A DNA stretch of 64,000 nucleotides from an uncultured Verrucomicrobiae bacterium (GTDB lineage Bacteria > Verrucomicrobiota > Verrucomicrobiia > Chthoniobacterales > JAFAMB01): contig CAWEXO010000011.1 in assembly GCA_963813025.1 (NCBI GenBank), forward strand, positions 490,230 through 554,229, given 5' to 3'. This document shows, piece after piece, positions 1 to 64,000 of the stretch (positions are counted from its first letter, which is position 1; each line of letters begins with the position of its first letter). A program made the translations under genes and the position numbers. The notes below the pieces were generated by a model. That model worked only from the letters and a program-made list of their open reading frames with translations. It did not search any database and was not told the DNA's origin.

Positions 1-849
1 AATCCGCCCGCGATTATCTATGCGATCTGCTCGGGCGCAGTGAACTACACGCGCCGGTTTTTTGACGAGGTGCTCCGCCCGGATGTGCCGACGCCCAGCC
101 CGCTCCTGTTTTCCGAAACCGTGTTTAACGGGCCGGCCAGCCATCTGGCGGCGGTTCTCCGGATGGATGGTCCGGTCTACACCCTGGTAGGCGACTCGGC
201 CGTTGGCTTGTCGGCGATCCACTTCGCGGCGGAGCTGCTGGACATCGATCCGACCCTGGAGAGTTGCCTGGTCGTTGGGACGGAGGAGATAAATTGGGTC
301 TTGCCGGAGGCTTTTCAGTCCTGGCGGATGGTCAGCCGAACACCGCGGTGCGAGGTTTTTGGCGAAAGCCACGGCGCGGTCTTTGGAGAAGCGGCGGCTG
401 CTGTCCTCATCGGGCGAGGGCCGGGCTTCCGGCTGGCCTATACCGGCGGCGGCCAGCCGTTTTTCTCGACAAAAGATGCCATTGAAACAACGGAAAAAGT
501 GGTGCGCCAATGCGTCGGCAGCGCGGGCCAGCCGGACATCATCATTGCCAGCGCGAACGGCACCTTCGTCGATCAGGCAGAATCCTGGGCGTTCTCTCTT
601 GGTAAGCTCCGCGCACCGGTCTACGCGTATAAGCCAGCCCTGGGTGATGCCTTGGGTGCCGGCGCGGTTCTTCAGGTTGTCCTTGGTTGTCTCGCTTTGC
701 AGCACCAGATATTGCCCGGCACACTTTCCGCGGGCAACGGTCTAGGGCTGGTGAATCGTATCACAAGACCGGTTGACGCTGATCGTTGCCTGATCAGCAC
801 GGTCGGGTTCAGTCAGCAGGCTAACGCGCTGATGATTGAGCTTAAGTAA
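1..849 (+). CDS. beta-ketoacyl synthase-like protein, C-terminal part (5' end lies outside the window)
   Basis: Frame 1 is open from nt 1 (NPPAIIYAICSGAV precedes the GTG at 40 used by the ORF track). It has the thiolase-fold KS-like C-terminal half (FSETVFNGPASHLA, VVGTEE, GAVFGEAAAAVLI, STVGFSQQANALMIE). No start codon is present in the window. Confidence 0.6.
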   Translation, partial: NPPAIIYAICSGAVNYTRRFFDEVLRPDVPTPSPLLFSETVFNGPASHLAAVLRMDGPVYTLVGDSAVGLSAIHFAAELLDIDPTLESCLVVGTEEINWVLPEAFQSWRMVSRTPRCEVFGESHGAVFGEAAAAVLIGRGPGFRLAYTGGGQPFFSTKDAIETTEKVVRQCVGSAGQPDIIIASANGTFVDQAESWAFSLGKLRAPVYAYKPALGDALGAGAVLQVVLGCLALQHQILPGTLSAGNGLGLVNRITRPVDADRCLISTVGFSQQANALMIELK

Positions 850-996
850 GGTAGCGCGGACCGCCTGGCCCGGAGCGTGCGGGGCGAGTGAAGCGAACAA
901 TGTGCTGGTATAGGGGGAGAAACAGAGACCGTCTTGCAACCGGTTTTTTCTCTGTGTCGGTAGGGCGAAAATTCATTGGAGCTTTAGCGAGAACTC

Positions 997-2388
997 CTAA
1001 GAAACTAAATCCGTGGCTGGGTCTAGAGGCGTGAGTTGGAGTCCGAATTCTTTGGCTCGTCGGCTGAGATTGTGAAGTAGGCGGTCTTTGTATTTTTTCT
1101 CGTAGTAGAGTTGCCCTTGCTCGACATAGGCAGCTCCGAACTTGAGCATGCGATAGAACAAGCGTGCCAGTTTATGAGCTCCGGCGTTGATGGCGGTGGG
1201 TGCCCCCAATCGGGCTTTGATGCGGCGGATAAAAGCGCCGATGGCCGTCTTACTTTGCATGGCTCCTTGGGCCGCCAGCCGGAACATGGCCGCCGCGCGA
1301 TTCTTGGTTTTTCTGGGGCTGGAACTGAGCAGTTTGCCGCCGCTGATGCGATTGTCCGGACAGAGTTTAAGCCAGGAGCAAAAGTGTTTTTCGCTTTTCC
1401 AACAGGTCATGTCTAAACCCGTTTCCGAAATGATGACTTCCACCGCCAAGGTGCTCAAGCCAGGCAACTGACTCAGATCGACACCACAAACGCTGGCCAG
1501 ATGCGCTCGGCGCTGCAGGGCTAGGCGAACTTGGGCCGACCGTGCTTGGGCCGCCCCGCTTTGCTCGAGGGCTTGCTCCAAATCTAGTTTAGTGTCGAAT
1601 TGCTCAAGTTGTTGCTCAATCTTGCTTTCGCAGGCGGTGATCTTGAGCTGGTAGGTGTCATAGAGTTCCAGGGCCGTTTGCAAGGCGAAGAGATGCTCGG
1701 CTCGGTAATCTCCCTGTAAGGCTTTGACGATCTGATCAGTGGATGCTTTCACTTGGGGGTGTTTCATCTGGGCAAGCTTGAGCGGATTGCGTTCTCCGGC
1801 CAAAATCGCCCGAATCATCGCCATGCCACTATAACCGGTGATGTCGCTCAACACGCGGTGCACTTGGATATTCATTTCGGTTAAGGCCTTCTGCATGCGT
1901 AACACATGGCTGCTGCAGTCCTTAACCAAGGTGTCGCGCAGGCGCAGGAAGCTGCGCAAGACGCAGACCTCGTCCTTGGGTCGGAACGAGCCGTTTAAAA
2001 GACCAAAGGTGTGGAGTTGTTGAAGCCATTGGCAGTCCGAGACGTCGCTTTTGCGTCCAGGCAGATTCTTGACATGAGCTGCGTTGACCAATTTTACCTC
2101 CAACCCTCTCTGCTCCAGAATCTGGAACACCGGTATCCAATAAACCCCCGTTGATTCCATCACTACGGTCTCAATGTGGTGTTCGCTCAGCCAGTCAGCC
2201 ATCCGCTGCAGATCGCTCGTAAAAGGGCCAAACTTGCGCACCGTTTCTGAGCCGCGGTCTTCGGGAATGGCCACCAGGTGAAAATTCGCCCCGATATCGA
2301 TTCCTGCGGCCTTGAGATTGATCCGTTCCAGAACACTCCGGTGAGTTTTTGATTTGTTCTTTCGCTTGGTCGTGGTTTTCTTTGCCAT
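997..2388 (-). CDS. IS110 family transposase/recombinase (DEDD RuvC-like domain + Transposase_20 domain)
   Basis: 463 aa. N-terminal motifs AAGIDIGANFHLVAI and VVMESTGVYW. C-terminal motifs LPGLSTLAVEVIISETG and FCSWLKLCPDNRISGGK, typical of IS110-family enzymes. Confidence 0.9.
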   Translation of the reverse strand: MAKKTTTKRKNKSKTHRSVLERINLKAAGIDIGANFHLVAIPEDRGSETVRKFGPFTSDLQRMADWLSEHHIETVVMESTGVYWIPVFQILEQRGLEVKLVNAAHVKNLPGRKSDVSDCQWLQQLHTFGLLNGSFRPKDEVCVLRSFLRLRDTLVKDCSSHVLRMQKALTEMNIQVHRVLSDITGYSGMAMIRAILAGERNPLKLAQMKHPQVKASTDQIVKALQGDYRAEHLFALQTALELYDTYQLKITACESKIEQQLEQFDTKLDLEQALEQSGAAQARSAQVRLALQRRAHLASVCGVDLSQLPGLSTLAVEVIISETGLDMTCWKSEKHFCSWLKLCPDNRISGGKLLSSSPRKTKNRAAAMFRLAAQGAMQSKTAIGAFIRRIKARLGAPTAINAGAHKLARLFYRMLKFGAAYVEQGQLYYEKKYKDRLLHNLSRRAKEFGLQLTPLDPATDLVS

Positions 2389-2758
2389 ACCTCTCTTGGG
2401 TTAGATGTTGTTCTTGCTTTCACACTGCAGCGCATCGGCCCGAGTTGGTAGATAGAGAGAAATCTCCTAAACAGGATAGCTCCAGATCGGCAAACAACCC
2501 GATCTGGAGCTTCGCTAATGCAACAACCAAAACGCTCGGAACCAAACTAGCTATCGGGCATAAAGCTCCAATGCCACACCGGTCTTAACTGCCGACCCAC
2601 TGCTGCCTACTTTCTACGTCGAGATGCCCAAGGCAATCAATCCAGTGTTTCTTGCCGCAAAAAGAACGCGCAGAGTTCTGGGGAACTAGCTAGTTTGAGC
2701 CGTCTTGGGTGTGGCTATCTCAAAGCCCCGGCTCAAACAAGTTCTCGCCTGGCGCTCG
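2389..2758 (-). ncRNA. candidate IS110 bridge (guide) RNA region in the 5' non-coding arm
   Basis: About 370 nt with no credible ORF, on the same strand and immediately upstream of the recombinase. It has a perfect 12-bp stem-loop at 2479-2510. Nested complementary pairs occur at 2543-2553/2687-2697 and 2693-2702/2729-2738. Segment 2561-2573 is the exact reverse complement of 974-986 at the opposite IS end. RNA boundaries are not determined. Confidence 0.35.
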
Positions 2759-2899
2759 AATGAATTTTCACCCTACCGATACAGAGAAAAGACACTACGA
2801 CACAATACCGGCGATAAGTTGCCGTTACAGGCTGGGCTGGGCAGAGCCGCCTGCGCTTCGGATTGATTCCGGGTAGGGAATACGGCATAGTGCGCCTTT

Positions 2900-3334
2900 A
2901 TGGGCGCCAGGCTCACCCCGACCCGATCTTCTGCTGTTGAGGATTATCTTGAGCAAATTCTTGATCTCATCAACGCGAAGGGTTATGCGCGAGTTGCCGA
3001 TATCGCCCAAGGATTGAAAATCTCACAGGCTAGCGTCACGAATATGGTGCAGCGTTTGGACTCGGAGGGGCTGCTAAAATATGAGAAGTACCGAGGACTG
3101 GTTTTAACGACCGCGGGCGAGACCCTAGCTCGAAATATCATGCAACGGCACCATCTCCTAAGCGATTTCTTTCGTCTGCTTGGAGTCGATGAAGATGTGA
3201 TCTACCACGACGTGGAGGGGATGGAACATCACATCAGCCCACCAACGCTTCACGCGATCGAGGCTTTAATGAAGGAACTACAGCAACAACCGAAACTACT
3301 TGCTCGCATCAGACCCCACCCTCATGGCAGTTGA
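2900..3334 (+). CDS. mntR: DtxR/MntR-family metal-dependent transcriptional regulator
   Basis: 144 aa. Winged-HTH region EDYLEQILDLINAKGYARVADIAQGLKISQASVTNMVQRL, followed by a His-rich metal/dimerisation region (QRHHLLSDFF, VEGMEHHIS). Confidence 0.85.
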   Translation: MGARLTPTRSSAVEDYLEQILDLINAKGYARVADIAQGLKISQASVTNMVQRLDSEGLLKYEKYRGLVLTTAGETLARNIMQRHHLLSDFFRLLGVDEDVIYHDVEGMEHHISPPTLHAIEALMKELQQQPKLLARIRPHPHGS

Positions 3335-3457
3335 ACATTGTGGTTTAGCCGGTCATTCAGGAAATCTCGAATTTAACAACCCGGAGATAATTTTCTTTGA
3401 TCCTGCGGGCAAAAGGCTCTGCCCGGCAAGCTTTGCGCCCAATCCGAAGCCGATGCT

Positions 3458-3928
3458 ATGAGGTGGGTTCGGGGGTTGGCGCTGATTGCGCTTTTCTTCA
3501 CGGCTTGTGAGAGTGGTACCGAGACGTCTCGCTACTCCCAGACACAGGCGGCGATTAATCGCAGCATCGCGCAAGAACGACCTGGCAACTACTACATTGG
3601 ACGCCGCTTTTTTCGACGGTACTTCTTTTTTTGGGGTTATGTCCGGAAGCCCAGACAATCATGGAGCCAGGCGCAACTCGTCATGCTCAATGAGCAAAAG
3701 GTCCACGCGCCCGATCGCGCGGAGAACGTGATTGGTTCCGACAACGGTTACGAATATCGTCTCCAAGGCTATTTCTCCGGTCAAAAGGTGTACGAACCGG
3801 CCTCGAACAGTTTTTATCCGGAATTTGTGCTCACCGGATACACATTGCTGTCACAGCATCCTCCGCCTATTTTTAGGCAAGCGAGCGCAACCGATCCGAA
3901 CCGGATAACGATCGATCGGCCCGAATGA
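3458..3928 (+). CDS. hypothetical lipoprotein
   Basis: 156 aa. Signal peptide with a lipobox-like LFFTAC followed by ESG. No recognisable family. Confidence 0.55.
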   Translation: MRWVRGLALIALFFTACESGTETSRYSQTQAAINRSIAQERPGNYYIGRRFFRRYFFFWGYVRKPRQSWSQAQLVMLNEQKVHAPDRAENVIGSDNGYEYRLQGYFSGQKVYEPASNSFYPEFVLTGYTLLSQHPPPIFRQASATDPNRITIDRPE

Positions 3929-4022
3929 TTGTTTCGGGCTGAGCATCCTGATATTCTGGCTCCTCGACGGCGCCAGCCGGTGTACGGACTGTGTTTGGCC
4001 GTGAGAGGATGGTTTTCGGTGG

Positions 4023-7000
4023 ATGATCGATCCGAGCAGATTTGACCATTTCGAGGTTTTGCGGAAGTCCGATGGCGCTCTTTGGGAACTCGGCCGGGGC
4101 ACCATGGGTACGACTTACAAGGCGTTCAATACAAATTTCCGGTGTGCGGTCGCCTTGAAGGTGATCAACCCGCAATACGTCAGTAGTGACACCGCACGCT
4201 ACCGTTTTTTGCGCGAAGCTCGGGCGGCAGCGCAGTTTCGCCACCCTAATGTGGCTTCGGTATTTCATCTGGGTAACTCCGAGAATGGCTTTTTCTATGC
4301 CATGGAGTTTGTCGACGGGGAGACTGTGGAGCGGCGGGTCGCGGATCACGGCCCCCTCGATCTGCTCCAGAGCTTGCGCATCACCCGGCAGGTAACCCGC
4401 GCGTTGATTGCCGCCGAGCGGAAGCAATTGATCCACCGAGACATTAAGCCCGCTAATCTTATGTTAGCCAGGGACGAGGATGACGAGGAACAGCTGCTCG
4501 TCAAAGTTATCGATTTCGGGTTGGCCAAATCGTTGCTGAACCCGACCGAACAGTCGGGTACGGTGACGCTGGCGGGATTTGCCGGCACGCCGCATTTCGC
4601 CAGCCCAGAGCAGCTCGAGGAAAAGGAACTCGATATACGCTCCGATCTCTACTCCCTCGGGGCGACTCTCTGGTACATGTTGTTTGGACATCCGCCCTTC
4701 CAGGGGCCGATTGCCAGCGTGATCGCTCAACAGCTTAGCGCGGAATTGCCGGCGACGGCCTTGGGGCAATTGCCGGCGGCACCCCGAGAAGTGCTCTGTA
4801 AACTACTGGCCAAGAAGCCCGCCGATCGGTTTTCCAACCCGACTGAACTCAAGTCATCCCTTGACCGGATTTTGCAGGATCTAACCGACGACCCGCAGGA
4901 CAAAAGCTGCCAGTCACCTGATCCTCTGCAGATCGCGGCGGCCCTGGAGGAGTTTGCTACCGGCCAGTTAGTGCGTAACCGATACAAAATAATAGGGCCA
5001 TCGGCGGTCGACCGCCGACTCTACGAGGCCAGGGACCTTCACGGCAACCAGCTGGTCGCCGTTCGACCTGTTCCGGTGAATTTGGCAGCGGATTCCGGGT
5101 GGATGGATCAGTTCGGCAAGGAGATCGAGCGCCTGCGGAGTGTTCATCATCCCGGTCTGCTCGAGCTGTTCGGGCTGGAAAGCTCTGATCGCGGCGCGGT
5201 GTTGATCAGCGAATGGCTGAATGGATTTTCCTGGCAGGAGTTGCTGCGGGCGCGACGAGAACTTACCTGGGATGAAACTTACCGATTAGCCGCCCCGCTT
5301 GCTCGTCTAACCGACTTTTTGCAAGGACGAGGTTTTGTTTCTCTGCCTCTGCGAAGCCTCTTCGTTGAGATCCCGAAGCTACCCGGTAATTGTCGAACGC
5401 TCTTGCGAACTCCGGTTTCCGGCTGGCCGCCATTCCTGGTGAAAGCTGATCCCTTGGCACTGAGCCTTTGGTGGCGCCCGGATTCGTTCGAACCAACGAT
5501 AACTGTGGTCGACCGCCGAACAGGCGACGCGGAGCCGGCTGCTGCACAATATCTGGCGATGGCGACCTATGAACTGCTGGGCGGTGCCTTGCACGGATCG
5601 GCGGTCGGAACCGAATGCGGCCGCTCTCCGCCTTTAGTCACTCTCTCCGAAGCCGGCAACCGTCTCTTGCAACAGGCGCTCACCGATCGAAAGCGATTCA
5701 GTTCCGCCACACAATTTGTAAAGGAGTTGCAGGCGGTTGAAAGCGGGGAAGCCGCATCTGTCGCAGTTTCTCCGAAGCGATTGGCGGCTTCGCTGGCAGC
5801 GAGACGAGTTCCCGAACCCGTAATCGTAGAAGACGATGTCCAACCCCGTTTGTCGCCGGTTCTTCTTTCTATCGGAGTGACGATGCTCGTGCTGTTTCTC
5901 GCGTGCGCCGTAGGCCTACTGATTTTCGAACAGGTGCGGCTGGGCCGCCACGGGTCACCGTCAGGCGGGTTCGTTTCCGTCGAAAGTCAGCCCGAAGGAG
6001 CATCGGTATTTTGGCGGAGCCAAGAGCTTGGGAAGACGCCGGTCAAACAGCGGTCGCTGCCGAACGGCGCGCAGACAGTCGAGTTGCGACTCCCGGGTTA
6101 CGAAAATCGTGAGGTAAATGTGAACGTAGTGCCCGGAACAACCAGTGATACTGGCACACTTCCGCTCCAGCGGAGTGCCGGCCATCTGATCCTGAAGACC
6201 AATCCAACTGGGGTTCCTTACGAGATTATCGGTTCCGATGAGAAATTAATTTCGGGACGGACCCCGGCGAATTTAGCAAAGCTTTCCCCCGGGGCATATG
6301 TCGTTCGCTACCGTTTGGCCGGGTGGCCGGTCTTTCAACAGCCGGTCAGTATTGAGGCCGGATCGAGCCAGACACTGGAACACACCTTTGCTGGCGGCAC
6401 CGTGAATTTTAAGAGCGATCCCACCGGTGCGACGATCTACGAAGGAGAAGTACTCCTGGGAAAAACACCTTTCAGCACCGTCTTGCCGATCGGCCAGACG
6501 GTTGAATTGACCTCGAAGGTCGAAGGACTCAAGCCCGCCTCCGAGCGCGTCACCCCTGGGCAACAAAACTCGGACCCGGTGATCTTTCGACACAGCTATG
6601 GGATGGTCTCAATCACCAGCGACGTACCCGGAGGACAAGTAACTATTTCCGGCATCGACGCTGGCCGAACCCCTCTCCAGAAGCCGGTTTCCCCAGGCCG
6701 GCATGAATTTGTTCTTACGGGTCCCGACCACTCAACTGAGAGCAAGGAGATCGAAGTTCCGCCTGGGAAGGTGATCGCGATAAATTTCGGGTCTGCCTCC
6801 GCCAACCTGCGACACGAGACGCGTGAGGCGCATCGGCCCGCGCTGCGCGCCCAAACTGGGGGACCACGCAGGCCGCCAGTCTACTTGTCAAAGGAAGACT
6901 ATGATCGTGCGCGAGACGAAGCTTTTCGCCGCTTCGATGCGGAATGGGACTACCGCAAACGTGCGCTGAAACAGGCCCAAGATTACTATGAATACCAGGC

Positions 7001-7130
7001 CGATCATTCCGAAGGGTCGGCTCGCGAGAAATGGAATGCGAAAAAGGAGCAAGCCGATCGCCAGACTGACGCCTTGGGCGACGCGCGTGATCACGCGAAA
7101 GACGAACTGACACGGCAGTGGAGCGAGTGA
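4023..7130 (+). CDS. membrane Ser/Thr protein kinase with a second kinase-like region and extracytoplasmic PEGA repeats
   Basis: 1035 aa. Hanks kinase motifs GRGTMGTTYKA, VALK, HRDIKPANLML, DFGLAK, GTPHFASPE. Residues about 320-560 are kinase-like but lack HRD/DFG. One TM helix (LSPVLLSIGVTMLVLFLACAVGLLIF). Repeated PEGA-type modules (SQPEGASVFW, TNPTGVPYEI, SDPTGATIYE, SDVPGGQVTI). Charged tail. Confidence 0.9.
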   Translation: MIDPSRFDHFEVLRKSDGALWELGRGTMGTTYKAFNTNFRCAVALKVINPQYVSSDTARYRFLREARAAAQFRHPNVASVFHLGNSENGFFYAMEFVDGETVERRVADHGPLDLLQSLRITRQVTRALIAAERKQLIHRDIKPANLMLARDEDDEEQLLVKVIDFGLAKSLLNPTEQSGTVTLAGFAGTPHFASPEQLEEKELDIRSDLYSLGATLWYMLFGHPPFQGPIASVIAQQLSAELPATALGQLPAAPREVLCKLLAKKPADRFSNPTELKSSLDRILQDLTDDPQDKSCQSPDPLQIAAALEEFATGQLVRNRYKIIGPSAVDRRLYEARDLHGNQLVAVRPVPVNLAADSGWMDQFGKEIERLRSVHHPGLLELFGLESSDRGAVLISEWLNGFSWQELLRARRELTWDETYRLAAPLARLTDFLQGRGFVSLPLRSLFVEIPKLPGNCRTLLRTPVSGWPPFLVKADPLALSLWWRPDSFEPTITVVDRRTGDAEPAAAQYLAMATYELLGGALHGSAVGTECGRSPPLVTLSEAGNRLLQQALTDRKRFSSATQFVKELQAVESGEAASVAVSPKRLAASLAARRVPEPVIVEDDVQPRLSPVLLSIGVTMLVLFLACAVGLLIFEQVRLGRHGSPSGGFVSVESQPEGASVFWRSQELGKTPVKQRSLPNGAQTVELRLPGYENREVNVNVVPGTTSDTGTLPLQRSAGHLILKTNPTGVPYEIIGSDEKLISGRTPANLAKLSPGAYVVRYRLAGWPVFQQPVSIEAGSSQTLEHTFAGGTVNFKSDPTGATIYEGEVLLGKTPFSTVLPIGQTVELTSKVEGLKPASERVTPGQQNSDPVIFRHSYGMVSITSDVPGGQVTISGIDAGRTPLQKPVSPGRHEFVLTGPDHSTESKEIEVPPGKVIAINFGSASANLRHETREAHRPALRAQTGGPRRPPVYLSKEDYDRARDEAFRRFDAEWDYRKRALKQAQDYYEYQADHSEGSAREKWNAKKEQADRQTDALGDARDHAKDELTRQWSE

Positions 7131-7183
7131 TTGTATCGCCCGGACAGGAACCAGAAAAACTTTCCGTTCTTGGCGCATAAAGG

Positions 7184-8251
7184 CTAAGCCTCGCCGATGC
7201 GTTGATGCAGAACCCGAAAGGCAGAGCCGGCTCCGCTCGGATCCGTGACGAAGCGCCCCCGCTCATCCGATAAGGCCCTTCGTCCCCAGGTCCTCAGAAA
7301 CTTGGCTTGGGAGAAATAGCCGATTGTGCGAAACCCAAAATCCAGGCCCCATCGCTGCAAATCGGCAAAGTTTACATCAGCCGTCAGATCCTGGTGTCCG
7401 GCCCGTAAATAGATTTCCCTTCCAGTAAAGCGCTGATGCCGATGGTAGGCTCGGATAGTTCCCATCGGGGTAGCGCCGAAGATTTCCACGGGATTTCCAC
7501 CGTAGTCGATGGTCAAGAGTGCGCCTTTCTGCAGAACAGAGCTAAGTTCCCTGAGCCAGGTATGGTAAACTTCATGAACCTCAATGAATTGTCCGGAAAC
7601 AAACGTCTCGTGGAACGAAACCGACTCGGGAAGATCCTTTACGGAGTGCAGCTCTTCGCGCCAAACGCCGGAATCGAAAAGCAGGAACACCTCGAACCAG
7701 ATTCCGCCTTGCTTGGCAAACCGGCGACAAGGAAAAGCGTCGACAAATTCGTTGGAAAAAACCAAGGCTTCGCCCTGGTCTTTGAGAGCTGCCTGCACTG
7801 AGGAGAACCAACGCGGAAATGAAACCCGACGCAGAAATGAAGGCCGACGCATTCGGCGATTTGACAGCCGCCGCTGCTGCTCCTCCTTCAATGGACCCGA
7901 CAATTCGACAATCCGATAATCGATTTCCGAAAATGGTGGGAAACGCCGCAAGATCCCGGAAGCCATTTCACCGGAGCCGGCACCCAACTCGACCACGGTG
8001 AGAGAGCGCAGTTTCAATGCCCGCGCCTCCTGTTTGATCCACGCCGCAATCGCTTCCGCCAGCGCGCCGCTCAAGGTTGCCGTGGTGGAGAAGTCCCCTT
8101 TCGATCCGACTGTGGCAACGTTTCGACTGTAGTACCCGTGGACCGGATGATAAAGAGCGAGCTCCATAAAACGGTCAAAGCGAAGGCAGCCGCCCTCCGC
8201 CTGAGCAATCTCGGCTAACCAGCTTGGCATAGGAGGTAACGAGCGTAACAA
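7184..8251 (-). CDS. SAM-dependent methyltransferase, MidA/DUF185 (NDUFAF7-like) family
   Basis: 355 aa. Motifs HPVHGYYS, GDFSTTATLS, VVELGAGSGEMA, SNEFVDAFP. Confidence 0.8.
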   Translation of the reverse strand: MLRSLPPMPSWLAEIAQAEGGCLRFDRFMELALYHPVHGYYSRNVATVGSKGDFSTTATLSGALAEAIAAWIKQEARALKLRSLTVVELGAGSGEMASGILRRFPPFSEIDYRIVELSGPLKEEQQRRLSNRRMRRPSFLRRVSFPRWFSSVQAALKDQGEALVFSNEFVDAFPCRRFAKQGGIWFEVFLLFDSGVWREELHSVKDLPESVSFHETFVSGQFIEVHEVYHTWLRELSSVLQKGALLTIDYGGNPVEIFGATPMGTIRAYHRHQRFTGREIYLRAGHQDLTADVNFADLQRWGLDFGFRTIGYFSQAKFLRTWGRRALSDERGRFVTDPSGAGSAFRVLHQRIGEA

Positions 8252-8340
8252 TTTACGCGTGTCATGGAGTGTGCGCGACCCGCCTTCGCTACGCCCGGCT
8301 ACGGCGCGGCAGTCCTTGTCACACTCACTCCACGTCGCCC

Positions 8341-9396
8341 TTATCCACCGAGATCTTCTTTGATCGTTTCAACAAAGGCGGTCAGCAACCGCACGCACCG
8401 TTCCACGTCGTTCAAATCCACGAGTTCGACAGGAGAGTGCATGTATCTGAGCGGAATTGATAGAAGAGCGCTGGGCACGCCGGTCCGGCTGGAATAAATC
8501 CGCTCAGTGTCGGTGCCGGGCGAATAGGCTTCGTGCTGGATCGGGAGATCAAGCTGCCTGGCCAAGGCAATCAACCGTTCTACGATTCTCGGATGATTCG
8601 CCGTCCCATGAGTGAGCGAAGGTCCCTGTCCCAGGCGAACTGAACCGTGTTTGTTCTTATCAATACCCGGTGAATCCGTGGCATGCGTGACGTCAAGAAC
8701 AATCGCCGCTTGCGGCTGTAGCCGATAAGCGATCATTTTGGCGCCAGCACCTCCGATTTCCTCCTGAACCGCGTTAACGGCGAGTACGGTCGCGACCGTT
8801 CTCTCCGGGCGGGCCGACAAGCTCTCCAATACCTGGCTGAGAATAAATCCGCCGATCCGGTTGTCGATCGCGCGGCCAACCACTCGACTCCCTGTTAGCT
8901 CTTCGGCCTGGTCAGTGTAGACAGCCGGATGTCCCGGTCGGATTCCCCGTTCCTCGACTTCCGCTCGGCCGCCGGCGCCGATGTCGACAAAGAGTTGATG
9001 CATCTCCGGAATCTTGTCGTCCTGCTTCTCGCGAAGATGAATAGCGGTATTACCGACAATCCCGAGCACCGGCCCTTTGTCCCCAAAAATTTTGAGACGT
9101 TTGCCCCGGGCGATTGCCCAATCACTTCCGCCGATCCTGGTCAAATAGAGATAACCATCATCCGAAATGTTTTGCACCATAAACCCGATTTCATCGGCAT
9201 GCGCCTCCAACATGAGACGGAGGTTCGAGTTTGATCCATGGCGAGTTACCCATGCGTTCCCGTATGAATCGGTATCGACTCGATCTGCCCACTGGCGCGC
9301 ATAATCCATCCAAACCTTTTGACCAGCATTTTCAAACCCGGTAGGGCTCGGCGTGTTGAGCAATTCGAAGAGAAACCGTTTGGCGTCATCATTCAT
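8341..9396 (-). CDS. M42 family metallopeptidase (FrvX/CelM-type aminopeptidase)
   Basis: 351 aa. Motifs LLNTPSPTGFE, MLEAHADEIGFMV, AIDNRIGG, VQEEIGGAGA, HSPVE. Confidence 0.85.
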   Translation of the reverse strand: MNDDAKRFLFELLNTPSPTGFENAGQKVWMDYARQWADRVDTDSYGNAWVTRHGSNSNLRLMLEAHADEIGFMVQNISDDGYLYLTRIGGSDWAIARGKRLKIFGDKGPVLGIVGNTAIHLREKQDDKIPEMHQLFVDIGAGGRAEVEERGIRPGHPAVYTDQAEELTGSRVVGRAIDNRIGGFILSQVLESLSARPERTVATVLAVNAVQEEIGGAGAKMIAYRLQPQAAIVLDVTHATDSPGIDKNKHGSVRLGQGPSLTHGTANHPRIVERLIALARQLDLPIQHEAYSPGTDTERIYSSRTGVPSALLSIPLRYMHSPVELVDLNDVERCVRLLTAFVETIKEDLGG

Positions 9397-9659
9397 TTTG
9401 TTACAGAACAGGGATTACCGCGCTGGTCATTTGTCAACGATGGCGGACAATGGCCGATGACCAATGACCAATGGCCGATGAGCAGCTCGGTCAGGACATC
9501 GGTAACACTATATCGTTAAGATAAGTTTGACTGTTCAATGTGAAAGTTGCACCGATTGGCAAATCTGGCCGGCTCCGTTTTTGCGTTTGACAGGCTGGAG
9601 CGAGGAACGAGCGAACAGTCGATGCCCCCTGCCAGCGCCTTGAGCGCAAGCTCTACTCA

Positions 9660-9869
9660 CTGTTCCATAGGCTCACTCTTTTTTTGGGCATGACCGAAGT
9701 TTACGATGAGATGAATCTGCAGTTCCGGGGCGCTTTGGCGATCAATTTGCTTGAGAAAGTCGCAACCACTCCACATGGGGGTGCTTTCGTTTGGCGAAGG
9801 ATCCCTCGAGGTAACTTCCGGTCGCCAAATAGTCAAGATGCCGCGGCGTTTGTAATCATGACGCCGGAC
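9660..9869 (-). pseudogene. relic of an IS630-family transposase (internal fragment, truncated by the IS630 insertion at 9871)
   Basis: The minus-strand translation is RRHDYKRRGILT...CDFLKQIDRQSAPELQIHLIVNFGHAQKK. It parallels RTHDYYRHGTVTL...EWLRFLKHIDEQTPPQVGLHLLVDNYSAHK of the IS630 copy at 46.6-47.8 kb. The DDE-region motif is degraded and the fragment ends abruptly at the IS630-A boundary. Confidence 0.55.
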
Positions 9870-9927
9870 CTAGTACTTAGTTGCTTTAGTTCTTTATATT
9901 TATGAAAAATTATGATTTGTTGGATGG

Positions 9928-10188
9928 ATGGCAACGGGTCGCATCAAACTTTCTGTGGAAAAGCGCAAGCTCTTGGAGGGTTGGAGTCGAGCGCAACGGG
10001 TCGAACACCGGCTCAAGGTCAGGAGTCAGATTATCTTGAAGGCGGCAGCGGGCTTGAGTGGACGTGCGATTGCCAAGAGCCTGCGCATTCCCGAGGTGAC
10101 GGTGAGTAAATGGCGGCGGCGCTTTGTGCGCCAAGGCCTGGCCGGCTTGGAAGACGCGCCACGCAGTGGAAAGCCGGCCAAGTTATGA
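9928..10188 (+). CDS. IS630 transposase, N-terminal HTH part (orfA; frameshifted relative to orfB)
   Basis: 86 aa. HTH region SGRAIAKSLRIPEVTVSKWRRRF, then LAGLEDAPRSGKPAK, then a stop. The reading frame continues in the +1 frame as YDQMTVKRVL. Confidence 0.8.
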   Translation: MATGRIKLSVEKRKLLEGWSRAQRVEHRLKVRSQIILKAAAGLSGRAIAKSLRIPEVTVSKWRRRFVRQGLAGLEDAPRSGKPAKL

Positions 10189-10993
10189 TCAAATGACGGT
10201 CAAGCGGGTCTTGGCGCTGCTGGATGAAGATCCACCGGCGGGCTACGGGCGCTGGAATGGGCGACTGCTGGCGCAGAGTCTGGCCGATGTTTCCTCCGAT
10301 CAAGTCTGGCGCATTTTGCGCCAACAAGGCATTGAATTGGAACGGCGCCGCAGCTGGTGCATTTCCACCGATCCGGAGTTTGTGCGCAAGGCCGCTGACA
10401 TTGTCGGTCTTTATCTCAATCCGCCCCAGAATGCGCTCATCTTGGCCATTGATGAAAAACCAGCCATTCAAGCCCTGGAAAGAGCCCAAGGTTGGATTCG
10501 CTTGCCCAATGGCAGGGCGCTGACGGGTTTTAGCCACGAGTACAAGCGCCATGGCACCTCCACTCTCTTTGCCGCCCTCAACATTGCCAGCGGCCAAGTG
10601 CAGGCTGGTCATTACCGGCGCCAGCGCCGACGGGAATTCCTGGAGTTTATGAACCAGGTAGTTGCCGGAAATCTCGACAAAGAAATTCATGTGGTCTTAG
10701 ACAACCTTGCGACCCATAAGCCAAAGCAAGATCGCTGGTTGAAGGCTCACCCCAATGTGCATTTTCATTTCACTCCAACCCACGCTTCTTGGCTCAACCA
10801 GATTGAGATCTGGTTTAGTATCTTGAGCCGCCAAGCCCTCCAGGGGGCAAACTTCACCAGCGTGGCAGAGCTGCGCAACGCCATCGACACCTTCATCAAG
10901 AACTACAATAACAATGCGGCTCCCTTCGAATGGACCAAATCCCAGGTACATCAGGGGAGAGTCGCCATACATATAACTAACTTACGCAATTAG
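10124..10993 (+). CDS. IS630 transposase, DDE catalytic part (orfB)
   Basis: Motifs LILAIDEKPAIQALE, HEYKRHGTSTLFAAL, IHVVLDNLATHK, HFHFTPTHASWLNQIEIWF are typical of the IS630/Tc1-mariner DDE domain. The real N-terminus is supplied by orfA. Confidence 0.85.
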   Translation: MCAKAWPAWKTRHAVESRPSYDQMTVKRVLALLDEDPPAGYGRWNGRLLAQSLADVSSDQVWRILRQQGIELERRRSWCISTDPEFVRKAADIVGLYLNPPQNALILAIDEKPAIQALERAQGWIRLPNGRALTGFSHEYKRHGTSTLFAALNIASGQVQAGHYRRQRRREFLEFMNQVVAGNLDKEIHVVLDNLATHKPKQDRWLKAHPNVHFHFTPTHASWLNQIEIWFSILSRQALQGANFTSVAELRNAIDTFIKNYNNNAAPFEWTKSQVHQGRVAIHITNLRN

Positions 10994-11000
10994 GCACTAG

Positions 11001-12875
11001 TTCTCAAAATAAGCGAGTTCCGAATGCGACGCGACGAACTTCCCGTTCGGCCAGGCAAATTCTTAGAAAATGGTGCAAATCCGATTGGTTCTGGCGACCG
11101 AAGGCCCAGGTTTGCTTTTCTCAGGCCAAAACAATGAAAGTTTTTGGAGTTAGTGCGATTTTGGGCGCCGATACATGCCTCGCCAGGGCATAGCTCTGCC
11201 TTGGAAATTTGAGCGTTCCGCCTAGAGTATCGTCAATAGGCCTGCTTCAGGCAGGTGCCATCCGCCGAAGATTTTCCCAGGCAGCGAAGAAGTCTTTTAG
11301 CCAACTGTTGTAACCCATGATCCGATAAATGATCCTCCGACCGCTGCGCACGATCTGTGCCGGCAACAACACAATGGCATGCAGGAAGCGCCGGAACTCC
11401 ATCTGGACTAGCTCCAGCCCCCTTTGCCGATTGGGCATAAGCAGTCCATACCAGGATTTGAGATTCCAGGCCAGGGCACTGATGACCATGTAAGCCCAAT
11501 TACTGAGGAGATCGTCTACCGGCATGCGCATGGCGTTAACCCCATTTTTGAGTTGCTCGATCACATTTTCCTGGTCACACCGCTGGTTGGCCAGCGCCAC
11601 GATCTCTTGGGCCCGATAATTGGTGTGGTTGGTGAGATAGAAGAAGTATTTAATCTCTTCCAAGAGCACCGTTTCCCCTTTCTGGAGGCTGATGTTTTTG
11701 CGCATCACCACCAGCCGATAGCTGCGTCCGCATTTGAGTGGCTGATAATTAAACTCGGCCACGCTTTCGCCCACCAACTTTTTATTCAAGTACCCCTTAA
11801 AGCGCACAATCGCCTCCTTGATCCGATGGGGCTTACGTCGCGGCTCAGTGGCAATTTCATAGCGAGCCAAGCGTTCAAGCGGCTGCCAGCCTGCTTCCGG
11901 CAAGGCTTCGGCCAGTTGCACTACTTTCTGATGAGCATCCATGCCAAAGAGAAATTTGATCCCTTGGCTATCCCAACGATCTAACTCGGCGCTGAGCGTA
12001 AAATCGCTGTCCCCGCGCAGCGTGATCTCACCGGCATGGGGGCGCACTAACTCGATGGCCCGCTCAATCCATGGCACACATCCTTCATGGCTGACGACGT
12101 TGCCCGGCCGATTAACCAGATAAAGCACTTCTCGGGTGTTTGCCAACGAGACAATCAAGGGCGCATAACCCCAGATGCCTTTGTAGGAAAGCCCTACTCC
12201 GCCTTTGCACGCCCCTAAAGTCGGAGCCATTGTGCCATCGATATCAAGAAAGGCTTGGGCAAGAAAAGCCCGAGGCTGCTTTTTCCACACCCGCTGCCGA
12301 GTCGTGTTGATGGCTTCCAGCAAATCCAGAATCGAGCCTTGGTCAAAGCGCCGGGTGAAATCTCCGCTGGTAGTCGGATCAGGGATACGTTGCGCGCCCA
12401 GACCCTCCAGGAAAGCTTCATCGTTGCGCCGCAACTCGATATCTTCCAGCCGTTGGCCATCGAACAGTGCATTGTAGGCCAGGTTCAACACATGATCGCT
12501 TTCGTGATAGGGCAAATGCCGCTTGAGAAGCTGCACCCGCCCATCGATCTCCTCGGCTAATCCTAGCCGCTGCCCCATTAGATGGATCGCGCCAATACCG
12601 CCGTAGTTTACCGCCCGGTTACGTTCAGCCATCTCAAAATGGATGTTGCTGGCACTCAGCATCGGTGTCGGCTGTTCACTCCATCGCCGCTCAGGATCCA
12701 AACGACGTTCGATTCGGCGCTTGCGATTACGCAGGATCTTCGGATAACTTCTACTCACTCGAAATGCCTTTCTTCCTTGGTCTGGTTAGCTTTGCACTTC
12801 CCAGCAAACCAAGCATCGAAGCGCATTTCGAGCTTTTTTGTCCCCTCATGCGGTTAAATCACGCTTCCTTAAGGA
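11001..12875 (-). mobile_element. IS1380-like (IS4-superfamily) insertion sequence, tandem copy 1
   Basis: 1875 bp bounded by CTAG (10997-11000 and 12876-12879). Imperfect terminal inverted repeats: ttctcaaaataagcgag versus the reverse complement of the other end, tccttaaggaagcgtg. About 99.5% identical to the adjacent copy at an offset of 1878 nt. Confidence 0.8.
11247..12758 (-). CDS. DDE transposase, IS1380-like
   Basis: 503 aa. Motifs FLDIDGTMAPTLGACKGGVGLSYKGIWGYAPL, ITLRGDSDF, YFFYLTNHTNY, QRCDQENVIEQLKNG. This resembles the IS1380/ISEcp1-type layout. The family assignment is by eye. Confidence 0.8.
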   Translation of the reverse strand: MSRSYPKILRNRKRRIERRLDPERRWSEQPTPMLSASNIHFEMAERNRAVNYGGIGAIHLMGQRLGLAEEIDGRVQLLKRHLPYHESDHVLNLAYNALFDGQRLEDIELRRNDEAFLEGLGAQRIPDPTTSGDFTRRFDQGSILDLLEAINTTRQRVWKKQPRAFLAQAFLDIDGTMAPTLGACKGGVGLSYKGIWGYAPLIVSLANTREVLYLVNRPGNVVSHEGCVPWIERAIELVRPHAGEITLRGDSDFTLSAELDRWDSQGIKFLFGMDAHQKVVQLAEALPEAGWQPLERLARYEIATEPRRKPHRIKEAIVRFKGYLNKKLVGESVAEFNYQPLKCGRSYRLVVMRKNISLQKGETVLLEEIKYFFYLTNHTNYRAQEIVALANQRCDQENVIEQLKNGVNAMRMPVDDLLSNWAYMVISALAWNLKSWYGLLMPNRQRGLELVQMEFRRFLHAIVLLPAQIVRSGRRIIYRIMGYNSWLKDFFAAWENLRRMAPA

Positions 12876-12879
12876 CTAG

Positions 12880-14754
12880 TCTCAAAATAAGCGAGTTCCG
12901 AATGCGACGCGACGAACTTCCCGTTCGGCCAGGCAAATTCTTAGAAAATGGTGCAAATCCGGTTGGTTCTGGCGACCGAAGGCCCAGGTTTGCTTTTCTC
13001 AGGCCAAAACAATGAAAGTTTTTGGAGTTAGTGCGATTTTGGGCGCCGATACATGCCTCGCCAGGGCATAGCTCTGCCTTGGAAATTTGAGCGTTCCGCC
13101 TAGAGTATCGTCAATAGGCCTGCTTCAGGCAGGTGCCATCCGCCGAAGATTTTCCCAGGCAGCGAAGAAGTCTTTTAGCCAACTGTTGTAACCCATGATC
13201 CGATAAATGATCCTCCGACCGCTGCGCACGATCTGTGCCGGCAACAACACAATGGCATGCAGGAAGCGCCGGAACTCCATCTGGACTAGCTCCAGCCCCC
13301 TTTGCCGATTGGGCATAAGCAGTCCATACCAGGATTTGAGATTCCAGGCCAGGGCACTGATGACCATGTAAGCCCAATTACTGAGGAGATCGTCTACCGG
13401 CATGCGCATGGCGTTAACCCCATTTTTGAGTTGCTCGATCACATTCTCCTGGTCACACCGCTGGTTGGCCAGCGCCACGATCTCTTGGGCCCGATAATTG
13501 GTGTGGTTGGTGAGATAGAAGAAGTATCTAATCTCTTCCAAGAGCACCGTTTCCCCTTTCTGGAGGCTGATGTTTTTGCGCATCACCACCAGCCGATAGC
13601 TGCGTCCGCATTTGAGTGGCTGATAATTAAACTCGGCCACGCTTTCGCCCACCAACTTTTTGTTCAAGTACCCCTTAAACCGCACAATTGCCTCCTTGAC
13701 CCGAAGGGGCTTACGTCGCGGCTCAGTGGCAATTTCATAGCGAGCCAAGCGTTCCAGCGGCTGCCAGCCTGCTTCCGGCAAGGCTTCGGCCAGTTGCACT
13801 ACTTTCTGATGAGCATCCATGCCAAAGAGAAATTTGATCCCTTGGCTATCCCAACGATCTAACTCGGCGCTGAGCGTAAAATCGCTGTCCCCGCGCAGCG
13901 TGATCTCACCGGCATGGGGGCGCACCAACTCGATGGCCCGCTCAATCCATGGCACACATCCTTCATGGCTGACGACGTTGCCCGGCCGATTAACCAGATA
14001 AAGCACTTCTCGGGTGTTTGCCAACGAGACAATCAAGGGCGCATAACCCCAGATGCCTTTGTAGGAAAGCCCTACTCCGCCTTTGCACGCCCCTAAAGTC
14101 GGAGCCATTGTGCCATCGATATCAAGAAAGGCTTGGGCAAGAAAAGCCCGAGGCTGCTTTTTCCACACCCGCTGCCGAGTCGTGTTGATGGCTTCCAGCA
14201 AATCCAGAATCGAGCCTTGGTCAAAGCGCCGGGTGAAATCTCCGCTGGTAGTCGGATCAGGGATACGTTGCGCGCCCAGACCCTCCAGGAAAGCTTCATC
14301 GTTGCGCCGCAACTCGATATCTTCCAGCCGTTGGCCATCCAACAGTGCATTGTAGGCCAGGTTCAACACATGATCGCTTTCGTGATAGGGCAAATGCCGC
14401 TTGAGAAGCTGCACCCGCCCATCGATCTCCTCGGCTAATCCTAGCCGCTGCCCCATTAGATGGATCGCGCCAATACCGCCGTAGTTTACCGCCCGGTTAC
14501 GTTCAGCCATCTCAAAATGGATGTTGCTGGCACTCAGCATCGGTGTCGGCTGTTCACTCCATCGCCGCTCAGGATCCAAACGACGTTCGATTCGGCGCTT
14601 GCGATTACGCAGGATCTTCGGATAACTTCTACTCACTCGAAATGCCTTTCTTCCTTGGTCTGGTTAGCTTTGCACTTCCCAGCAAACCAAGCATCGAAGC
14701 GCATTTCGAGCTTTTTTTGTCCCCTCATGCGGTTAAATCACGCTTCCTTAAGGA
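12880..14754 (-). mobile_element. IS1380-like insertion sequence, tandem copy 2
   Basis: Head-to-tail with copy 1, separated only by CTAG 12876-12879. It ends at CTAG 14755-14758. It differs from copy 1 by a few substitutions (for example A11084 versus G12962) and a T6/T7 run difference (12834-12839 versus 14712-14718). Confidence 0.8.
13125..14636 (-). CDS. DDE transposase, IS1380-like (second copy)
   Basis: 503 aa. Four amino-acid differences from the 11247-12758 product (F/L in NALFDG, HRI/LRV in RRKPHRIKE, K/R in EEIKYFF). Confidence 0.8.
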   Translation of the reverse strand: MSRSYPKILRNRKRRIERRLDPERRWSEQPTPMLSASNIHFEMAERNRAVNYGGIGAIHLMGQRLGLAEEIDGRVQLLKRHLPYHESDHVLNLAYNALLDGQRLEDIELRRNDEAFLEGLGAQRIPDPTTSGDFTRRFDQGSILDLLEAINTTRQRVWKKQPRAFLAQAFLDIDGTMAPTLGACKGGVGLSYKGIWGYAPLIVSLANTREVLYLVNRPGNVVSHEGCVPWIERAIELVRPHAGEITLRGDSDFTLSAELDRWDSQGIKFLFGMDAHQKVVQLAEALPEAGWQPLERLARYEIATEPRRKPLRVKEAIVRFKGYLNKKLVGESVAEFNYQPLKCGRSYRLVVMRKNISLQKGETVLLEEIRYFFYLTNHTNYRAQEIVALANQRCDQENVIEQLKNGVNAMRMPVDDLLSNWAYMVISALAWNLKSWYGLLMPNRQRGLELVQMEFRRFLHAIVLLPAQIVRSGRRIIYRIMGYNSWLKDFFAAWENLRRMAPA

Positions 14755-14755
14755 C

Positions 14756-14854
14756 TAGTGTAGCGTCTCTTAAATAATGGTGAGTCATTTTTGGAGGATT
14801 CCCCAGAAGCGGAACAGATAAAAGTGTCACTATGATTTCAGAGACACATGACTA
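14756..14854. mobile_element. 95-bp MITE (IS630-type, TA-flanked), copy 1
   Basis: Positions 14758-14852 are identical to 47777-47871. The element is flanked by TA inside CTAG on both sides. Terminal inverted repeats are gtgtagcgtctct and the reverse complement gtcatgtgtctct. The left end shares GTC..TTAAATAA with the IS630 copy B end. Confidence 0.65.
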
Positions 14855-14908
14855 GCTTACAGCTCGTTTATTATTACCAGCTATTTAACAAAGATGACAT
14901 TAGTTACT

Positions 14909-15274
14909 TTAGGACGGGAATGTATAGGAGATCGGGAGAAGGTACACGCCACTTACTGAGGGTTTGAATTGCCAGTGCAAGTGTACCCAGCGGGAAGAAT
15001 AAGCTGCCAAGATCGCGCTGGTGGATTCTGCGGTCACCTTTATCATTTTACCCTTCACCACCTGGATGCGAACTTGGACATCGCATTTAAGCTTAAGGGA
15101 GCGTACCTCCTGGGGATAAGTTGGTATTGGGTGCTGGCTGGCAACCCGGTCGAGCGCGATTCCCGTAACGACTAGTGGTTTGAGTTCCGCTGCTAACGAT
15201 TGGTAAGCAGTCGACGAGAAGATAGTGATTGTTATGATCGCGATAAAACTTCGAATAAGCCTGAGTTTTGACAT
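14909..15274 (-). CDS. small exported protein with TonB C-terminal-like domain
   Basis: Best start is MSKLRLIRSF (ATG at 15274), followed by a hydrophobic signal/anchor. The C-terminal pattern PIPTYPQEVRSLKLKCDVQVRIQVVKGKM resembles the TonB_C fold. The region is AT-richer than its surroundings. Confidence 0.5.
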   Translation of the reverse strand: MSKLRLIRSFIAIITITIFSSTAYQSLAAELKPLVVTGIALDRVASQHPIPTYPQEVRSLKLKCDVQVRIQVVKGKMIKVTAESTSAILAAYSSRWVHLHWQFKPSVSGVYLLPISYTFPS

Positions 15275-15395
15275 AGATATGTTATCTCTAATTGGTTCTT
15301 GGTAATTGCACGGTAGGTTACAGCGTGCCGATTTTTTGTCTGTAACCCGAACGGATGAAGGACGACTGGTGCGGTGACCGTGTACAGAGCATGCC

Positions 15396-15523
15396 TTAGC
15401 CATTGATCAAGCGTTTGACGCCTGGCTGAGTTTCATCAAAACTAACAAGATAGCCGAGGCGGAGATTGGCCAGGCGGGTGTACGTCAGAACTTGCTTCGG
15501 GTACAGCCGGGAGCGGCTTTGAT
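15396..15523 (-). pseudogene. C-terminal relic of a GxxExxY / PD-(D/E)XK_3 family gene
   Basis: The minus-strand translation ...YPKQVLTYTRLANLRLGYLVSFDETQPGVKRLING stop matches the conserved tail of that family (QLLxYLKxxxLxLGLLINF...KR). It is preceded by an in-frame TGA and further stops. Confidence 0.4.
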
Positions 15524-16004
15524 TTCAGTGCGAGAAAAATCCGTTCTCAACGAAACAAAATGTAATATTTGTCAATCACTCCGTAGTATTACTGTCCGTG
15601 AAAATCTTGTTTTCCTGCGAGGATTTACGAGGAGGTGAACAGTTTGAAGGTTGACCGGCAAGATGCCAGTGTCACGACGGGAAAGTGGCACAGGCTTCCA
15701 GCCTGTCAGTGGAGTCTGCGCGGATGCTCTGGTTGCGGCTCTGCTGCGCCGTGCACACCGTGGCCTCCGTTCGAGGCTCTCTTGTGCTCCGCCGGCGATT
15801 GCCTTGGAAGTTCATGCGCCGCGGGAGCGGGGCTCGGTCGTTATCAAAGAAATTACCGCCAAGATACCCGGCGCTTTATTTTATCTCGGCGGCAATATCC
15901 CCAGCATTGATGGCCGGCGCGCTTTCAGGAATTTTTGGAACCGCAGCCACTCGTGCGGCAGTCGAGCCATTTGCTGATCAAAAAAAGAGAAGAACTGACC
16001 TGCC

Positions 16005-17372
16005 TCAGCCCTCTCGCTCTTCCCCTGAATCGAGGTTGAGTCCCAACTGAAGGTCGAGTACCGGAATCGTGGGTAGCGAATTCGCACCGATAATCCCCTG
16101 CAGATCCCCGTACATACCTGAGACGCTGTTGAGGACTCCATCGATCTGCTTCTCCCGCGCATTCCAATGGCTGCTAATCGCGCGCTTTTCGCGCTCCAGC
16201 GCCAACTGCATCTGGATAAACGTCTGGAGAATTGCGTTCACCCGTTCGCGGAACTCCGGTCCGGTGAGATACTGATATAGTACGTTCATTTTCTGGTCGC
16301 GCCCTTCGGCCGAGAGTCGCGCATATGCCAGGCTGATGACCTGTTGCCGGAGCACCGTGGCCAGTCCAGGCAGGGCCGTGAGGTCGCAAACCCAGATTCC
16401 TTCAATTTGCTCAAAATGCCGGACGCCGTCCGGCAGAGAAGTGGAGACCAGCACGCCAAACTCCGATTTACCCGCTATCATGTCTTTGCGCACCTTCTCC
16501 AGCCAGCGTTGATTCCAATTTTGCGCGTTTTTTGTTTCCCAAGTGATCGTACCGCAGGTTCGTCCACCGGTTGCCACCACCGTCTGGAGCACGTCCGCGC
16601 CATGCACCCCTTTGGCGATGGCGTGAACCCCATCGGTGGGAAAGCGGGTGTGCAATTCGCGCTCCAAGATCAGCTCGAGTGCCTCCCCCTGCAGTTGCTG
16701 CGAGCCCTGCTCCATTCGTCGGCGCAGATCCTCCGCTGCTAAACGGGCATCATCCCGTTGTTTTTCCAGCTCGGCCTGCTTCAAGCGCAAGGTATCGAGT
16801 TCCGTCTGATATTTTTCGCGAGCCGCCTGGTCCGCCTGGCGGGCAGATTCCCGACCAAGGTTTTCCCTGGTTTCGCAAATCGCTTGGGCGATCGCAGCTT
16901 CTTTCTCGACCTGAAGTTGAGTGACTTTGGCCAAGAGCTCGACCCCTTCCCTGCTCTTTTGCGAGAGCTGATCGGTCAAATTCTGGAGCAAGCTGTTCTG
17001 TTGTTGGAAACGTTCTTCGAACAGTCGTTCCCGGATCTGCGACCGCTCATGCTCTTCTTCAGACGCTTGACGCCGAGCGCGTTCCAACTCGATTCGCGCT
17101 ATGCCCATTAGCCGTTCGTGCTCCGCGCGCGCCTTGAACAGTTGCTCCTGGACGGCACTCAGCTGTTGCTCGTAGCCCTTGGAGAGGTCGGCCACCAGGC
17201 TCGTCCGAACGCTCTCCGAAAACCTGGCTCGCTCTTCGACGAGGTCACGCTGCCTTCGCTGAACAATAGCCTCGCTCAGCGCCTCCCGTAGACGGAAACG
17301 ATGTGCCCGATCGGCTGGGCAAGCAATCTCTTCGTCGAGGCTAATCAAGATGAAATCAGAATCCCCACTCAT
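16005..17372 (-). CDS. DUF2130-family protein (long coiled coil + C-terminal nuclease-like domain)
   Basis: Start taken at MSGDSDF (ATG 17372). About 250 aa of heptad-rich E/Q/R coiled coil. C-terminal motifs GEALELILERELHTRFPTD, KGVHGADVLQTV, GTITWETKNAQNW are typical of DUF2130. Confidence 0.75.
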   Translation of the reverse strand: MSGDSDFILISLDEEIACPADRAHRFRLREALSEAIVQRRQRDLVEERARFSESVRTSLVADLSKGYEQQLSAVQEQLFKARAEHERLMGIARIELERARRQASEEEHERSQIRERLFEERFQQQNSLLQNLTDQLSQKSREGVELLAKVTQLQVEKEAAIAQAICETRENLGRESARQADQAAREKYQTELDTLRLKQAELEKQRDDARLAAEDLRRRMEQGSQQLQGEALELILERELHTRFPTDGVHAIAKGVHGADVLQTVVATGGRTCGTITWETKNAQNWNQRWLEKVRKDMIAGKSEFGVLVSTSLPDGVRHFEQIEGIWVCDLTALPGLATVLRQQVISLAYARLSAEGRDQKMNVLYQYLTGPEFRERVNAILQTFIQMQLALEREKRAISSHWNAREKQIDGVLNSVSGMYGDLQGIIGANSLPTIPVLDLQLGLNLDSGEEREG

Positions 17373-17452
17373 AGAATCAAATCGAGCGCGACTTTGCCGC
17401 CGCACGCTTCTCCATGTTTTCTCTTTAGTCGGTCAGCCGCAAAAGGGAAAGC

Positions 17453-17509
17453 AGCGGGTTGAGCGGCTTGAGCGGCCGTCCGCGCTACGCTCAGGCCGTT
17501 CAACCCGCT
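17453..17509 (-). terminator. long hairpin immediately downstream of kdpD (putative operon terminator)
   Basis: The arm agcgggttgagcggcttgagcg (17453-17474) pairs with 17488-17509 (20/22) around a 13-nt loop. On the minus strand the hairpin starts 2 nt after the kdpD stop and is followed by gctttcccttttg. Confidence 0.5.
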
Positions 17510-17510
17510 T

Positions 17511-18641
17511 TTAGACGATGACAATGTCGATCCCTGGCAGCTCTCGAATGAGATCGTCGTGCAGAGCCCGACCGAAAGGCCAAAGGCGCTTTTTGCCAGG
17601 ACGCCCGAGCACCACGTGCGTGATGCCATATTCTTTGGCAAACGAGATCAAGGCGCGCGCGACGTCTTCGTTCTTTAGCGAAATGACAAGACCGCCCATC
17701 TTTTGCGCGGCCTCCAGCGTATCGGCTACACGCCGCTGCACCTCGGCGTCAATCTTCACCGCGGATTCCTGCGGAGTGCGTACGTAGACTGCGTACCACG
17801 CAGCATTGAGTTGGGCCGCCAGCCGGGCCGTCTTTCGGAGAAGACGGCCAGGATCCGGACCGCTGCTGCTGATGGCCACCATGACCTGGCCTAACGCGCT
17901 CGTCTTTGAATCCTGTTCTGACGTTTCTCGCTGTTTGCGGTCGAGCAGATTAGCAGTCTCGCTCAGGGTCATCTCGCGCAGACGTGTGAGATTTTTGCTG
18001 GTGAAGAAGTTGGCCAGGGCCAATTCGATTCGTTCCTTCGGATAGATCTTGCCGGCTTGCAGGCGTTCCTGCAGATCTTCGGCAGGCAGGTCAATGTTAA
18101 TGATCTGATCGGCCCGCGCGATCACTTCGTCCGGCACTCGTTCTTTGACCCTTACCCCGGTTGCTTCCTCGACAATGTTATAGAGGGACTCGAAATGCTG
18201 GACGTTTACCGTCGTGATGACACTGATGCCGGCTCGGAGCAGGTCTTCAACGTCCTCATACCTCTTACGGTTGCGGCTCTGCGGGGCATTGCTGTGGGCA
18301 AGTTCATCGACAAGCGCCACCGTCGGTTTGCGTTCAAGAACCGCATCCAGATCCATCTCGCGCACAACAATCCCGTGATACTGCGCCATTAACGGTGGGA
18401 CGATTTCCAAGTCGTTAATCTGCGCGATGGTTTCCGGGCGGTCATGCGGCTCAACATAGCCAATTACCACATCGACGCCCTGTCGCCTCAAGCGATTACC
18501 CTCTGCCAGCATCTGGTAGGTCTTACCAACACCGGCACACGGCCCGAGATAGACCTTTAGCTTTCCTAATTGCTGCCGGCGAATAATCGTCAAAAAATCG
18601 TCAGCCGTAGGTCTTAGATTCGGGGGGTCGACCGACGTCAT
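17511..18641 (-). CDS. kdpD: KdpD N-terminal sensor module only (KdpD domain + Usp domain; no TM or kinase domains)
   Basis: 376 aa. Motifs GKLKVYLGPCAGVGKTYQML, VVIGYVEPHDRPET, LVDELAHSN, TTVNVQHFESL, then a Usp-like C-terminus. The ORF ends with a stop and has no HisKA/HATPase. Confidence 0.85.
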   Translation of the reverse strand: MTSVDPPNLRPTADDFLTIIRRQQLGKLKVYLGPCAGVGKTYQMLAEGNRLRRQGVDVVIGYVEPHDRPETIAQINDLEIVPPLMAQYHGIVVREMDLDAVLERKPTVALVDELAHSNAPQSRNRKRYEDVEDLLRAGISVITTVNVQHFESLYNIVEEATGVRVKERVPDEVIARADQIINIDLPAEDLQERLQAGKIYPKERIELALANFFTSKNLTRLREMTLSETANLLDRKQRETSEQDSKTSALGQVMVAISSSGPDPGRLLRKTARLAAQLNAAWYAVYVRTPQESAVKIDAEVQRRVADTLEAAQKMGGLVISLKNEDVARALISFAKEYGITHVVLGRPGKKRLWPFGRALHDDLIRELPGIDIVIV

Positions 18642-18644
18642 ACG

Positions 18645-19256
18645 CTAAAGAGATTTTTGCGTTTTGTCGCTGGTCAGGCGGTCCAGAGCCAGATTGAGCT
18701 CCAGAACATTCACCCCCTCGTCACCACCCAGAAAGCCGAGCAAGGGGTGCCTGGTCGCGCGGACGATTTCAGCGTCAACCGCGGCCTGCTTCAGCCCACG
18801 TTCCTTGGTGACGCGCGGCGCCTGAAGCTTCGCATTGGCGGAACTGATGTCAGGATCGAGCCCGCTCCCTGAAGCCGTCACCGCATCAGCAGGTACGAGC
18901 GTCGAAGCGGACAATCCATTCTCTTTGCGATAGGCTTCGATATTGGCTTTGATCGTATCGACCAACTTTTGCGAAGTTGGCCCGAGGTTTGAGCCGCCCG
19001 AGTTTAGCACATCATAGGGATAAGTGCTGATGGCCGAGGGGCGCGGATGAAAATATTGTGGACCACTAAAGCCCTGCGCCAGCAATGCGGAACCGGCTAC
19101 CTGACCATTGTTATCCACGAGACTACCGTTGGCCTGCCGGGGAAAGAGGATTTGGCTTAGGCCCCAAATCAAGACCGGATAAATTCCGCTGACAACGATA
19201 CAAAGAATCACCGTCGCCAGGATTGAATTCTTCAGTTCTATTAGAAATGTTTTCAT
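18645..19256 (-). CDS. kdpC: potassium-transporting ATPase subunit C
   Basis: 203 aa. N-terminal TM helix. Motifs FHPRPSA, SGGSNLGPTS, ASGSGLDPDIS. Confidence 0.95.
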   Translation of the reverse strand: MKTFLIELKNSILATVILCIVVSGIYPVLIWGLSQILFPRQANGSLVDNNGQVAGSALLAQGFSGPQYFHPRPSAISTYPYDVLNSGGSNLGPTSQKLVDTIKANIEAYRKENGLSASTLVPADAVTASGSGLDPDISSANAKLQAPRVTKERGLKQAAVDAEIVRATRHPLLGFLGGDEGVNVLELNLALDRLTSDKTQKSL

Positions 19257-19275
19257 AATTCGGGCAAGATTTTGG

Positions 19276-21312
19276 TCAGGCCAAGTGCAAGGCGGTGATG
19301 ATCAGGTCGATCAGCTTGATCCCAATAAATGGCAGAATGATTCCTCCGGCGCCGTAAATAAGCAGGTTTCTTTGCAAAATCCTCGCGGCACCGAGCGGAC
19401 GAAACCGGACTCCTCGAAGAGCCAGGGGAATCAAGGCAATAATGATTAACGCATTGAAAATTACCGCGCTCAGAATCGCGCTTTGCGGGGATTTCAAGAA
19501 CATGATATTCAGCGGAGCGATCTGCGGAAAAGTGCCGACCAGCATGGCCGGAATGATCGCGAAATATTTTGCCACATCATTGGCGATGCTGAAGGTCGTG
19601 AGTGCTCCTCGAGTGATCAGTAACTGCTTTCCGATCTCGACGATCTCAATCAGCTTGGTCGGATTGGAATCGAGGTCGACCATGTTCCCTGCCTCCTTTG
19701 CCGCCTGGGTGCCGGTGTTCATTGCGACTCCCACGTCGGCTTGGGCCAGCGCCGGAGCATCGTTGGTGCCGTCTCCAGTCATCGCGACCAGGTGCCCAGC
19801 TTCCTGCTCCCGCCGGCAAAGAGCCAATTTGTTCTCGGGTTTGGCTTCGGCCAGGAAGTCGTCTACGCCGGCCTCTCGGGCAATCGCGGCCGCGGTTAGT
19901 GGGTTGTCGCCCGTAATCATCACCGTTCGGATGCCCATTGCGCGAAAACGTTCGAACCGGTCAGACAACCCACCTTTGACGATATCTTTGAGCTGAACAG
20001 TGCCGAGCACCCGCGCATTCGACGCGACGACCAGCGGCGTGCCACCGTTACCCGCGATCTTGTCGACGTCTTGTTGCACTTCCGCGGGCATTTTGCCTCC
20101 AACAAAATTTCGAACGGCCTCGGCCGAGCCTTTCCGTAAGCTCGTCCCGTCCAGATCAACTCCGCTCATTCTAGTCTGCGCGCTGAAAGGTATGAAAGTG
20201 GCCTTTGGCATCTCGCTTAGCTCGCGTTCGCGGATGCCAAAACTTTTTGCCAAAACAACGATGCTGCGACCTTCGGGCGTTTCGTCGGCCAGTGAAGCGA
20301 GTTGCGCGGCATCGGCCAAATCTCGTTCCGTCACCCTTGGCGCCGGTAAAAACGCGGTCGCCTGCCGGTTGCCAATTGTGATGGTGCCAGTCTTGTCGAG
20401 CAGTAAGACATCAACATCACCGGCCGCTTCCACAGAACGGCCGCTCATCGCCAGGACGTTCTTCTGCACAAGTCGATCGATTCCCGCAATTCCTATTGCG
20501 CTAAGCAGTCCGCCGATCGTGGTGGGAATCAAGCAGACCAGCAGCGCCACCAAGACCGGAATGGTAAAGTCTACCTTGGTCGAGCTATCGAAAGCTGAGT
20601 AAGAGTTGCCAAAAGCTTTCAGCGACATCATCGCGATCAAAAAGATCAGCGTGAGCGCCGATAATAGAATAGTCAGGGCGATCTCATTCGGCGTCTTCTG
20701 TCGCACCGCCCCTTCTACCAACCGAATCATGCGATCCAGAAAGGTTTCTCCGGGGTTTGAGGTTATCAGGACCTTGATCTGATCAGACAACACCTTGGTA
20801 CCGCCCGTGACCGCGCTCCGGTCGCCTCCCGATTCCCGGATGACCGGCGCAGATTCCCCGGTGATGGCCGATTCGTCAACCGTCGCGGCGCCCTCGATTA
20901 CTTCACCGTCGCCGGGAATAAGTTCGCCGGCCGCGACGACTACCAGGTCGCCCTTCCGCAATTGCTCCGCCTGTACTTGCTCAACCGTGCCGTTGGCCTT
21001 CAACCGGTTCCCAAAACTTTGCGTCCGGGTCGCCCGCAAAGCCTTGGCCTGGGCTTTACCACGGCCTTCGGCCATGGCCTCGGCGAAATTCGCGAATAAG
21101 ACAGTGAACCAAAGCCAGAGCGCAATCTGGAGTTGGAACCCGAAATGATCACGATGGTAAAAGAGCAGAACTGTCGTGATCGCCGCCCCAACTTCGGTCA
21201 CAAACATAACCGGATTCTTGGCCATGGTGATCGGATTGAGCTTTTTAAAAGATTCCATGATTGCCGGACCGATGATGGCCGGATCAAAGATCGAATGGGA
21301 TTTCGCTGCCAT
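19276..21312 (-). CDS. kdpB: potassium-transporting P-type ATPase subunit B
   Basis: 678 aa. Motifs [27 protein letters not shown] are P-type ATPase hallmarks. Confidence 0.97.
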
Positions 21313-21383
21313 GATAGTTGTTCTTAGAATTACTTGCTAAGCAGAATTTGATTGGATTTTCTCTTTGCTGCCCCCAACCTTCG

Positions 21384-23204
21384 TTAGAAGAGTTTTCCGC
21401 TCTGCATGAGGAAATGTTCCAGGATCGGCGTCATGGTTAGAGCAGGAAGAAAGGTCAGCGCTCCGACCAGCAGGATGGTGCCGATGACCAGCACGCCGAA
21501 CAGGGTTCCCGTCACCGGGAAGGTTCCGGCGCTGGTCGCTACTAACTTCTTTCGTCCGAGTGAACCGGCCAAAGCCATGACCGGGATAAGCATACCAAAA
21601 CGCCCAATCATGGTTGCCAGCCCAAGAGTTATATTGTAATGCCGATCTCCGTTTGAAGGATTACCGGTTAGGCCGGCAAAGGCGCTCCCATTGTTTCCGG
21701 TGCAGGAGCTAAACGCATAAAAGATCTCAGCCAGGCCGTGTGGGCCCGAGTTATTGATTCCCGCCTGACCCCACGGAGTCAGCGCCGCCCATCCGGAAAA
21801 ACCCAGGATCGAGAACGCCATTAGCAAAATAGCGATCGAGGCTAGTTTAACGTCATACGACTCGATCTTCTTGCCCAGGTATTCGGGCGTCCTCCCCACC
21901 ATCAGCCCCGCGATGAATACCGCAAGAATTACAAATATCAGCATGCCATAAAGCCCGGAACCAACCCCCCCGAAGATGATCTCTCCGAGCTGGATGTTGA
22001 AGAGCGGAACAAATCCACCTAATGGGGTAAAGGAGTCGTGCATCGAGTTAACCGCGCCGCAGGAGGCGTCTGTCGTGATGGTGGCGAAGAGTGCCGAGTC
22101 GGTGATTCCGAAGCGAACTTCCTTGCCCTCCATGTTGCCGGTGCGCGGATCGACTCCCAATTGGTTCACGATCGGGTTCCCATGAGCTTCAGCGTTCCAA
22201 CAGATCAGAAATCCGCAAACGAAGAGGACGGCCATCACAGCCCAGATCGTCCAACCATGCCTTTGGTTTTTTACTGCGCGACCGAAATACCAGGTCAGCG
22301 CGCTGGGTATCGCGAAGATCGAGAGCATTTGCACAAGATTGGATAGCGGCGTCGGATTCTCGAAAGGATGCGCCGCGTTGGCATTCGTATAACCGCCGCC
22401 GTTTGTGCCTAGCATTTTGATCGCTACCTGAGATGCAATAGGCCCTTCGACAATCGTCTGAGTATCGACCTTCTGATCGGTCATTACCGGATTGCCCTTT
22501 TCATCTTTCACCGGGTTGCCCGACGCATCCTTTTTCGGCACCTGCACGGTTTGCGCCTCTACCACCTTCGTTGTGTCGTATGCCTTGAAGTTTTGTGGTA
22601 TACCTTGCGAGACGAGAAACAGTGCATAAATGACGCAGATCGGCAGGAGCAAATAGTAGATCAGCCGAACCATATCGACCCAAAAGTTACCGATGGTGTT
22701 AACCGTGTGACGGGCGATCCCCCGCACCAGCGCGGCCGCCACCGCAATTCCCATCGCTGCCGAGAAGAAATTGTGCGAGGCCAGAGCAAGCATCTGCGAC
22801 AGATAACTCATCGTGGTCTCGCCACCGTAATTCTGCCAGTTCGTGTTGGTCACGAAACTCAGGGCGGTGTTAAACGCCAGAGGTTCACTTACCGGACTCT
22901 GCCCCTGGGGATTTAATGGCAGAACGTTTTGCCAACGGAGCACCAGGTAAGTGAGGATGGTACTGACCAAGCCGAAACCCAATAGTGCTATTGTGTACTG
23001 AATCCAGCCTTGCTCTTTCTGGGGATCGATCCCGAGAAGCCGATAAGTCAGCCGCTCGAGTGGCCGCAGCACTGGGTCAAGAAATGTCTTGCCGTTCGCA
23101 TCGAGCACCCGACAGAGATACACACCGAGCGGTTTGGTGATTAACAAGAGAACTCCAATATACAACCCGAGTTCCAGCCATCCTTTAATATTCATAACAG
23201 TCAC
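21384..23204 (-). CDS. kdpA: potassium-transporting ATPase subunit A
   Basis: 606 aa polytopic protein with KdpA selectivity-filter-like motifs (NTNWQNYGGE, LGTNGGG, NNGSAFAG). Confidence 0.97.
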   Translation of the reverse strand: MTVMNIKGWLELGLYIGVLLLITKPLGVYLCRVLDANGKTFLDPVLRPLERLTYRLLGIDPQKEQGWIQYTIALLGFGLVSTILTYLVLRWQNVLPLNPQGQSPVSEPLAFNTALSFVTNTNWQNYGGETTMSYLSQMLALASHNFFSAAMGIAVAAALVRGIARHTVNTIGNFWVDMVRLIYYLLLPICVIYALFLVSQGIPQNFKAYDTTKVVEAQTVQVPKKDASGNPVKDEKGNPVMTDQKVDTQTIVEGPIASQVAIKMLGTNGGGYTNANAAHPFENPTPLSNLVQMLSIFAIPSALTWYFGRAVKNQRHGWTIWAVMAVLFVCGFLICWNAEAHGNPIVNQLGVDPRTGNMEGKEVRFGITDSALFATITTDASCGAVNSMHDSFTPLGGFVPLFNIQLGEIIFGGVGSGLYGMLIFVILAVFIAGLMVGRTPEYLGKKIESYDVKLASIAILLMAFSILGFSGWAALTPWGQAGINNSGPHGLAEIFYAFSSCTGNNGSAFAGLTGNPSNGDRHYNITLGLATMIGRFGMLIPVMALAGSLGRKKLVATSAGTFPVTGTLFGVLVIGTILLVGALTFLPALTMTPILEHFLMQSGKLF

Positions 23205-23228
23205 AGTTCCGTTTCCCTATTGGAGTCC

Positions 23229-23312
23229 CTAGAATTTCTCCGGACGGAGCATTGAATACAGCAGGTAGATGATTAAACAAACAGAGATGAGGCCGACCAC
23301 AATATCGTCCAT
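23229..23312 (-). CDS. kdpF: potassium-transporting ATPase subunit F
   Basis: Not in the ORF track (27 aa): MDDIVVGLISVCLIIYLLYSMLRPEKF. One TM helix and the typical LLRPEKF-type C-terminus. It lies 24 nt upstream of kdpA. Confidence 0.8.
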   Translation of the reverse strand: MDDIVVGLISVCLIIYLLYSMLRPEKF

Positions 23313-23328
23313 AGTTTTTGTGTCAAAA

Positions 23329-23412
23329 TTAAATCTTGCTGCAGAACTGAGTGAAAAAGGTCAGTACAACGAAACATCCGATAATCATTCCGAGATAAAC
23401 AACGTCAGCCAT
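23329..23412 (-). CDS. second small hydrophobic peptide upstream of kdpF (27 aa)
   Basis: Translation MADVVYLGMIIGCFVVLTFFTQFCSKI, a single predicted TM helix. It sits in the 111-nt gap between the response-regulator stop (23424) and kdpF. No homology judgement is possible by eye. Confidence 0.35.
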   Translation of the reverse strand: MADVVYLGMIIGCFVVLTFFTQFCSKI

Positions 23413-23423
23413 AAAGTTAGTTC

Positions 23424-24110
23424 TTAGTTATGTTGTCCCAGGTTCATCGGTTCCTCACTGGATCCGAAATTGAAGAGCTCAAAAATCCGACGCATATTTT
23501 GCTGAGCAGGCTCAAATCGCTTGTTGACGCGGATTGCCTGGCCATAACAACGCTTGGCCCGATCGTAGTCCCCCATCACCTCCGCCAGTACACCTGCCAG
23601 ATTAAATGCTTCCGCCGAGCGGCCATCTAATTCCAGTGCGCGCGTCACATGCTTCTGTGCTTCGCTAAAGCGGCGCAAATTGATGAGGCGCTTGGCCGAA
23701 CGAATGTGGCTCGCGAAAGTATCTACCTCGATTACCTCCGGCGGTTCTTCGTGCCGGTTGAGCACTTCCCAAACGATCGTCCGGAGTTCTTCTGGTCGGA
23801 GAGGTTTCTGCAGAAAGTCGATGGCGCCGAGCTTCATCGCTTTCACCGCGTTAGGTACGTCGCTGTAAGCCGTGATAATCACGGAGGGCGTGGGAATCTG
23901 CTCATCGCGCATTTTGGAAAGCAGCTCCAATCCATCCATACCGGGCATCCGCAAGTCCAGAATGGCCAAGTCGGCCGGCTGCTTCTGGAGGTGCTGGAGA
24001 GCTTCTTCGGCGGTCGCCGATTCTTCAACCAAATAACCCTCCGTTTCGAGGGCGACTCGATAGATCAGGCGCACATTCGGCTCGTCATCGACAATTAGAA
24101 TCCGTTTCAT
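23424..24110 (-). CDS. response regulator, REC domain + C-terminal TPR-like domain (no DNA-binding domain)
   Basis: 228 aa. REC motifs ILIVDDEP, LAILDLRMPGMDG, and KAMKLGAIDFLQKP. The C-terminal helical repeats (AEAFNLAGVLAEVMGDYDRAKRCYGQAIRVN) are TPR-like. Confidence 0.85.
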   Translation of the reverse strand: MKRILIVDDEPNVRLIYRVALETEGYLVEESATAEEALQHLQKQPADLAILDLRMPGMDGLELLSKMRDEQIPTPSVIITAYSDVPNAVKAMKLGAIDFLQKPLRPEELRTIVWEVLNRHEEPPEVIEVDTFASHIRSAKRLINLRRFSEAQKHVTRALELDGRSAEAFNLAGVLAEVMGDYDRAKRCYGQAIRVNKRFEPAQQNMRRIFELFNFGSSEEPMNLGQHN

Positions 24111-25912
24111 GTCTTACTTCCGCTGACTGGTGGTAGATCGAAATAGAACTCGCTCCCTTGTCCCGGTTTACTTTTCAGACCAACTTCACCGCCCAGCGAA
24201 TTGATGATCTCTCGGACAATTGCTAAACCAAGCCCGGCTCCCGTCTTTTCCGACCCAGGAATTCTGAAAAACCGCTCGAAGAGCCGGGACTGATATTCCG
24301 AGGGTATGCCCGGGCCCTGGTCGATTACCGAAAAGCGAACACGATCGCCGATCCGTTTTGCTTCGACCAGGATTTCCGTTCCCGGTTTAGAATGCTTGGC
24401 GGCGTTCGAAATAAGGTTCGAAAAAACGTGATGAATCTGCCCCGCGTCAACTGCCACCAAAGGTAATCCCGGTTCGGTGCGAAGCCCCAAACGGCAGCCA
24501 TGCGATTCCACCATCGGCGCAAAATCCTCGACGGCCGCCGCCACCAATGTTTTGGGATAGAGCTGTTCAATCGCGTTCCTCGCTTTGCCGGACTCTAGCC
24601 GAGCCAGATCCAGCAAATCATTGATCATTTGGACCAGGCGCTCCGAGTCTTCCCGAGCCGCCAGCAATAGCTCCGTTTGTTTAGTGGTGAGCGAACCGAT
24701 TCGCTCTTCGAGCAGGAGATGTAAACCCATCCGAATGCTGGTAAGCGGGGTTTTCAACTCATGGCTAACGGTCGATACCAGGTTCGTTTTAACCTCGTCC
24801 ATGAGCCGAAACCGGGTGACATCCTGGAGAATGGCAGCGGCTCCAAAAAGATTGCCGCTTTCATCTCGCATGCCGATGACCCGTGGGAGCAGAAAACTCT
24901 CGTGTTCATCCAATCGGATCGGAATAACATTCTCGAAAGAAGTAGGAACTAGATCGGCTCCGCCAGCCAGCACCCGCTTGACTTCGGAGGTCAGATTCCC
25001 TGGCAGGTTAACGTCAGTGCCCAATTTGCTGCGCAGACGTTCCGCCGCCGGATTGGCAAAACTGATTTTACCTTCAATGGAAAAGCCGAAAATTGCGTCA
25101 GGGAATGCTGACAACGTGATCTCGGTCATCTGCCGCGCTTGCACGATCTGATCGGAAGCTACGCGGCGATAAGCCCGCAACTTGGCCGCCATGCGGTTGA
25201 AGGCGGTCGCTAAGTCTCCGAGCTCATCCTTGGACTGAACGGTGACAACCTGATCTAAATTACCCTCACCAAGGTCCCGAGTCACCGTGGTCAACTCGTG
25301 AATTGGCCGCAGGATTGCTTTTTGCAGACGGGAAGCAAAAAACAGGGAGGCGGCAATTCCGGCGAGTACGACCAGGAACATGTATCGGATTGATTGCTCG
25401 CTGACTGCAAGCGCCTCGCGATTGGCAGCCAGCATGTTTTCTTCGTTAATCCGGATGATTTCCTGGGCGGTGTCTTTAATGTCCGTTGCGAGCGGCAGGA
25501 GCGAGTTGAAATAAATGATTTTGCGCTTTTCCAGGTTGGGTTCTTGAAAGAACTGAACTACCGCCTGCGTATATTGCCCGAAGAGCACTTGCGTATGCTC
25601 GGCCAGCTTGCCTTCTCCCGGCAGAGTGATGTTCCTCAATTCGAGATCGAGCGCTTCTTTAAACAAAGAGCGGTTTTGATCATACATCTCTCGACCGCGT
25701 GCTTCTTCACCGACGAGAGAAAAGAAGGCGCCCGAGTCCATGCGCTCGAGCGTTTCTTTCATTTTCTGACCGGCAATAACGCTCTGATAATTTTCGCGGA
25801 GAATAACGTCGATCTTCCCGCCCAGACTATGGAAGAGAATCATGGCGTAGCCACCCATCCCGGCGAAGAGCACGAGCATGGGCAGCAGCCAAATAATGAT
25901 CCGCTTTTTCAT
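24107..25912 (-). CDS. membrane sensor histidine kinase (periplasmic helical sensor-HAMP-PAS-HisKA-HATPase_c)
   Basis: 601 aa. Two TM segments, a HAMP region (PIHELTTVTRDLGEGNLD), the H-box SHELKTPLTSI, and the N/G boxes SNLISNAAKHS and GAGLGLAIVREI. Its stop overlaps the regulator start by 4 nt. Confidence 0.9.
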   Translation of the reverse strand: MKKRIIIWLLPMLVLFAGMGGYAMILFHSLGGKIDVILRENYQSVIAGQKMKETLERMDSGAFFSLVGEEARGREMYDQNRSLFKEALDLELRNITLPGEGKLAEHTQVLFGQYTQAVVQFFQEPNLEKRKIIYFNSLLPLATDIKDTAQEIIRINEENMLAANREALAVSEQSIRYMFLVVLAGIAASLFFASRLQKAILRPIHELTTVTRDLGEGNLDQVVTVQSKDELGDLATAFNRMAAKLRAYRRVASDQIVQARQMTEITLSAFPDAIFGFSIEGKISFANPAAERLRSKLGTDVNLPGNLTSEVKRVLAGGADLVPTSFENVIPIRLDEHESFLLPRVIGMRDESGNLFGAAAILQDVTRFRLMDEVKTNLVSTVSHELKTPLTSIRMGLHLLLEERIGSLTTKQTELLLAAREDSERLVQMINDLLDLARLESGKARNAIEQLYPKTLVAAAVEDFAPMVESHGCRLGLRTEPGLPLVAVDAGQIHHVFSNLISNAAKHSKPGTEILVEAKRIGDRVRFSVIDQGPGIPSEYQSRLFERFFRIPGSEKTGAGLGLAIVREIINSLGGEVGLKSKPGQGSEFYFDLPPVSGSKT

Positions 25913-26220
25913 GAAATACGCGACAGACCCGATCTGTTAGCCGGTCGCGTGCCAAGCGGCCACTGTGGGGGGTGCCCCCCCTCGGGGAGGCCTGTTCGAA
26001 GAATGTTGAATCGATGGCGCGTAACTCGCGTTTTGCGATTAAACGCGCGTTTGGCACTCGCAGAACGCGAGTTTGTCCGACAACGTCGTTCAACATCCGG
26101 ATCTAGCGGGGAGATTCTGCCAGTTCACCGCGTGTCGGAGTGCATGCGACCCCCTTCGCTATCGCTCGGCTCTGGCGCGGCAGGCCTTGTTGCCGCTTTA
26201 CGAGCCGCGCGGGCAGCACA

Positions 26221-26335
26221 GACGGCCTCCGTTCCGCTCACTGAGCGAGGTTCGAAGCGTTTCCAAACGTGACCTGTCCCTTAGAGCGTCCTCAAACGCG
26301 ACCTGTCCCTACAATGCGACAGAGGCGACAGGTCC
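26221..26335. repeat. cluster of GGGGACAGGTC-family repeats, including an inverted copy of the 73-nt unit
   Basis: GACCTGTCCC at 26271-26280 and 26300-26309. GACAGGTCC at 26327-26335. Region 26221-26283 is a diverged reverse-complement copy of the 73-nt unit at 28953-29025. Confidence 0.8.
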
Positions 26336-26373
26336 GTTTGCAGCGGCTCGGGGACGGCGCCTGCTGGTCTTAA

Positions 26374-26643
26374 TTAAGTCCCGAATCGCGCCAGGGCGCG
26401 CGCTTTCGCTTTAGCCGCCTGCTCGTCGCGATTTCTGGGTGGGGCGTTCGTCTCCAACGAACGCAGATAACGCGCCGAAGCGTCCGCTATTTCGTTGATG
26501 GCCGTGAGGAACGCGGCTTCGTTCATCTTGGAGGGTTTACTAAAACCGCTGATTTTTCTGACGAACTGCAGCGACGACGCCCGGATCTCCTCGTCAGTGA
26601 CGGGCGGATCGAAGTTATAGAGGGTCTTAATATTTCTGCACAT
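26374..26643 (-). CDS. DUF2277 domain-containing protein
   Basis: Start at MCRNIKTLYNFDPPVTDEEIRASSLQFVRKISG (ATG 26643), the characteristic DUF2277 N-terminus. Confidence 0.75.
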   Translation of the reverse strand: MCRNIKTLYNFDPPVTDEEIRASSLQFVRKISGFSKPSKMNEAAFLTAINEIADASARYLRSLETNAPPRNRDEQAAKAKARALARFGT

Positions 26644-26719
26644 ACAAATCTTGAGCACTTACGCATTCGCCCCTCTGGTTTACAACCACAGGAGGGCGTG
26701 TCGTGGAGACGACATGAGT

Positions 26720-26751
26720 TGGCAGGTTCGGCCCGAAGGCCGAACCTGCCA
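26720..26751. terminator. perfect 14-bp GC-rich hairpin between convergently ending/starting genes
   Basis: The arm tggcaggttcggcc, loop cgaa, and arm ggccgaacctgcca. It lies about 100 nt downstream of the 26851 stop. There is no clear U-tract, so a terminator role is tentative. Confidence 0.4.
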
Positions 26752-26850
26752 TATGAATAAGAAAATCCTCGAGACCGAATCGGCTGAGGTAACAGCGCGA
26801 TTCATTCAATCGGCGGTTCGATCGCAACACCACAAGGATTTTTATTGAAA

Positions 26851-27708
26851 TCAGGGTGCAGATCGCACGTTATCGGCGTCTTCGTCGGCTAGCTTTGTTA
26901 CTTCGAGCGTTTGCTCCAGTGACGGGGGTTGAAGCGCGACGAGACCGCGGATTGCTTGTTCCAAATTGGTGTAAACGTCTCCGACCCGCGCTTCGCGCAA
27001 GCGGCGGATGAGCCGGACAGCACCTTGCGGCGGTAAACTCCACAGACCAATGAAGACGGTGGCTTCCGGCAAAGCGACCTGCAAGGCGCGCGCCATTTTG
27101 TCAAGCGTAGCCGCAGACCGCGCCGCCACGCACGAAAGGATGATTACGGTAGCCTGAAGCTCTCTGAGCCGCTCGAGCTTTTCGGCACGGAGCAATTTGC
27201 TCGGGATGAGGTGCACACCCAGCCCTTCCTGCCTCAGTAAGTCCGCCAACGCCTGACCTACTACTTCGTCCCCTTCCCCCACGAACGGAACGATCGCAAC
27301 GACGTGATTGCTAACGAGGGTATTGCTATCCGCGGTTTCCTTCGATTCAGCCGGCGCGGGGGCCAAGCCCTCGAGCACCTCGCGCAGCTGCTGGTAAATA
27401 CGCGTTTTCGTCGGATTGGATGCCGCACCCGGGAAAAGTTCATTTTCGATCGCCCGTACCGTAGGCATCACCAGTTCTTCGGCGGAATCCAAGGTCAACT
27501 GGGATCCGATGACTTCGTGCACGAGCGCTTTGGCTTCCGGAAGTCGGTTTTCCGTCAGCAGCCTCGTGAGTTTGACCTCCGTCGCCGTCGGCGGTTCCGA
27601 GGCCAAGAGAACACTACAGAAGTGAAAGGCCGGAAGTAGCGTCCCAGGACAACCAGACACGCCGTAAGCGGAGTGGCCAACACCAAACCGAGCGGTCCCC
27701 ACAGCCAT
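26851..27708 (-). CDS. cytoplasmic C-terminal domain of the long AI-2E transporter (Rossmann/B12-binding-like); probably continuous with 27555-28706
   Basis: From about codon 27 onward it reads FHFCSVLLASEPP..., the conserved segment that normally follows the last TM of long AI-2E proteins. The distal part (VVAIVPFVGEGDE...VIILSCVAARSAATL) is flavodoxin/B12-binding-like. The first roughly 25 codons overlap the upstream ORF in another frame. Confidence 0.6.
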   Translation of the reverse strand: MAVGTARFGVGHSAYGVSGCPGTLLPAFHFCSVLLASEPPTATEVKLTRLLTENRLPEAKALVHEVIGSQLTLDSAEELVMPTVRAIENELFPGAASNPTKTRIYQQLREVLEGLAPAPAESKETADSNTLVSNHVVAIVPFVGEGDEVVGQALADLLRQEGLGVHLIPSKLLRAEKLERLRELQATVIILSCVAARSAATLDKMARALQVALPEATVFIGLWSLPPQGAVRLIRRLREARVGDVYTNLEQAIRGLVALQPPSLEQTLEVTKLADEDADNVRSAP

Positions 27709-28706
27709 GTCCAGAACAGCGCGGAAGCAATTACCGCAAGAGGCGAGATTCCCGCGCTGCCACCCAAGACAATGGGCTCAATGACGTTATTAGTGAACAC
27801 TTCCAAAACGACGTAAACTCCCAGCGTCAGCAGCGGAGTTGTCCAGCCCGTCGAGGTCGCGATTGACAAGACGAAAGGGAAAGCCGCCGAGAGCCAGACC
27901 CCCACGTACGGCAGGAACCGCAACGCCAGCGTAAGCACCGCCCAAAGAACGGCATTCGGGATGCCGAGAAAGTAAAGGCCAACCCCAACAGCGACGGCAA
28001 AGCCGGTATTAATCTGAAGTTGGGCTAACAAGAACCCGCTCAAGCGAGCACCCACCTCGTCTACCGCAAGAGTGGTAGTCGCGCTGTGCGAGTGGCCCAC
28101 CAATCGCAGGAAACGCTGGCGGAGTCGGCGTCGTTCCAACAAAAGAAACACGACCAGCAGCACTACTACCGCAAACTCGGTGGCAGGCCCAACCAGCGGC
28201 GTGAGGCTGCTCTGGGCTATCGCCAGAAGATTTCCCTTTCCTCCGACTACTTCCACTTTGGTCGGCCGCTGAGCTTGACTGACATCGACCGCGGAGGCCG
28301 AGACCTTGCTGAGGTCGTCGATTAACGCGTGAAAATTGCGCGTCGCCGCGCTGAACGGGCCGGGCGGCCCCTGGCGCAGCGACTCCCAGCGAGCGATGAT
28401 GTTGCTGCGGTACTTGGGTACTGTGTTGACGAGGTCCAACGCCTGCGAGGAAACGACCGCACAAAGGGTACCCAGAAGCAGGAAAGCGATCACGACCACG
28501 CTCAGCACGGCCAAGAGAGGGCGAAAACCGTGGCGCTCAAGCCATCCAACTGCCGGGCCCAACACCAGGGTGAACAAACCGGCCAGAATCAGAGGCAGCA
28601 AGAACGCCTTGCCCCAAGCCAATCCACCTAGCATGAGAAAGAAAGAGATAATCTGAATAAGCCGGCCGAGCTCCGAAGGGAGTTTATTTTCAACGGAGTC
28701 GGGCAT
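27555..28706 (-). CDS. AI-2E family transporter (PerM/UPF0118), membrane core
   Basis: 383 aa, about 8 TM helices. Motifs FLPYVGVWLSAAFP and LATPLTACLVVLGRY. The tail after GRY (FRPFTSVVFSWPRNRRRRRRS) looks like out-of-frame read-through. Confidence 0.85.
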   Translation of the reverse strand: MPDSVENKLPSELGRLIQIISFFLMLGGLAWGKAFLLPLILAGLFTLVLGPAVGWLERHGFRPLLAVLSVVVIAFLLLGTLCAVVSSQALDLVNTVPKYRSNIIARWESLRQGPPGPFSAATRNFHALIDDLSKVSASAVDVSQAQRPTKVEVVGGKGNLLAIAQSSLTPLVGPATEFAVVVLLVVFLLLERRRLRQRFLRLVGHSHSATTTLAVDEVGARLSGFLLAQLQINTGFAVAVGVGLYFLGIPNAVLWAVLTLALRFLPYVGVWLSAAFPFVLSIATSTGWTTPLLTLGVYVVLEVFTNNVIEPIVLGGSAGISPLAVIASALFWTWLWGPLGLVLATPLTACLVVLGRYFRPFTSVVFSWPRNRRRRRRSNSRGC

Positions 28707-28877
28707 TGGAGAGGCTAGCGGGCGTTAGTACCGGATTTACCACTCGAAGATCGAGCGGCTTCGCGGTTAGATCGTCCCGGACCAGCCCGGCGGTCGTGCG
28801 GCGGTTGCATCGATTCTGCGAACGGGTGCGTCGTTTTCTCCGCCTCCGGAGTGCGCGGCAGACAGAAAGGGGCGGCC

Positions 28878-29307
28878 AAAGGGGACAGGTCACTTGCCGG
28901 CCCGCAACTCCTCATCCATCGCGTAGGGCGTGTGGGCGAAACAGACAGCGTTTAAGGGGACAGGTCATCCGGCGGCAACGCTTCGAACCTCGAAGTCGAC
29001 GCAACAGGGATACGGACGAGGCCGTAAAGTCCGGCTTCCACCCGCTCCACTTGTGACGGGCGGCTAAGGGGGACAGGTCACTTGCCGGCCCGCAACTCTC
29101 CGCCCGTCGAGCGGCGGCCAAGGGGGCAGGTTATCCGGTCCAGCGACCCTCCGCCCCATCGGGTAGCGAGTGCGCGGCTAAGGGGACAGGTCATCCGGCG
29201 GCAACGCTTCGAACCTCGAAGTCGACGCAACAGGGATACGGACGAGGCCGTCCGCGCTACCCTCAAGCGATGCCCTAGAGTCCGGAGTCCACCCGCTCCA
29301 CTTGTGA
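28878..29307 (+). repeat. dense cluster of GGGGACAGGTC-family repeats (two longer unit types, each duplicated)
   Basis: Unit A, aaggggacaggtcacttgccggcccgcaactc, occurs at 28878-28910 and 29066-29098. The 73-nt unit B occurs at 28953-29025 and 29179-29251. The tail gtccgg..tccacccgctccacttgtga occurs at 29029-29056 and 29280-29307. The cluster sits in an 877-bp divergent intergenic region. Confidence 0.9.
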
Positions 29308-29583
29308 GGTTCTTCGGAAAAGCTGTGAATAAAGTCCGATAACTTCGGGCAGGCGCGTGTTGTTGGCTGGATCCCGCCGGCCATTCCGAAGTTAATACCA
29401 CTGATTTGCAGGTCTCAGCTTCGCTCTCAGAGTGCTTTCCGAAGATTGCAGCGGACTTGCTCACAACCTTAAGAAGAAGAAGATAGGGTAGTATAAATTC
29501 GGATCATCTCCGAAAGGATCAATAACTCCGGATAATTCTCGAGCCAGTTGAGGAACACCTCGGTTTGTTCTACCGGTTCAAGG

Positions 29584-30258
29584 ATGCGTGTCCTTGTGGC
29601 CGAAGACGAAAAAAAGGTTTGTCACTTCGTACAGAAAGCCCTCGAAGAGGTAGGGTTTGCAGTGGACGCGGTGAACGACGGTGAGAAGGCGCTCGAGCTC
29701 GGGCAGCGCTCGGCCTACGATGTCATCGTCCTCGATATAATGATGCCGGGCCAGGACGGACTCACCATTCTCCGGACTCTGCGAAAAGCACGCAACTCGA
29801 CACCTATTTTACTTCTGACCGCGCGCGGGGAAGTCTCCCAGCGAGTAGAAGGTCTGGAACTCGGCGCTGACGATTATCTAGCCAAACCGTTTGCCATGCG
29901 CGAATTGGTCGCCCGGGTCAATGCTCTTGCCCGGAGGGCTTCCGGCGAACGGCTGACCGTGCTGCGAGTAGGAGATCTTGTCTTAAACCTTGTCACCCGA
30001 GAGGTGACCCGCAACGGCCAGAAAATAGAGCTGGCCGTACGGGAATTCGCCTTGCTTGATTATTTGATGAGGTATCCCGGCCAGGTGCTGTCGCGCACCA
30101 GTATCAGTGAACAGGTCTGGAACTATCATTTTGATACGGGGACGAATGTTGTCGATGTTTACATCAATCGTTTGCGACGCAAGGTAGACGATTTTCATCA
30201 GATTAAACTGCTCCACACGGTGCGTGGTATCGGCTACATGTTAAAGGCGCCCGAATGA
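29584..30258 (+). CDS. OmpR-family response regulator
   Basis: Start at MRVLVAEDEKK (ATG 29584). REC domain plus a winged-helix Trans_reg_C domain (LTVLRVGDLVLNLVTREVTRNGQKIELAVREFALLDYLM, VRGIGYML). Confidence 0.9.
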   Translation: MRVLVAEDEKKVCHFVQKALEEVGFAVDAVNDGEKALELGQRSAYDVIVLDIMMPGQDGLTILRTLRKARNSTPILLLTARGEVSQRVEGLELGADDYLAKPFAMRELVARVNALARRASGERLTVLRVGDLVLNLVTREVTRNGQKIELAVREFALLDYLMRYPGQVLSRTSISEQVWNYHFDTGTNVVDVYINRLRRKVDDFHQIKLLHTVRGIGYMLKAPE

Positions 30259-31664
30259 AACACTGGCATTTGAGTACGAAGCTGACCGCGTGGTCTGCTT
30301 TGATCGTCGGACTAAGCGTGCTGGCTTGCGCGGTCGGCACCGGCATTTTTCTGCGGCATGAACAATTGGAAATACTCGACAATCAGCTCAAAAGAGAAGC
30401 ACGCCATTTTTTTGCCGAATGGGAGGTGCGGACCGACCAGTCTTTTGACCAGAAGTTGGCGGAGGTCGAGCAGATGCTGCCTGTCCCGGCCAGCAAGCGT
30501 TATTATGAACTGCTCGATGATAATCGGCAGGTGCTGTACCGATCAAAAGATCTACCGGTTCGCGATCTCCCTTCCCCCCGCCTGATCGTCGATACGGTCC
30601 GATTGCCCAAGCAATATTATCGGCTAGCGACATTTCGGAAGGACGGCCTGGAGTTGCGTCTGGCGGCGAATATTCACGAAATCGAAACGAACGCCACTGA
30701 GCGAGCGATGGCGATCTTACCGGCGCTGCCGCTATTGGTTGGACTAACCGTTTTCGGTGGATGGTGGATCGCCCGAAAAGCGCTCGATCCGGTCAACAGC
30801 ATCGCCGCTTCCGCTGAGCAGATCACCGCTGAGCGACTTGATCGGCGGCTGCCTGCTCCCCCGGTTGAGGATGAGATAGGCCGTCTTACACGGGTGCTGA
30901 ACGAAATGTTTGATCGCCTCGACCAGAGCTTCCAGCAGGCGGTACGGTTCAGTGCCGATGCATCCCATGAATTAAAAACTCCCCTGACCGTTTTAAGAAC
31001 GGGAATAGAGGACCTCCTGGAATCTCCTGCACTGATTGAGCGGGACCGGACGGCTGTGGCTGGCTTACTGGAGCAGACGCTCCGGCTGTCCTCGATCATC
31101 GATAGCCTTCTTTTGTTGTCGCGCGCGGATTGCGGCCGGCTGCAACTGGATCTGCAGCCGACCGACGTTTCGGAATTGATTGCGACCTGCGTAGAGGACG
31201 CCAGGATCCAGGCCGAGCCGAGACAGATCGACATTGAAGCGCGCTTGCCGCAGCGCCTTTGGGGTTATGTTGATGCTGGACGTCTCGGACAAATTCTGCT
31301 GAATCTTTTGAGCAACGCTATCAAGTTCAACGTCGATCGCGGACACATCACCGTGGCAGCCGGTCATGACGAATCCGACAAAATCCTCTGGATTAGGGTA
31401 GGCAACACTGGTCCCGCAATCCCCCCGAACGAGGTACCGCACGTTTTTGAGCGCTTTTTTCGCAGCGATATCCAGCGCGACGTCCCTGGGCATGGTTTGG
31501 GATTAAGCCTGGCAAGGGAATTGGCCAGAGCGCACGGCGGCGATCTTGAACTTGAACATTCGGAAGACGGTTGGAGCCAGTTCCGGCTGACATTGGCGAT
31601 CGAGAAAACGGAATTAAAAGCGGTGGCGGCGGAGGGAGCGGGTTCGGCAGTCGGAAGTGGTTGA
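30255..31664 (+). CDS. sensor histidine kinase, CusS/heavy-metal-sensor-like architecture
   Basis: 469 aa. Two TM helices, HAMP, the H-box ASHELKTPLTVL, and HATPase_c motifs (LLNLLSNAIKFN, GHGLGLSLAREL). Its start overlaps the regulator stop by 4 nt. Confidence 0.85.
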   Translation: MKHWHLSTKLTAWSALIVGLSVLACAVGTGIFLRHEQLEILDNQLKREARHFFAEWEVRTDQSFDQKLAEVEQMLPVPASKRYYELLDDNRQVLYRSKDLPVRDLPSPRLIVDTVRLPKQYYRLATFRKDGLELRLAANIHEIETNATERAMAILPALPLLVGLTVFGGWWIARKALDPVNSIAASAEQITAERLDRRLPAPPVEDEIGRLTRVLNEMFDRLDQSFQQAVRFSADASHELKTPLTVLRTGIEDLLESPALIERDRTAVAGLLEQTLRLSSIIDSLLLLSRADCGRLQLDLQPTDVSELIATCVEDARIQAEPRQIDIEARLPQRLWGYVDAGRLGQILLNLLSNAIKFNVDRGHITVAAGHDESDKILWIRVGNTGPAIPPNEVPHVFERFFRSDIQRDVPGHGLGLSLARELARAHGGDLELEHSEDGWSQFRLTLAIEKTELKAVAAEGAGSAVGSG

Positions 31665-31746
31665 TCGATTGCAGATTGGATCGACTTGATTGCTGGTTCA
31701 CTTCTGCGCTCTTGCGCTATATCCCGCCGCTGACCGGCTGACTCTT

Positions 31747-33124
31747 TTAAATATGAATCGCCAGACCGAAGGCCTGCTCACTGGCTTCGTGGACCGCTTC
31801 GCTGAGCGTAGGGTGCGAGTGGATGGTGGCGTCGATATCTTCGTAAGTAGCCTCAAGGTTCATGGCCAGACCGAGCTCAGCAATCAACTCGGTTGCCTCC
31901 GGACCAATGATGTGTGCGCCCAGAATCTCCCCGTGTGGCTGACCGATAAGCAGCTTCACAAATCCTTCTGATTCACCCACGGCAAGAGCTTTCCCGTTCG
32001 CGGAGAACGGAAACTTGCCGATTTTGAAGTCCAATCCCTGCTCTCTGGCGGCACGTTCCGTCAGTCCAATGCTGGCGACCTGCGGTTGGCAATAGGTGCA
32101 GCCAGGAAAGAACTTGATTTTCTTCGGAGGATGCCCGACGAAGAGTCCTTCAACGGTCTGAATAGCTTCCCAGCTAGCGACGTGGGCCAGCCAAGGCGGG
32201 CCAATGATGTCGCCCGCCGCATAGATGCCGGGAACACTGGTCTGGTAATTATCATCAGTTTCCAGGAAACCACCTCTTTCCACGGCGCAGCTCCACGCCC
32301 GGCGGCACAACGGGAGACACACCAATCGCGACCAGCACGGCATCTCCCTCCAGCGTCTGCTTTTTCTTGCCTTCAACCGTGAGACCCACCGCGTTCTCGC
32401 CGGCTTCGGCCTGAACGACCTTGGTATTGGTCAGGAACTTGATGCCCTGCCGCGTAAACGCTTTTTCCAAGGCGACGCTGACTTCGGTATCTTCCACCGG
32501 CAACAGGTTCGGCAGCATCTCGACCAGCGTGACCTCGGTGCCGAACGCATTAAAAAAGTAAGCGAATTCGACCCCGATCGCGCCGGCCCCGATGATAATC
32601 AGCCGCTTGGGTTGGTTCTCAACGATCATTGCCTGATGGCTGTCGAGCACCGTTGTACCGTTGACGTCCAAGCTTGGCATGGCTTTAGCGATACACCCGG
32701 TGCTGATCAAAATTTTGCCGGTTTCCGCCGTTTCCTCCCGGCCCTCCCGTGATCGGTAACGCACTTGTCCCGCCTGCGGAATCGTTCCTTCGCCCAGCAA
32801 ATAGTCGATCTTGTTTTTCTTGAAAAGAAATTCGACGCCGCCGGCTAGTTTGTTGGCTACTGAACGGCTGCGGGAGATGATCTTGGGCCAGTCAAAGCTC
32901 AGGTTGTCAAATTTGATGCCAAAGTCGCCGGCGCGCCGGCTCAGCAACGAATATAGCTCGGCATTGCGCAGAAGGGATTTTGTCGGAATGCAACCCCAAT
33001 TCAGGCAGGTGCCCCCTGCCCTGTCTCTCTCGATACAGGCTACTTTTTTTCCAAGTTGTGCCGCGCGAATAGCTCCAACATAACCGGCCGGGCCACCGCC
33101 GATGACTATAAGGTCATATTTCAT
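31747..33124 (-). pseudogene. lpdA: dihydrolipoyl dehydrogenase (E3), interrupted by a 1-nt frameshift near 32284-32288 (or a sequence error)
   Basis: The N-terminal ORF 32255-33124 has MKYDLIVIGGGPAGY and GGTCLNWGCIPTK. The C-terminal ORF 31747-32376 has GIYAAGD and the dimerisation end HSHPTLSE. Removing one C in ctgcgccgtg restores PGVELAVERGGFLETDD. Confidence 0.85.
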
Positions 33125-33137
33125 AGGTGAGTGCGAG

Positions 33138-33256
33138 TGCTAGTGCCAGTGCTTCCGAGCGAGTATCAATGCTCACTGCTGCTTTCCGTGCAAGCACACT
33201 CTTCGGGAAATTGCCGCCTTACGATCTGACGACCGACGCTGACACTGGCACTAGCA
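33138..33256. repeat. inverted repeat bracketing the E2-lpdA intergenic region
   Basis: tgctagtgccagtg (33138-33151) is the exact reverse complement of cactggcactagca (33243-33256), with partial pairing extending outward. The spacer is about 90 nt. Confidence 0.7.
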
Positions 33257-33266
33257 TTGGCACTAC

Positions 33267-34646
33267 TTAAATCAACATTAAGGCCGGAGTCTCGATAAGC
33301 CTTTTCAGCTCAGCAAGGAACTGCGCCCCAATCGCTCCATCGACCACGCGATGATCGCAGCTCAATCCAAGTGTCATTCTCTCGCCCGCGGCCAACTCGC
33401 CCTTCTCGTTAACTACCGGCTTTTTGACGATCGCGCCGACCGATACGATCAGAGCCTGCGGTGGGTTAATGATGGCAAAAAATTGCTCCACACCATAGCT
33501 GCCGAGGTTCGAAACCGTTAACGTCCCTCCCTGGTATTCCTCGGGTTTCAACTTCTTGGAGCGAGCCCGGGCGGCGAGATCTTTAATGTCGGCGCTGATC
33601 TGAAGCAGGCTTTTGTTTTGGGCTTCGCGAATGACTGGAGTGACCAGCCCTTCGTCAATGGCGACAGCGCAAGCGAGCTGAACATTGGCAAATTGGACAA
33701 TCGCGTCCCCCGCGAACGCCGCGTTGGCCTGAGGTACCCGGACAGCGACAACCGCCGTCGCTTTCAGGATAAAATCGTTGACAGTGACCTTTGGCTGCTT
33801 CGCCGCTTCTAGCGAAGCATTGATCTCGCGGCGAAGTGCCATTAGCGGTCCAACATCGACCTCAGCCTGCAGGTAAAAATGCGGGATGGTGGTTTTGGAC
33901 TCCAGAAGACGAGCAGCGATTCCTTTGCGCATTCCGCTGAGGACAATGCGTTTGTCTTCGGTGGCGGCGCGAACCGGCTGCCCTTCCGCCGGCTTTGGCG
34001 GCGTCGAGACAGGTTTCTCCGCTGCACGGGCGGGTTTGGCGCCGGCTTTGGCGGCTGCCAGAACGTCGTCGCGGACGATTCGCCCGCCGGGTCCGGTGCC
34101 AGTGAGAGATCCCAGGTCGACACCAAGCTCGCGGCCAATTTTCCGAGCCAGCGGCGAGGCTTTCACCCGTTGACCGGTTTTCCCGCTGTCTTCGGCGGCG
34201 CGAATTCCCTGCGTAGCAGTCTCTCCAGGAGCGGTCGAGCTCGGCGGTTTTGCTTCGCCCTCCGTCTTGTCAGCAATCTCCGGCTGCGTCGCGTCTCTCT
34301 CAGCTTGGGCCGTTCTGCCCTGCGCTTCGTCCTTTTGTGTATCCTTGTTCGGACTCACTCCGGACTGCTCGGAAGTGGCCGATTTAGCTCCTCCGTCTGG
34401 TTTTTCTCCTTCCTGCAAAAGGACGGCTAGCTTCTGCCCAACTTCCACCTTTTGACCCTCCTCCACATAAATTTCGCTGAGCGTACCTTCGTCGAATGCC
34501 TCCATTTCCATCGTGGCCTTATCGGTCTCAACCTCGGCCAGAACGTCTCCCACCTCGACCTGGTCGCCTGGCTTCTTGATCCAACGCACCAGCGTGCCCT
34601 CCGTCATGGTGTCGCTCAGTTTCGGCATCTCGATCGTAATCGGCAT
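33267..34646 (-). CDS. pdhC: dihydrolipoamide acetyltransferase (E2) of the pyruvate dehydrogenase complex
   Basis: Start at MPITIEMPKLSDTM (ATG 34646). Lipoyl domain (VETDKATME), an Ala/Pro-rich linker, an E3-binding motif (ASPLARKIGRELGVDL), and the catalytic SCDHRVVDGA. Confidence 0.92.
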   Translation of the reverse strand: MPITIEMPKLSDTMTEGTLVRWIKKPGDQVEVGDVLAEVETDKATMEMEAFDEGTLSEIYVEEGQKVEVGQKLAVLLQEGEKPDGGAKSATSEQSGVSPNKDTQKDEAQGRTAQAERDATQPEIADKTEGEAKPPSSTAPGETATQGIRAAEDSGKTGQRVKASPLARKIGRELGVDLGSLTGTGPGGRIVRDDVLAAAKAGAKPARAAEKPVSTPPKPAEGQPVRAATEDKRIVLSGMRKGIAARLLESKTTIPHFYLQAEVDVGPLMALRREINASLEAAKQPKVTVNDFILKATAVVAVRVPQANAAFAGDAIVQFANVQLACAVAIDEGLVTPVIREAQNKSLLQISADIKDLAARARSKKLKPEEYQGGTLTVSNLGSYGVEQFFAIINPPQALIVSVGAIVKKPVVNEKGELAAGERMTLGLSCDHRVVDGAIGAQFLAELKRLIETPALMLI

Positions 34647-34662
34647 AGTGACGGACTGGAGT

Positions 34663-35637
34663 TCAGCAGATCTCAAGCACTTTGCACAGGACGCGCCGCG
34701 GGTCGGGCAGCTGCATTTTTTCCAGGGGCGGACTGTAAATCGCCGGCGCGTCCAGCGCGGAGATTCGCGCTATCGGAGCGTCCAGATCATCAAAGGCTTT
34801 CTCCTGGATCATAGCGGTTATTTGGGCGCCAGTACCGCAGAACGGCTTGTTCTCTTCCACGACAATCACCCGATGAGTTTTGCGCACCGACGCCAGGATC
34901 GTCCCCTCGTCCAATGGGCGAATCGAGCGCAGATCGATCACCTCAGCATTGATATCATGTTCCGCCGCCAGATGTTCGGCCGCCGTCAAACACGTGAGAA
35001 CCGCTCGCCCGTGTGCCACCAGAGTGATGTCCGTTCCCGCCCGCTTCACATCGGCTACTCCCAACGGAATGAGATACTCATCATCGGGAACCTCCCACTT
35101 CTCGCCGTAAAGCAGCGTGTTCTCCATGAACATCACCGGATCGTTATCACGGATCGAGGTTTTCAGCAGACCCTTGGCGTCGTAAGCTGTCGCCGGGACT
35201 ACCACTTTCAGCCCAGGCATGTTGGCCAAAAGATTATCAGGCGTATGAGAATGGGTCGCTCCGACGTTTGTGCCGGCATTCGCCGGACCGCGAATGACAA
35301 TGGGCAGATGCAACAGACCACCGGACATGTAACGGATACAGCCGGCATTATTCACTATCTGGTCGAACGCCACGTAAGCGAAACTCCAGAACATCAGTTC
35401 GAGAACCGGCCGCAATCCGAGCATCGACGCTCCAATCCCCATGCCGATGAAGGCTGCCTCGCTAATCGGAGTATCGACCAATCTCCGGTCGCCATACTTC
35501 TTCCAAAGGCCCTCGGTGATCTTGTAAGCGCCATTGTACTGGGCTACTTCCTCCCCGATGACCACCACATTTTCGTCCCGCTGGATCTCCTCATCGAGGG
35601 CAGTTTTCAGGGCGTTTCGATAAGTAATAAGAGGCAT
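34663..35637 (-). CDS. pdhB: pyruvate dehydrogenase E1 component, beta subunit
   Basis: 324 aa. Motifs VVVIGEEVAQYNGAYK, DTPISEAAFIGMGIGA, and a transketolase C-terminal domain. Confidence 0.95.
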   Translation of the reverse strand: MPLITYRNALKTALDEEIQRDENVVVIGEEVAQYNGAYKITEGLWKKYGDRRLVDTPISEAAFIGMGIGASMLGLRPVLELMFWSFAYVAFDQIVNNAGCIRYMSGGLLHLPIVIRGPANAGTNVGATHSHTPDNLLANMPGLKVVVPATAYDAKGLLKTSIRDNDPVMFMENTLLYGEKWEVPDDEYLIPLGVADVKRAGTDITLVAHGRAVLTCLTAAEHLAAEHDINAEVIDLRSIRPLDEGTILASVRKTHRVIVVEENKPFCGTGAQITAMIQEKAFDDLDAPIARISALDAPAIYSPPLEKMQLPDPRRVLCKVLEIC

Positions 35638-35810
35638 CGTGGCAAACTAGAGTCCTTGAACACTGAAATTACTGTAGATGAATCAAGTTCTTAAGCGGAT
35701 CTTTTTTAATTATTCTTTTCTTCGCTCTTCAATGACTCTGACCGCGAGACCGCAAAACCAGGGTCAGCTAGATCTCCACGCCTGCCTCGTCGGTCTGAGG
35801 TGCGGCCTCG

Positions 35811-36908
35811 TTACGAATTAAAGAAAAACTTGCCGTGTTTTGCCGCTTCGGTGTGATGGTCCACTTCCCAGTAAACATCGCACAGAATATCACTCTTCTC
35901 GGGGAACGGACTCTCCTCGGCGAACTTCACGCTCTGGTTCGCTTCTTCTTTGGCCTCTTTGTCGATTTTTTCAAACTGGTCTTCATCCAACAGGCCTTCC
36001 TTCATCAAGGTACGCGACCAGACCTGGATGGGATCGTGCTCGCTCTTGTACCGCTCGATCTCCTCGGGCGACCGATATTTTTTCGCGTTGGCGTCCGCAA
36101 CGGAATGACCGTAATACCGATAAGTTTGGACCTCGAGCAGCGTCGGTTCACTTTCAGTGTGCGCCCGGTCAATCGCGGTCTGAGTTTTGGCCCGAACCTC
36201 ATAGATGTCTTCTCCCTGAAACACGTCCCAAGGCATATTGTAGGCTTCCGCGCGTTGGGCGAGACCGCCTTTAAATGCCGAGGATCGTTGCAGACTCGTG
36301 CCCATCGAATAGCCGTTGTTCTCAATGATATAAATAACGGGCAGTTTAAATAACTCGGCCATGTTTAGCGATTCGTGGAACGGGCCTTGGTTAATTGCCC
36401 CGTCGCCCAGAAAACATAAGCAGCAGCCGCGGACGCCTTTATACTTCAAAGCATAGGCGATCCCTGCGCCGAGGGGTGTCTGACCTCCAACAATGCCGTG
36501 ACCACCCCAAAAGCGTTTGTCCGGTGCGAAGAAATGCATCGAACCACCCTTCCCTTTCGAACAACCGGTCGCTCGTCCAAACAGTTCGGCCATGCATTCA
36601 TTCATGGACATTCCAATTGCCAAAGCGTGACCGTGATCGCGATACGCGGTGATCACATGATCCGTCGGCGAAAGTAACGAAATCGCGCCGACCGCCACGG
36701 CTTCTTCACCAGAATAAAGATGGAGGAAACCACCCATTTTTCCCAAGTTATAATATTTCAAGGCCGTTTGTTCGAAACGCCGGATCCGGCACATATCGGT
36801 CAACAAACGAATCTTATCCTCTTTGCTTAGCAAACGATTGATCGGGGCGTCGGCGTAGCTGGGCTTGGCGGAGGAAGTTTCCTTGGACTTGGTGGAGGAA
36901 GTTTCCAT
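35811..36908 (-). CDS. pdhA: pyruvate dehydrogenase E1 component, alpha subunit
   Basis: 365 aa. TPP-binding motifs GDGAINQGPFHESLNMA and IIENNGYSMGT, plus YRYYGHSVAD. Confidence 0.95.
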   Translation of the reverse strand: METSSTKSKETSSAKPSYADAPINRLLSKEDKIRLLTDMCRIRRFEQTALKYYNLGKMGGFLHLYSGEEAVAVGAISLLSPTDHVITAYRDHGHALAIGMSMNECMAELFGRATGCSKGKGGSMHFFAPDKRFWGGHGIVGGQTPLGAGIAYALKYKGVRGCCLCFLGDGAINQGPFHESLNMAELFKLPVIYIIENNGYSMGTSLQRSSAFKGGLAQRAEAYNMPWDVFQGEDIYEVRAKTQTAIDRAHTESEPTLLEVQTYRYYGHSVADANAKKYRSPEEIERYKSEHDPIQVWSRTLMKEGLLDEDQFEKIDKEAKEEANQSVKFAEESPFPEKSDILCDVYWEVDHHTEAAKHGKFFFNS

Positions 36909-36927
36909 AACAAAGGTGCTACGAAAT

Positions 36928-37563
36928 CTAAGTGTTTTTTGGCGTTTCGGAAAGAGAGTCGGTCATTTTCGGCACCGCAGCCGAGGCCAGCCTTTGTCGG
37001 CGTGGCAGGCTGGACAGGGCCCAGGATAGCAAGAAGAGGATGGTGAAACTCAAATCGCTGACGAGGGTGTTGCGAAAGAAAAGAATGGTCGGTGGGAATC
37101 CCGGGTGACCCGCAGTCAAGGACTGATAAAGGCCCGCGGCGGTCCGAGGATAAGGAGTTACTGGCAGCGGGCCAGAAGCGTCGAACCACCAATCGGCGGT
37201 GTTGGTGATCAGATAGAAAAGTAAGGAGGCGACGACCGAGCCAGCGAGAGTGTACAACATCTTATAATGTTGTTGCTTGGATAGCCAGAAGCCCAGCAGA
37301 AGGATGAGCCCAAAACTAAAATACCCGGGGATCATCCGGGTATCGAGCAATGGTACCTGGTAATGTGCGTTGAGGATTAAATCGCTGAGCAATACGATGG
37401 CGAGAGGTATGAGGAAAGCAGCCCGGGGCCGCAGATACGCCCCTGCGCACAAAATAATCGCGGCCAGGGGCGAGAAATTCGCCCAATCGGCGGGCGCCCC
37501 GGCCAGAGCGTAAAGCACCCGGTAACATATTGCGACAACGATGAGGAGAAGAGCGGCGGGCAT
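36928..37563 (-). CDS. polytopic membrane protein, DUF6580-like
   Basis: 211 aa, 5-6 TM helices. The N-terminal pattern NFSPLAAIILCAGAY...IPLAIVLLSDLIL resembles the DUF6580 family. Confidence 0.5.
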   Translation of the reverse strand: MPAALLLIVVAICYRVLYALAGAPADWANFSPLAAIILCAGAYLRPRAAFLIPLAIVLLSDLILNAHYQVPLLDTRMIPGYFSFGLILLLGFWLSKQQHYKMLYTLAGSVVASLLFYLITNTADWWFDASGPLPVTPYPRTAAGLYQSLTAGHPGFPPTILFFRNTLVSDLSFTILFLLSWALSSLPRRQRLASAAVPKMTDSLSETPKNT

Positions 37564-37780
37564 GACGCAAAACAGTTAGGCAACGGAGCAACGAAAGCAA
37601 AGGGAATCAGAAAATGAACGGAGGAGGGGAGCGAACTAAATAACATTATAGTAAAGCGTTATGTCATTGCCGGCAACAGGAGGACCGACGGCTGGAACGG
37701 CTCAAGGCGCGATTCCCGGCGGCTATCCGCGTTTTCTAAGTGAGACTGAGCAACAAACTCACGCCGCTTAGGCTGCCAGA

Positions 37781-38089
37781 TCACCAGTCCTTGACCATAG
37801 CCGAGAGCTCTTCAATGAGCAGATCGATTTTTTTTAGATCTTTGCGGCGGCCTTTTTCGGGTTTCAGATCGAGGGTTCGACAGAGGGTGAGCATGTCACG
37901 GAAATCGCGGATTCGCGAGGCTGAAATCTTCGGATTTTCGGCCTGCTCGATCACCGCATCGCGAACTTGCACCAGATCCTTGTCCAAGCGGGCGGCGTAG
38001 ACGTCGACGCAATCCCGAAACGTCTTACGCAAAAAGTCCAGCTCTTCAGCCAGGGACTTCATGGGTGAGACCTCGAGGGATTTTGTCAT
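37781..38089 (-). CDS. small hypothetical protein (about 102 aa)
   Basis: The track ORF extends to 38425, but the first 112 codons overlap the mnmG 5' region and look non-coding. The plausible start is MTKSLEVSPMKSLAEELDFL (ATG 38089). Helical and charged. Confidence 0.45.
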   Translation of the reverse strand: MTKSLEVSPMKSLAEELDFLRKTFRDCVDVYAARLDKDLVQVRDAVIEQAENPKISASRIRDFRDMLTLCRTLDLKPEKGRRKDLKKIDLLIEELSAMVKDW

Positions 38090-38409
38090 GGCGGCAGAAA
38101 CAGTCAACCAATAGTGAACGAAACGGCGAGGAATGTCACGCGAAAGAAAGAAGTTATTTACGCTTAGCCAGTTTGCAGCGGCCTGAGTGGCGGAGCGGCC
38201 TGAGCGAAATCGAGCGGCGCAGGCGAGTGGTCCGGCGGAGCAGCGAATTGTGGGCAACAACTGCACGTGCGAACGGAACCTTCGCGGGTCCCTCGGGCCG
38301 CTTTTTGCGCTCGCTTGCTGCACCTCTTCGGCGAAGCCGCTCAGCCCGGTCAAGCCGCTCCAAAGCGTTCCTGGGTTGAATTCCCGGCCTAATTCACGGA
38401 TTCTGGCAG

Positions 38410-40269
38410 GTGATACTATATCCAAAGCACTATGATGTCGTCGTCGTGGGCGCCGGGCACGCGGGGATTGAGGCGGCGGCGGCAGCGGCCCGCTTGGGGT
38501 GTGGCGTGTTAATGCTCACGCAGAATCTGGATACAATCGGCCAAATGTCCTGTAACCCGGCGATTGGGGGGCTGGGAAAAGGACACATTGTGCGGGAGAT
38601 CGACGCGCTGGGAGGTCTGATGGGGGTTAACACGGACGCCACAGGGATCCAATTTCGGATGCTTAACGCCAACAAAGGTCCCAGCGTTCGGGCGCCGCGT
38701 GCGCAATGTGATAAGAAAGCGTACCAGTTTCGACTGAAGAACGTCCTGGAGGCCATTCCCAACCTGGACCTGTTCCAGGGGAACGTTGTGCAATTGCTCG
38801 TCGAAGACGGAACGATGACCGGGGTCGAGACCAACCTGGGTCTGCGTATCACGGCCCGGGCAGTAATTCTGACGACAGGCACCTTTATGCGCGGACTGCT
38901 CCATGTCGGATTGCAGAATCAGGCCGGCGGTCGCATGGGCGACGCCGCATCGACAGTAAGCGATAGCCTGCGTCAGTTGGGCTTCAGTCTCGGCCGGTTC
39001 AAAACCGGCACTCCGTGCCGCGTCAACGCGCGGTCAATCGATTTGTCCCGGTGCGAGCGCCAGGATGGCGACACCTCTCCGCCCCGGTTTTCCGCGCAGG
39101 AGAGGGGATTCGCTCCCGGGCCCTTCACGCTGAACAGCCTGCGCGACGGGATGTTCCACGTGGAACAGGTCCCGTGTTGGATTACGCATACGACAGAGGA
39201 GACGCACCGTTTGATTCGCCAGAATCTCGACAAATCACCGATGTTCAGCGGAATTATCCAGGGTGTCGGTCCACGATACTGTCCCTCTATCGAGGATAAG
39301 GTCGTCAAATTCGCCGATAAAACGTCCCACCAGCTCTTTCTCGAGCCTGAGGGACGTCAAACGAACGAAGTTTACCTCAACGGACTCTCAACCAGCCTGC
39401 CCTTTGAGGTTCAGCACGCGTTTGTCCGTAGCGTTCCTGGCCTGGAACGCGCCGAGATCGTCCGCCCGGGATACGCCGTGGAGTATGATTATTGTCCGCC
39501 GACCCAACTCTATCCGACCCTGGAAACCAAGCGGATCCAGGCACTCTATTTCGCGGGCCAAATTAACGGTACCTCGGGTTATGAAGAGGCCGCCGCACAA
39601 GGTCTTGTAGCCGGCATCAATGCAGGCCACAAAATCTTCGGTAAACCTCCCTTCGTTCTTTCCCGGGCGGAAGCCTATATCGGGGTGTTAATCGATGATC
39701 TGGTAACCAAAGGAGTGCAAGAGCCCTATCGGATGTTTACCAGCCGTGCGGAGTACCGGCTTTTGCTCCGCCAGGACAATGCGGACCTCCGTCTCACCCC
39801 ATTAGCTTGGCAGCATGGTCTGGTCAGCGTAGGGGAGTGGCAACGGGTCTCGGCCAAGATTCAGCAGATTGCCGCCGCCAAGACGCTGCTCACCGAGAAA
39901 ACGCAACAGCGGTGGGCGGCGCTTCTGCGTCGGCCGGAAGCGACTTTCCGCGATCTCCCGGCCTCAGTGCTTGCGCAGTTTCCCGCCTCGATCTGGGAAC
40001 AAGTCGAGACCGATTTGAAGTATGAGGGCTACATCCGGCGCCAGGAAACTGCGATCGCAAAAGCCGAACGCGACGAGAATCGACCAGTGCCGCCGCATCT
40101 GGATTTTAGGGAGGTTCAGGGCCTCCGCGCCGAAGCACGGCAAAAATTTACCCAGATTCAACCGCAAACGCTGGGACAAGCGGGGCGCATTAGCGGGATT
40201 ACTCCGGCCGACATTGCCTTGCTGACGATATTTCTGGAAAAAACAAATCGCTCAACTGTCTCTTGTTGA
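38410..40269 (+). CDS. mnmG: tRNA uridine 5-carboxymethylaminomethyl modification enzyme MnmG (GidA)
   Basis: 619 aa. Motifs YDVVVVGAGHAGIEAA, MSCNPAIGGLGKGH, GPRYCPSIEDK, FFAGQINGTSGYEEAA. Confidence 0.97.
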   Translation: MILYPKHYDVVVVGAGHAGIEAAAAAARLGCGVLMLTQNLDTIGQMSCNPAIGGLGKGHIVREIDALGGLMGVNTDATGIQFRMLNANKGPSVRAPRAQCDKKAYQFRLKNVLEAIPNLDLFQGNVVQLLVEDGTMTGVETNLGLRITARAVILTTGTFMRGLLHVGLQNQAGGRMGDAASTVSDSLRQLGFSLGRFKTGTPCRVNARSIDLSRCERQDGDTSPPRFSAQERGFAPGPFTLNSLRDGMFHVEQVPCWITHTTEETHRLIRQNLDKSPMFSGIIQGVGPRYCPSIEDKVVKFADKTSHQLFLEPEGRQTNEVYLNGLSTSLPFEVQHAFVRSVPGLERAEIVRPGYAVEYDYCPPTQLYPTLETKRIQALYFAGQINGTSGYEEAAAQGLVAGINAGHKIFGKPPFVLSRAEAYIGVLIDDLVTKGVQEPYRMFTSRAEYRLLLRQDNADLRLTPLAWQHGLVSVGEWQRVSAKIQQIAAAKTLLTEKTQQRWAALLRRPEATFRDLPASVLAQFPASIWEQVETDLKYEGYIRRQETAIAKAERDENRPVPPHLDFREVQGLRAEARQKFTQIQPQTLGQAGRISGITPADIALLTIFLEKTNRSTVSC

Positions 40270-40463
40270 GCCGCTGAACCGTCGTCCTGCGAGTGCTCCG
40301 GTGAGCATCGCAATGGCAGCCGAGCGAAATGCCGCGTCGCCAAACACCATAAACGGCGGGGCGAACACTCCCTTTGCAACAAATTGCGTTGGCCGTGTGT
40401 CTTCCCGGAAAGCGAAACAACTTGACAATGATTAGGACGCTAATAATTAGGCAGCTTAATTTT

Positions 40464-41003
40464 ATGCCCGACGAGGTCCCTTATTTTAAAAACCTTCCCC
40501 GCTACGATATTTTGCGCACCGAAGCGGAACGCTGCCCCGAGTTTGACGCCTCAGCCTGCTTCGCTTTTCTGCATCTTCTGAAGACTGGGCACGAACTTCT
40601 CTCGCTGGACTCGCAGGTTCTCAGTTCGCTCGGGACGCGGCAAGGTCGCTTCTCCCTCCTGCTGCTGGCAAATAAGCATGATGCACCAACGGCCGCCGAG
40701 CTGGCCGAGGATACCGGCGTCACCCGAGCAACGATCACGGGTTTACTGGACGGCCTGGAACGAGAGGGTCTGATCGAACGCCGGACGGATTCGGAGGACC
40801 GTCGCGCTGTCCGAGTGCATTTAACGCCGCTTGGTTTGGTCCTGCTGGAAAAGGTGAAGCCGGCTTATTGCCAGTGGTTTTCCCAGGTGGTCGCGAACCT
40901 GACCGAGAACGAGCGACAGCAGTTGGTGGGTCTTCTAACAAAAATCCAGGTGCAAATGGCGCGTCTGACCGCGGAAATTCCGGGAACATCCCGAGCGGCC
41001 TGA
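40464..41003 (+). CDS. MarR-family transcriptional regulator
   Basis: wHTH region PTAAELAEDTGVTRATITGLLDGLEREGLIERRTDSEDRRAVRVHLTPLG. The start is uncertain (ATG 40464 or 40428; the track uses TTG 40374). Confidence 0.8.
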   Translation: MPDEVPYFKNLPRYDILRTEAERCPEFDASACFAFLHLLKTGHELLSLDSQVLSSLGTRQGRFSLLLLANKHDAPTAAELAEDTGVTRATITGLLDGLEREGLIERRTDSEDRRAVRVHLTPLGLVLLEKVKPAYCQWFSQVVANLTENERQQLVGLLTKIQVQMARLTAEIPGTSRAA

Positions 41004-41010
41004 GAACAAC

Positions 41011-42162
41011 ATGCGAATTTTTCTTCGGCTCCTTGTCGGCGTGGCGCTCCTGCTGTCGGTTCTAGCACTCGTCCGCCATTTCACCGCCGGCCACGTTCCG
41101 GCGAAGCAGACGACAGGTCCCGTTGTCTCCACGGCGAACGCCGCGCCGTCCCCTGCGGCCCTCGACATTTCCTCCGATGTGGCGCGGCAGGAGGTTTGGC
41201 AGCCCTTTCTGGAATCGGTGGGTTCGGTGACGGCGATCAAAGGCGTTACCTTGAGCACCGAGATTGCGGGGATCGTGCAACGGATCGCGTTTGAATCCGG
41301 CGTTCGGGTCAAAGCTGGCGATCTGCTGATCCAATTAGATATCACCCAGGAACAAGCGCAGCTCGCTCAGGCGACCGCCAAGCGCAATCTGGACAAAATC
41401 AATCTGGACCGTTACCAGAATTTGCTGGCACGGCATACGGTGTCCCAGTCGGACTTTGATTCGGCGGAAGCAAATTTTCGAACGGCCCAGGGCGCCGTTG
41501 ACGAGCAGAACGCCATTATCGGCAAGAAAACTATCCGGGCTCCTTTCGATGGTGTTGTCGGAATTCGCCAAATCAACCTGGGTCAATACCTCGGGACTGG
41601 GCAAGCCATTGTCACCCTACAAGCGTTCGACCCGATCTATGTGAATTTTCAGTTGCCGCAGGAGAATCTTTCGTCGCTCTCCGCTGGAACGAAAGTTGAA
41701 GTGAGGATCGATGCTTATCCGGGGCGCACCTTCACCGGAAAGATCACTGCCGTGGATGCGCAGGTCGACGTCAACAGTCGGAATGTGCAGGTGCAAGCGA
41801 CGTTGCCCAACAGCGATTATCAGCTTCGGCCGGGTATGTATGCCAAGGTAAATGTGGCGACCGGGCAGGTTCGCGAAGTAACGACGGTTCCAGTCGCGGC
41901 GGTCAACTTTGCCCCATACGGCGACTCGGTCTTTATCGTCAGCGAAATACCCGACCCGTCCCTCCGGCATTTCCAGAGCGTACAGCAACAGTTTGTCAAG
42001 CTCGGCGAGACCCGCGGTGATCGTGTAGCGGTCCTTACCGGGCTGAAGCCCGGCGAACGGGTGGCAACGTCCGCCGTTTTCCGTTTACGCAGCGGCGAAG
42101 CAGTCCGAGTCGGTCAGAGTAAGAAATCGCCGGGACCAGAACAAACACCAGCGAAAGGTTGA
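41011..42162 (+). CDS. RND efflux membrane fusion protein (periplasmic adaptor), paralogue 1
   Basis: 383 aa. N-terminal anchor. Motifs IAGIVQRIAFESGVRVKAGDLLIQLD and IRAPFDGVVGIRQINLGQY, plus beta-barrel and MP domains. Confidence 0.9.
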   Translation: MRIFLRLLVGVALLLSVLALVRHFTAGHVPAKQTTGPVVSTANAAPSPAALDISSDVARQEVWQPFLESVGSVTAIKGVTLSTEIAGIVQRIAFESGVRVKAGDLLIQLDITQEQAQLAQATAKRNLDKINLDRYQNLLARHTVSQSDFDSAEANFRTAQGAVDEQNAIIGKKTIRAPFDGVVGIRQINLGQYLGTGQAIVTLQAFDPIYVNFQLPQENLSSLSAGTKVEVRIDAYPGRTFTGKITAVDAQVDVNSRNVQVQATLPNSDYQLRPGMYAKVNVATGQVREVTTVPVAAVNFAPYGDSVFIVSEIPDPSLRHFQSVQQQFVKLGETRGDRVAVLTGLKPGERVATSAVFRLRSGEAVRVGQSKKSPGPEQTPAKG

Positions 42163-43319
42163 TCTCCATGAGAAGATCTTTTCAACTACTGCTCGGTTTC
42201 CTCGTGATGTTCCTGGGAGTTTTCCTGGTGGTTGGCGGATTGGGCTACTACAAATTTTCGCAGATTCTGCACTACATCAAGCTGGCGCAGATGGGCGCTT
42301 TTGCACCGCCTCCGACGTCTGTCACCACGGAAGTGATTGAGGCTTCGGGCTGGCAGCCGACGCGGAACGTCATCGGATCGATTGCTGCGATCGAAGGCAT
42401 CACCGTCAGCACAGATTTGGCCGGAACCGTCGCGAAAATCGCGTTTGAATCTGGCGGCAAGGTCAAGCAAGGCGATCTTCTGGTTCAACTGGATACCAGC
42501 CAGGAGCAGGCCCAATTGGTCCAAGCGTGCGCTACGCGGGACTTGGCGCGACTCAATCGGGATCGCAACAAGGGACTTCTCGCGTCGCACACCATTGCGC
42601 AGGCCGACTTCGATAGTTCGGTGGCCGATCTGCAATCTGATCAGGGCGCGGTAGACGCGATCGCTGCGACGATTGCCAAAAAAACGGTGCGCGCGCCTTT
42701 CGACGGTGTTGTCGGCATTCGCCAGATCAACCTCGGCCAGTACCTCACTCCCGGTCAGGCGATGGTGTCGCTGCAGGCGTTCGATCCGATCTATGTGAAT
42801 TTTTTTCTGCCTCAACAGGATTTAGGCAAAATGACTGTTGGGCAGACGATCGAAATTTGGGTGGATACGTATCCTAACGAACGATTCCATGGGAAAATTA
42901 CCGCGCTGAACTCTTTGGTTGACCCCACGTCGCGCAATCTGCAGGTGCAAGCTACGGTGCGAAATCCGGACGAGAAACTGCGGCCGGGGATGTTCGCTCA
43001 CGTGAGCATTGCGCTGGGCGAGGACGAACATGTTGTCGCGATTCCGACTTCTTCCATTAGTTTTGGTCCGGACGGCGACGGGGTTTATGTCGTCACCGAG
43101 ATCACTGGCAAAGACGGCAAGAAAGTGAAGGCGGTCCGTCTGCAACCAGTGCAACTCGGACAGTCCCGCGGTGACCTGACCGCCGTGACACAGGGCGTCA
43201 AGCCGGGAGACGAGATCGTGACTTCCGGGGTATTTCGTTTACGGGATCGGGCACCGATAACGGTTAATAACGCGGTTAGACCGCAGAGCGAGCTGGCTCC
43301 CAGGTCGACGAACAGTTAA
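42159..43319 (+). CDS. RND efflux membrane fusion protein, paralogue 2
   Basis: 386 aa. Same domain order and many identical blocks as paralogue 1 (VRAPFDGVVGIRQINLGQYL, LQAFDPIYVNF). Its start overlaps the paralogue 1 stop by 4 nt. Confidence 0.9.
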   Translation: MISMRRSFQLLLGFLVMFLGVFLVVGGLGYYKFSQILHYIKLAQMGAFAPPPTSVTTEVIEASGWQPTRNVIGSIAAIEGITVSTDLAGTVAKIAFESGGKVKQGDLLVQLDTSQEQAQLVQACATRDLARLNRDRNKGLLASHTIAQADFDSSVADLQSDQGAVDAIAATIAKKTVRAPFDGVVGIRQINLGQYLTPGQAMVSLQAFDPIYVNFFLPQQDLGKMTVGQTIEIWVDTYPNERFHGKITALNSLVDPTSRNLQVQATVRNPDEKLRPGMFAHVSIALGEDEHVVAIPTSSISFGPDGDGVYVVTEITGKDGKKVKAVRLQPVQLGQSRGDLTAVTQGVKPGDEIVTSGVFRLRDRAPITVNNAVRPQSELAPRSTNS

Positions 43320-43326
43320 GAGATCA

Positions 43327-46300
43327 TTGCCTATGCGTTTCACCGATTTGTTTATTCGCCGGCCGGTTGTCGCGACGGTAGTTAATCTGATCATTCTGAT
43401 CGCGGGCTACCAGGCGTGGCGGAATCTCAGTGTGCGGCAATACCCGCGCAGCGACATTTCCGTGATCACGGTCACAACTGTCTATGTTGGAGCCGACGCG
43501 GACCTGGTGCAAGGGTTCGTCACGACACCGTTGGAACAGGCGATCGCTGCCGTTGAAGGAGTTGATTACATGGAGTCGCAAAGCGCTCCGGGCCAAAGCA
43601 CGATCTCGATTCAGCTCAAGATTAACTATGATCCGTTTAAGGCGCTGACCCAGGTCCAGGCGAAGGTTAACCAGGTGCGGAACGATCTGCCGCCAGAGGC
43701 AGAATTACCGATGATCGATATCACCTCGACCGACAACCAGTTCGCGCAAATGTATCTGAGTTTTTATTCGAACGATCTCGATCGAAACCAGATCAGCGAT
43801 TATCTCGCTCGAGTCATCCAACCAAAGTTATCTGCCATCAACGGCGTGCAGCAAGCCGAGATTCTTGGGGAGCGCAAATTTGCGATGCGCATCTGGCTAA
43901 AAGCAGACCGCATGGCTGCCTTGGGAGTATCGGCAACCGATGTGCAGCAGAAGCTTTCGCAGAACAACTATCTCTCAGCCCTCGGTTCGACCAAGGGAGC
44001 AATGGTGGCAGTTAATCTGAAGGCGAACACTGATTTACGGAGTGCTGACGAGTTCAAACAGTTAGTAATTAAGGAGAGCACTGGGGCAATTATCCGGTTG
44101 CGAGACATTGCCGACGTCGAACTCGGCGCGGAGGACTACAATTCCGATGTCCGGTTCTCCGGCAGCACAGCTACCTTCATGGGCATTTTTGTTTTGCCGA
44201 CGGCCAATAGTCTGGAGGTCATCAAGAATGTGCGAGCGGCCTTGCCGGAGCTCGCCCGGCAGTTGCCGGTGGGCATGAAGTTAGACGTTCCCTATGACTC
44301 GACCAAGTACATCGATAATGCCATTCGCGAAGTCACCAAGACGCTGACCGAAACGATCGGCATCGTCATTGTCGTGATTTTCCTTTTCATGGGTTCGTTT
44401 CGGAGCGTGCTCATCCCAGTGGTGGCGATTCCGCTCTCTTTGATTGGCGCGCTTTTTCTCATGTTAGCCTTCGGGTTTACCCTGAACCTGTTGACCTTGT
44501 TAGCAATCGTGCTCGCGGTAGGACTAGTGGTCGACGATGCGATTGTCGTGGTGGAGAACGTCGAACGGCATATCGGGGAAGGCTTAAGTCCGATGGACGC
44601 GGCGCTGAAGGGTGCGCGAGAACTCTTCGGACCCATCGTCGCCATGACGATCACGTTGGCGACGGTGTATGCGCCGATCGGAATTCAGGGCGGACTGACC
44701 GGAGCATTATTCCGCGAATTTGCCTTCACGCTTGCCGGCGCAGTGGTAGTATCCGGATTCGTCGCCCTGACTTTATCGCCGATGATGTCTTCCCGGCTTT
44801 TGCGGGCGGGGATGAACGAGCATGGGATGGCCGGCTTCGTAAGCGGGACCTTTGATCGTTTTCGCAATCTTTACGTTCGGCTGCTTCGGTTTATTCTGAA
44901 CTTTCGGCCGGTTGTCTACACCCTGTGGGTAATCGTCGTTTTACTGATGGTTCCCTTCTATATGTTTTCCGGGAAGGAAGCCGCTCCGAAGGAAGATCAG
45001 GGGGTCATTTTTGGTATCGTGCAAACGGCGCCCAACTCAACCCTCGATCAGAATCTTCTGTTCACCCACCAGGTGAACTCGGTTTTCCAAAGCTTTCCTG
45101 AAACCGCGCAGACTTTCCAGATCACCTTTCCGGACCGAGGCTTTTCGGGGATGGTGGCAAAACCGTGGGAGGAACGCCAGCGGACGATGGAACAGGTGTT
45201 GATCGATGTCGACAAGAAACTGGCCTTGATCCCCGGAATTCGGGTAATCGGGGCAACGCCATCGCCTTTGCCCGGCGGCACGAATTTCCCGGTGGAGTTT
45301 GTCATTGCTTCCACCGTGCAACCGCGCGAGCTGCTCGATTTTTCCCGGAAACTTGTCGGAGCGGCGATGAGCAGCGGCAAATTCTTCTTCGCCGACAGCG
45401 ATCTGAAGTATGATCAACCGCAATCTACCGTTGTCTTTGACCGGGACAAGGTAGGGTCCATGGGCCTGAATCTCCAGAACGTCGGCGGCGACCTCGCCTG
45501 GCTTTACGGAGGTAATTATGTTAACCGGTTTAGTATTCAGGGGCGTAGTTACAAAGTTATTCCCCAGATCCAGCGAGTAGAGCGACTTACTGCGGACCAG
45601 CTGCAGAACGTCTATGTCAGCGGTCCGAATGGTCAACTGGTGCAATTATCAACCTTTGCGACGATCAAGAACGACGTCCAGCCGCGCTCTCTCAATCGGT
45701 TCAACCAGTTGAATTCGGTGAAAATCCAAGGAGTGATCCCTCCCAGCGTGACCGTTGATCAAGCGCTGAAAGTGCTGGAGGATGAAGCCGCGAAGATTCT
45801 GCCCAACGGTTACACCATCGACTATACGGGCGAATCGCGTCAACTGCGGAAGGAAGGTAACGCCTTCATGACCACCTTCGTGCTCGCGGTCATTTTGATC
45901 TACCTGGTGTTAGCCGCGCAATTCGAAAGCTTCCGCGATCCGTTCATTATTCTCGCCGGTTCCGTGCCCTTGGCATTATCCGGAGCCTTGACCTTTAGCT
46001 TTCTCGGACTAACCACGATCAATGTTTACAGTCAGGTGGGTCTGATTACCCTGGTCGGGTTAATCGCCAAGAACGGAATATTAATCGTGGAGTTTGCTAA
46101 CCGCCTGCAGGAAGAAGGACGGGACAAACTGCGCGCGATTATCGATGCCGCCGGGACACGCTTGCGGCCGGTGCTTATGACGACGGTGGCAACCGTGATG
46201 GGCCATCTGCCGCTGGTCTTTGCCCGCGGACCCGGAGCGGGGGCGCGAAACAGCATCGGCATCATGCTGGTCTCCGGAATGATTATCGGCACGAGTTTTA

Positions 46301-46419
46301 CCTTATTCGTGGTACCCTCTATCTACATGTTGATCGCCAAGGATCACCGCAAAGACAAGCTGCGGCGAGGGGAGGGGGCGCTCGAATCGCCGGAAAAATT
46401 GGAACCAGCGCTTGCCTAA
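43327..46419 (+). CDS. RND family efflux permease (AcrB/HAE1-like)
   Basis: 1030 aa, 12 TM helices with two large periplasmic loops. Motifs FIRRPVVATVVNL, VVDDAIVVVENVERH, AKNGILIVEFAN. Confidence 0.95.
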   Translation: MPMRFTDLFIRRPVVATVVNLIILIAGYQAWRNLSVRQYPRSDISVITVTTVYVGADADLVQGFVTTPLEQAIAAVEGVDYMESQSAPGQSTISIQLKINYDPFKALTQVQAKVNQVRNDLPPEAELPMIDITSTDNQFAQMYLSFYSNDLDRNQISDYLARVIQPKLSAINGVQQAEILGERKFAMRIWLKADRMAALGVSATDVQQKLSQNNYLSALGSTKGAMVAVNLKANTDLRSADEFKQLVIKESTGAIIRLRDIADVELGAEDYNSDVRFSGSTATFMGIFVLPTANSLEVIKNVRAALPELARQLPVGMKLDVPYDSTKYIDNAIREVTKTLTETIGIVIVVIFLFMGSFRSVLIPVVAIPLSLIGALFLMLAFGFTLNLLTLLAIVLAVGLVVDDAIVVVENVERHIGEGLSPMDAALKGARELFGPIVAMTITLATVYAPIGIQGGLTGALFREFAFTLAGAVVVSGFVALTLSPMMSSRLLRAGMNEHGMAGFVSGTFDRFRNLYVRLLRFILNFRPVVYTLWVIVVLLMVPFYMFSGKEAAPKEDQGVIFGIVQTAPNSTLDQNLLFTHQVNSVFQSFPETAQTFQITFPDRGFSGMVAKPWEERQRTMEQVLIDVDKKLALIPGIRVIGATPSPLPGGTNFPVEFVIASTVQPRELLDFSRKLVGAAMSSGKFFFADSDLKYDQPQSTVVFDRDKVGSMGLNLQNVGGDLAWLYGGNYVNRFSIQGRSYKVIPQIQRVERLTADQLQNVYVSGPNGQLVQLSTFATIKNDVQPRSLNRFNQLNSVKIQGVIPPSVTVDQALKVLEDEAAKILPNGYTIDYTGESRQLRKEGNAFMTTFVLAVILIYLVLAAQFESFRDPFIILAGSVPLALSGALTFSFLGLTTINVYSQVGLITLVGLIAKNGILIVEFANRLQEEGRDKLRAIIDAAGTRLRPVLMTTVATVMGHLPLVFARGPGAGARNSIGIMLVSGMIIGTSFTLFVVPSIYMLIAKDHRKDKLRRGEGALESPEKLEPALA

Positions 46420-46420
46420 A

Positions 46421-46436
46421 TCCCGCGAAAGCGGGA
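46421..46436 (+). terminator. short hairpin directly after the RND gene stop
   Basis: The hairpin is tcccgc gaaa gcggga, beginning 2 nt after TAA 46417-46419. It has no U-tract, so confidence is low. Confidence 0.35.
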
Positions 46437-46610
46437 TAACAGGAGCCGATCGCGAACCGGCTCACTCTTTGCGGAGATCGTGGAAAGACGTTTCAATGAA
46501 GGGCTACGCCTTAACCGCGCCGTGCAAGCGGACCGCCGCGATCGATAAACAGGGCGGCCGAACTTGGGTTCGGCCGCTCTTGGGCGAACTCGTTTTTAGT
46601 GAAGCGGAGC

Positions 46611-47770
46611 TAGTCACCTGTCCGTTAAATAACATATATTATCCGTCAGTCGCGACTGCCCAGGCTTTATTGATCTTACGGAGCACTTCTGCGCCGTCCG
46701 CTCGCCACACGTAGCGTTTGGCCCTTAGATTATGTTGGGCAAGGTAAGCGTCGATCGCCTCGATCAGGACCCGAACGTTCTCAAAGCTTCCTCCTACAAT
46801 AGCTTGCTGCGTAAGGTCCCCGGAAAAAACGCTCGACCAAGTTGAGCCAAGAAGCGCTGGTTGGAGTAAAATGCAGGTGAAAGCGTCGATGGCGTGCCAG
46901 CCAGGCTTTCACCTTGGGATGCTTGTGGGCGGAGTAGTTATCGACAAGGAGATGTAACCCAACCTGGGGCGGAGTCTGCTCATCGATGTGTTTAAGAAAG
47001 CGCAACCACTCTCGATGAGTGTGACGCCGATCGGTGCGCGCGATGATCTTGCCTTGGAGATAATCGAGAGCTGCAAACAGCGTGACGGTACCGTGGCGGT
47101 AATAGTCATGGGTCCGAGTCTGGATGTGACCGGCTCCCAGCGGCAGACCAGGCTGAGAACGGCTCAGGGCCTGAATCTGACTCTTCTCATCGCAGCACAG
47201 CACCAGCGCCTGCTCGGGTGGATTGAGATAGAGTCCCACGATATCCCAGAATTTGGTCTCGAATTCCGGATCGCTGGAGAGCTTGAAAGTCCGGCTCAGA
47301 TGAGGCTTGAGATCGTTGCTCGCCCACAGCTTGTGCACCGTCGACTTACTAGAGGCCCGATTCGCGCGCCATCGTGCGGCAACTCCAGCGCCGCAGATGA
47401 GCCGGGGGTTGCACTACTCGGCTCAAGACGGCCTGAACCTGTTCTGGCGCCAAGGTGCTCGCGCGCCCTCGTCCAGGCGCATCATCCAGTCCGGCTATCC
47501 GCTCCAGGCTAAAGCGCTCACGCCACTTGCCCACGGCCAGCCGGCTCATCTTTAATCGGTGAGCGATCTGTTGATTCTCTAAGCCTTCGCTCGCCAACAA
47601 AATCATTTTGGCTCGCTGCCGATCCCGATAAGGCCCACTACGCGCACGCTCGCGCCGCTCCAACCCCATTCTTTCTGGCTCAGTAAGTTCGATCCGCGAA
47701 GCGACTCTCGACATGCGGCCAAGTTAAAACATTTTTTGGCATTATATGCGACCTTATTTCGAGGACACTA
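46611..47770 (-). mobile_element. IS630-family insertion sequence, copy B (decayed), TA-flanked at CTAG
   Basis: A 1156-bp body (46613-47768) lies between TA 46611-46612 and TA 47769-47770, each within a CTAG. The ends, gtcacctgtccgttaaataa and the reverse complement gtgtcctcgaaataagg, are weakly inverted. The transposase is broken into three frames. Confidence 0.8.
46639..47714 (-). pseudogene. IS630 transposase with at least 2 frameshifts
   Basis: ORF 47349-47714 is the HTH part and ORF 46781-47338 is the DDE part (CCDEKSQIQAL, HDYYRHGTVTLFAAL, LLVDNYSAHK, TPTSASWLNLVERFF). The C-terminal tail IEAIDAYLAQHNLRAKRYVW is in a third frame, ending at 46639. The first shift is at about 47346-47352 and the second at about 46780-46800. 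Confidence 0.8.
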
Positions 47771-47774
47771 GTAC

Positions 47775-47873
47775 TAGTGTAGCGTCTCTTAAATAATGGT
47801 GAGTCATTTTTGGAGGATTCCCCAGAAGCGGAACAGATAAAAGTGTCACTATGATTTCAGAGACACATGACTA
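47775..47873. mobile_element. 95-bp MITE (IS630-type), copy 2
   Basis: Positions 47777-47871 are identical to 14758-14852 and are TA-flanked (47775-47776 and 47872-47873). The element lies 4 nt (gtac) from the IS630-B end. Confidence 0.65.
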
Positions 47874-47958
47874 GACTAGGTACTGCGAGGCTTAGAGCTT
47901 GTGAACCGTCCAATTATCTTCTTCCGCTGAAACTGCTCCCGCCGCTTTGCTAAATGAG

Positions 47959-49011
47959 TCAGGTCTTTGGAGCTACATCCTCCCGATAGGGCGGGAGCGG
48001 CAAGACGACATTCGTACTCAGCGGCCGAATACGTTCGACGATCTGGTCACTTAAGGTGTGGCCCGTCTGGTACGCGGTCTGGAGCACGTCCAGCTTGGCG
48101 TCAAGGTTGTCGATAAAATGGAGAGCAAACGCCTCGGGCGTTTTGGGCTCAACCGGAGAACCGAACTCTTTTGCGCCATGATGAGCGGCTACCAGGTGCA
48201 GAAGGTGCAATCGGACAGCTTCCGCCTCCGGGGCTCCGGCCAGTTGGAACTCGGGCGTTTCTCGTAATTGGGTCCAAAGCCGATTGGTCAACTCGATACC
48301 GATCGGGATGTGTCCAAGCAATTCACCGCGGGCATCGAAGGGCATCGCCAGAGAGTCTTTGCTATAGCAGTTCTCCCACATTTTACCGGCATCATGGAGC
48401 AAGACCCCGACCAGCAAAAGATCGCGGTTCAGCGCCGGATAAACATCGGTGAGTGCGTCCATCGCCCGAAACATCTGAGCCACGTGTTCAACCAGCCCGC
48501 CGCGCCGGGCATGATGATAATACCGCGCACCGCCAGTGCGCTTGAGCCGGTCACCGTACTCCTCCAGGAAACGGCAGCCAAGCGCCTTAAGGCGGGGATC
48601 TTTGACGGTGGCGAGGCGGGATTGGATATACGCGTAATCTTCCGTCTGTTTTTCTCTGAGCTCCGGCGGACCGGCAACCAGCACAGCGGTTTCTTCGGGG
48701 CTCAGAAAACGGATTGTCCAGTTCCTGGCTTCGCAGCCGAAGGGAGGGTTGGGGCTGAAATCCGCAGTGAGCGCGATCAGATCGCCCACCCGCAACTCCG
48801 AGCAAAACATATATAGCGGGTGATCGTTCCATACGCGTAAAAGGAAACTGCCGGACAGATCGCGCATCGAAAGGCCGAGGTAACGCTTTTGCTCACGCGT
48901 CATTTTGACGGCCAATTCCGAGATCTGACCGTGGATTACCGCCAAGGTAGTCGCCTTGGCCGCCCGTCGATTCAGCTCCTCAATACTTAAATTATCTTGT
49001 GACGGCTCCAT
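47959..49011 (-). CDS. OB-fold + HD-domain protein, YhaM-like 3'-5' exoribonuclease family
   Basis: 350 aa. The N-terminal OB-like region (LSMRDLSGSFLLRVWND) is followed by HD-domain motifs (HHARRGGLVEHV, VGVLLHDAGK, AAHHG). Confidence 0.7.
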   Translation of the reverse strand: MEPSQDNLSIEELNRRAAKATTLAVIHGQISELAVKMTREQKRYLGLSMRDLSGSFLLRVWNDHPLYMFCSELRVGDLIALTADFSPNPPFGCEARNWTIRFLSPEETAVLVAGPPELREKQTEDYAYIQSRLATVKDPRLKALGCRFLEEYGDRLKRTGGARYYHHARRGGLVEHVAQMFRAMDALTDVYPALNRDLLLVGVLLHDAGKMWENCYSKDSLAMPFDARGELLGHIPIGIELTNRLWTQLRETPEFQLAGAPEAEAVRLHLLHLVAAHHGAKEFGSPVEPKTPEAFALHFIDNLDAKLDVLQTAYQTGHTLSDQIVERIRPLSTNVVLPLPPYREDVAPKT

Positions 49012-49079
49012 GAATTAAGCGCGATTTTCAAAAATCGTTTGAGATTTCAGGCAGCGCTTCAACTTAAAGGATAAACGCT

Positions 49080-50162
49080 ATGGAAAATATAAATGTCGGA
49101 GTCGTTGGTCTTGGTTGGCCTGGAGAACGCCACGCGGAGGGGATTATCGGGTGCGGCCTCGGATGCCTTTGGGCAGCTTGCGATCTCAATGAACATCGAA
49201 GACAACAGTATACGGCAAAATACCATCCCCGGAAAGTGTTCGCGCAGTATGAGAAGATGTTAAACGATCCGGAGTTGCAGGTGGTGGTAGTCAGCCTGCC
49301 GAACGCGTTACATTTTCCGGCGTCGTTGAAGGCGCTGGAGGCGGGCAAACACGTTCTCTGTGAAAAGCCGCCCACCCTGAACGCTGAGCAAATGCGGCGG
49401 CTCCATGATGAATCGATTAAGCGCGGGCTGATTTACGCATTCGGCCGCCAAATGCGCTTCTCCGGAGCGATCCAGGCGGCACGCAAAGCCATCGCGGAGC
49501 GGCGCCTCGGGGAAATTTACTACGCGAAGACAATGTGGGTGCGAGCCCGGGGCACTCCGGGCGGCATCGACGGCTGGTTTACCGACCGATCGCGCGCGGG
49601 CGGAGGGGCCCTGATCGATCTCGGCGTCCATGCCATTGACGCTGCGTGGTATCTCATGGGGACCCCGAAACCGCGCTCCGTCTCTGCCCAGACTTTTCAA
49701 AAGTTTCCTCAGCTGGCCAAGTCGCCTGTCTTCGACGTGGAAGATAGCGGCTACGGAATGATTCGCTTTGAGAACGGGGCCGTCGTGTTGTTTGAGGTTT
49801 CCTGGGCCGCGAACCTGACGGACGATCTGCCGCTCGGTAAGTACACTCGTGAACTTTTTCAGACCGTTGTTTACGGTCCGAAAGCCGCGATCCGCGTGAC
49901 GGATGTCTTTCAACTCGGTCCCAAAGAAAAGCGGCCCGCACTTTCCATGTTTGAAGACCAAGGTAGCGGTGACCCGGTTGCTTTGGACTTGCCTTTCGAA
50001 CCGGTGAAAAATGAGTTCATTCCCCAAATGCGTAACTTCCTTCGCGCGATCCAAGGCGAGGAACCGCCGATCAATAGCTCGCTGCAAGCCGTCCAGCTAA
50101 TGGAAATGCTGGACGCGATCTATCATTCCAGCCTGACCGGCCGGGAAGTCGTGTTCGCGTAA
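49080..50162 (+). CDS. Gfo/Idh/MocA family oxidoreductase
   Basis: 360 aa. The N-terminal Rossmann region INVGVVGLGWPGERH, the EKPP motif (VLCEKPPTLN), and a C-terminal alpha/beta domain. Confidence 0.85.
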   Translation: MENINVGVVGLGWPGERHAEGIIGCGLGCLWAACDLNEHRRQQYTAKYHPRKVFAQYEKMLNDPELQVVVVSLPNALHFPASLKALEAGKHVLCEKPPTLNAEQMRRLHDESIKRGLIYAFGRQMRFSGAIQAARKAIAERRLGEIYYAKTMWVRARGTPGGIDGWFTDRSRAGGGALIDLGVHAIDAAWYLMGTPKPRSVSAQTFQKFPQLAKSPVFDVEDSGYGMIRFENGAVVLFEVSWAANLTDDLPLGKYTRELFQTVVYGPKAAIRVTDVFQLGPKEKRPALSMFEDQGSGDPVALDLPFEPVKNEFIPQMRNFLRAIQGEEPPINSSLQAVQLMEMLDAIYHSSLTGREVVFA

Positions 50163-50442
50163 GGCGCCCGTTGCCTCTTATGTAGTGCGGAACTTGTCGC
50201 ACCGTAGTCCTCGAAACGGTGACGAAGTCAGACGGCCGCGGTCCGCAATCTGGCGGCGAACGGCGCGCCGTGCGATCCCCACCACGTAAAAGCTGATCTT
50301 TGTTGCGGTCTGGGAAGAACCGGAGAAGTGCGCCAGCGCCGGAGCGAGCAAAGTCCGACAGACTTCGGGGCCGTCCGCGCTAACTGAGCGGTGTACCAAA
50401 GTTAATCTGTGCTAATCTGAGAAATCTGTGGTTTTATTTCTC

Positions 50443-50925
50443 ATGAAACGTTGGTGCCTGTTGGCTTTGGCGCTTGCTTTCCTGGTTGTTCCTGCGCTTG
50501 CTGGAGTTGCCTCCGTAGTGCCGGTTTCGCCGGGTGATCCGGAATTAGTTCAGCTCGGACCGGGGCGCAGTTTCGTGCGGGTACCGAGCGACTCGAGAAA
50601 GCTCTGGACTCTCGGATTTGGGCGCGCACCGTTCGAGGACCCGAGCCCGTTCAACCGCGGGTATGGGAACGATGTGATCGCGATCCCGTTTGACCGAAGC
50701 GGCCGGGTCGCTTTCGTGCCCACCTACATTTTTACCATTATTCCAGACTACGGAGTTGAACACCGCTTCAACTTTTTGGTGCAAGGCCGGACAACCAAGC
50801 AGGATGTCCTCGCGCTCTTCGGGCGGGTGCGGCAACCGTCTACCGTAAACGGGTATGAGGTTTGGTACTACGAGATTCCGGTCTGGAACCCGTTTGAGGA
50901 ATGGCCCTTCCCAGGGAACCGCTAA
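50443..50925 (+). CDS. hypothetical secreted protein
   Basis: Start at MKRWCLLALALAFLVVPALAG (signal peptide). No recognisable family. Confidence 0.5.
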   Translation: MKRWCLLALALAFLVVPALAGVASVVPVSPGDPELVQLGPGRSFVRVPSDSRKLWTLGFGRAPFEDPSPFNRGYGNDVIAIPFDRSGRVAFVPTYIFTIIPDYGVEHRFNFLVQGRTTKQDVLALFGRVRQPSTVNGYEVWYYEIPVWNPFEEWPFPGNR

Positions 50926-50935
50926 GAAACTCGCT

Positions 50936-53104
50936 TCAGCGGCTGTTGGCTGAAAAACTGATCGGCTGGGCCGAGCTGAGTTCCGCCAGGCCAAATGCGT
51001 AGATGAAAGCCACTTCCTTGAGCTGATCGTATCGACCGGAAGAGCCACCGTGGCCGGCCGCAAGGTTGACGCGCAGGAGCACAGGATTCTTGTCGGTCTT
51101 GAGGCGACGGATCTTTGCTGCGTACTTTGCCGGTTCCCAATAAGGCACCTGACTGTCGTTGAGTGACGTCAGGATCAACAGGGTCGGGTACGCTTTCGCA
51201 GTAAGATTGTCATAGGGACTATAGCTTTTAATGTACCGGTATTCATCCGGATGGTTTGGGTTACCCCACTCGATGTATTCGCCTGTGGTCAACGGCAGAG
51301 TTGGGTCGCTCATCGTGTTGAGGACGTCGACGAACGGAACGTCTAAAACAGCCGCCCTGCAGAGATCCGGCCGCAGGTTCAACGTCGCGCCAATCAGGAG
51401 GCCCCCGGCACTACCTCCTTCTATGAGCATCCGGTCGTGTGTGGTGAAATGATGAGAGACAAGGTAATCCGCGCAGGCGATAAAGTCGGTAAACGTGTTT
51501 TTCTTTGTCATCATCCGTCCGGCATCGTGCCAGGTTTCCCCGAGTTCGCCGCCACCGCGGACGTGGGCGATGGCATAGATGACTCCGCGGTCGAGCAAAG
51601 AGACCCGGCTGCTCGAGAACGACGGGTCGATTGGAATGCCGTACGAACCGTACCCGTAGAGCCAGAGAGGTGCCCGGCCGTCGAGGGCGACATCCTTGCG
51701 GCGGACGATGTCCAGCGGAACTTGCGTTCCGTCCGCTGCCGTAGCGTTAACTCGATCGACTCGGTAGCGCGAGGGGTCGTAACCGCCGAGAACCGACCGT
51801 TGTTTCACCAAGGTCTGTTCCCCCGTCGCAAAGCGATATTCGAAAATGCTCGGCGGCGTCACCGGTGACTCGTAGGTGAAACGGAATCCGTCTCCGTTGA
51901 ACTCCGGGTTGTCCGCTAGCCCGGCGTCGTAAGCCGCCTCTGGCAGCGGCACCGGCCGCGACTCTTTTGTCGAAAAATCCAAAACACGAAATCGGGGCAA
52001 ACCTTCCGCGCGTTCGACGATCACGGCGTGAGTAGCAAAAGGTGCGAAATCCTCGATTTTCATCTGGTCACTGCCCGGAAGATAACCCTGCCAGTGCTCC
52101 ACCCCGGGGTTATCAACCGGCGCCGTGACAACCCGGAATTCTTTCCCGCCATCGTTGGTCCGGATATAAAACAATCCGTTACGATGTTCGGGAAAATATT
52201 TGATCTCTTCGCGTCGGTGGGCAATGAGGCGCCATTCACCAGTGGGCTGGTCGGCGGGCAGGAATCGGAATTCCGTTGTCCGGCTGCTGGCGCTGCCAAC
52301 GAAGAGGTACTTGCCGTCGCGAGACCGATCGATGTCGAGTTCGTACAACTCATCCTTTTCTTCGTAAAGGAGAACCGGTTCCTTGTCGCCCAGAGTATAG
52401 CGCCAGAGCCGGTTTGAGCGTTTGGCTTCATCTTCGGTGATGAAGAAAAGCGTCCGATTGTCGGCGGCCCAAGCGATGTCGGAGACCTTGCCAATCGGAG
52501 TTTTGAGTTCCGCGCCGGTGCTCAGGTTCTTAAGATGAAAATCGTAGTCGCGATACCCGCTGCTGTCCGTGGAGTACGCCAGGAGGGAGTTGTCGTCACT
52601 ATATTCAAAGACTCCGAGAGCCATGAACGGATGGCCTTCGGCCAACTGATTGACGTCGAGCACGACCTGTTCCGACGCTTCCAAACTCCCCTTCTTGCGG
52701 CAAAGAATCGGATACTGCTTGCCTTCCTCGGTCCTTTCATAGAGCCAGTAACCCCGCTGAAGATAAGGCGCGGAGACGTCGGTCTGCTGGATCCGGTCGA
52801 TCATTTCCCGGTAGAGCGCGTTTTCAAAGCCTTTGAGCGGAGCCGTGACAGCGGCGGTATACGCATTCTCGGCTTTCAGGTTCGCCAGGACCGCCGGGTC
52901 GCTCTTTTCCCGCAGCCAGAAGTAGGGGTCATCGATCCGGTCTCCATGCAAGCCGACGATCTTGGACTTTTGCTCGGTTTCCGGTGGTCTGCCCGCCTGC
53001 GGATCAAGCGCCGGTGGCGCGGCAAAGGCAAGGGCAGCGACGATGAGAGGAATCGTCGGGACCATGATCAGGAGAGCAGAGCGCCAAAAAACGCGTTGTT
53101 TCAT
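50936..53104 (-). CDS. ptrB: S9A serine peptidase, oligopeptidase B (protease II)-like
   Basis: 722 aa. Signal peptide, beta-propeller N-terminal domain (DPYFWLREK), and a catalytic domain with GGSAGGLL (Ser), a later D, and the HGG region (AGHGGSSGR). Confidence 0.88.
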   Translation of the reverse strand: MKQRVFWRSALLIMVPTIPLIVAALAFAAPPALDPQAGRPPETEQKSKIVGLHGDRIDDPYFWLREKSDPAVLANLKAENAYTAAVTAPLKGFENALYREMIDRIQQTDVSAPYLQRGYWLYERTEEGKQYPILCRKKGSLEASEQVVLDVNQLAEGHPFMALGVFEYSDDNSLLAYSTDSSGYRDYDFHLKNLSTGAELKTPIGKVSDIAWAADNRTLFFITEDEAKRSNRLWRYTLGDKEPVLLYEEKDELYELDIDRSRDGKYLFVGSASSRTTEFRFLPADQPTGEWRLIAHRREEIKYFPEHRNGLFYIRTNDGGKEFRVVTAPVDNPGVEHWQGYLPGSDQMKIEDFAPFATHAVIVERAEGLPRFRVLDFSTKESRPVPLPEAAYDAGLADNPEFNGDGFRFTYESPVTPPSIFEYRFATGEQTLVKQRSVLGGYDPSRYRVDRVNATAADGTQVPLDIVRRKDVALDGRAPLWLYGYGSYGIPIDPSFSSSRVSLLDRGVIYAIAHVRGGGELGETWHDAGRMMTKKNTFTDFIACADYLVSHHFTTHDRMLIEGGSAGGLLIGATLNLRPDLCRAAVLDVPFVDVLNTMSDPTLPLTTGEYIEWGNPNHPDEYRYIKSYSPYDNLTAKAYPTLLILTSLNDSQVPYWEPAKYAAKIRRLKTDKNPVLLRVNLAAGHGGSSGRYDQLKEVAFIYAFGLAELSSAQPISFSANSR

Positions 53105-53616
53105 GCGAAAGAGTCGGCAACCTACTGCGCTTTGGGTCTTTCGCGAAGGTAAAGTGCGTACGCACGGGCGCGCATTCGCCTCCTCCCGGATAGAACGTTC
53201 ATTGGACTGAACTCGGTCGGCGACTTTCTCATCCAGTCAAAGTCCTGATACGGAATATCCGACAGGCCCCGACTTTAGCATTCGAGCAATCGTCCGGATC
53301 GCCCTCTCTACTTTATTTAATTCCGGTTCCGTACCTGTGCATGTGCTGATCGCATGTGGCCTGAAAGCACGTCCCGAGCACAAGATATTCGTAGAAAGAA
53401 GTTATCTCTTGGCTCCGCTGGATCACCTACATACAGACGGGTCGTCCACTTCACTTCGTCTGGAGATCCTAATTTTCGTCGTCACCACGGACACCGAGGT
53501 GCCAAGACGAGGCGGGCGGCCGTGACATGGTTTCTTGCGGAGTGCCCTAAGACAGGACCCAGAATCCGCTTGCAAACGGACGTTGCAGCAATACGCTTTC
53601 CGTCCTCGGGGCAAAC

Positions 53617-53691
<75 letters not shown>

Positions 53692-54324
53692 TCTTTCCTT
53701 TCTACGCGCCAACGATTTACGCATTTCTGTCCGCGAGCTTAGCACCCGATTGTAACACTTTACTGTAACACTTTTCTAACGCTGAGCCTCGACCATGTCT
53801 AGGAGGCGGCGTTATGCACTCAGCGTAACTGCTGGCGAAAGGCAAGGCGGTCGATGATTTCGCAGTCACGGAATCACCGTGACACGGAAAAGAGAACTGC
53901 TTTCCGCGTGAACCGATAACGCCCCTTGCTCCGCGCAGAGCGAGCACGGTCACAGGTGGAGCGCAGCAGGGCGAGCAATACCTTGACGGTGCACAGCGAG
54001 CGGTACAATCGAAAGTCGGTTCAAGCTGATCAGCAAAGGATCAATTAAACGCTGATTAGCGCGCATAAAATTCAGAAACATCGACAGCGGTTGAGCGCGC
54101 CCCGATGCGGCTACGCAGTAGCGGCATCATGAGTCCGGGAACCAGCCCGCAAAGTCTCCGGGCGCGCGCAGGCGCACGCGTTGCGGAAGTCCCGGAGTCT
54201 TCGCGTTGGCGTGCGCTTTTAGGCCTTTGCGCCTGTGGTTTGTCTACGCGGCATGATTTGTACAAGCGCGCGAGCCGCGTTTAGGACGAGGTTGATTTGT
54301 TTGTTCATAAGAGGCTGCGTTCAA

Positions 54325-54762
54325 TCAGAGGTTGTGAGGATTTGCGATGCGCCGTCCGCGAATGCGTGATCTTTCGGATGGCACTGCGGTTTGTTGCGGC
54401 GAAGCTGTTTGCTGTCCTGTCGGTGGCGGTTCGGTTACCGCAGCGAAGGCCGCGTTTTGTTCGCCATTTGCACTGCGGACAGCGTAGCGCGTTCGTCCGG
54501 ATTGTTTCGCCGAGCGCGGTTTCGTTTTTACGCCATTCGCTTCGGCGAGAAAACGCGCGATCGTGTCGATGCTCACGGCCACATCGACGGTTGCGAGTAG
54601 CTCGCGAATCAGCCGCAGAGATGCGCCCTTTTCGCGTAGTTCAACCATGCCTTCTCTCAGCGGCATCAGCTTTGCGTAACGCTTCGGTGGCGGCGGCGTG
54701 AATGCGCGAACAGCGTCGCGAAAACACTGCGTGCGCGCTGCGATGTCCGCGAGATCACTCAT
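54325..54762 (-). CDS. hypothetical protein with a putative HTH (plasmid/ICE-accessory-like)
   Basis: 145 aa. The N-terminal half LREKGASLRLIRELLATVDVAVSIDTIARFL looks like a small HTH. The C-terminal half is low-complexity and basic. No confident family. Confidence 0.45.
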   Translation of the reverse strand: MSDLADIAARTQCFRDAVRAFTPPPPKRYAKLMPLREGMVELREKGASLRLIRELLATVDVAVSIDTIARFLAEANGVKTKPRSAKQSGRTRYAVRSANGEQNAAFAAVTEPPPTGQQTASPQQTAVPSERSRIRGRRIANPHNL

Positions 54763-55080
54763 ACTTATGGCAGGCGTTCAGCGACAAGTCGGTTTCCGTA
54801 GCATGGCTACGGGGTAGGGCGTCCCTCCTTAAAAACTCTGCTTTGCGAGCGTTTCTCAAAGAGGCACCGAGAGATCGATGAGAAGACGCGTGCGTTTCTC
54901 GCATCACATCCGGACAAACAAGCCGGAATTGAGGCTGCGATTTGGCCGGCACATTGCACACAAAGACCGGACGCGCAAAACGTCTGACGTGGGTTCAAAG
55001 ACACGCCCCGCGAATAAAATGGAAGCCACCACCCGTTGGTGTAACTTTTGAGAGACGTAAGCAACAATTAGCAAACCCAC

Positions 55081-58000
55081 ATGAGGGCGAGTGAGTCCCT
55101 TCAGAACGATCAATCGACTGCGACTGAAAACGCACTTCGCCGCGCTGTTGATACGACTCCCGCGTTTATTCACACTGCCCGACCCGATGGATACTTGGAT
55201 TACTTTAATCGGGGATGGTTGGATTTTCTTGGTAAGTCACTCGAAGACGTTTGCGGTTGGCGCTGGACCGAATCGGTTCACCCGGAAGATGTAGCTTCAT
55301 TAGTTCAAAAATGGCGTGCGGCTTTGGCAAGTGGAGAACCGTTCGAAGCCGAAGCGCGCGTTCGGCGCGCGGACGGAACATATCGGGCGCTTTTACATCG
55401 GAAGGAGCCGCTTCATGACGAACAGGGGAACATAGTGAAGTGGTTCGGATCGAGTATCGACATCGAGGACAGCAAGTGCGCTGAAGAACAGCTTCGGCGA
55501 AATGCCCAGGAGCTGCAAAGAAGCGAGTTTTATCTCGCCGAAGGGCAGCGCCTTGCCCATATGGGAAGCTGGGCCCTCGATGCCGCCGGCTTCGACTACT
55601 GGTCTCCTGAATTATTTCGGATTTACGGCCTCGAGCCAACTAGCACAGCGCCTACTGTTGAGGAATACCTGGATTATGTCCACCCAGATGATCGCGAGTT
55701 CATGGCAAACCTGATCAAGCGAATCCTGGTGGAACCTTCGCTGTTCGATGCCACCAAGCGCATCGTGCGCCCCGATGGTGAGGTTCGGTACATTCGCTGC
55801 GTCGGTGCTCCCGTTGTCGAAAACCAAAAGCTAAAGAAGTACATCGGCAGCGCCCTGGACGTTACCGAGCACGAGCTTCTGACCCAAGAGCTGCAGCGTC
55901 GCGAAGCGTACCTGGCAGAGGCGCAAAGGCTCAGTCACACCGGCAGTTTCGGCTGGGATGTTTCAAGCGGAGAGATCTACTGGTCTGAAGAAACCTTTCG
56001 AATATTTGAACTCGATTCGAAGACGAAGGTAACGATTGAGCTTATCGTTCAACGAACTCATCCGGATGACAGACAAGCTGTCCAGCAAGTCATCGAGCGT
56101 GCTTCAAGTGAACGGAAAGAATTCGCCGTCGAACATCGACTGTTGATGCCTGATGGATCTATTAAGTACCTCCAGGTCGTCGGTCGCCCTTCGACAGATG
56201 AGGGGCGCCGCTCCGAGTTCGTGGGCGCGGTGACTGACATCACGAACCACAGGCGAGCGGAAGAATCCTTGCGGAAGAGCGAAGCGTATCTGGCAGATGC
56301 GCAGAAACTCAGCCAAACGGGAAGCTGGGCATGGAATCCTGAAGCCGGTATCAGGCATTGGTCCGAGGAATTTTACCGCGTTCACGGGTACGATCCACGG
56401 GATGGTCTGCCCCAATTCGAAGAATTGTTCCAGCGGATTCATCCCGATGACCAACCCAAGGTGAAAGAACTGAGGGAGAGGATGGCCCGAGAAAAGATAG
56501 AGTTCGAATGGGACTACCGAGTCGTGCATCCCGGTGGCGCCGTCAGAGACATTCATTCCATTGGTCATCCTGTTCTCGGCCCTTCAGGCGACCTCATTGA
56601 ATTCATGGGGACTGTGATCGACATCACTGAGCGCAAACGCGCGGAAGCGTTGTTCGCCGGTGAAAAGCGTCTTCTTGAGATGATCGCCACCGGTGTTGCG
56701 CTGAACGAAATCCTGAATGCGTTGTGCTTGATCATCGAGGAATACCGTCCCGGCAGGCTTGCTTCGATTTTGTTGCTTCGCACCGACGGTCTTCATCTCG
56801 ATTCCGTGGCGGGACCGAGTCTTCCCAAGGCATGGAGAGAGGAAATGGAAAGACTTCCAATTGGTCCGTGTGCGGGCTCATGCGGGACCGCGGCCTATCG
56901 CGGCTCACCCGTGATGGTTTCCGACATTGCCACTGATCCGCTTTGGGAAGTGCCGGAGCATCGCGCGGCAGCATTGAGTCATGGGCTGCGGGCGTCCTGG
57001 TCGAATCCAATATTGTCGTCCGACAGAAAAGTCCTGGGAACGTTCTGCATTTACGGTCGCGAAACGCGAAGCCCAAGCGCGCAAGACCTCGGACTGATTG
57101 AAAAAGCAACGCACCTCGCACGGGTCGCAATTGAACGCGATCGGGCGGAGGCGGCGGTGCGCACCAGCGAGCAGAAATATCGCGATCTGGTAGATACAAC
57201 TCCGGCATTTGTTCACACGAATTTACCAAATGGAGACCTCGACTTCGTTAACCGTGGCTGGCTGGAATACCTCGGTCTCTCTAATACAGATTTGGTCGGC
57301 TCGCGATGGACCTCCGCGATCCACCCTGAAGATGTGGAAGATTTGGTTGCCAAGTGGCGCGCCGCGCTTGAATCCGGGGAAGGTTACGTGGCCGAGGCGC
57401 GCGTGCGGCGGGCTGATGGGGAATATCGCTGGTTCCTTCATCGTGAAGAACCACTGCGCAACGAAGCGGGAGAGATCGTCAAATGGTACGGCTCGGCTAT
57501 AGAAATCGAAGAGCGCAAAATTGCGGAAGAAAAAATCCGCGAACAAGAAATAGAGCTTAGACAGATTCTGGACCTCGCGCCGCAACACATCAGTGTTTTC
57601 GGGCCTGATGGAACCCCACTCTATATCAATCAATTAGCGCTCGAGTATTTCGGCGTCACTATCGACCAATGGCGAACCGAAGCGGCTCTGCCTCAAGCCA
57701 GTTTTTCATGGCTCGGATCTCGACTTGACCTCGTTCACCCCGATGATCGTGAACACTTTCTCAGCGAAAGAAAGAAAGGCTTTCTCAAGGGGGCGCCCTA
57801 TGAGTTCGAAGTTCGGTTCCTCAGACACGACGGGAAGTTTCGCTGCTTTCTGTGTCGACTAAATCCCCTTAAAGATGAACGTGGACACATAACTCGATGG
57901 TACGGCACAGGCACGGACATCGAAGATCGCAAGCAAGCGGAGGAAGAAATACGAAGGGAGAACATCGTCCTGCGTGAAGAACTCGGTAAGAGTTCGATGT

Positions 58001-58908
58001 TTGAAGAAGTGATCGGCACTTCGTCGGTCTTGCAAATGGTCCTGGCGCGCGCAGCCAAGGTCGCCCCGACAGACTCAACCGTTTTGATCATGGGTGAAAC
58101 AGGCACAGGGAAGGAACTCATCGCCCGCGCCATTCACAAACGGTCAAAGCGCTCCGAGCGCCCGTTCATCAGTGTGAATTGCGCAGCGGTTCCTTCTTCA
58201 CTCATCATGTCGGAGTTGTTTGGCCACGAAAAAGGAGCGTTCACTGGAGCGGTTCAGAGGCGGCTCGGTCGATTCGAATTGGCTGAAGGCGGCACGATTT
58301 TTCTCGATGAAGTAGGAGATCTGCCAATGGAGACGCAAATCGCGCTGCTGCGCGTTCTACAAGAACGCGAGTTTGAACGCGTAGGTGGCACGGAAGTTTT
58401 GCGCGCTGACGTCCGCGTCATCTCGGCGACGAATCGTGATCTGCAGGCGGCTATCGCAGACGGCGCCTTTCGCAGTGATCTTTACTACCGGCTCAATGTT
58501 TTTCCAATCAAACTGCCGCCGTTGCGGGAGCGAAAAGACGATGTTCCACTGCTCGTAAATTATTTTGTCGATCGCTATGCGAAGAGAGCGGGAAAGAAGA
58601 TTAAGCATATTCAAAAGAAAGCTCTCGAAGCGCTTCAAGAGTATTCATGGCCGGGCAACGTGCGCGAATTGCAAAACGTCATCGAACGTTCACTTATCAT
58701 CTGCGAGACGAACGAATTTTCGATCGACAAGAGTTGGGTGGCGAACGAACCGCAATCATCCACGGCAGCGACCGAGTCGAAATCAAATGAGCGCCAACGT
58801 ATCGAAGCGGCACTTGCTCAAAGTAACGGAAGGATTTCCGGAGCACACGGTGCCGCGGCCAACTCGGCATACCGGCTTCAACCCTCGAATCGAAAATCCG
58901 CTCTCTGA
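55081..58908 (+). CDS. sigma-54-dependent transcriptional activator with multiple PAS/PAC domains and a GAF domain; the C-terminal Fis-type HTH is shifted out of frame
   Basis: 1275 aa. Repeated PAS/PAC units (RADGTYRALLH, RPDGEVRYIRC, MPDGSIKYLQV, HPGGAVRDIHS, RADGEYRWFLH, RHDGKFRCFLC). A GAF-like region at about aa 530-690. AAA+ motifs GETGTGKE, GAFTGA, ELFGHEKGAFTG, FLDEVGDL. The HTH LGIPASTLESKIRSLRINKFQFKGV lies in the +1 frame at 58863-58940. Confidence 0.9.
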   Translation: MRASESLQNDQSTATENALRRAVDTTPAFIHTARPDGYLDYFNRGWLDFLGKSLEDVCGWRWTESVHPEDVASLVQKWRAALASGEPFEAEARVRRADGTYRALLHRKEPLHDEQGNIVKWFGSSIDIEDSKCAEEQLRRNAQELQRSEFYLAEGQRLAHMGSWALDAAGFDYWSPELFRIYGLEPTSTAPTVEEYLDYVHPDDREFMANLIKRILVEPSLFDATKRIVRPDGEVRYIRCVGAPVVENQKLKKYIGSALDVTEHELLTQELQRREAYLAEAQRLSHTGSFGWDVSSGEIYWSEETFRIFELDSKTKVTIELIVQRTHPDDRQAVQQVIERASSERKEFAVEHRLLMPDGSIKYLQVVGRPSTDEGRRSEFVGAVTDITNHRRAEESLRKSEAYLADAQKLSQTGSWAWNPEAGIRHWSEEFYRVHGYDPRDGLPQFEELFQRIHPDDQPKVKELRERMAREKIEFEWDYRVVHPGGAVRDIHSIGHPVLGPSGDLIEFMGTVIDITERKRAEALFAGEKRLLEMIATGVALNEILNALCLIIEEYRPGRLASILLLRTDGLHLDSVAGPSLPKAWREEMERLPIGPCAGSCGTAAYRGSPVMVSDIATDPLWEVPEHRAAALSHGLRASWSNPILSSDRKVLGTFCIYGRETRSPSAQDLGLIEKATHLARVAIERDRAEAAVRTSEQKYRDLVDTTPAFVHTNLPNGDLDFVNRGWLEYLGLSNTDLVGSRWTSAIHPEDVEDLVAKWRAALESGEGYVAEARVRRADGEYRWFLHREEPLRNEAGEIVKWYGSAIEIEERKIAEEKIREQEIELRQILDLAPQHISVFGPDGTPLYINQLALEYFGVTIDQWRTEAALPQASFSWLGSRLDLVHPDDREHFLSERKKGFLKGAPYEFEVRFLRHDGKFRCFLCRLNPLKDERGHITRWYGTGTDIEDRKQAEEEIRRENIVLREELGKSSMFEEVIGTSSVLQMVLARAAKVAPTDSTVLIMGETGTGKELIARAIHKRSKRSERPFISVNCAAVPSSLIMSELFGHEKGAFTGAVQRRLGRFELAEGGTIFLDEVGDLPMETQIALLRVLQEREFERVGGTEVLRADVRVISATNRDLQAAIADGAFRSDLYYRLNVFPIKLPPLRERKDDVPLLVNYFVDRYAKRAGKKIKHIQKKALEALQEYSWPGNVRELQNVIERSLIICETNEFSIDKSWVANEPQSSTAATESKSNERQRIEAALAQSNGRISGAHGAAANSAYRLQPSNRKSAL

Positions 58909-59058
58909 GGATTAACAAATTCCAATTCAAGGGAGTTTAGTGCGCTAGTACCTAGCTGATTTCATTTCACGCTTGCTGACGCAGCTTCCTTCGCGCAATG
59001 CCAGAATTTTTCCGCAACCGAACTGAGGCGTCCTTTTCGCCCGACGATGGGTGAACTT

Positions 59059-59321
59059 GGGGACAGGTCCGAGCCGGAGACGGGTCGAGCCGAAGCGCGC
59101 GAACCTCAGACAGGCCCTTAAAGCGCAAACAGGCCGAGGCTGTCCACGTGACAGCCCTTTTGCTCGAGCGAGGAAAGATCCTGACCGTCAACAAGAACAG
59201 CGCCGCCGATCTGGAAACAGGCCCAAGCTATGGCGGGGACAAGCTATGGCGGGGACAGGTCCTTAAATTAAAAGTGCTGGAAACCCTTTGGGGGACAAAT
59301 CGTCGAACACGCGGACAAGGC
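59059..59321 (+). repeat. GGGGACAGGTC-family repeats and short tandem/direct repeats downstream of the RAYT-like gene
   Basis: GGGGACAGGTC at 59059-59069 and 59251-59261. A 16-bp tandem ctatggcggggacaRg x2 at 59228-59259. Degenerate cores at 59235, 59291 and 59311. A separate roughly 40-nt direct repeat cttttgctcgagc...agatcctgaccgt...aaca occurs at about 59156-59200 and about 59341-59385. Confidence 0.8.
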
Positions 59322-59567
59322 GAGGTCGTTCGCGTGACCGGCTTTTGCTCGAGCAACGAGAGATCCTGACCGTGGAACAGAACAAACAGACAAACTATTC
59401 GAAAAAGCCTCCCTCAATAGACTCGGAGACCGCAATCGCGTTCGAGCGGTGAAGCTTGAGACCAGAGCCTTGGGCGAACGGTTACGATTCTTAGGCGTCC
59501 CGAACTGTGTCGTTAAAGAATTGCCGCCCGAATCACCCAAAAGGGGACTTTTTTTGCGACAGCAATA

Positions 59568-60560
59568 TCAGCTGGGCGCACGTTGAAAGGCGCGAAGCAC
59601 CCAGATCTGCTGGTTCTCCGAGCCGTGTAATTGTCGAGGCCGAGGGTCACGGGCTTGCGGAGTGCGCAGAAGGCTCTTCCAACGAGCGAATTGTTCTTGG
59701 ACAAAGGCGCGACTTCCAAGAATACCGCCATCGGTAAAATAGCGGATGCGGCACCGCAGCAATTCCGGCAGCGGAATTTCGCCGTCCAGTTCCTCGATCA
59801 CGTGCGCCGCAACCCGAGGAGGAATTCTTACCGCATCAGCCTTCGAAGCCGAAGTTCCCGTTTGAAAAAGCAGCTTCCGATACTCCTTGCCAACCCTCGA
59901 CCAGGGTGTTTCGGCGCTCAAAAGCAACGCGCGGCTTAAGCCCTGCTTGGCCTGTGGGCAATTTTTGGCCACTGCTTCGGCGTATCCGCAATAGCGATAA
60001 TCCTTCGGGTCTCGGCACAGACCAGCTCGCAACGGGTTCAGATCAATATAGGCCGCCACGGCGCGCAGGGCGGGTCCTTCTTCGATCAAGGTGCTTTTAA
60101 AACGCTCGGCCCACAGCGCGCCATAGCGTTGATGCCGCCGGTTAAACCATTGAGCAAAGCGACTTTTCAACTCTTTGAAAAAAACCGATATGTCGAAGAG
60201 CTGGCGTGCATAGCGCTCTCTGAGCGTCTGCGCCGCCGGCGGCGCCAATGTTGCCAACTGTTCGGCGACCATCGCGCGGTGAATCTCTCCGTAGCCTGCG
60301 GCAATGCAGTCCAGCAATTCGGCATTCGACAAGAGCCGCCGTTGGGGGATATAGCACAAAATGTGGAAATGATTGGACATCACGGCATAGGTTAAAACCT
60401 GTACGCAGCAGGCTTGTTCCAGGCGGCGCATCAGATCGCGGAAATGTTCCGCTTCAGCCGAAACCATCGAGTGATTGGGAAAGATGGTCAGCCCATCCAC
60501 GGCGCGCGACATGCAGTGGTAGAAACTATCGCCTGGGAGCTTGATTCGAGGATGCCGCAT
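59568..60560 (-). CDS. HUH/Y1 tyrosine transposase-like protein (COG1943, REP-associated RAYT-like)
   Basis: 330 aa. N-terminal FYHCMSRAVDG, the HUH motif MSNHFHILC, then FAQWFNRRHQRYGALWAERFKS and the Tyr helix AAYIDLNPLRAGL. The C-terminal extension has RYFTDGGILGSRAFV. There is no TnpB and no IS200/IS605-style ends. Confidence 0.7.
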   Translation of the reverse strand: MRHPRIKLPGDSFYHCMSRAVDGLTIFPNHSMVSAEAEHFRDLMRRLEQACCVQVLTYAVMSNHFHILCYIPQRRLLSNAELLDCIAAGYGEIHRAMVAEQLATLAPPAAQTLRERYARQLFDISVFFKELKSRFAQWFNRRHQRYGALWAERFKSTLIEEGPALRAVAAYIDLNPLRAGLCRDPKDYRYCGYAEAVAKNCPQAKQGLSRALLLSAETPWSRVGKEYRKLLFQTGTSASKADAVRIPPRVAAHVIEELDGEIPLPELLRCRIRYFTDGGILGSRAFVQEQFARWKSLLRTPQARDPRPRQLHGSENQQIWVLRAFQRAPS

Positions 60561-60807
60561 TGGTGATAGTAATAACGTAAGTTTTATAAGTTATCAATTT
60601 CAATTGCGGCGTTCGGGGGCGCGCGATCCGAGTGCCTCATGCTTCCCATCCTGCTTATCTGATCTCGAGGTCTCAAGCGTACCTATCCCTCGACTTGTCT
60701 TCGGCGCGGGTGTTCGAAGCGAGGAGCACCTGCTCCCAGAAAGGTCCCTTTCCTGGTCTCCAAAAAGTTTCCTTCGAATTGACCTGTCCCTCGTTTGCCA
60801 GTCCCTC

Positions 60808-61048
60808 GTTTGCCAAAACGGAAACGTATAATCGACGCGCCCGCCAGAGTGGACGCGCGAGACTGTACGTCTCGCCAGATCAGCCACCCCAGGTAGTTGG
60901 GTTGGCGCTGAGTGCCTTGCCTCTGTCCTGTGCACCGCTTACTTTCTGCCGTCGGCAGCTCGTATTTTTTGCGTTGAATGGACCTCTCCCCAAAACAGCG
61001 CATTTGTACCTGGCCAAAGAGAGGTGGACCTGTCCCCAGAACGGCCCC
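60808..61048 (+). repeat. roughly 240-bp dispersed repeat, copy L (ends in a GACCTGTCCCC unit)
   Basis: Aligns with 61942-62199 at about 80% identity by eye. It is preceded by a 15-bp tandem gtccctcgtttgcca x2 (60786-60815) and GACCTGTCCC at 60781-60790. Confidence 0.8.
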
Positions 61049-61245
61049 TTGTCACTTAGTTCAGTCGACAGCCGATCCGTGTATATGAATTCCGGGTTTC
61101 TTCAACTAATCGGCGTACTCGAAAGTCAAAGAACTGCCTCCGGTAAGGATTGGGTCTACGCTGAACACGACCTACCGTCACCTTCTCGAACTTTCGCTTA
61201 GTCCGCTAGTGTTCCTCGATTCCTCAATTTCCCAAGTTAGCGAAG

Positions 61246-61785
61246 CTACAAACGTATCCCAACCGCAGCGTTCTCTTCGGGAGTGGCGTTCCAGTAATTA
61301 TATTTTGCGGAGACGCTCTCGTAGCACGAAAGGAAGTGCGCAAGTTCCTCGGCGGTCACTGGTTGAGGTGTAGCCGCAACCGGTCTCCCGACCTCTTGAA
61401 AGAATTGAGCCAGTCTTGTGGTCGTGATGATGAATGCGACCAGAGGCTCGCTGGAAACGTTGCGCCAGGCGTGCCCTGCGCCACTAAGCACGTGGAGGTG
61501 ATCGCCCGCTTTTACCACAATCCATTCATAGCCCTGTGTGCCTTGCCTCAGCGCCTTTACCTCGCCGGAAATGACAAAGAAGTCCTCCGTGTCAGGGTGA
61601 CCGTGAAGTGGAACTGAGACGATAGGCGGGATCTCTCCCCTCAGCACGCAGAAATCAATGCTCGCCTCTTGCGGCGACGTCAGAAACTCCATCGTTGGTC
61701 CGAAGAGTCGACGCGCAGGCCGGTTGTGGGATTTACTTCGGTACTCATATGGCTCTATCCTTGGTTTCATGGTTCTAGTGCTCAT
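61246..61785 (-). CDS. cupin domain-containing protein
   Basis: 179 aa. The cupin motif pair is PLHGHPDTEDFFVISGEV and GDHLHVLSGAGHAWRN. Confidence 0.75.
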   Translation of the reverse strand: MSTRTMKPRIEPYEYRSKSHNRPARRLFGPTMEFLTSPQEASIDFCVLRGEIPPIVSVPLHGHPDTEDFFVISGEVKALRQGTQGYEWIVVKAGDHLHVLSGAGHAWRNVSSEPLVAFIITTTRLAQFFQEVGRPVAATPQPVTAEELAHFLSCYESVSAKYNYWNATPEENAAVGIRL

Positions 61786-61941
61786 CTCAGACAGTATATG
61801 TTAACGGGCGGACCGTCAGACAAAGATTAAACGGAACGGCGCTAGCTGCTAAGCCCGACCGTTTTCATGTAGCTTGGCAAAAGCTCACGGATTAAGCGCT
61901 CGGCTCTGTTGACCGTTTCATCATCGAATAAACTGTGCCTT

Positions 61942-62199
61942 GTTTGCAAAACGGAAATGTATAACCGACACGCGCGCCGGAGTGGACGAGCGAGACCGTA
62001 CGTCTCACCAGGTCAGCCGCCTGCAGGTAGTTAGGTTGGCGCTGAATGCCTTTGTCTCTTTTGCACCGCTTACCTCTTGCGATCGGCGGCCGGTTTGGTT
62101 TGCGCCGAATTGACCTGTCCCCAGCGGCCAATTTTGACCTGTCCCCAGAACGGCCCCTCCCTGACCCAAGAGAGGTGGACCTGTCCCCAGAACGGCCCC
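61942..62199 (+). repeat. roughly 240-bp dispersed repeat, copy R (same orientation as copy L; runs into the 87-bp tandem array)
   Basis: Shared blocks include aaaacggaaaYgtataa, gagtggacg, gagacYgtacgtctc, caggtagttRggttggcgctga, tgcaccgctta, and gagaggtggacctgtccccagaacggcccc. Confidence 0.8.
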
Positions 62200-62286
62200 T
62201 CCTGTCCCCAGCGGCCAATTTTGACCTGTCCCCAGAACGGCCCCTCCCTGACCCAAGAGAGGTGGACCTGTCCCCAGAACGGCCCC
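62112..62286 (+). repeat. 87-bp tandem repeat x2, each unit carrying three GACCTGTCCCC cores
   Basis: Cores at 62112, 62136 and 62178 repeat at 62199 (partial), 62223 and 62265, an exact 87-nt offset. One further core occurs at 62309-62319. Confidence 0.9.
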
Positions 62287-62412
62287 TCTGTTATGGAATC
62301 GCTTAGTAGACCTGTCCCCTAGCCGGGGCGGCGCCCCATGTTTGCTGTTCGGACAGCAGATCGAGCAGAGCTTTTTGCATTTTCGATTCTTTGAAGCCTC
62401 GGATCCAAGGTC

Positions 62413-64000
62413 TTAATTGGCAAAACGCTGTCGTAAATCGTTGTTTTGGTACGTCTTGATCAGGCGTTCCAATTGCGCAATTCTCGATCGGAGGCTTCGG
62501 CCACGTTGACTGTCGGCTAACCTTTTAGCTCGGTTCCACTCGCGCACCACGGTAATGCTCGGAATGATATCTGCACCCTGGAGGATCGCGGCTTCTACTG
62601 ACTCGAAATGATGGTGGGTCGCGAGAAACGTACGTTGCGGTTCAAGGACAAGCGTAAAACCCCTGTCTCCGTAGGCTTCCGAGAACGCGCCATCGATTGT
62701 TATTGCTTTTCCGCTTTGCTTCAGCGGCGATTCTCCCTTTTCCACTTCCACCGGCACGTGGCCATTGACGATCAGACCTTGGCCCGGGTCAACGCCGAAC
62801 TCAGTGAGGATCTTTTCACAAAACCACGGCTCATGAATCAGGCGAAAATACGGATTCTTCGTTTCGTGGTGAGCTCGTTTATCTACGATCAAGTCGCGTT
62901 CGAGGGCCGCGATGCGATCTTTACCAAAAAGCGGCGATTGCGGACCGCACCATAGGTACCAAAGGAGATCCAGATCGTGGGGCGATCGCTGGTCTATTAG
63001 CCGGTAGATCGCGCTTTCAATCGCTTTGAACATTGCGCTGCCGGACACAGGTTGGCCATCGACGTTCATCGACAGAAACTCGCCGCGCTCGTCCACAGGA
63101 ACGCACCCGTGAAAGATCAGGTGTTCCTCTCGCTGGAGATACATTGCTCCGTGGCTAATCATCCAGCGCATCTGGCTCCAGAGTTTCTGGCTCGCCAGAA
63201 ATGAGCTGCGGATGCGGTCCAGGCAGACTCGTTCATTCTCCGTAAGTCGGTACGCATCCCCTTGACCGATTGTGGGAAACTTCGTGTCCTCTAGAGAATA
63301 AGAGATGCCGTCGATGGAGATCGTTCCCGCCTTACGGTCCATCCGATGCAGCAGACGGCGGTGATCCATCTTCCATTCTGGGTGGCGCGCAATAAGCTGT
63401 CCTTCCAGCTTATACTGCATGATGGCCGCGGCTTTCTGCATGCGAGCCATCATGACTTTTTCGCGCATACCTGCCCCCCTTATCGCGAAACTTGATGCCG
63501 GATCATCGGCGTAATCTTGTCGTGCGAGTTGATCGAGTGCTGCCAGCGGAATTCCATATCCTTCTTCGAGTTGCAAAAGTCGGCGGTAACGAATCGAGAG
63601 CCGCAGTACCTGACAGATGAGCGCGTCTTGTCCAAGACAGGCCCCTAACCAGGCTACATCGTGATTGCCCCAGACAAAGGAAACGTTCGGCTGTTGCATG
63701 AGATAGTCCATTACGCGGTCGCCACGTGGTCCGCGGTCCCAGCAATCTCCGGCGATAACCAGTTCGTCGATCGCGAGGTTACGGATGACGCGTCCAGTTA
63801 GATGGACCAAGTGCAGGAGCCGGCCCCGGCGAACCAGTTCTTCGACGATTGCGCCGAGATAATCCTTATCACGCTCGGTGGACGGCGCATGCAGAATCTC
63901 CACCAATAGCTCCCGATATTCCGCGGGAAATACATTCATGGCGCGCTGAAGGCTCCGGCGCGTCGCCAACACCCGCACGATGTCGAATAAGTCGTTCAAC
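62413..64000 (-). CDS. fbp: fructose-1,6-bisphosphatase, class 3 (N-terminus outside the window)
   Basis: More than 528 aa. Metallophosphoesterase motifs VIAGDCWDRGPRGD, FVWGNHD, LIFHGCVP, VNGHVP. The frame is still open at nt 64000, and the track start at 63999 is only a TTG. Confidence 0.85.
   Translation of the reverse strand, partial: LNDLFDIVRVLATRRSLQRAMNVFPAEYRELLVEILHAPSTERDKDYLGAIVEELVRRGRLLHLVHLTGRVIRNLAIDELVIAGDCWDRGPRGDRVMDYLMQQPNVSFVWGNHDVAWLGACLGQDALICQVLRLSIRYRRLLQLEEGYGIPLAALDQLARQDYADDPASSFAIRGAGMREKVMMARMQKAAAIMQYKLEGQLIARHPEWKMDHRRLLHRMDRKAGTISIDGISYSLEDTKFPTIGQGDAYRLTENERVCLDRIRSSFLASQKLWSQMRWMISHGAMYLQREEHLIFHGCVPVDERGEFLSMNVDGQPVSGSAMFKAIESAIYRLIDQRSPHDLDLLWYLWCGPQSPLFGKDRIAALERDLIVDKRAHHETKNPYFRLIHEPWFCEKILTEFGVDPGQGLIVNGHVPVEVEKGESPLKQSGKAITIDGAFSEAYGDRGFTLVLEPQRTFLATHHHFESVEAAILQGADIIPSITVVREWNRAKRLADSQRGRSLRSRIAQLERLIKTYQNNDLRQRFAN

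Follow-up and report, generated by a model that had tools for sequence, protein, structure and literature searches.

Bridge and seek RNAs have been described before, and most IS110 elements are predicted to encode them, so the basic finding described here adds one family rather than a new principle. The IS621-type bridge RNA of the IS110 group was reported by Durrant et al. 2024 (PMC11208160) and Hiraizumi et al. 2024 (PMC11208158), and experiments have demonstrated the guide mechanism for IS621, ISEc21 and IS1111-type elements (PMC11208160, PMC11187229). According to Siddiquee et al. 2024 (PMC11187229), the top-strand segment comes before the bottom-strand match in the RNAs of IS1111-type elements, and the order is reversed in the IS110 type. 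ISMtsp17 is a relative of IS1111 with an upstream non-coding region, whose RNA was not characterised in that work (PMC11187229). Hairpin-gated targeting has been reported for ISPpu10, a 'structure-gated' bridge recombinase (bioRxiv 10.64898/2026.03.19.712850).

In the 64-kb stretch of DNA analyzed here (the window), positions 994-2685 are very probably a copy of an IS110-family insertion sequence with a bridge (seek) RNA of some 167 nt encoded in its left end, at 2598-2432 on the recombinase strand. As in IS621, the RNA lies in the left non-coding end, upstream of a DEDD/Ser recombinase and in the same sense. This arrangement differs from that of IS1111-type elements, in which the non-coding region is downstream of the transposase gene; here, the right end stops 3 nt past the recombinase stop codon in the window copy and is 3-25 nt long overall. 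As read from the sequence, the system has two variant features. The candidate top-strand guide is located 5′ of the bottom-strand guide, which is the IS1111 order, even though the RNA is upstream of the gene, and the element carries covarying subterminal repeats. A preliminary description of this DNA had proposed a bridge RNA upstream of an IS110 recombinase; that outline was supported by the covarying structure and the guides presented below, but the element ends and the donor segment given with it were not. The element and its immediate surroundings comprise the following features.

994-2685, minus strand: insertion sequence, 1692 bp counting one copy of the AG core, delimited by homologue boundaries and junction distance
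997-2388, minus strand: recombinase gene, 463 aa, IS110-family DEDD/Ser type
2389-2685, minus strand: left non-coding end, 297 nt, holding the RNA gene; conserved in relatives, without a conserved ORF
2647-2653, minus strand: left subterminal inverted repeat, AAGAAAC in the sense of the element, pairing with GTTTCTT
999-1005, minus strand: right subterminal inverted repeat, GTTTCTT, immediately followed by the donor sequence TAGGAG
2686-2693, minus strand: left target half plus core, CTAGCTAG, in flanking DNA and common to about 30 otherwise unrelated left flanks
974-993, minus strand: right flank, TTCTCGCTAAAGCTCCAATG in the sense of the element, host DNA
Predicted donor junction (right end joined to left end): ...GTTTCTTAGGAG joined to TTCCCCAGAAC...

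The assignment of the recombinase to the IS110 family, with a start at 2388, was upheld. The product of the ORF at 997-2388 matches PF01548 (DEDD_Tnp_IS110, E 6e-20), PF02371 (Transposase_20, E 7e-7) and the NCBIfam model NF033542, 'IS110 family RNA-guided transposase' (247 bits, for a cut-off of 140), and it contains a K-S-D-V-S-D motif. Unlike the IS621 enzyme, with which it is barely alignable, the protein has 463 residues. Its weak alignment to the solved IS621 recombinase structure 8wt6 (E 4e-5) places the GID motif, the glutamate of ME-S-TG and the serine of I-S-GG in register with D11, E60 and S241 of IS621. tblastn searches against plasmids aligned the protein, at 28-34% identity, with IS110-family transposases encoded on plasmids of Streptomyces, Mycobacterium and Arthrobacter; none of the listed matches was named IS5075 or IS4321. 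Placement relative to the IS110 and IS1111 groups had IS621 as its sole reference sequence.

We delimited the element by comparison with its relatives, using a scan of one genome per species that yielded 80 loci encoding relatives of the recombinase. Nucleotide homology of loci L001-L005 with the window breaks off at 2685 and 994. The five closest relatives (79-88% protein identity, Verrucomicrobiae) share the window only from TTCCCCAGAAC (2685 downwards) to TTTCTTAGGAG (ending at 994), and beyond those two positions the flanks are unrelated. The junction-to-junction distance of the window element is 1692, and L004 carries the element twice in tandem, with a repeat period of 1696 bp. The same placement of the ends was found in multi-copy families of a deltaproteobacterium, Scytonema and Leptolyngbya. 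A 20-base pattern from the RNA, scanned against metagenomes, retrieved 33 further close relatives. The left junction was locatable in 26 of these 33 loci, and all 26 flanks end in (C)TAGCTAG or a one-base variant of it before TTCCCC. Overall, about 30 independent, otherwise unrelated left flanks stop at (C)TAGCTAG directly 5′ of TTCCCC. The junctions of distant relatives were often located with the guides themselves, which makes them partly circular as evidence, whereas the multi-copy families and the 33 metagenome loci are free of that circularity.

Because homologues, multi-copy families and metagenome flanks agree on the ends, we assigned the element to 994-2685, with a left end of 297 nt. 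Positions 2686-2790 and 974-993 are therefore flanking target DNA. The element had initially been drawn from about 945 to 2790, with a non-coding arm of about 370-400 nt and with 974-986 at or across its other end; these limits were displaced by the homologues and the insertion sites, and 974-986 sits 8-20 nt outside the true right end at 994. The statement that no plausible ORF separates the recombinase start from the left end was in agreement with our analysis, as no conserved ORF is present in 2389-2685.

Unlike members of the IS110 group, which have repeats of 2-3 bp, the window element has subterminal inverted repeats that measure 7-10 bp across lineages. The two copies covary from lineage to lineage (AAGCAAC/GTTGCTT, AAGTAAC/GTTACTT, AATAACA/TGTTATT and AAGAAACACA/TGTGTTTCTT). 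In this the element is like the IS1111 group, with subterminal inverted repeats of at least 7 bp (the IS1111 range is 7-17 bp). The left copy follows a GC-rich hairpin, 33-45 nt in from the left end, and is set further in than in IS1111 elements.

The RNA core lies within the left non-coding end and has the following parts.

2432-2598, minus strand: structured RNA core, 167 nt, with a closing stem (P1) around two stem / internal-loop / hairpin arms
2598-2592 / 2438-2432, minus strand: closing stem
2584-2580 / 2544-2540, minus strand: first arm stem
2570-2555, minus strand: first arm hairpin, UGGAGC / loop UUUAU / GCCCG
2539-2534 / 2445-2440, minus strand: second arm stem
2517-2472, minus strand: second arm hairpin, with the perfect stem-loop of the preliminary description (2478-2511) as its apex
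2573-2579, minus strand: candidate guide for the top target strand, GUGUGGC, in the first internal loop (5′ strand)
2545-2554, minus strand: target guide AUAGCUAGUU, 3′ strand of the first internal loop, between the hairpin and the 3′ strand of the stem
2462-2471, minus strand: donor guide UUUAGGAGAU, 3′ strand of the second internal loop, directly 3′ of the second hairpin

An nhmmer profile built from seven left ends detected the same stretch of about 175 nt ahead of the recombinase gene at 73 places, corresponding to about 60 distinct sequences from Verrucomicrobia, Cyanobacteria, Deltaproteobacteria and others. All but one of the 73 matches are on the recombinase strand. Folding with homologues, which had been suggested at the outset as a check for covariation, gave five helices when RNAalifold was applied to a 35-sequence alignment. 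Pair counting on those 35 sequences showed that 95.2% of cells are paired, compared with 81.1% after shuffling and 31-51% with the partners slid. Compensatory changes were found at 26 of the 33 pairs, and no shuffle reached the observed covariation score. In the first hairpin, alignment pairs 45-62 (GC in 24 sequences, AU in 11) and 49-59 covary. The foot of the second hairpin has 10 base pairs, 7 of them with compensatory change, and its apical part varies in length among relatives; the apical stem-loop itself, first noted as a perfect 12-bp structure at 2479-2510, is present but is 13 bp long (2478-2490 with 2499-2511). Several G-U pairs of the core are invariant, and the opposite strand would give A-C at these positions; the RNA therefore has the sense of the recombinase. 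Folded as a single sequence, the conserved 177-nt core was clearly more stable than shuffled versions (z -4.2), and the whole 402-nt arm folded somewhat better than its shuffles (z -2.6). The earlier view of the non-coding arm as a structured candidate bridge RNA is thus consistent with a conserved, covariation-supported structure whose loops track the target and the element end.

An Rfam 15 scan of positions 700-3200, with E values up to 10, identified no matching family; the sole match was a chance-level CssrB hit on the other strand (19.9 bits compared with 76, E 0.39). A sigma-70 consensus promoter scan of 2380-2800 found no promoter, and, unlike in IS621, a junction promoter was not identified. 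A weak -10-like box, TAGAAA, is present at about 2610-2615, 12 nt before the closing stem. In most lineages, -10-like hexamers (TATAAT, TACACT, TATGAT, CATAAT) can be seen to precede the closing stem by 6-12 nt, and no convincing -35 box accompanies them. These hexamers hint that the RNA may have an internal promoter. Between the RNA structure and the recombinase start codon there is no terminator.

The most variable block of the RNA is the target guide. In the window copy, AUAGCUAGUU has the same sense as the left flank with the AG core (CTAGCTAG) followed by the first 2 nt of the element (TT), giving a 9-nt match at the left junction TAGCTAG/TT. In about 50 loci, the guide agrees at 8-10 of its 10 positions with a site that precedes the RNA core by 86-106 nt. 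The guide block of L004, AUUAGGAGUU, together with its flank, CTTAGGAG, represents a natural reprogramming. The 11-nt pair 2543-2553 / 2687-2697 had been listed as nested, long-range complementarity of the non-coding arm; the complementarity is genuine, but it is that of the target guide with the palindromic target CTAGCTAG. That octamer, and not the sequences gaaaattcatt / aatgaatttt for which target guides were initially to be sought, is the real target. CTAGCTAG occurs once in the 64-kb window, at the occupied site 2686-2693.

AG is invariant at positions 7-8 of both guide blocks and is found at both junctions of the multi-copy families and metagenome loci. We take it as the core dinucleotide, common to the target, the donor and both guides. 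The 2 nt that follow AG were also considered as the core, and this was ruled out, as the right junctions do not repeat those bases. Positions 9-10 of the target guide were analyzed in 30 distinct elements, with the junction located from guide positions 1-8 only. They agree with the two leading bases of the element in 90% and 87% of cases, respectively, and the mean match was 1.77 out of 2, compared with 0.96 +/- 0.10 after permutation. As they match the element's own first bases, this pairing would form only after strand exchange, in the product. The handshake guides of IS621 pair likewise in the product (PMC11208158).

The donor guide UUUAGGAGAU corresponds in sense to the right end of the element, TTTCTTAGGAG, including the AG core. 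Having the sequence of the right end and core, it would be able to pair with the donor. It covaries with the right end in at least 12 variants, among them AGGAG, AGAAG, AAGAG, GAAAG, GAGAG, AAAAG, GGGAG, GGAAG, CAGGAG, CTAAGAG and ATAGAAG. Agreement of its positions 9-10 with the first two bases of the flank was not significant (p 0.08). A guide for the left end of the element (the right donor half) was not found on the 5′ strand of the second loop (4.72 versus 4.67), and a column-by-column concordance screen for such a guide elsewhere in the RNA was without signal.

A candidate top-strand guide was found on the 5′ strand of the first loop. In the family, it consists of 6-7 nt ending in a conserved C, complementary to the G of the core and to positions 1-5 of the right flank. 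Its mean complementarity across the family was 2.66 out of 5, compared with 1.46 +/- 0.18 when elements and sites were permuted; none of 5,000 permutations reached the observed score, and the signal appeared in one register only. In the window copy, the guide matches 0 of the 5 flank positions, and in close relatives 0-1 of 5. The right target half predicted to suit the window guide GGUGUGGC best is CCACAC. As it is unmatched in these copies, target choice there rests on about 7 bases. The left flank contains an exact complement of the candidate guide GGUGUGGC (2580-2573): GCCACACC, at 2708-2715, within the inner hairpin loop of the target. Just before this complement stands GATAGC, a sequence similar to the beginning of the target guide. 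The complementary site is on the wrong side of the insertion point for a canonical role, and the chance expectation for such an 8-mer is about 0.6.

The RNA thus resembles that of IS621 in having two stem / internal-loop / hairpin arms, the first loop being variable and corresponding to the target and the second being conserved and corresponding to the element end. As in IS621, the target and the donor have a 2-nt core in common, and AG here is CT on the other strand, the IS621 core. The 3′ guide of the first loop is made up of 6 nt, the core and 2 nt, the last 2 matching the donor, in the manner of the RTG and handshake guide of IS621. Given the CT core on the other strand and this layout, the chemistry is probably the same as that of IS621. 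The layout differs from that of IS621 in that the bottom-strand guides are on the 3′ strand of both loops and the candidate top-strand target guide is on the 5′ strand. With the bottom-strand guide 3′ here and 5′ in IS621, we infer that the junction polarity would be opposite, the junction being inverted relative to the genes. In addition, the closing stem joins the two arms, unlike in IS621, and a separate 5′ stem-loop was not seen. The top-strand-complementary segment precedes the bottom-strand match, as in IS1111-type seekRNAs. By analogy with the IS621/seekRNA mechanism, the recombinase would bind the RNA (2598-2432), the RNA would hold the circular element and the target together, and exchange at the common AG (CT on the other strand) would insert the element. 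The insertion in the window would have occurred into a 155-nt palindromic intergenic element, on the match of the left half alone.

This palindrome is split by the element, with its larger part on the left.

2686-2793, strand not applicable: palindromic target, larger part (other part at 943-993)

A 40-nt inverted repeat (943-982 / 2754-2793, 90% complementary) brackets the whole element. It had been regarded as the element ends, and it turned out to be the outer stem of the target DNA. When the empty site was reconstructed, it folded as one hairpin, about 155 nt long and of -53 kcal/mol under DNA parameters, with an outer stem of 40 nt, a middle stem GCGAGAAC/GTTCTCGC and an inner stem GTTTGAGCCG/CGGCTCAAAC. 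The second long-range pair initially attributed to the non-coding arm, 2693-2702 / 2729-2738, does exist, as a pairing of 13 nt (92% complementary, 2690-2702 / 2729-2741), but it is located wholly in the flank. Long inverted repeats beside an IS110 element can thus be the target and not the ends. No second copy of the palindrome was found in the window or the fetched loci, and no empty target site was recovered in the window or in all fetched loci. IS110-family members often insert in palindromic intergenic elements.

Insertion beside a DNA hairpin in an intergenic palindromic element is a feature that the window copy has in common with ISPpu10. A 10-bp stem-loop in the window target ends directly before CTAGCTAG, and a DNA hairpin often ends 0-4 nt before CTAGCTAG in left flanks (those of the window, L001, L003, L005 and others). 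Unlike in ISPpu10, the hairpin is not general in this clade: among the 31 left flanks of close relatives, 6 had z below -2 and the mean z was -0.5. The proposal that a hairpin always precedes the target was therefore rejected, hairpins being enriched and not general. In L082 and L085, two copies are arranged head to head around one palindromic CTAGCTAG (GGGGAA-CTAGCTAG-TTCCCC), an arrangement to be expected if both orientations of the 8-bp palindrome are readable.

We then considered the exact 13-nt inverted match between 974-986 and 2561-2573. By our own arithmetic, about 0.002 such matches are expected by chance between a 300-nt end and a 200-nt flank on both strands, and the match is therefore unusual. 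On the RNA side, 2573-2561 comprises a conserved C-A-U, the 5′ strand of the first hairpin and four loop bases, and this segment is nearly invariant in close relatives irrespective of their flanks. The partner is in host DNA, at +8 to +20 beyond the right junction. We compared this RNA segment with 17 independent right flanks of close relatives. The window showed 13 nt of complementarity, the other sixteen a mean of 4.7 nt, and shuffles 4.4 nt; 14 of the 16 were at or near the shuffled mean, the exceptions being L002 (7 nt, P 0.02) and L103 (6 nt, P 0.095). No conserved DNA motif was detected in the right flanks, including a shared CAATG at +16 to +20. As the 13-mer is part of the scaffold and has no such complementarity at 16 other flanks, it is neither a donor guide nor a family feature; the match noted initially is real, but its reading as a donor-binding guide is not retained, the segment that covaries with the true right end being 2471-2462. 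The match may be due to chance or may have been a local aid to a half-matched insertion.

The latter possibility, that the 13-nt complementarity was functional at this one site, with extra pairing between the RNA of the first loop and right-flank positions +8 to +20 assisting the half-matched insertion, is in our view unlikely. It would be conceivable that other help was needed where the top-strand guide matches 0 of 5 positions, an adjacent 7-nt match is present (UUAGCGA, left-end positions 176-182, with flank +4 to +10), and the 7 nt of L002 are in the same register. However, we rated this reading low because the conserved hairpin would have to open and the register does not continue the canonical guide pairing; the other sites, with their near-shuffled values and right flanks devoid of a conserved motif, also argue against it.

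We consider it very unlikely that the structure is an mRNA leader controlling translation or stability, or that the repeats are DNA sites for the recombinase, without guide function. The lack of a terminator before the start codon and of a clear promoter would fit a leader, and the subterminal inverted repeats do resemble protein-binding sites. Such a reading leaves unexplained why a 10-nt block changes in step with the flanking host DNA and why a second block tracks the far end of the element. The G-U pairs and compensatory changes argue for selection on RNA, and a guide mechanism has been shown for IS621, ISEc21 and IS1111-type elements (PMC11208160, PMC11187229). The original version, in which an element of about 945-2790 is bounded by the 40-nt repeat and 2561-2573 is a donor guide pairing with 974-986, does account for a real inverted repeat and for a 13-mer hardly expected by chance, but it is extremely improbable given that relatives share nothing past 2685 and 994, that about 30 unrelated flanks abut the same ends, that the 13-mer is conserved scaffold in a covarying hairpin without counterpart in sixteen other right flanks, and that the true right end covaries with a different segment (2471-2462).

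The recombinase of the 994-2685 element belongs to a widespread clade of enzymes of 430-470 aa, with members in Verrucomicrobia, Cyanobacteria, Deltaproteobacteria and rhizobia, as well as on plasmids of clinical Citrobacter and Enterobacter. We tentatively propose, as a possibility that we hold with less than even confidence, that this clade represents a third layout of RNA-guided IS110-family elements. It would combine an RNA in the left end, as in IS110/IS621, with the polarity, guide order and subterminal repeats of IS1111 and a 2-nt handshake on the long guide, and in several sublineages the target guides would have been reprogrammed to the right ends of relatives. If this is true, guides reprogrammed in that way would build tandem or nested arrays. 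The apparent combination of an IS110-type location and an IS1111-type guide order bears on the kinship of the two groups. The analysis also provides a corrected map of the element, with its ends, core, guides and subterminal repeats. The 167-nt scaffold, with its delimited programmable blocks in a clade far from IS621, could serve as an orthogonal engineering system.

For some members, the ends of other mobile elements serve as targets, as they do for IS4321 and IS5075 of the IS1111 type. Sublineages at L004, L022, L021, L029, L034, L031 and L051 have UUAGGAG, UUAGAAG, UUAAGAG or GAAGAG as target guide. These sequences are those of the right end of other family members, and the copies sit directly after such an end. 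In L004 (2698-6094), the tandem dimer is followed by a 41-nt partial third left end, and the left flank of L021 matches the right end of the Scytonema family (L012). Three RNA copies are present in one 7.3-kb locus (L007:2655-7317), spaced by 126 nt that repeat the same left flank. This locus looks like a segmental tandem duplication of flank and element.

Exact-protein look-ups for other copies in the same genome had none on record, and a protein cluster look-up returned at least 6 nearly identical proteins, encoded on large NCBI contigs. More than 80 plasmids from clinical Citrobacter, Enterobacter and Klebsiella (e.g., NZ_CP026698.1, Citrobacter koseri) carry a relative whose protein is 47% identical; it is annotated there only as 'IS110 family transposase'.

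Follow-up and report, generated by a model that had tools for sequence, protein, structure and literature searches.

IS630 of Shigella sonnei and the wider IS630/Tc1/mariner superfamily, including ISY100, carry a DDE_3 transposase with an N-terminal HTH on elements of about 1.1 kb that have terminal inverted repeats, duplicate a TA, prefer CTAG and give rise to short MITE derivatives. For IS630 itself, CTAG is given as the target and 2 bp as the length of the duplication (PMC2577343, Table 1). The IS630-type copies of the locus described here share all of these features and differ from the superfamily in nothing essential; they are defective, one by a frameshift (IS630-A) and the other by decay (IS630-B).

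The IS1380 family (IS1380, IS1247, ISPme1 and ISEcp1) is characterized by one long DDE transposase on elements of about 1.9 kb with short imperfect inverted repeats starting from CC, an organization that our IS1380-like copies share. According to ISfinder, members measure about 1.55 to 2.0 kb, have short terminal inverted repeats beginning with CC and duplicate 4-5 bp of their target. The duplication is 5 bp in IS1247 (PMC3281130) and 5 bp in ISEcp1, which uses AT-rich sites such as TATGA (PMC2887853). The clade studied here differs in that its duplication measures 6 bp and has a CTAG core that hardly varies.

Two further systems invite comparison. In nested IS clusters and "safe-haven" insertions, several elements likewise occupy one place and no host gene is disrupted; here, however, the elements lie between rather than inside one another, and all their ends are intact, since the target that they share coincides with the borders of the elements. 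IS5-group elements use YTAR or CTAG targets with 3-4-bp duplications, and duplication of this palindromic, CTAG-like target likewise regenerates the site. They differ in their DDE_Tnp_1 (IS5-type) transposase and in duplication length, and the nest contains none of them.

Layout of the nest

The nest lies in a window of 64,000 nucleotides, the whole stretch of DNA that was analyzed, from an uncultured Verrucomicrobiae bacterium. NCBIfam and Pfam matches, together with the element ends, bore out the order and family assignment proposed by a first-pass annotation, and its observation that every junction is a CTAG also held (5/5; Table 1). CTAG is scarce in the window: base composition predicts 244 sites and a Markov model 78, but only 60 are present. 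At this density of about 1 per 1,000 positions, its occurrence at all five junctions greatly exceeds what chance would give. Several borders shifted slightly: the span first given for IS630 copy A (9871-10999) includes the TA flanks, which lie outside the element proper, and the true ends of the IS1380-like copies are 1-2 nt inside the limits first drawn (11001-12875 and 12880-14754). A search for non-coding RNAs gave no match to Rfam families in 9000-15500.

Table 1. Features of the two nests, by position in the window
Feature	Position	Strand	Description
IS630 relic (tentative)	9681..9869	-	decayed transposase fragment (DDE region), by tblastn; cut exactly at the nest border
Junction CTAG 1	9870..9873		target C, duplicated TA (9871-9872) and first base G of IS630-A
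IS630-family element A, 1125 bp	9873..10997	+	NCBIfam IS630 model, Pfam DDE_3 and HTH
Hexamer ACTAGT (10996-11001) and extra T (11002)	10996..11002		left copy of IS1380-like target duplication; junction CTAG 10997-11000
IS1380-family copy 1, 1872 bp	11003..12874	-	intact 503-aa transposase gene 11247-12758
Hexamer ACTAGT common to copies 1 and 2	12875..12880		left half of copy 2 duplication; junction CTAG 12876-12879
IS1380-family copy 2, 1873 bp	12881..14753	-	intact 503-aa transposase gene 13125-14636; perfect 6-bp duplication ACTAGT
Hexamer ACTAGT	14754..14759		right half of copy 2 duplication; holds MITE left TA (14756-14757) and MITE first bases GT; junction CTAG 14755-14758
MITE, IS630/Tc1 type, 95 bp	14758..14852		TA flanks 14756-14757 and 14853-14854; no ORF
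Junction CTAG 5	14852..14855		MITE last base C, duplicated TA and target G
IS630-family element B, defective, 1156 bp	46613..47768	-	TA within CTAG flanks 46610-46613 and 47768-47771
Second-nest layout	47769..47879		TA-GTAC-TA, MITE copy 2 (47777-47871), TA-GAC-TA-G

At the left border, an IS630 relic had been placed at 9660-9869. The shorter segment 9681-9869, which had no Pfam or NCBIfam match, is 30% identical over 69 aa to residues 74-139 of the IS630-B transposase (tblastn, E 1e-3), with colinear weak matches to the IS630 transposases of loci L066, L034 and L036. The relic does not continue to the right of the nest, where a TonB-like gene is found, an absence suggestive of an accompanying deletion or recombination. 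Because of this missing continuation, the nest flanks may once have been non-contiguous; the "single original CTAG" is accordingly a reconstruction, and the empty site ccggacCTAGcttacag, likewise reconstructed, is probably not ancestral. The proteins of the genes on either side (8341-9396 and 16005-17405) were looked up as exact sequences, which yielded no match and no orthologous empty site.

IS630-type elements and the MITE

The transposase of IS630-A matched the NCBIfam profile NF033545 (201 bits), PF13358 and HTH_23/29/28. The element has the ends GTAC...GCAC, terminal inverted repeats that agree at 22/30 positions, and a TA on either side (9871-9872 and 10998-10999), in keeping with the domain content, inverted repeats, TA duplication and CTAG preference of its family. 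Its transposase gene is split into two halves (ORFs 9928-10188 and 10124-10993) by a 1-nt insertion near 10183; the relatives L082 and L083 have a single 354-aa ORF, relative to which the window copy has an extra T. Judged by this frameshifted gene, IS630-A is probably inactive.

Among metagenomic relatives of IS630-A, C precedes the left TA in 59/62 and G follows the right TA in 69/71, in agreement with the earlier statement that IS630-type elements use the TA within CTAG. Since the clade ends in G...C and sits in C-TA-G, CTAG is rebuilt on both sides. This rebuilding is a direct consequence of the sequence and is implicit in the known IS630 target rule; we found no paper that states it.

The 95-bp MITE has the features of IS630/Tc1-type MITEs, being short and without an ORF, with inverted repeats (20/30 matching), a TA duplication and several copies. 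A second copy in the window (47777-47871) is identical at 95/95 positions, and an 89%-identical copy in L164 again adjoins an IS1380-like element. Among the 80 genome loci collected for the IS1380-like clade, only L001 gave a blastn match to the MITE. The best match to the MITE ends among candidate partners was IS630-B (16/26).

The IS1380-like copies and their target

Both 503-aa ORFs matched the NCBIfam IS1380 transposase model NF033539 at 295 bits (cut-off 180) and Pfam DDE_Tnp_1_4 (PF13701) at E 2e-31. The transposase is 22-25% identical to the nearest plasmid-borne members of the IS1380 family, and its homology to that family is unambiguous. The copies also fall within the family's size range and begin with its CC repeats: read in the orientation of the transposase, copy 1 starts with CCTTAAGGAAGCG and finishes with CGCTTATTTTGAG, and the terminal ends in the window are CCTTAAGGAAGCG and CTCAAAATAAGCG; most relatives by far have CC at each end. 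Twelve positions distinguish copy 1 from copy 2, namely 11 substitutions and 1 indel (99.4% identity). The source genome holds further copies (P0002-P0004), on NCBI contigs that range from 163 kb to 1.02 Mb.

To characterize the target, we used 80 loci of the clade (54-87% aa identity) from Verrucomicrobiae, Scalindua, Nitrospinia, Acidobacteriota and others, and scored duplication lengths of n = 3 to 9 bp in 59 related copies from other genomes. A perfect 6-bp duplication NCTAGN was found in 33/59, comprising 14 different hexamers, and none of the 59 matched at n = 3, 4, 5, 7, 8 or 9. CTAG was present in 66/73 left and 63/66 right flanks, and the conserved ends are CC...GG. In 33/59 copies, the outer base to the left of CTAG equals the base that adjoins the element on its right side, and the base adjoining CTAG differs among 99.8% identical copies within one genome. 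Copies 97.5% identical to the window element read ACTAGT/IS/ACTAGT in L163, L166 and L162b and ACTAGA/IS/ACTAGA in L164.

Within the window, copy 2 carries the perfect duplication. That of copy 1 is imperfect by a single excess T (11002) between ACTAGT and the element end; its left hexamer (10996-11001) is composed of the terminal AC of IS630-A, the right TA (10998-10999) and GT. Roughly 40% of related copies likewise have flanks that are unequal at one or both N positions. We tentatively attribute these inequalities and the extra T of copy 1 to recombination between copies or to later neighboring insertions.

The family's usual 4-5-bp duplication is thus replaced by 6 bp in copy 2 and in the 33 relatives. 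As far as the sequences allow, we would describe the clade as an IS1380 branch with a strict CTAG target and a 6-bp duplication, a new variant within a known family and of modest novelty. A literature search for IS1380 together with CTAG returned no relevant paper; ISfinder, outside the scope of that search, may hold such an entry.

A proposed route of nest growth

We consider it very probable that elements have piled up at one CTAG in a self-reinforcing way, through two unrelated transposase families that share a rare palindromic target. The flank statistics show that IS630-type elements, here IS630-A and the MITE, use the TA within C-TA-G as their insertion point and duplicate it, and their G...C ends restore CTAG on both sides. 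An IS1380-like element makes a 6-bp staggered cut centered on CTAG, so that N-CTAG-N is duplicated and one target becomes two, as seen in the 59 related copies and in four near-identical ones. As the 6-bp duplication takes in the two terminal bases of each neighbor, resident elements and host genes would be left undamaged.

For the window itself, the sequence suggests a first step in which IS630-A and the MITE ended up on either side of a single TA, creating ACTAGT (AC + TA + GT). One IS1380-like copy would then have entered this hexamer, and a second, slightly different copy would have entered one of the resulting hexamers, giving the order IS630-A, ACTAGT(+T), copy 1, ACTAGT, copy 2, ACTAGT/MITE. 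Such insertions would be neutral and retained, CTAG sites elsewhere being few and often within genes. The two IS630-type elements, and likewise the two IS1380-like copies, may have inserted in either order.

Similar arrangements recur elsewhere. In L164, a locus unrelated to that of the window, an IS1380-like element abuts a MITE; L165 has two copies about 90% alike in direct tandem, with ACTAGT between them and a MITE-like end following. An independent Logan contig (L001, ERR11594400) contains an IS1380-like element that departs from copy 2 by just 3 differences and is followed by an identical start of the MITE. IS630 genes directly abut an IS1380-like element in L017, L034, L036, L061, L066 and L074, and in at least 12/126 flanks the signal of a terminal inverted repeat that begins at the TA exceeded the 99% null. 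These recurring abutments and the CTAG counts in IS1380-like flanks uphold the earlier claim of at least four insertions at one original CTAG.

Alternative explanations

The first-pass annotation had left a choice between a strong local hot spot and IS ends that create new CTAG sites. Only the second fits the data, and it is most likely site regeneration, rather than any property of this chromosomal position, that builds the nest; it would then be an ordinary nest in which junctions between elements attract further elements in a rich-get-richer manner. A hot spot specific to this position, due to DNA structure, a bound protein or the context of replication or transcription and independent of CTAG regeneration, is improbable. 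It would be in keeping with four elements and a relic within about 5 kb and with the long insertion history that the relic suggests, but the elements' own target rules account for every junction, like abutments occur at unrelated loci, in other genomes and at a second site in the window, and no extended conserved motif was present outside NCTAGN in the 33 reconstructed targets.

The direct orientation of copies 1 and 2, with only the 6-bp duplication between them, could also be read as a tandem duplication by unequal crossing-over between hexamers or as an (IS)2 dimer of the kind made by IS30 or IS21. We regard this as highly unlikely. The two copies have accumulated 11 substitutions and an indel, a copy-2-like sequence is present in the independent contig L001, and the same layout in L165 is formed by elements too different to be duplicates of each other. 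(IS)2 dimers are unstable, yet copies 1 and 2 have had time to diverge. An active (IS)2 junction, moreover, needs identical copies, as neither the window pair nor the L165 pair is. In an IS1380-type transposable module (TMo), as formed when ISEcp1 or ISPme1 captures adjacent DNA, the duplication encloses the IS together with captured 3' flanking DNA. We rejected such a capture of the MITE: in window copy 2 and in L164 the duplications enclose only the IS, and the MITE lies upstream of the transposase gene.

There is a very slim chance that the nest is an assembly artefact, due to expansion of a repeat or to the joining of separate loci. Assembly of 1.9-kb repeats that are 99.4% identical is difficult; against this, each copy has distinct substitutions, the junction of copy 2 with the MITE is found again in L001, analogous tandem and abutting layouts are present in other assemblies, and all junctions follow the duplication rules, whereas a chimeric join would break them. 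Regeneration of CTAG at the junctions remains our preferred explanation. That the IS1380-like units end at the CTAGs with a 4-bp duplication, as first proposed because CTAG lies 1 nt from each element end in the window, has a negligible probability given 0/59 matches at n = 4 and a variable base between CTAG and the CC...GG ends, and we likewise rejected CTAG as part of the element.

Implications for annotation and assembly

The results offer an annotation rule for a widespread, uncharacterized IS1380 branch of soil and sediment bacteria, namely CC...GG ends and a 6-bp duplication, N-CTAG-N, in which the CTAG core is strict, by which element borders can be called to the base. They also give a simple account of how IS islands could grow without a special hot spot: the target is rare, each insertion copies it, and insertions at borders are harmless. 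Assemblers and annotators should be aware that tandem, near-identical copies only six bases apart can be real. Current understanding of transposition is not overturned by any of this.

A second nest in the window

A second, smaller nest occupies 46611-47879 and includes the decayed IS630-B and the second MITE copy (Table 1). Here, the short sequences GTAC and GAC that separate TA pairs resemble footprints left when elements ending in GT...AC are excised; cleavage of ISY100 takes place 2 nt within the 5' ends of the element (PMC2170065). A more speculative reading, which we hold to be rather doubtful, is that the IS1380-like clade has evolved a preference for IS630-type borders, using the junctions of other elements as harmless landing pads, that the footprints CTAGTACTAG and CTAGACTAG multiply these pads, and that the two families jointly enlarge IS islands in CTAG-poor genomes. 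The frequent IS1380-like hexamers, ACTAGT and ACTAGA/TCTAGT, are those made by GT...AC ends around TA.

CTAG borders of the nest

The nest at 9660–14854 comprises a putative IS630 relic, an IS630 copy (IS630-A), two IS1380-like copies and a 95-bp MITE. We found CTAG at all five junctions, each where the first-pass annotation had named it, and family searches together with inverted repeats confirmed the element types it had assigned (IS630 and IS1380 families, MITE). Relative to base composition, no other 4-base palindrome of the window is as under-represented as CTAG: it occurs 60 times, whereas base composition predicts 244 sites and a second-order model 78. Only 60 of the 1,814 TA dinucleotides lie within it. 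As this amounts to about one CTAG per thousand positions, chance is ruled out for five of five junctions. No Rfam family matched in the nest region.

Features of the two nests and of short repeats in the window
Feature	Position	Strand	Description
CTAG at nest junctions	9870, 10997, 12876, 14755, 14852		
Putative IS630 relic	9681–9869	−	30% identity over 69 residues to IS630-B transposase DDE region (E 1e-3)
IS630-A	9873–10997	+	
IS630-A ORFs	9928–10188, 10124–10993		HTH and DDE_3 halves of IS630 family transposase (family searches)
IS1380-like copy 1	11003–12874	−	Right flank ACTAGT; left flank ACTAGT plus extra T (11002); no perfect 6-bp duplication
IS1380-like copy 2	12881–14753	−	Perfect ACTAGT duplication
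MITE copy 1	14758–14852		95 bp; terminal inverted repeats 20/30; TA both sides
Second, smaller nest	46611–47879		IS630-B, GTAC spacer, MITE copy 2, GAC spacer
IS630-B	46613–47768	−	
MITE copy 2	47777–47871		95/95 identical to copy 1
CTAG doublet	47768–47777		CTAGTACTAG
CTAG doublet	47871–47879		CTAGACTAG
CTAG doublet	2686–2693		CTAGCTAG
CTAG doublet	58945–58955		CTAGTACCTAG
Dispersed short repeat	26271–26334, 28881–29192, 59059–59261, 60781–62319		Core GACCTGTCCCC
Tandem duplication in repeat	62114–62287		Exact, 87 bp
Longer repeat units	28870–29307		52–78 nt

Target duplication of the IS1380-like element

Both IS1380-like copies retain a full-length ORF; these 503-aa minus-strand ORFs score 295 bits against the NCBIfam IS1380 family model (cut-off 180) and also match Pfam DDE_Tnp_1_4. 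Scanning a single genome for each species, we obtained 80 loci with relatives of the element (54–87% identity), mostly from Verrucomicrobiae metagenome-assembled genomes, but also from Scalindua, Nitrospinia, Nitrospiraceae, Acidobacteriota and further groups. CTAG stands before the element in almost all of these loci. Among copies of one genome that are otherwise 99.8% identical, the base that separates CTAG from the conserved element sequence varies, so this base belongs to the flank and the element starts with CC and ends with GG. With the ends set at CC...GG, the 6-bp left flank equaled the 6-bp right flank in 33 of the 59 related copies for which we had both flanks, and direct repeats of 3, 4, 5, 7, 8 or 9 bp occurred in none of the 59. 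These results overturn both the 4-bp duplication and the exact ends proposed from the sequence earlier. The relatives use 14 distinct N-CTAG-N hexamers, with a CTAG core in 66/73 left and 63/66 right flanks. A protein search led to five places in ENA assemblies with the window's own element at 97.5% nucleotide identity; the four complete copies there are flanked by ACTAGT/ACTAGT (three) or ACTAGA/ACTAGA (one). The CTAG specificity of the IS1380-like element is real and strict.

At two comparison loci outside the window (L030 and L068), two bases instead of one separate CTAG from the end of the element, comparable to the extra T beside copy 1. A near-identical copy at position 1836 of another such locus, L165, is missing its first base, and CTAG is absent at that end (catgatg/CTTAAGG), which suggests a deletion or rearrangement.

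The element agrees with the IS1380 family in transposase homology, length and CC ends, but departs from it in duplication length (6 bp) and target (CTAG). ISfinder gives 4–5 bp for duplications of the family. The duplication is 5 bp in IS1247 (PMC3281130) and likewise in ISEcp1, which inserts at AT-rich sites, for example TATGA (PMC2887853). Identity to the closest family members on plasmids is only 22–25%, and a full-text search of papers found none linking IS1380 to CTAG. What we rate as new is a duplication and target variant within the known IS1380 family.

IS630-type elements and the MITE

The IS630-A transposase gene has a 1-nt insertion near 10183 (GCC AAG T TAT GAT versus GCC AAA TAT GAT in the relative at L082) that splits the single 354-aa ORF of its relatives, and this copy as it stands is probably inactive and non-autonomous. 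IS630-B is likewise broken, its transposase gene being split and truncated. Among eighty metagenomic relatives of IS630-A (60–88% identity), nearly all show C-TA-GTAC...GTAC-TA-G, with C 5' of the left TA in 59/62 and G 3' of the right TA in 69/71. This context agrees with the published IS630 rule of a CTAG target and a 2-bp duplication (Tenzen and Ohtsubo 1991, as tabulated in PMC2577343), and IS630 behavior here is textbook and already known. All four of the window's IS630-type elements, namely IS630-A, IS630-B and both copies of the MITE, keep to the pattern; because their ends run G...C, insertion into C-TA-G gives CTAG at both borders. The 95-bp unit can be classed as an IS630/Tc1-type MITE. 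Of all parts of the nest, the relic is the least well supported, with colinear weak matches to three further IS630 transposases and no Pfam or NCBIfam detection within 9681–9869.

Origin of the nest

The first-pass annotation offered two origins for the nest, a local hot spot or IS ends that create new CTAG sites. The evidence favors regenerated sites over a hot spot at this position, since the same arrangements recur elsewhere. At L164, the window's IS1380-like element adjoins an 89%-identical MITE copy, an ACTAGA duplication encloses only the IS, and the rest of the locus has no sequence in common with the window. L165 carries two IS1380-like elements, about 90% alike, in direct tandem with ACTAGT between them, followed by a MITE-like end. 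IS630 transposase genes adjoin the IS1380-like element directly at L017, L034, L036, L061, L066 and L074, and an ungapped scan of 126 flanks detected, in at least 12, a terminal inverted repeat that begins at the TA of the adjacent CTAG. In the window itself, the second nest has CTAG at every border.

At L162 (8588–8691), a 104-nt insert whose 12-nt ends are inverted repeats (AGTAAGTCTGAAG...CTTAGACTTACT) stands in place of the final ~28 nt of an IS1380-like copy and directly adjoins the ACTAGT of a second copy, 82% identical to the window's element; this region is another compound nest.

The hexamers around the IS1380-like copies are ACTAGT at all three positions. The leftmost takes its first two bases from the right end of IS630-A (..GGCAC), and the rightmost takes its last two from the start of the MITE (GTGTAGCG..). 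When both copies are taken out in silico, each along with one hexamer, and the extra T is dropped as well, the result is ...GGCAC-TA-GTGTAGCG..., in which IS630-A and the MITE would have a single TA in common. An IS1380-like copy as first arrival was rejected: given the outer flanks (ccggAC-TA-GCttacag) it predicts an ACTAGC duplication, and ACTAGT is present. The IS630-type elements would thus have inserted first and the two IS1380-like copies afterwards, the nest as reconstructed comprising at least four insertions. A recent duplication is an unlikely source of the two copies, as is mere expansion during assembly: 11 substitutions and one indel separate them over 1,872 bases, and an independent short-read contig (L001, ERR11594400) joins copy-2-like sequence to the beginning of the same MITE. 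The left border of the nest coincides exactly with the point where the relic is truncated, and the remainder of the relic is absent from the right side, which has a TonB-like gene at a distance of 53 nt. Judging from these borders, deletion or inter-element recombination probably accompanied the history of the nest, and its two outer flanks may not originally have been neighbors.

The 6-bp duplication covers the TA together with the two terminal bases of the neighbor on each side, so resident elements keep intact ends and a TA, and host genes are not hit. Insertions at element borders would then be neutral and retained; retention, with target doubling at each event, could drive a rich-get-richer process. 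The hexamers used give a hint that the IS1380-like element prefers A before and T after CTAG (ACTAGT 5 versus 0.9 expected from local background; ACTAGA/TCTAGT 9 versus 3.2), though the numbers are small and do not separate preference from retention. These A-CTAG and CTAG-T half-sites are exactly those made by IS630-type ends. The nest itself is an ordinary outcome of two target rules of known type.

CTAG doublets and other repeats

The CTAG doublets of the window consist of TA, 2–5 nt (G..C) and TA. If cleavage falls 2 nt inside the 5' ends, as in ISY100 (PMC2170065), they could be excision footprints of GT...AC-ended elements. Across the window and the 80 loci, 11 CTAG pairs lie 4–6 nt apart, versus ~1.4 expected. 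The core of the dispersed short repeat has 18 matches (at most one mismatch) versus 0.9 expected, and bears only a resemblance to the ends of IS630-B-type elements (GTCACCTGTCC; GTGTCCTGTCCCC in L012).
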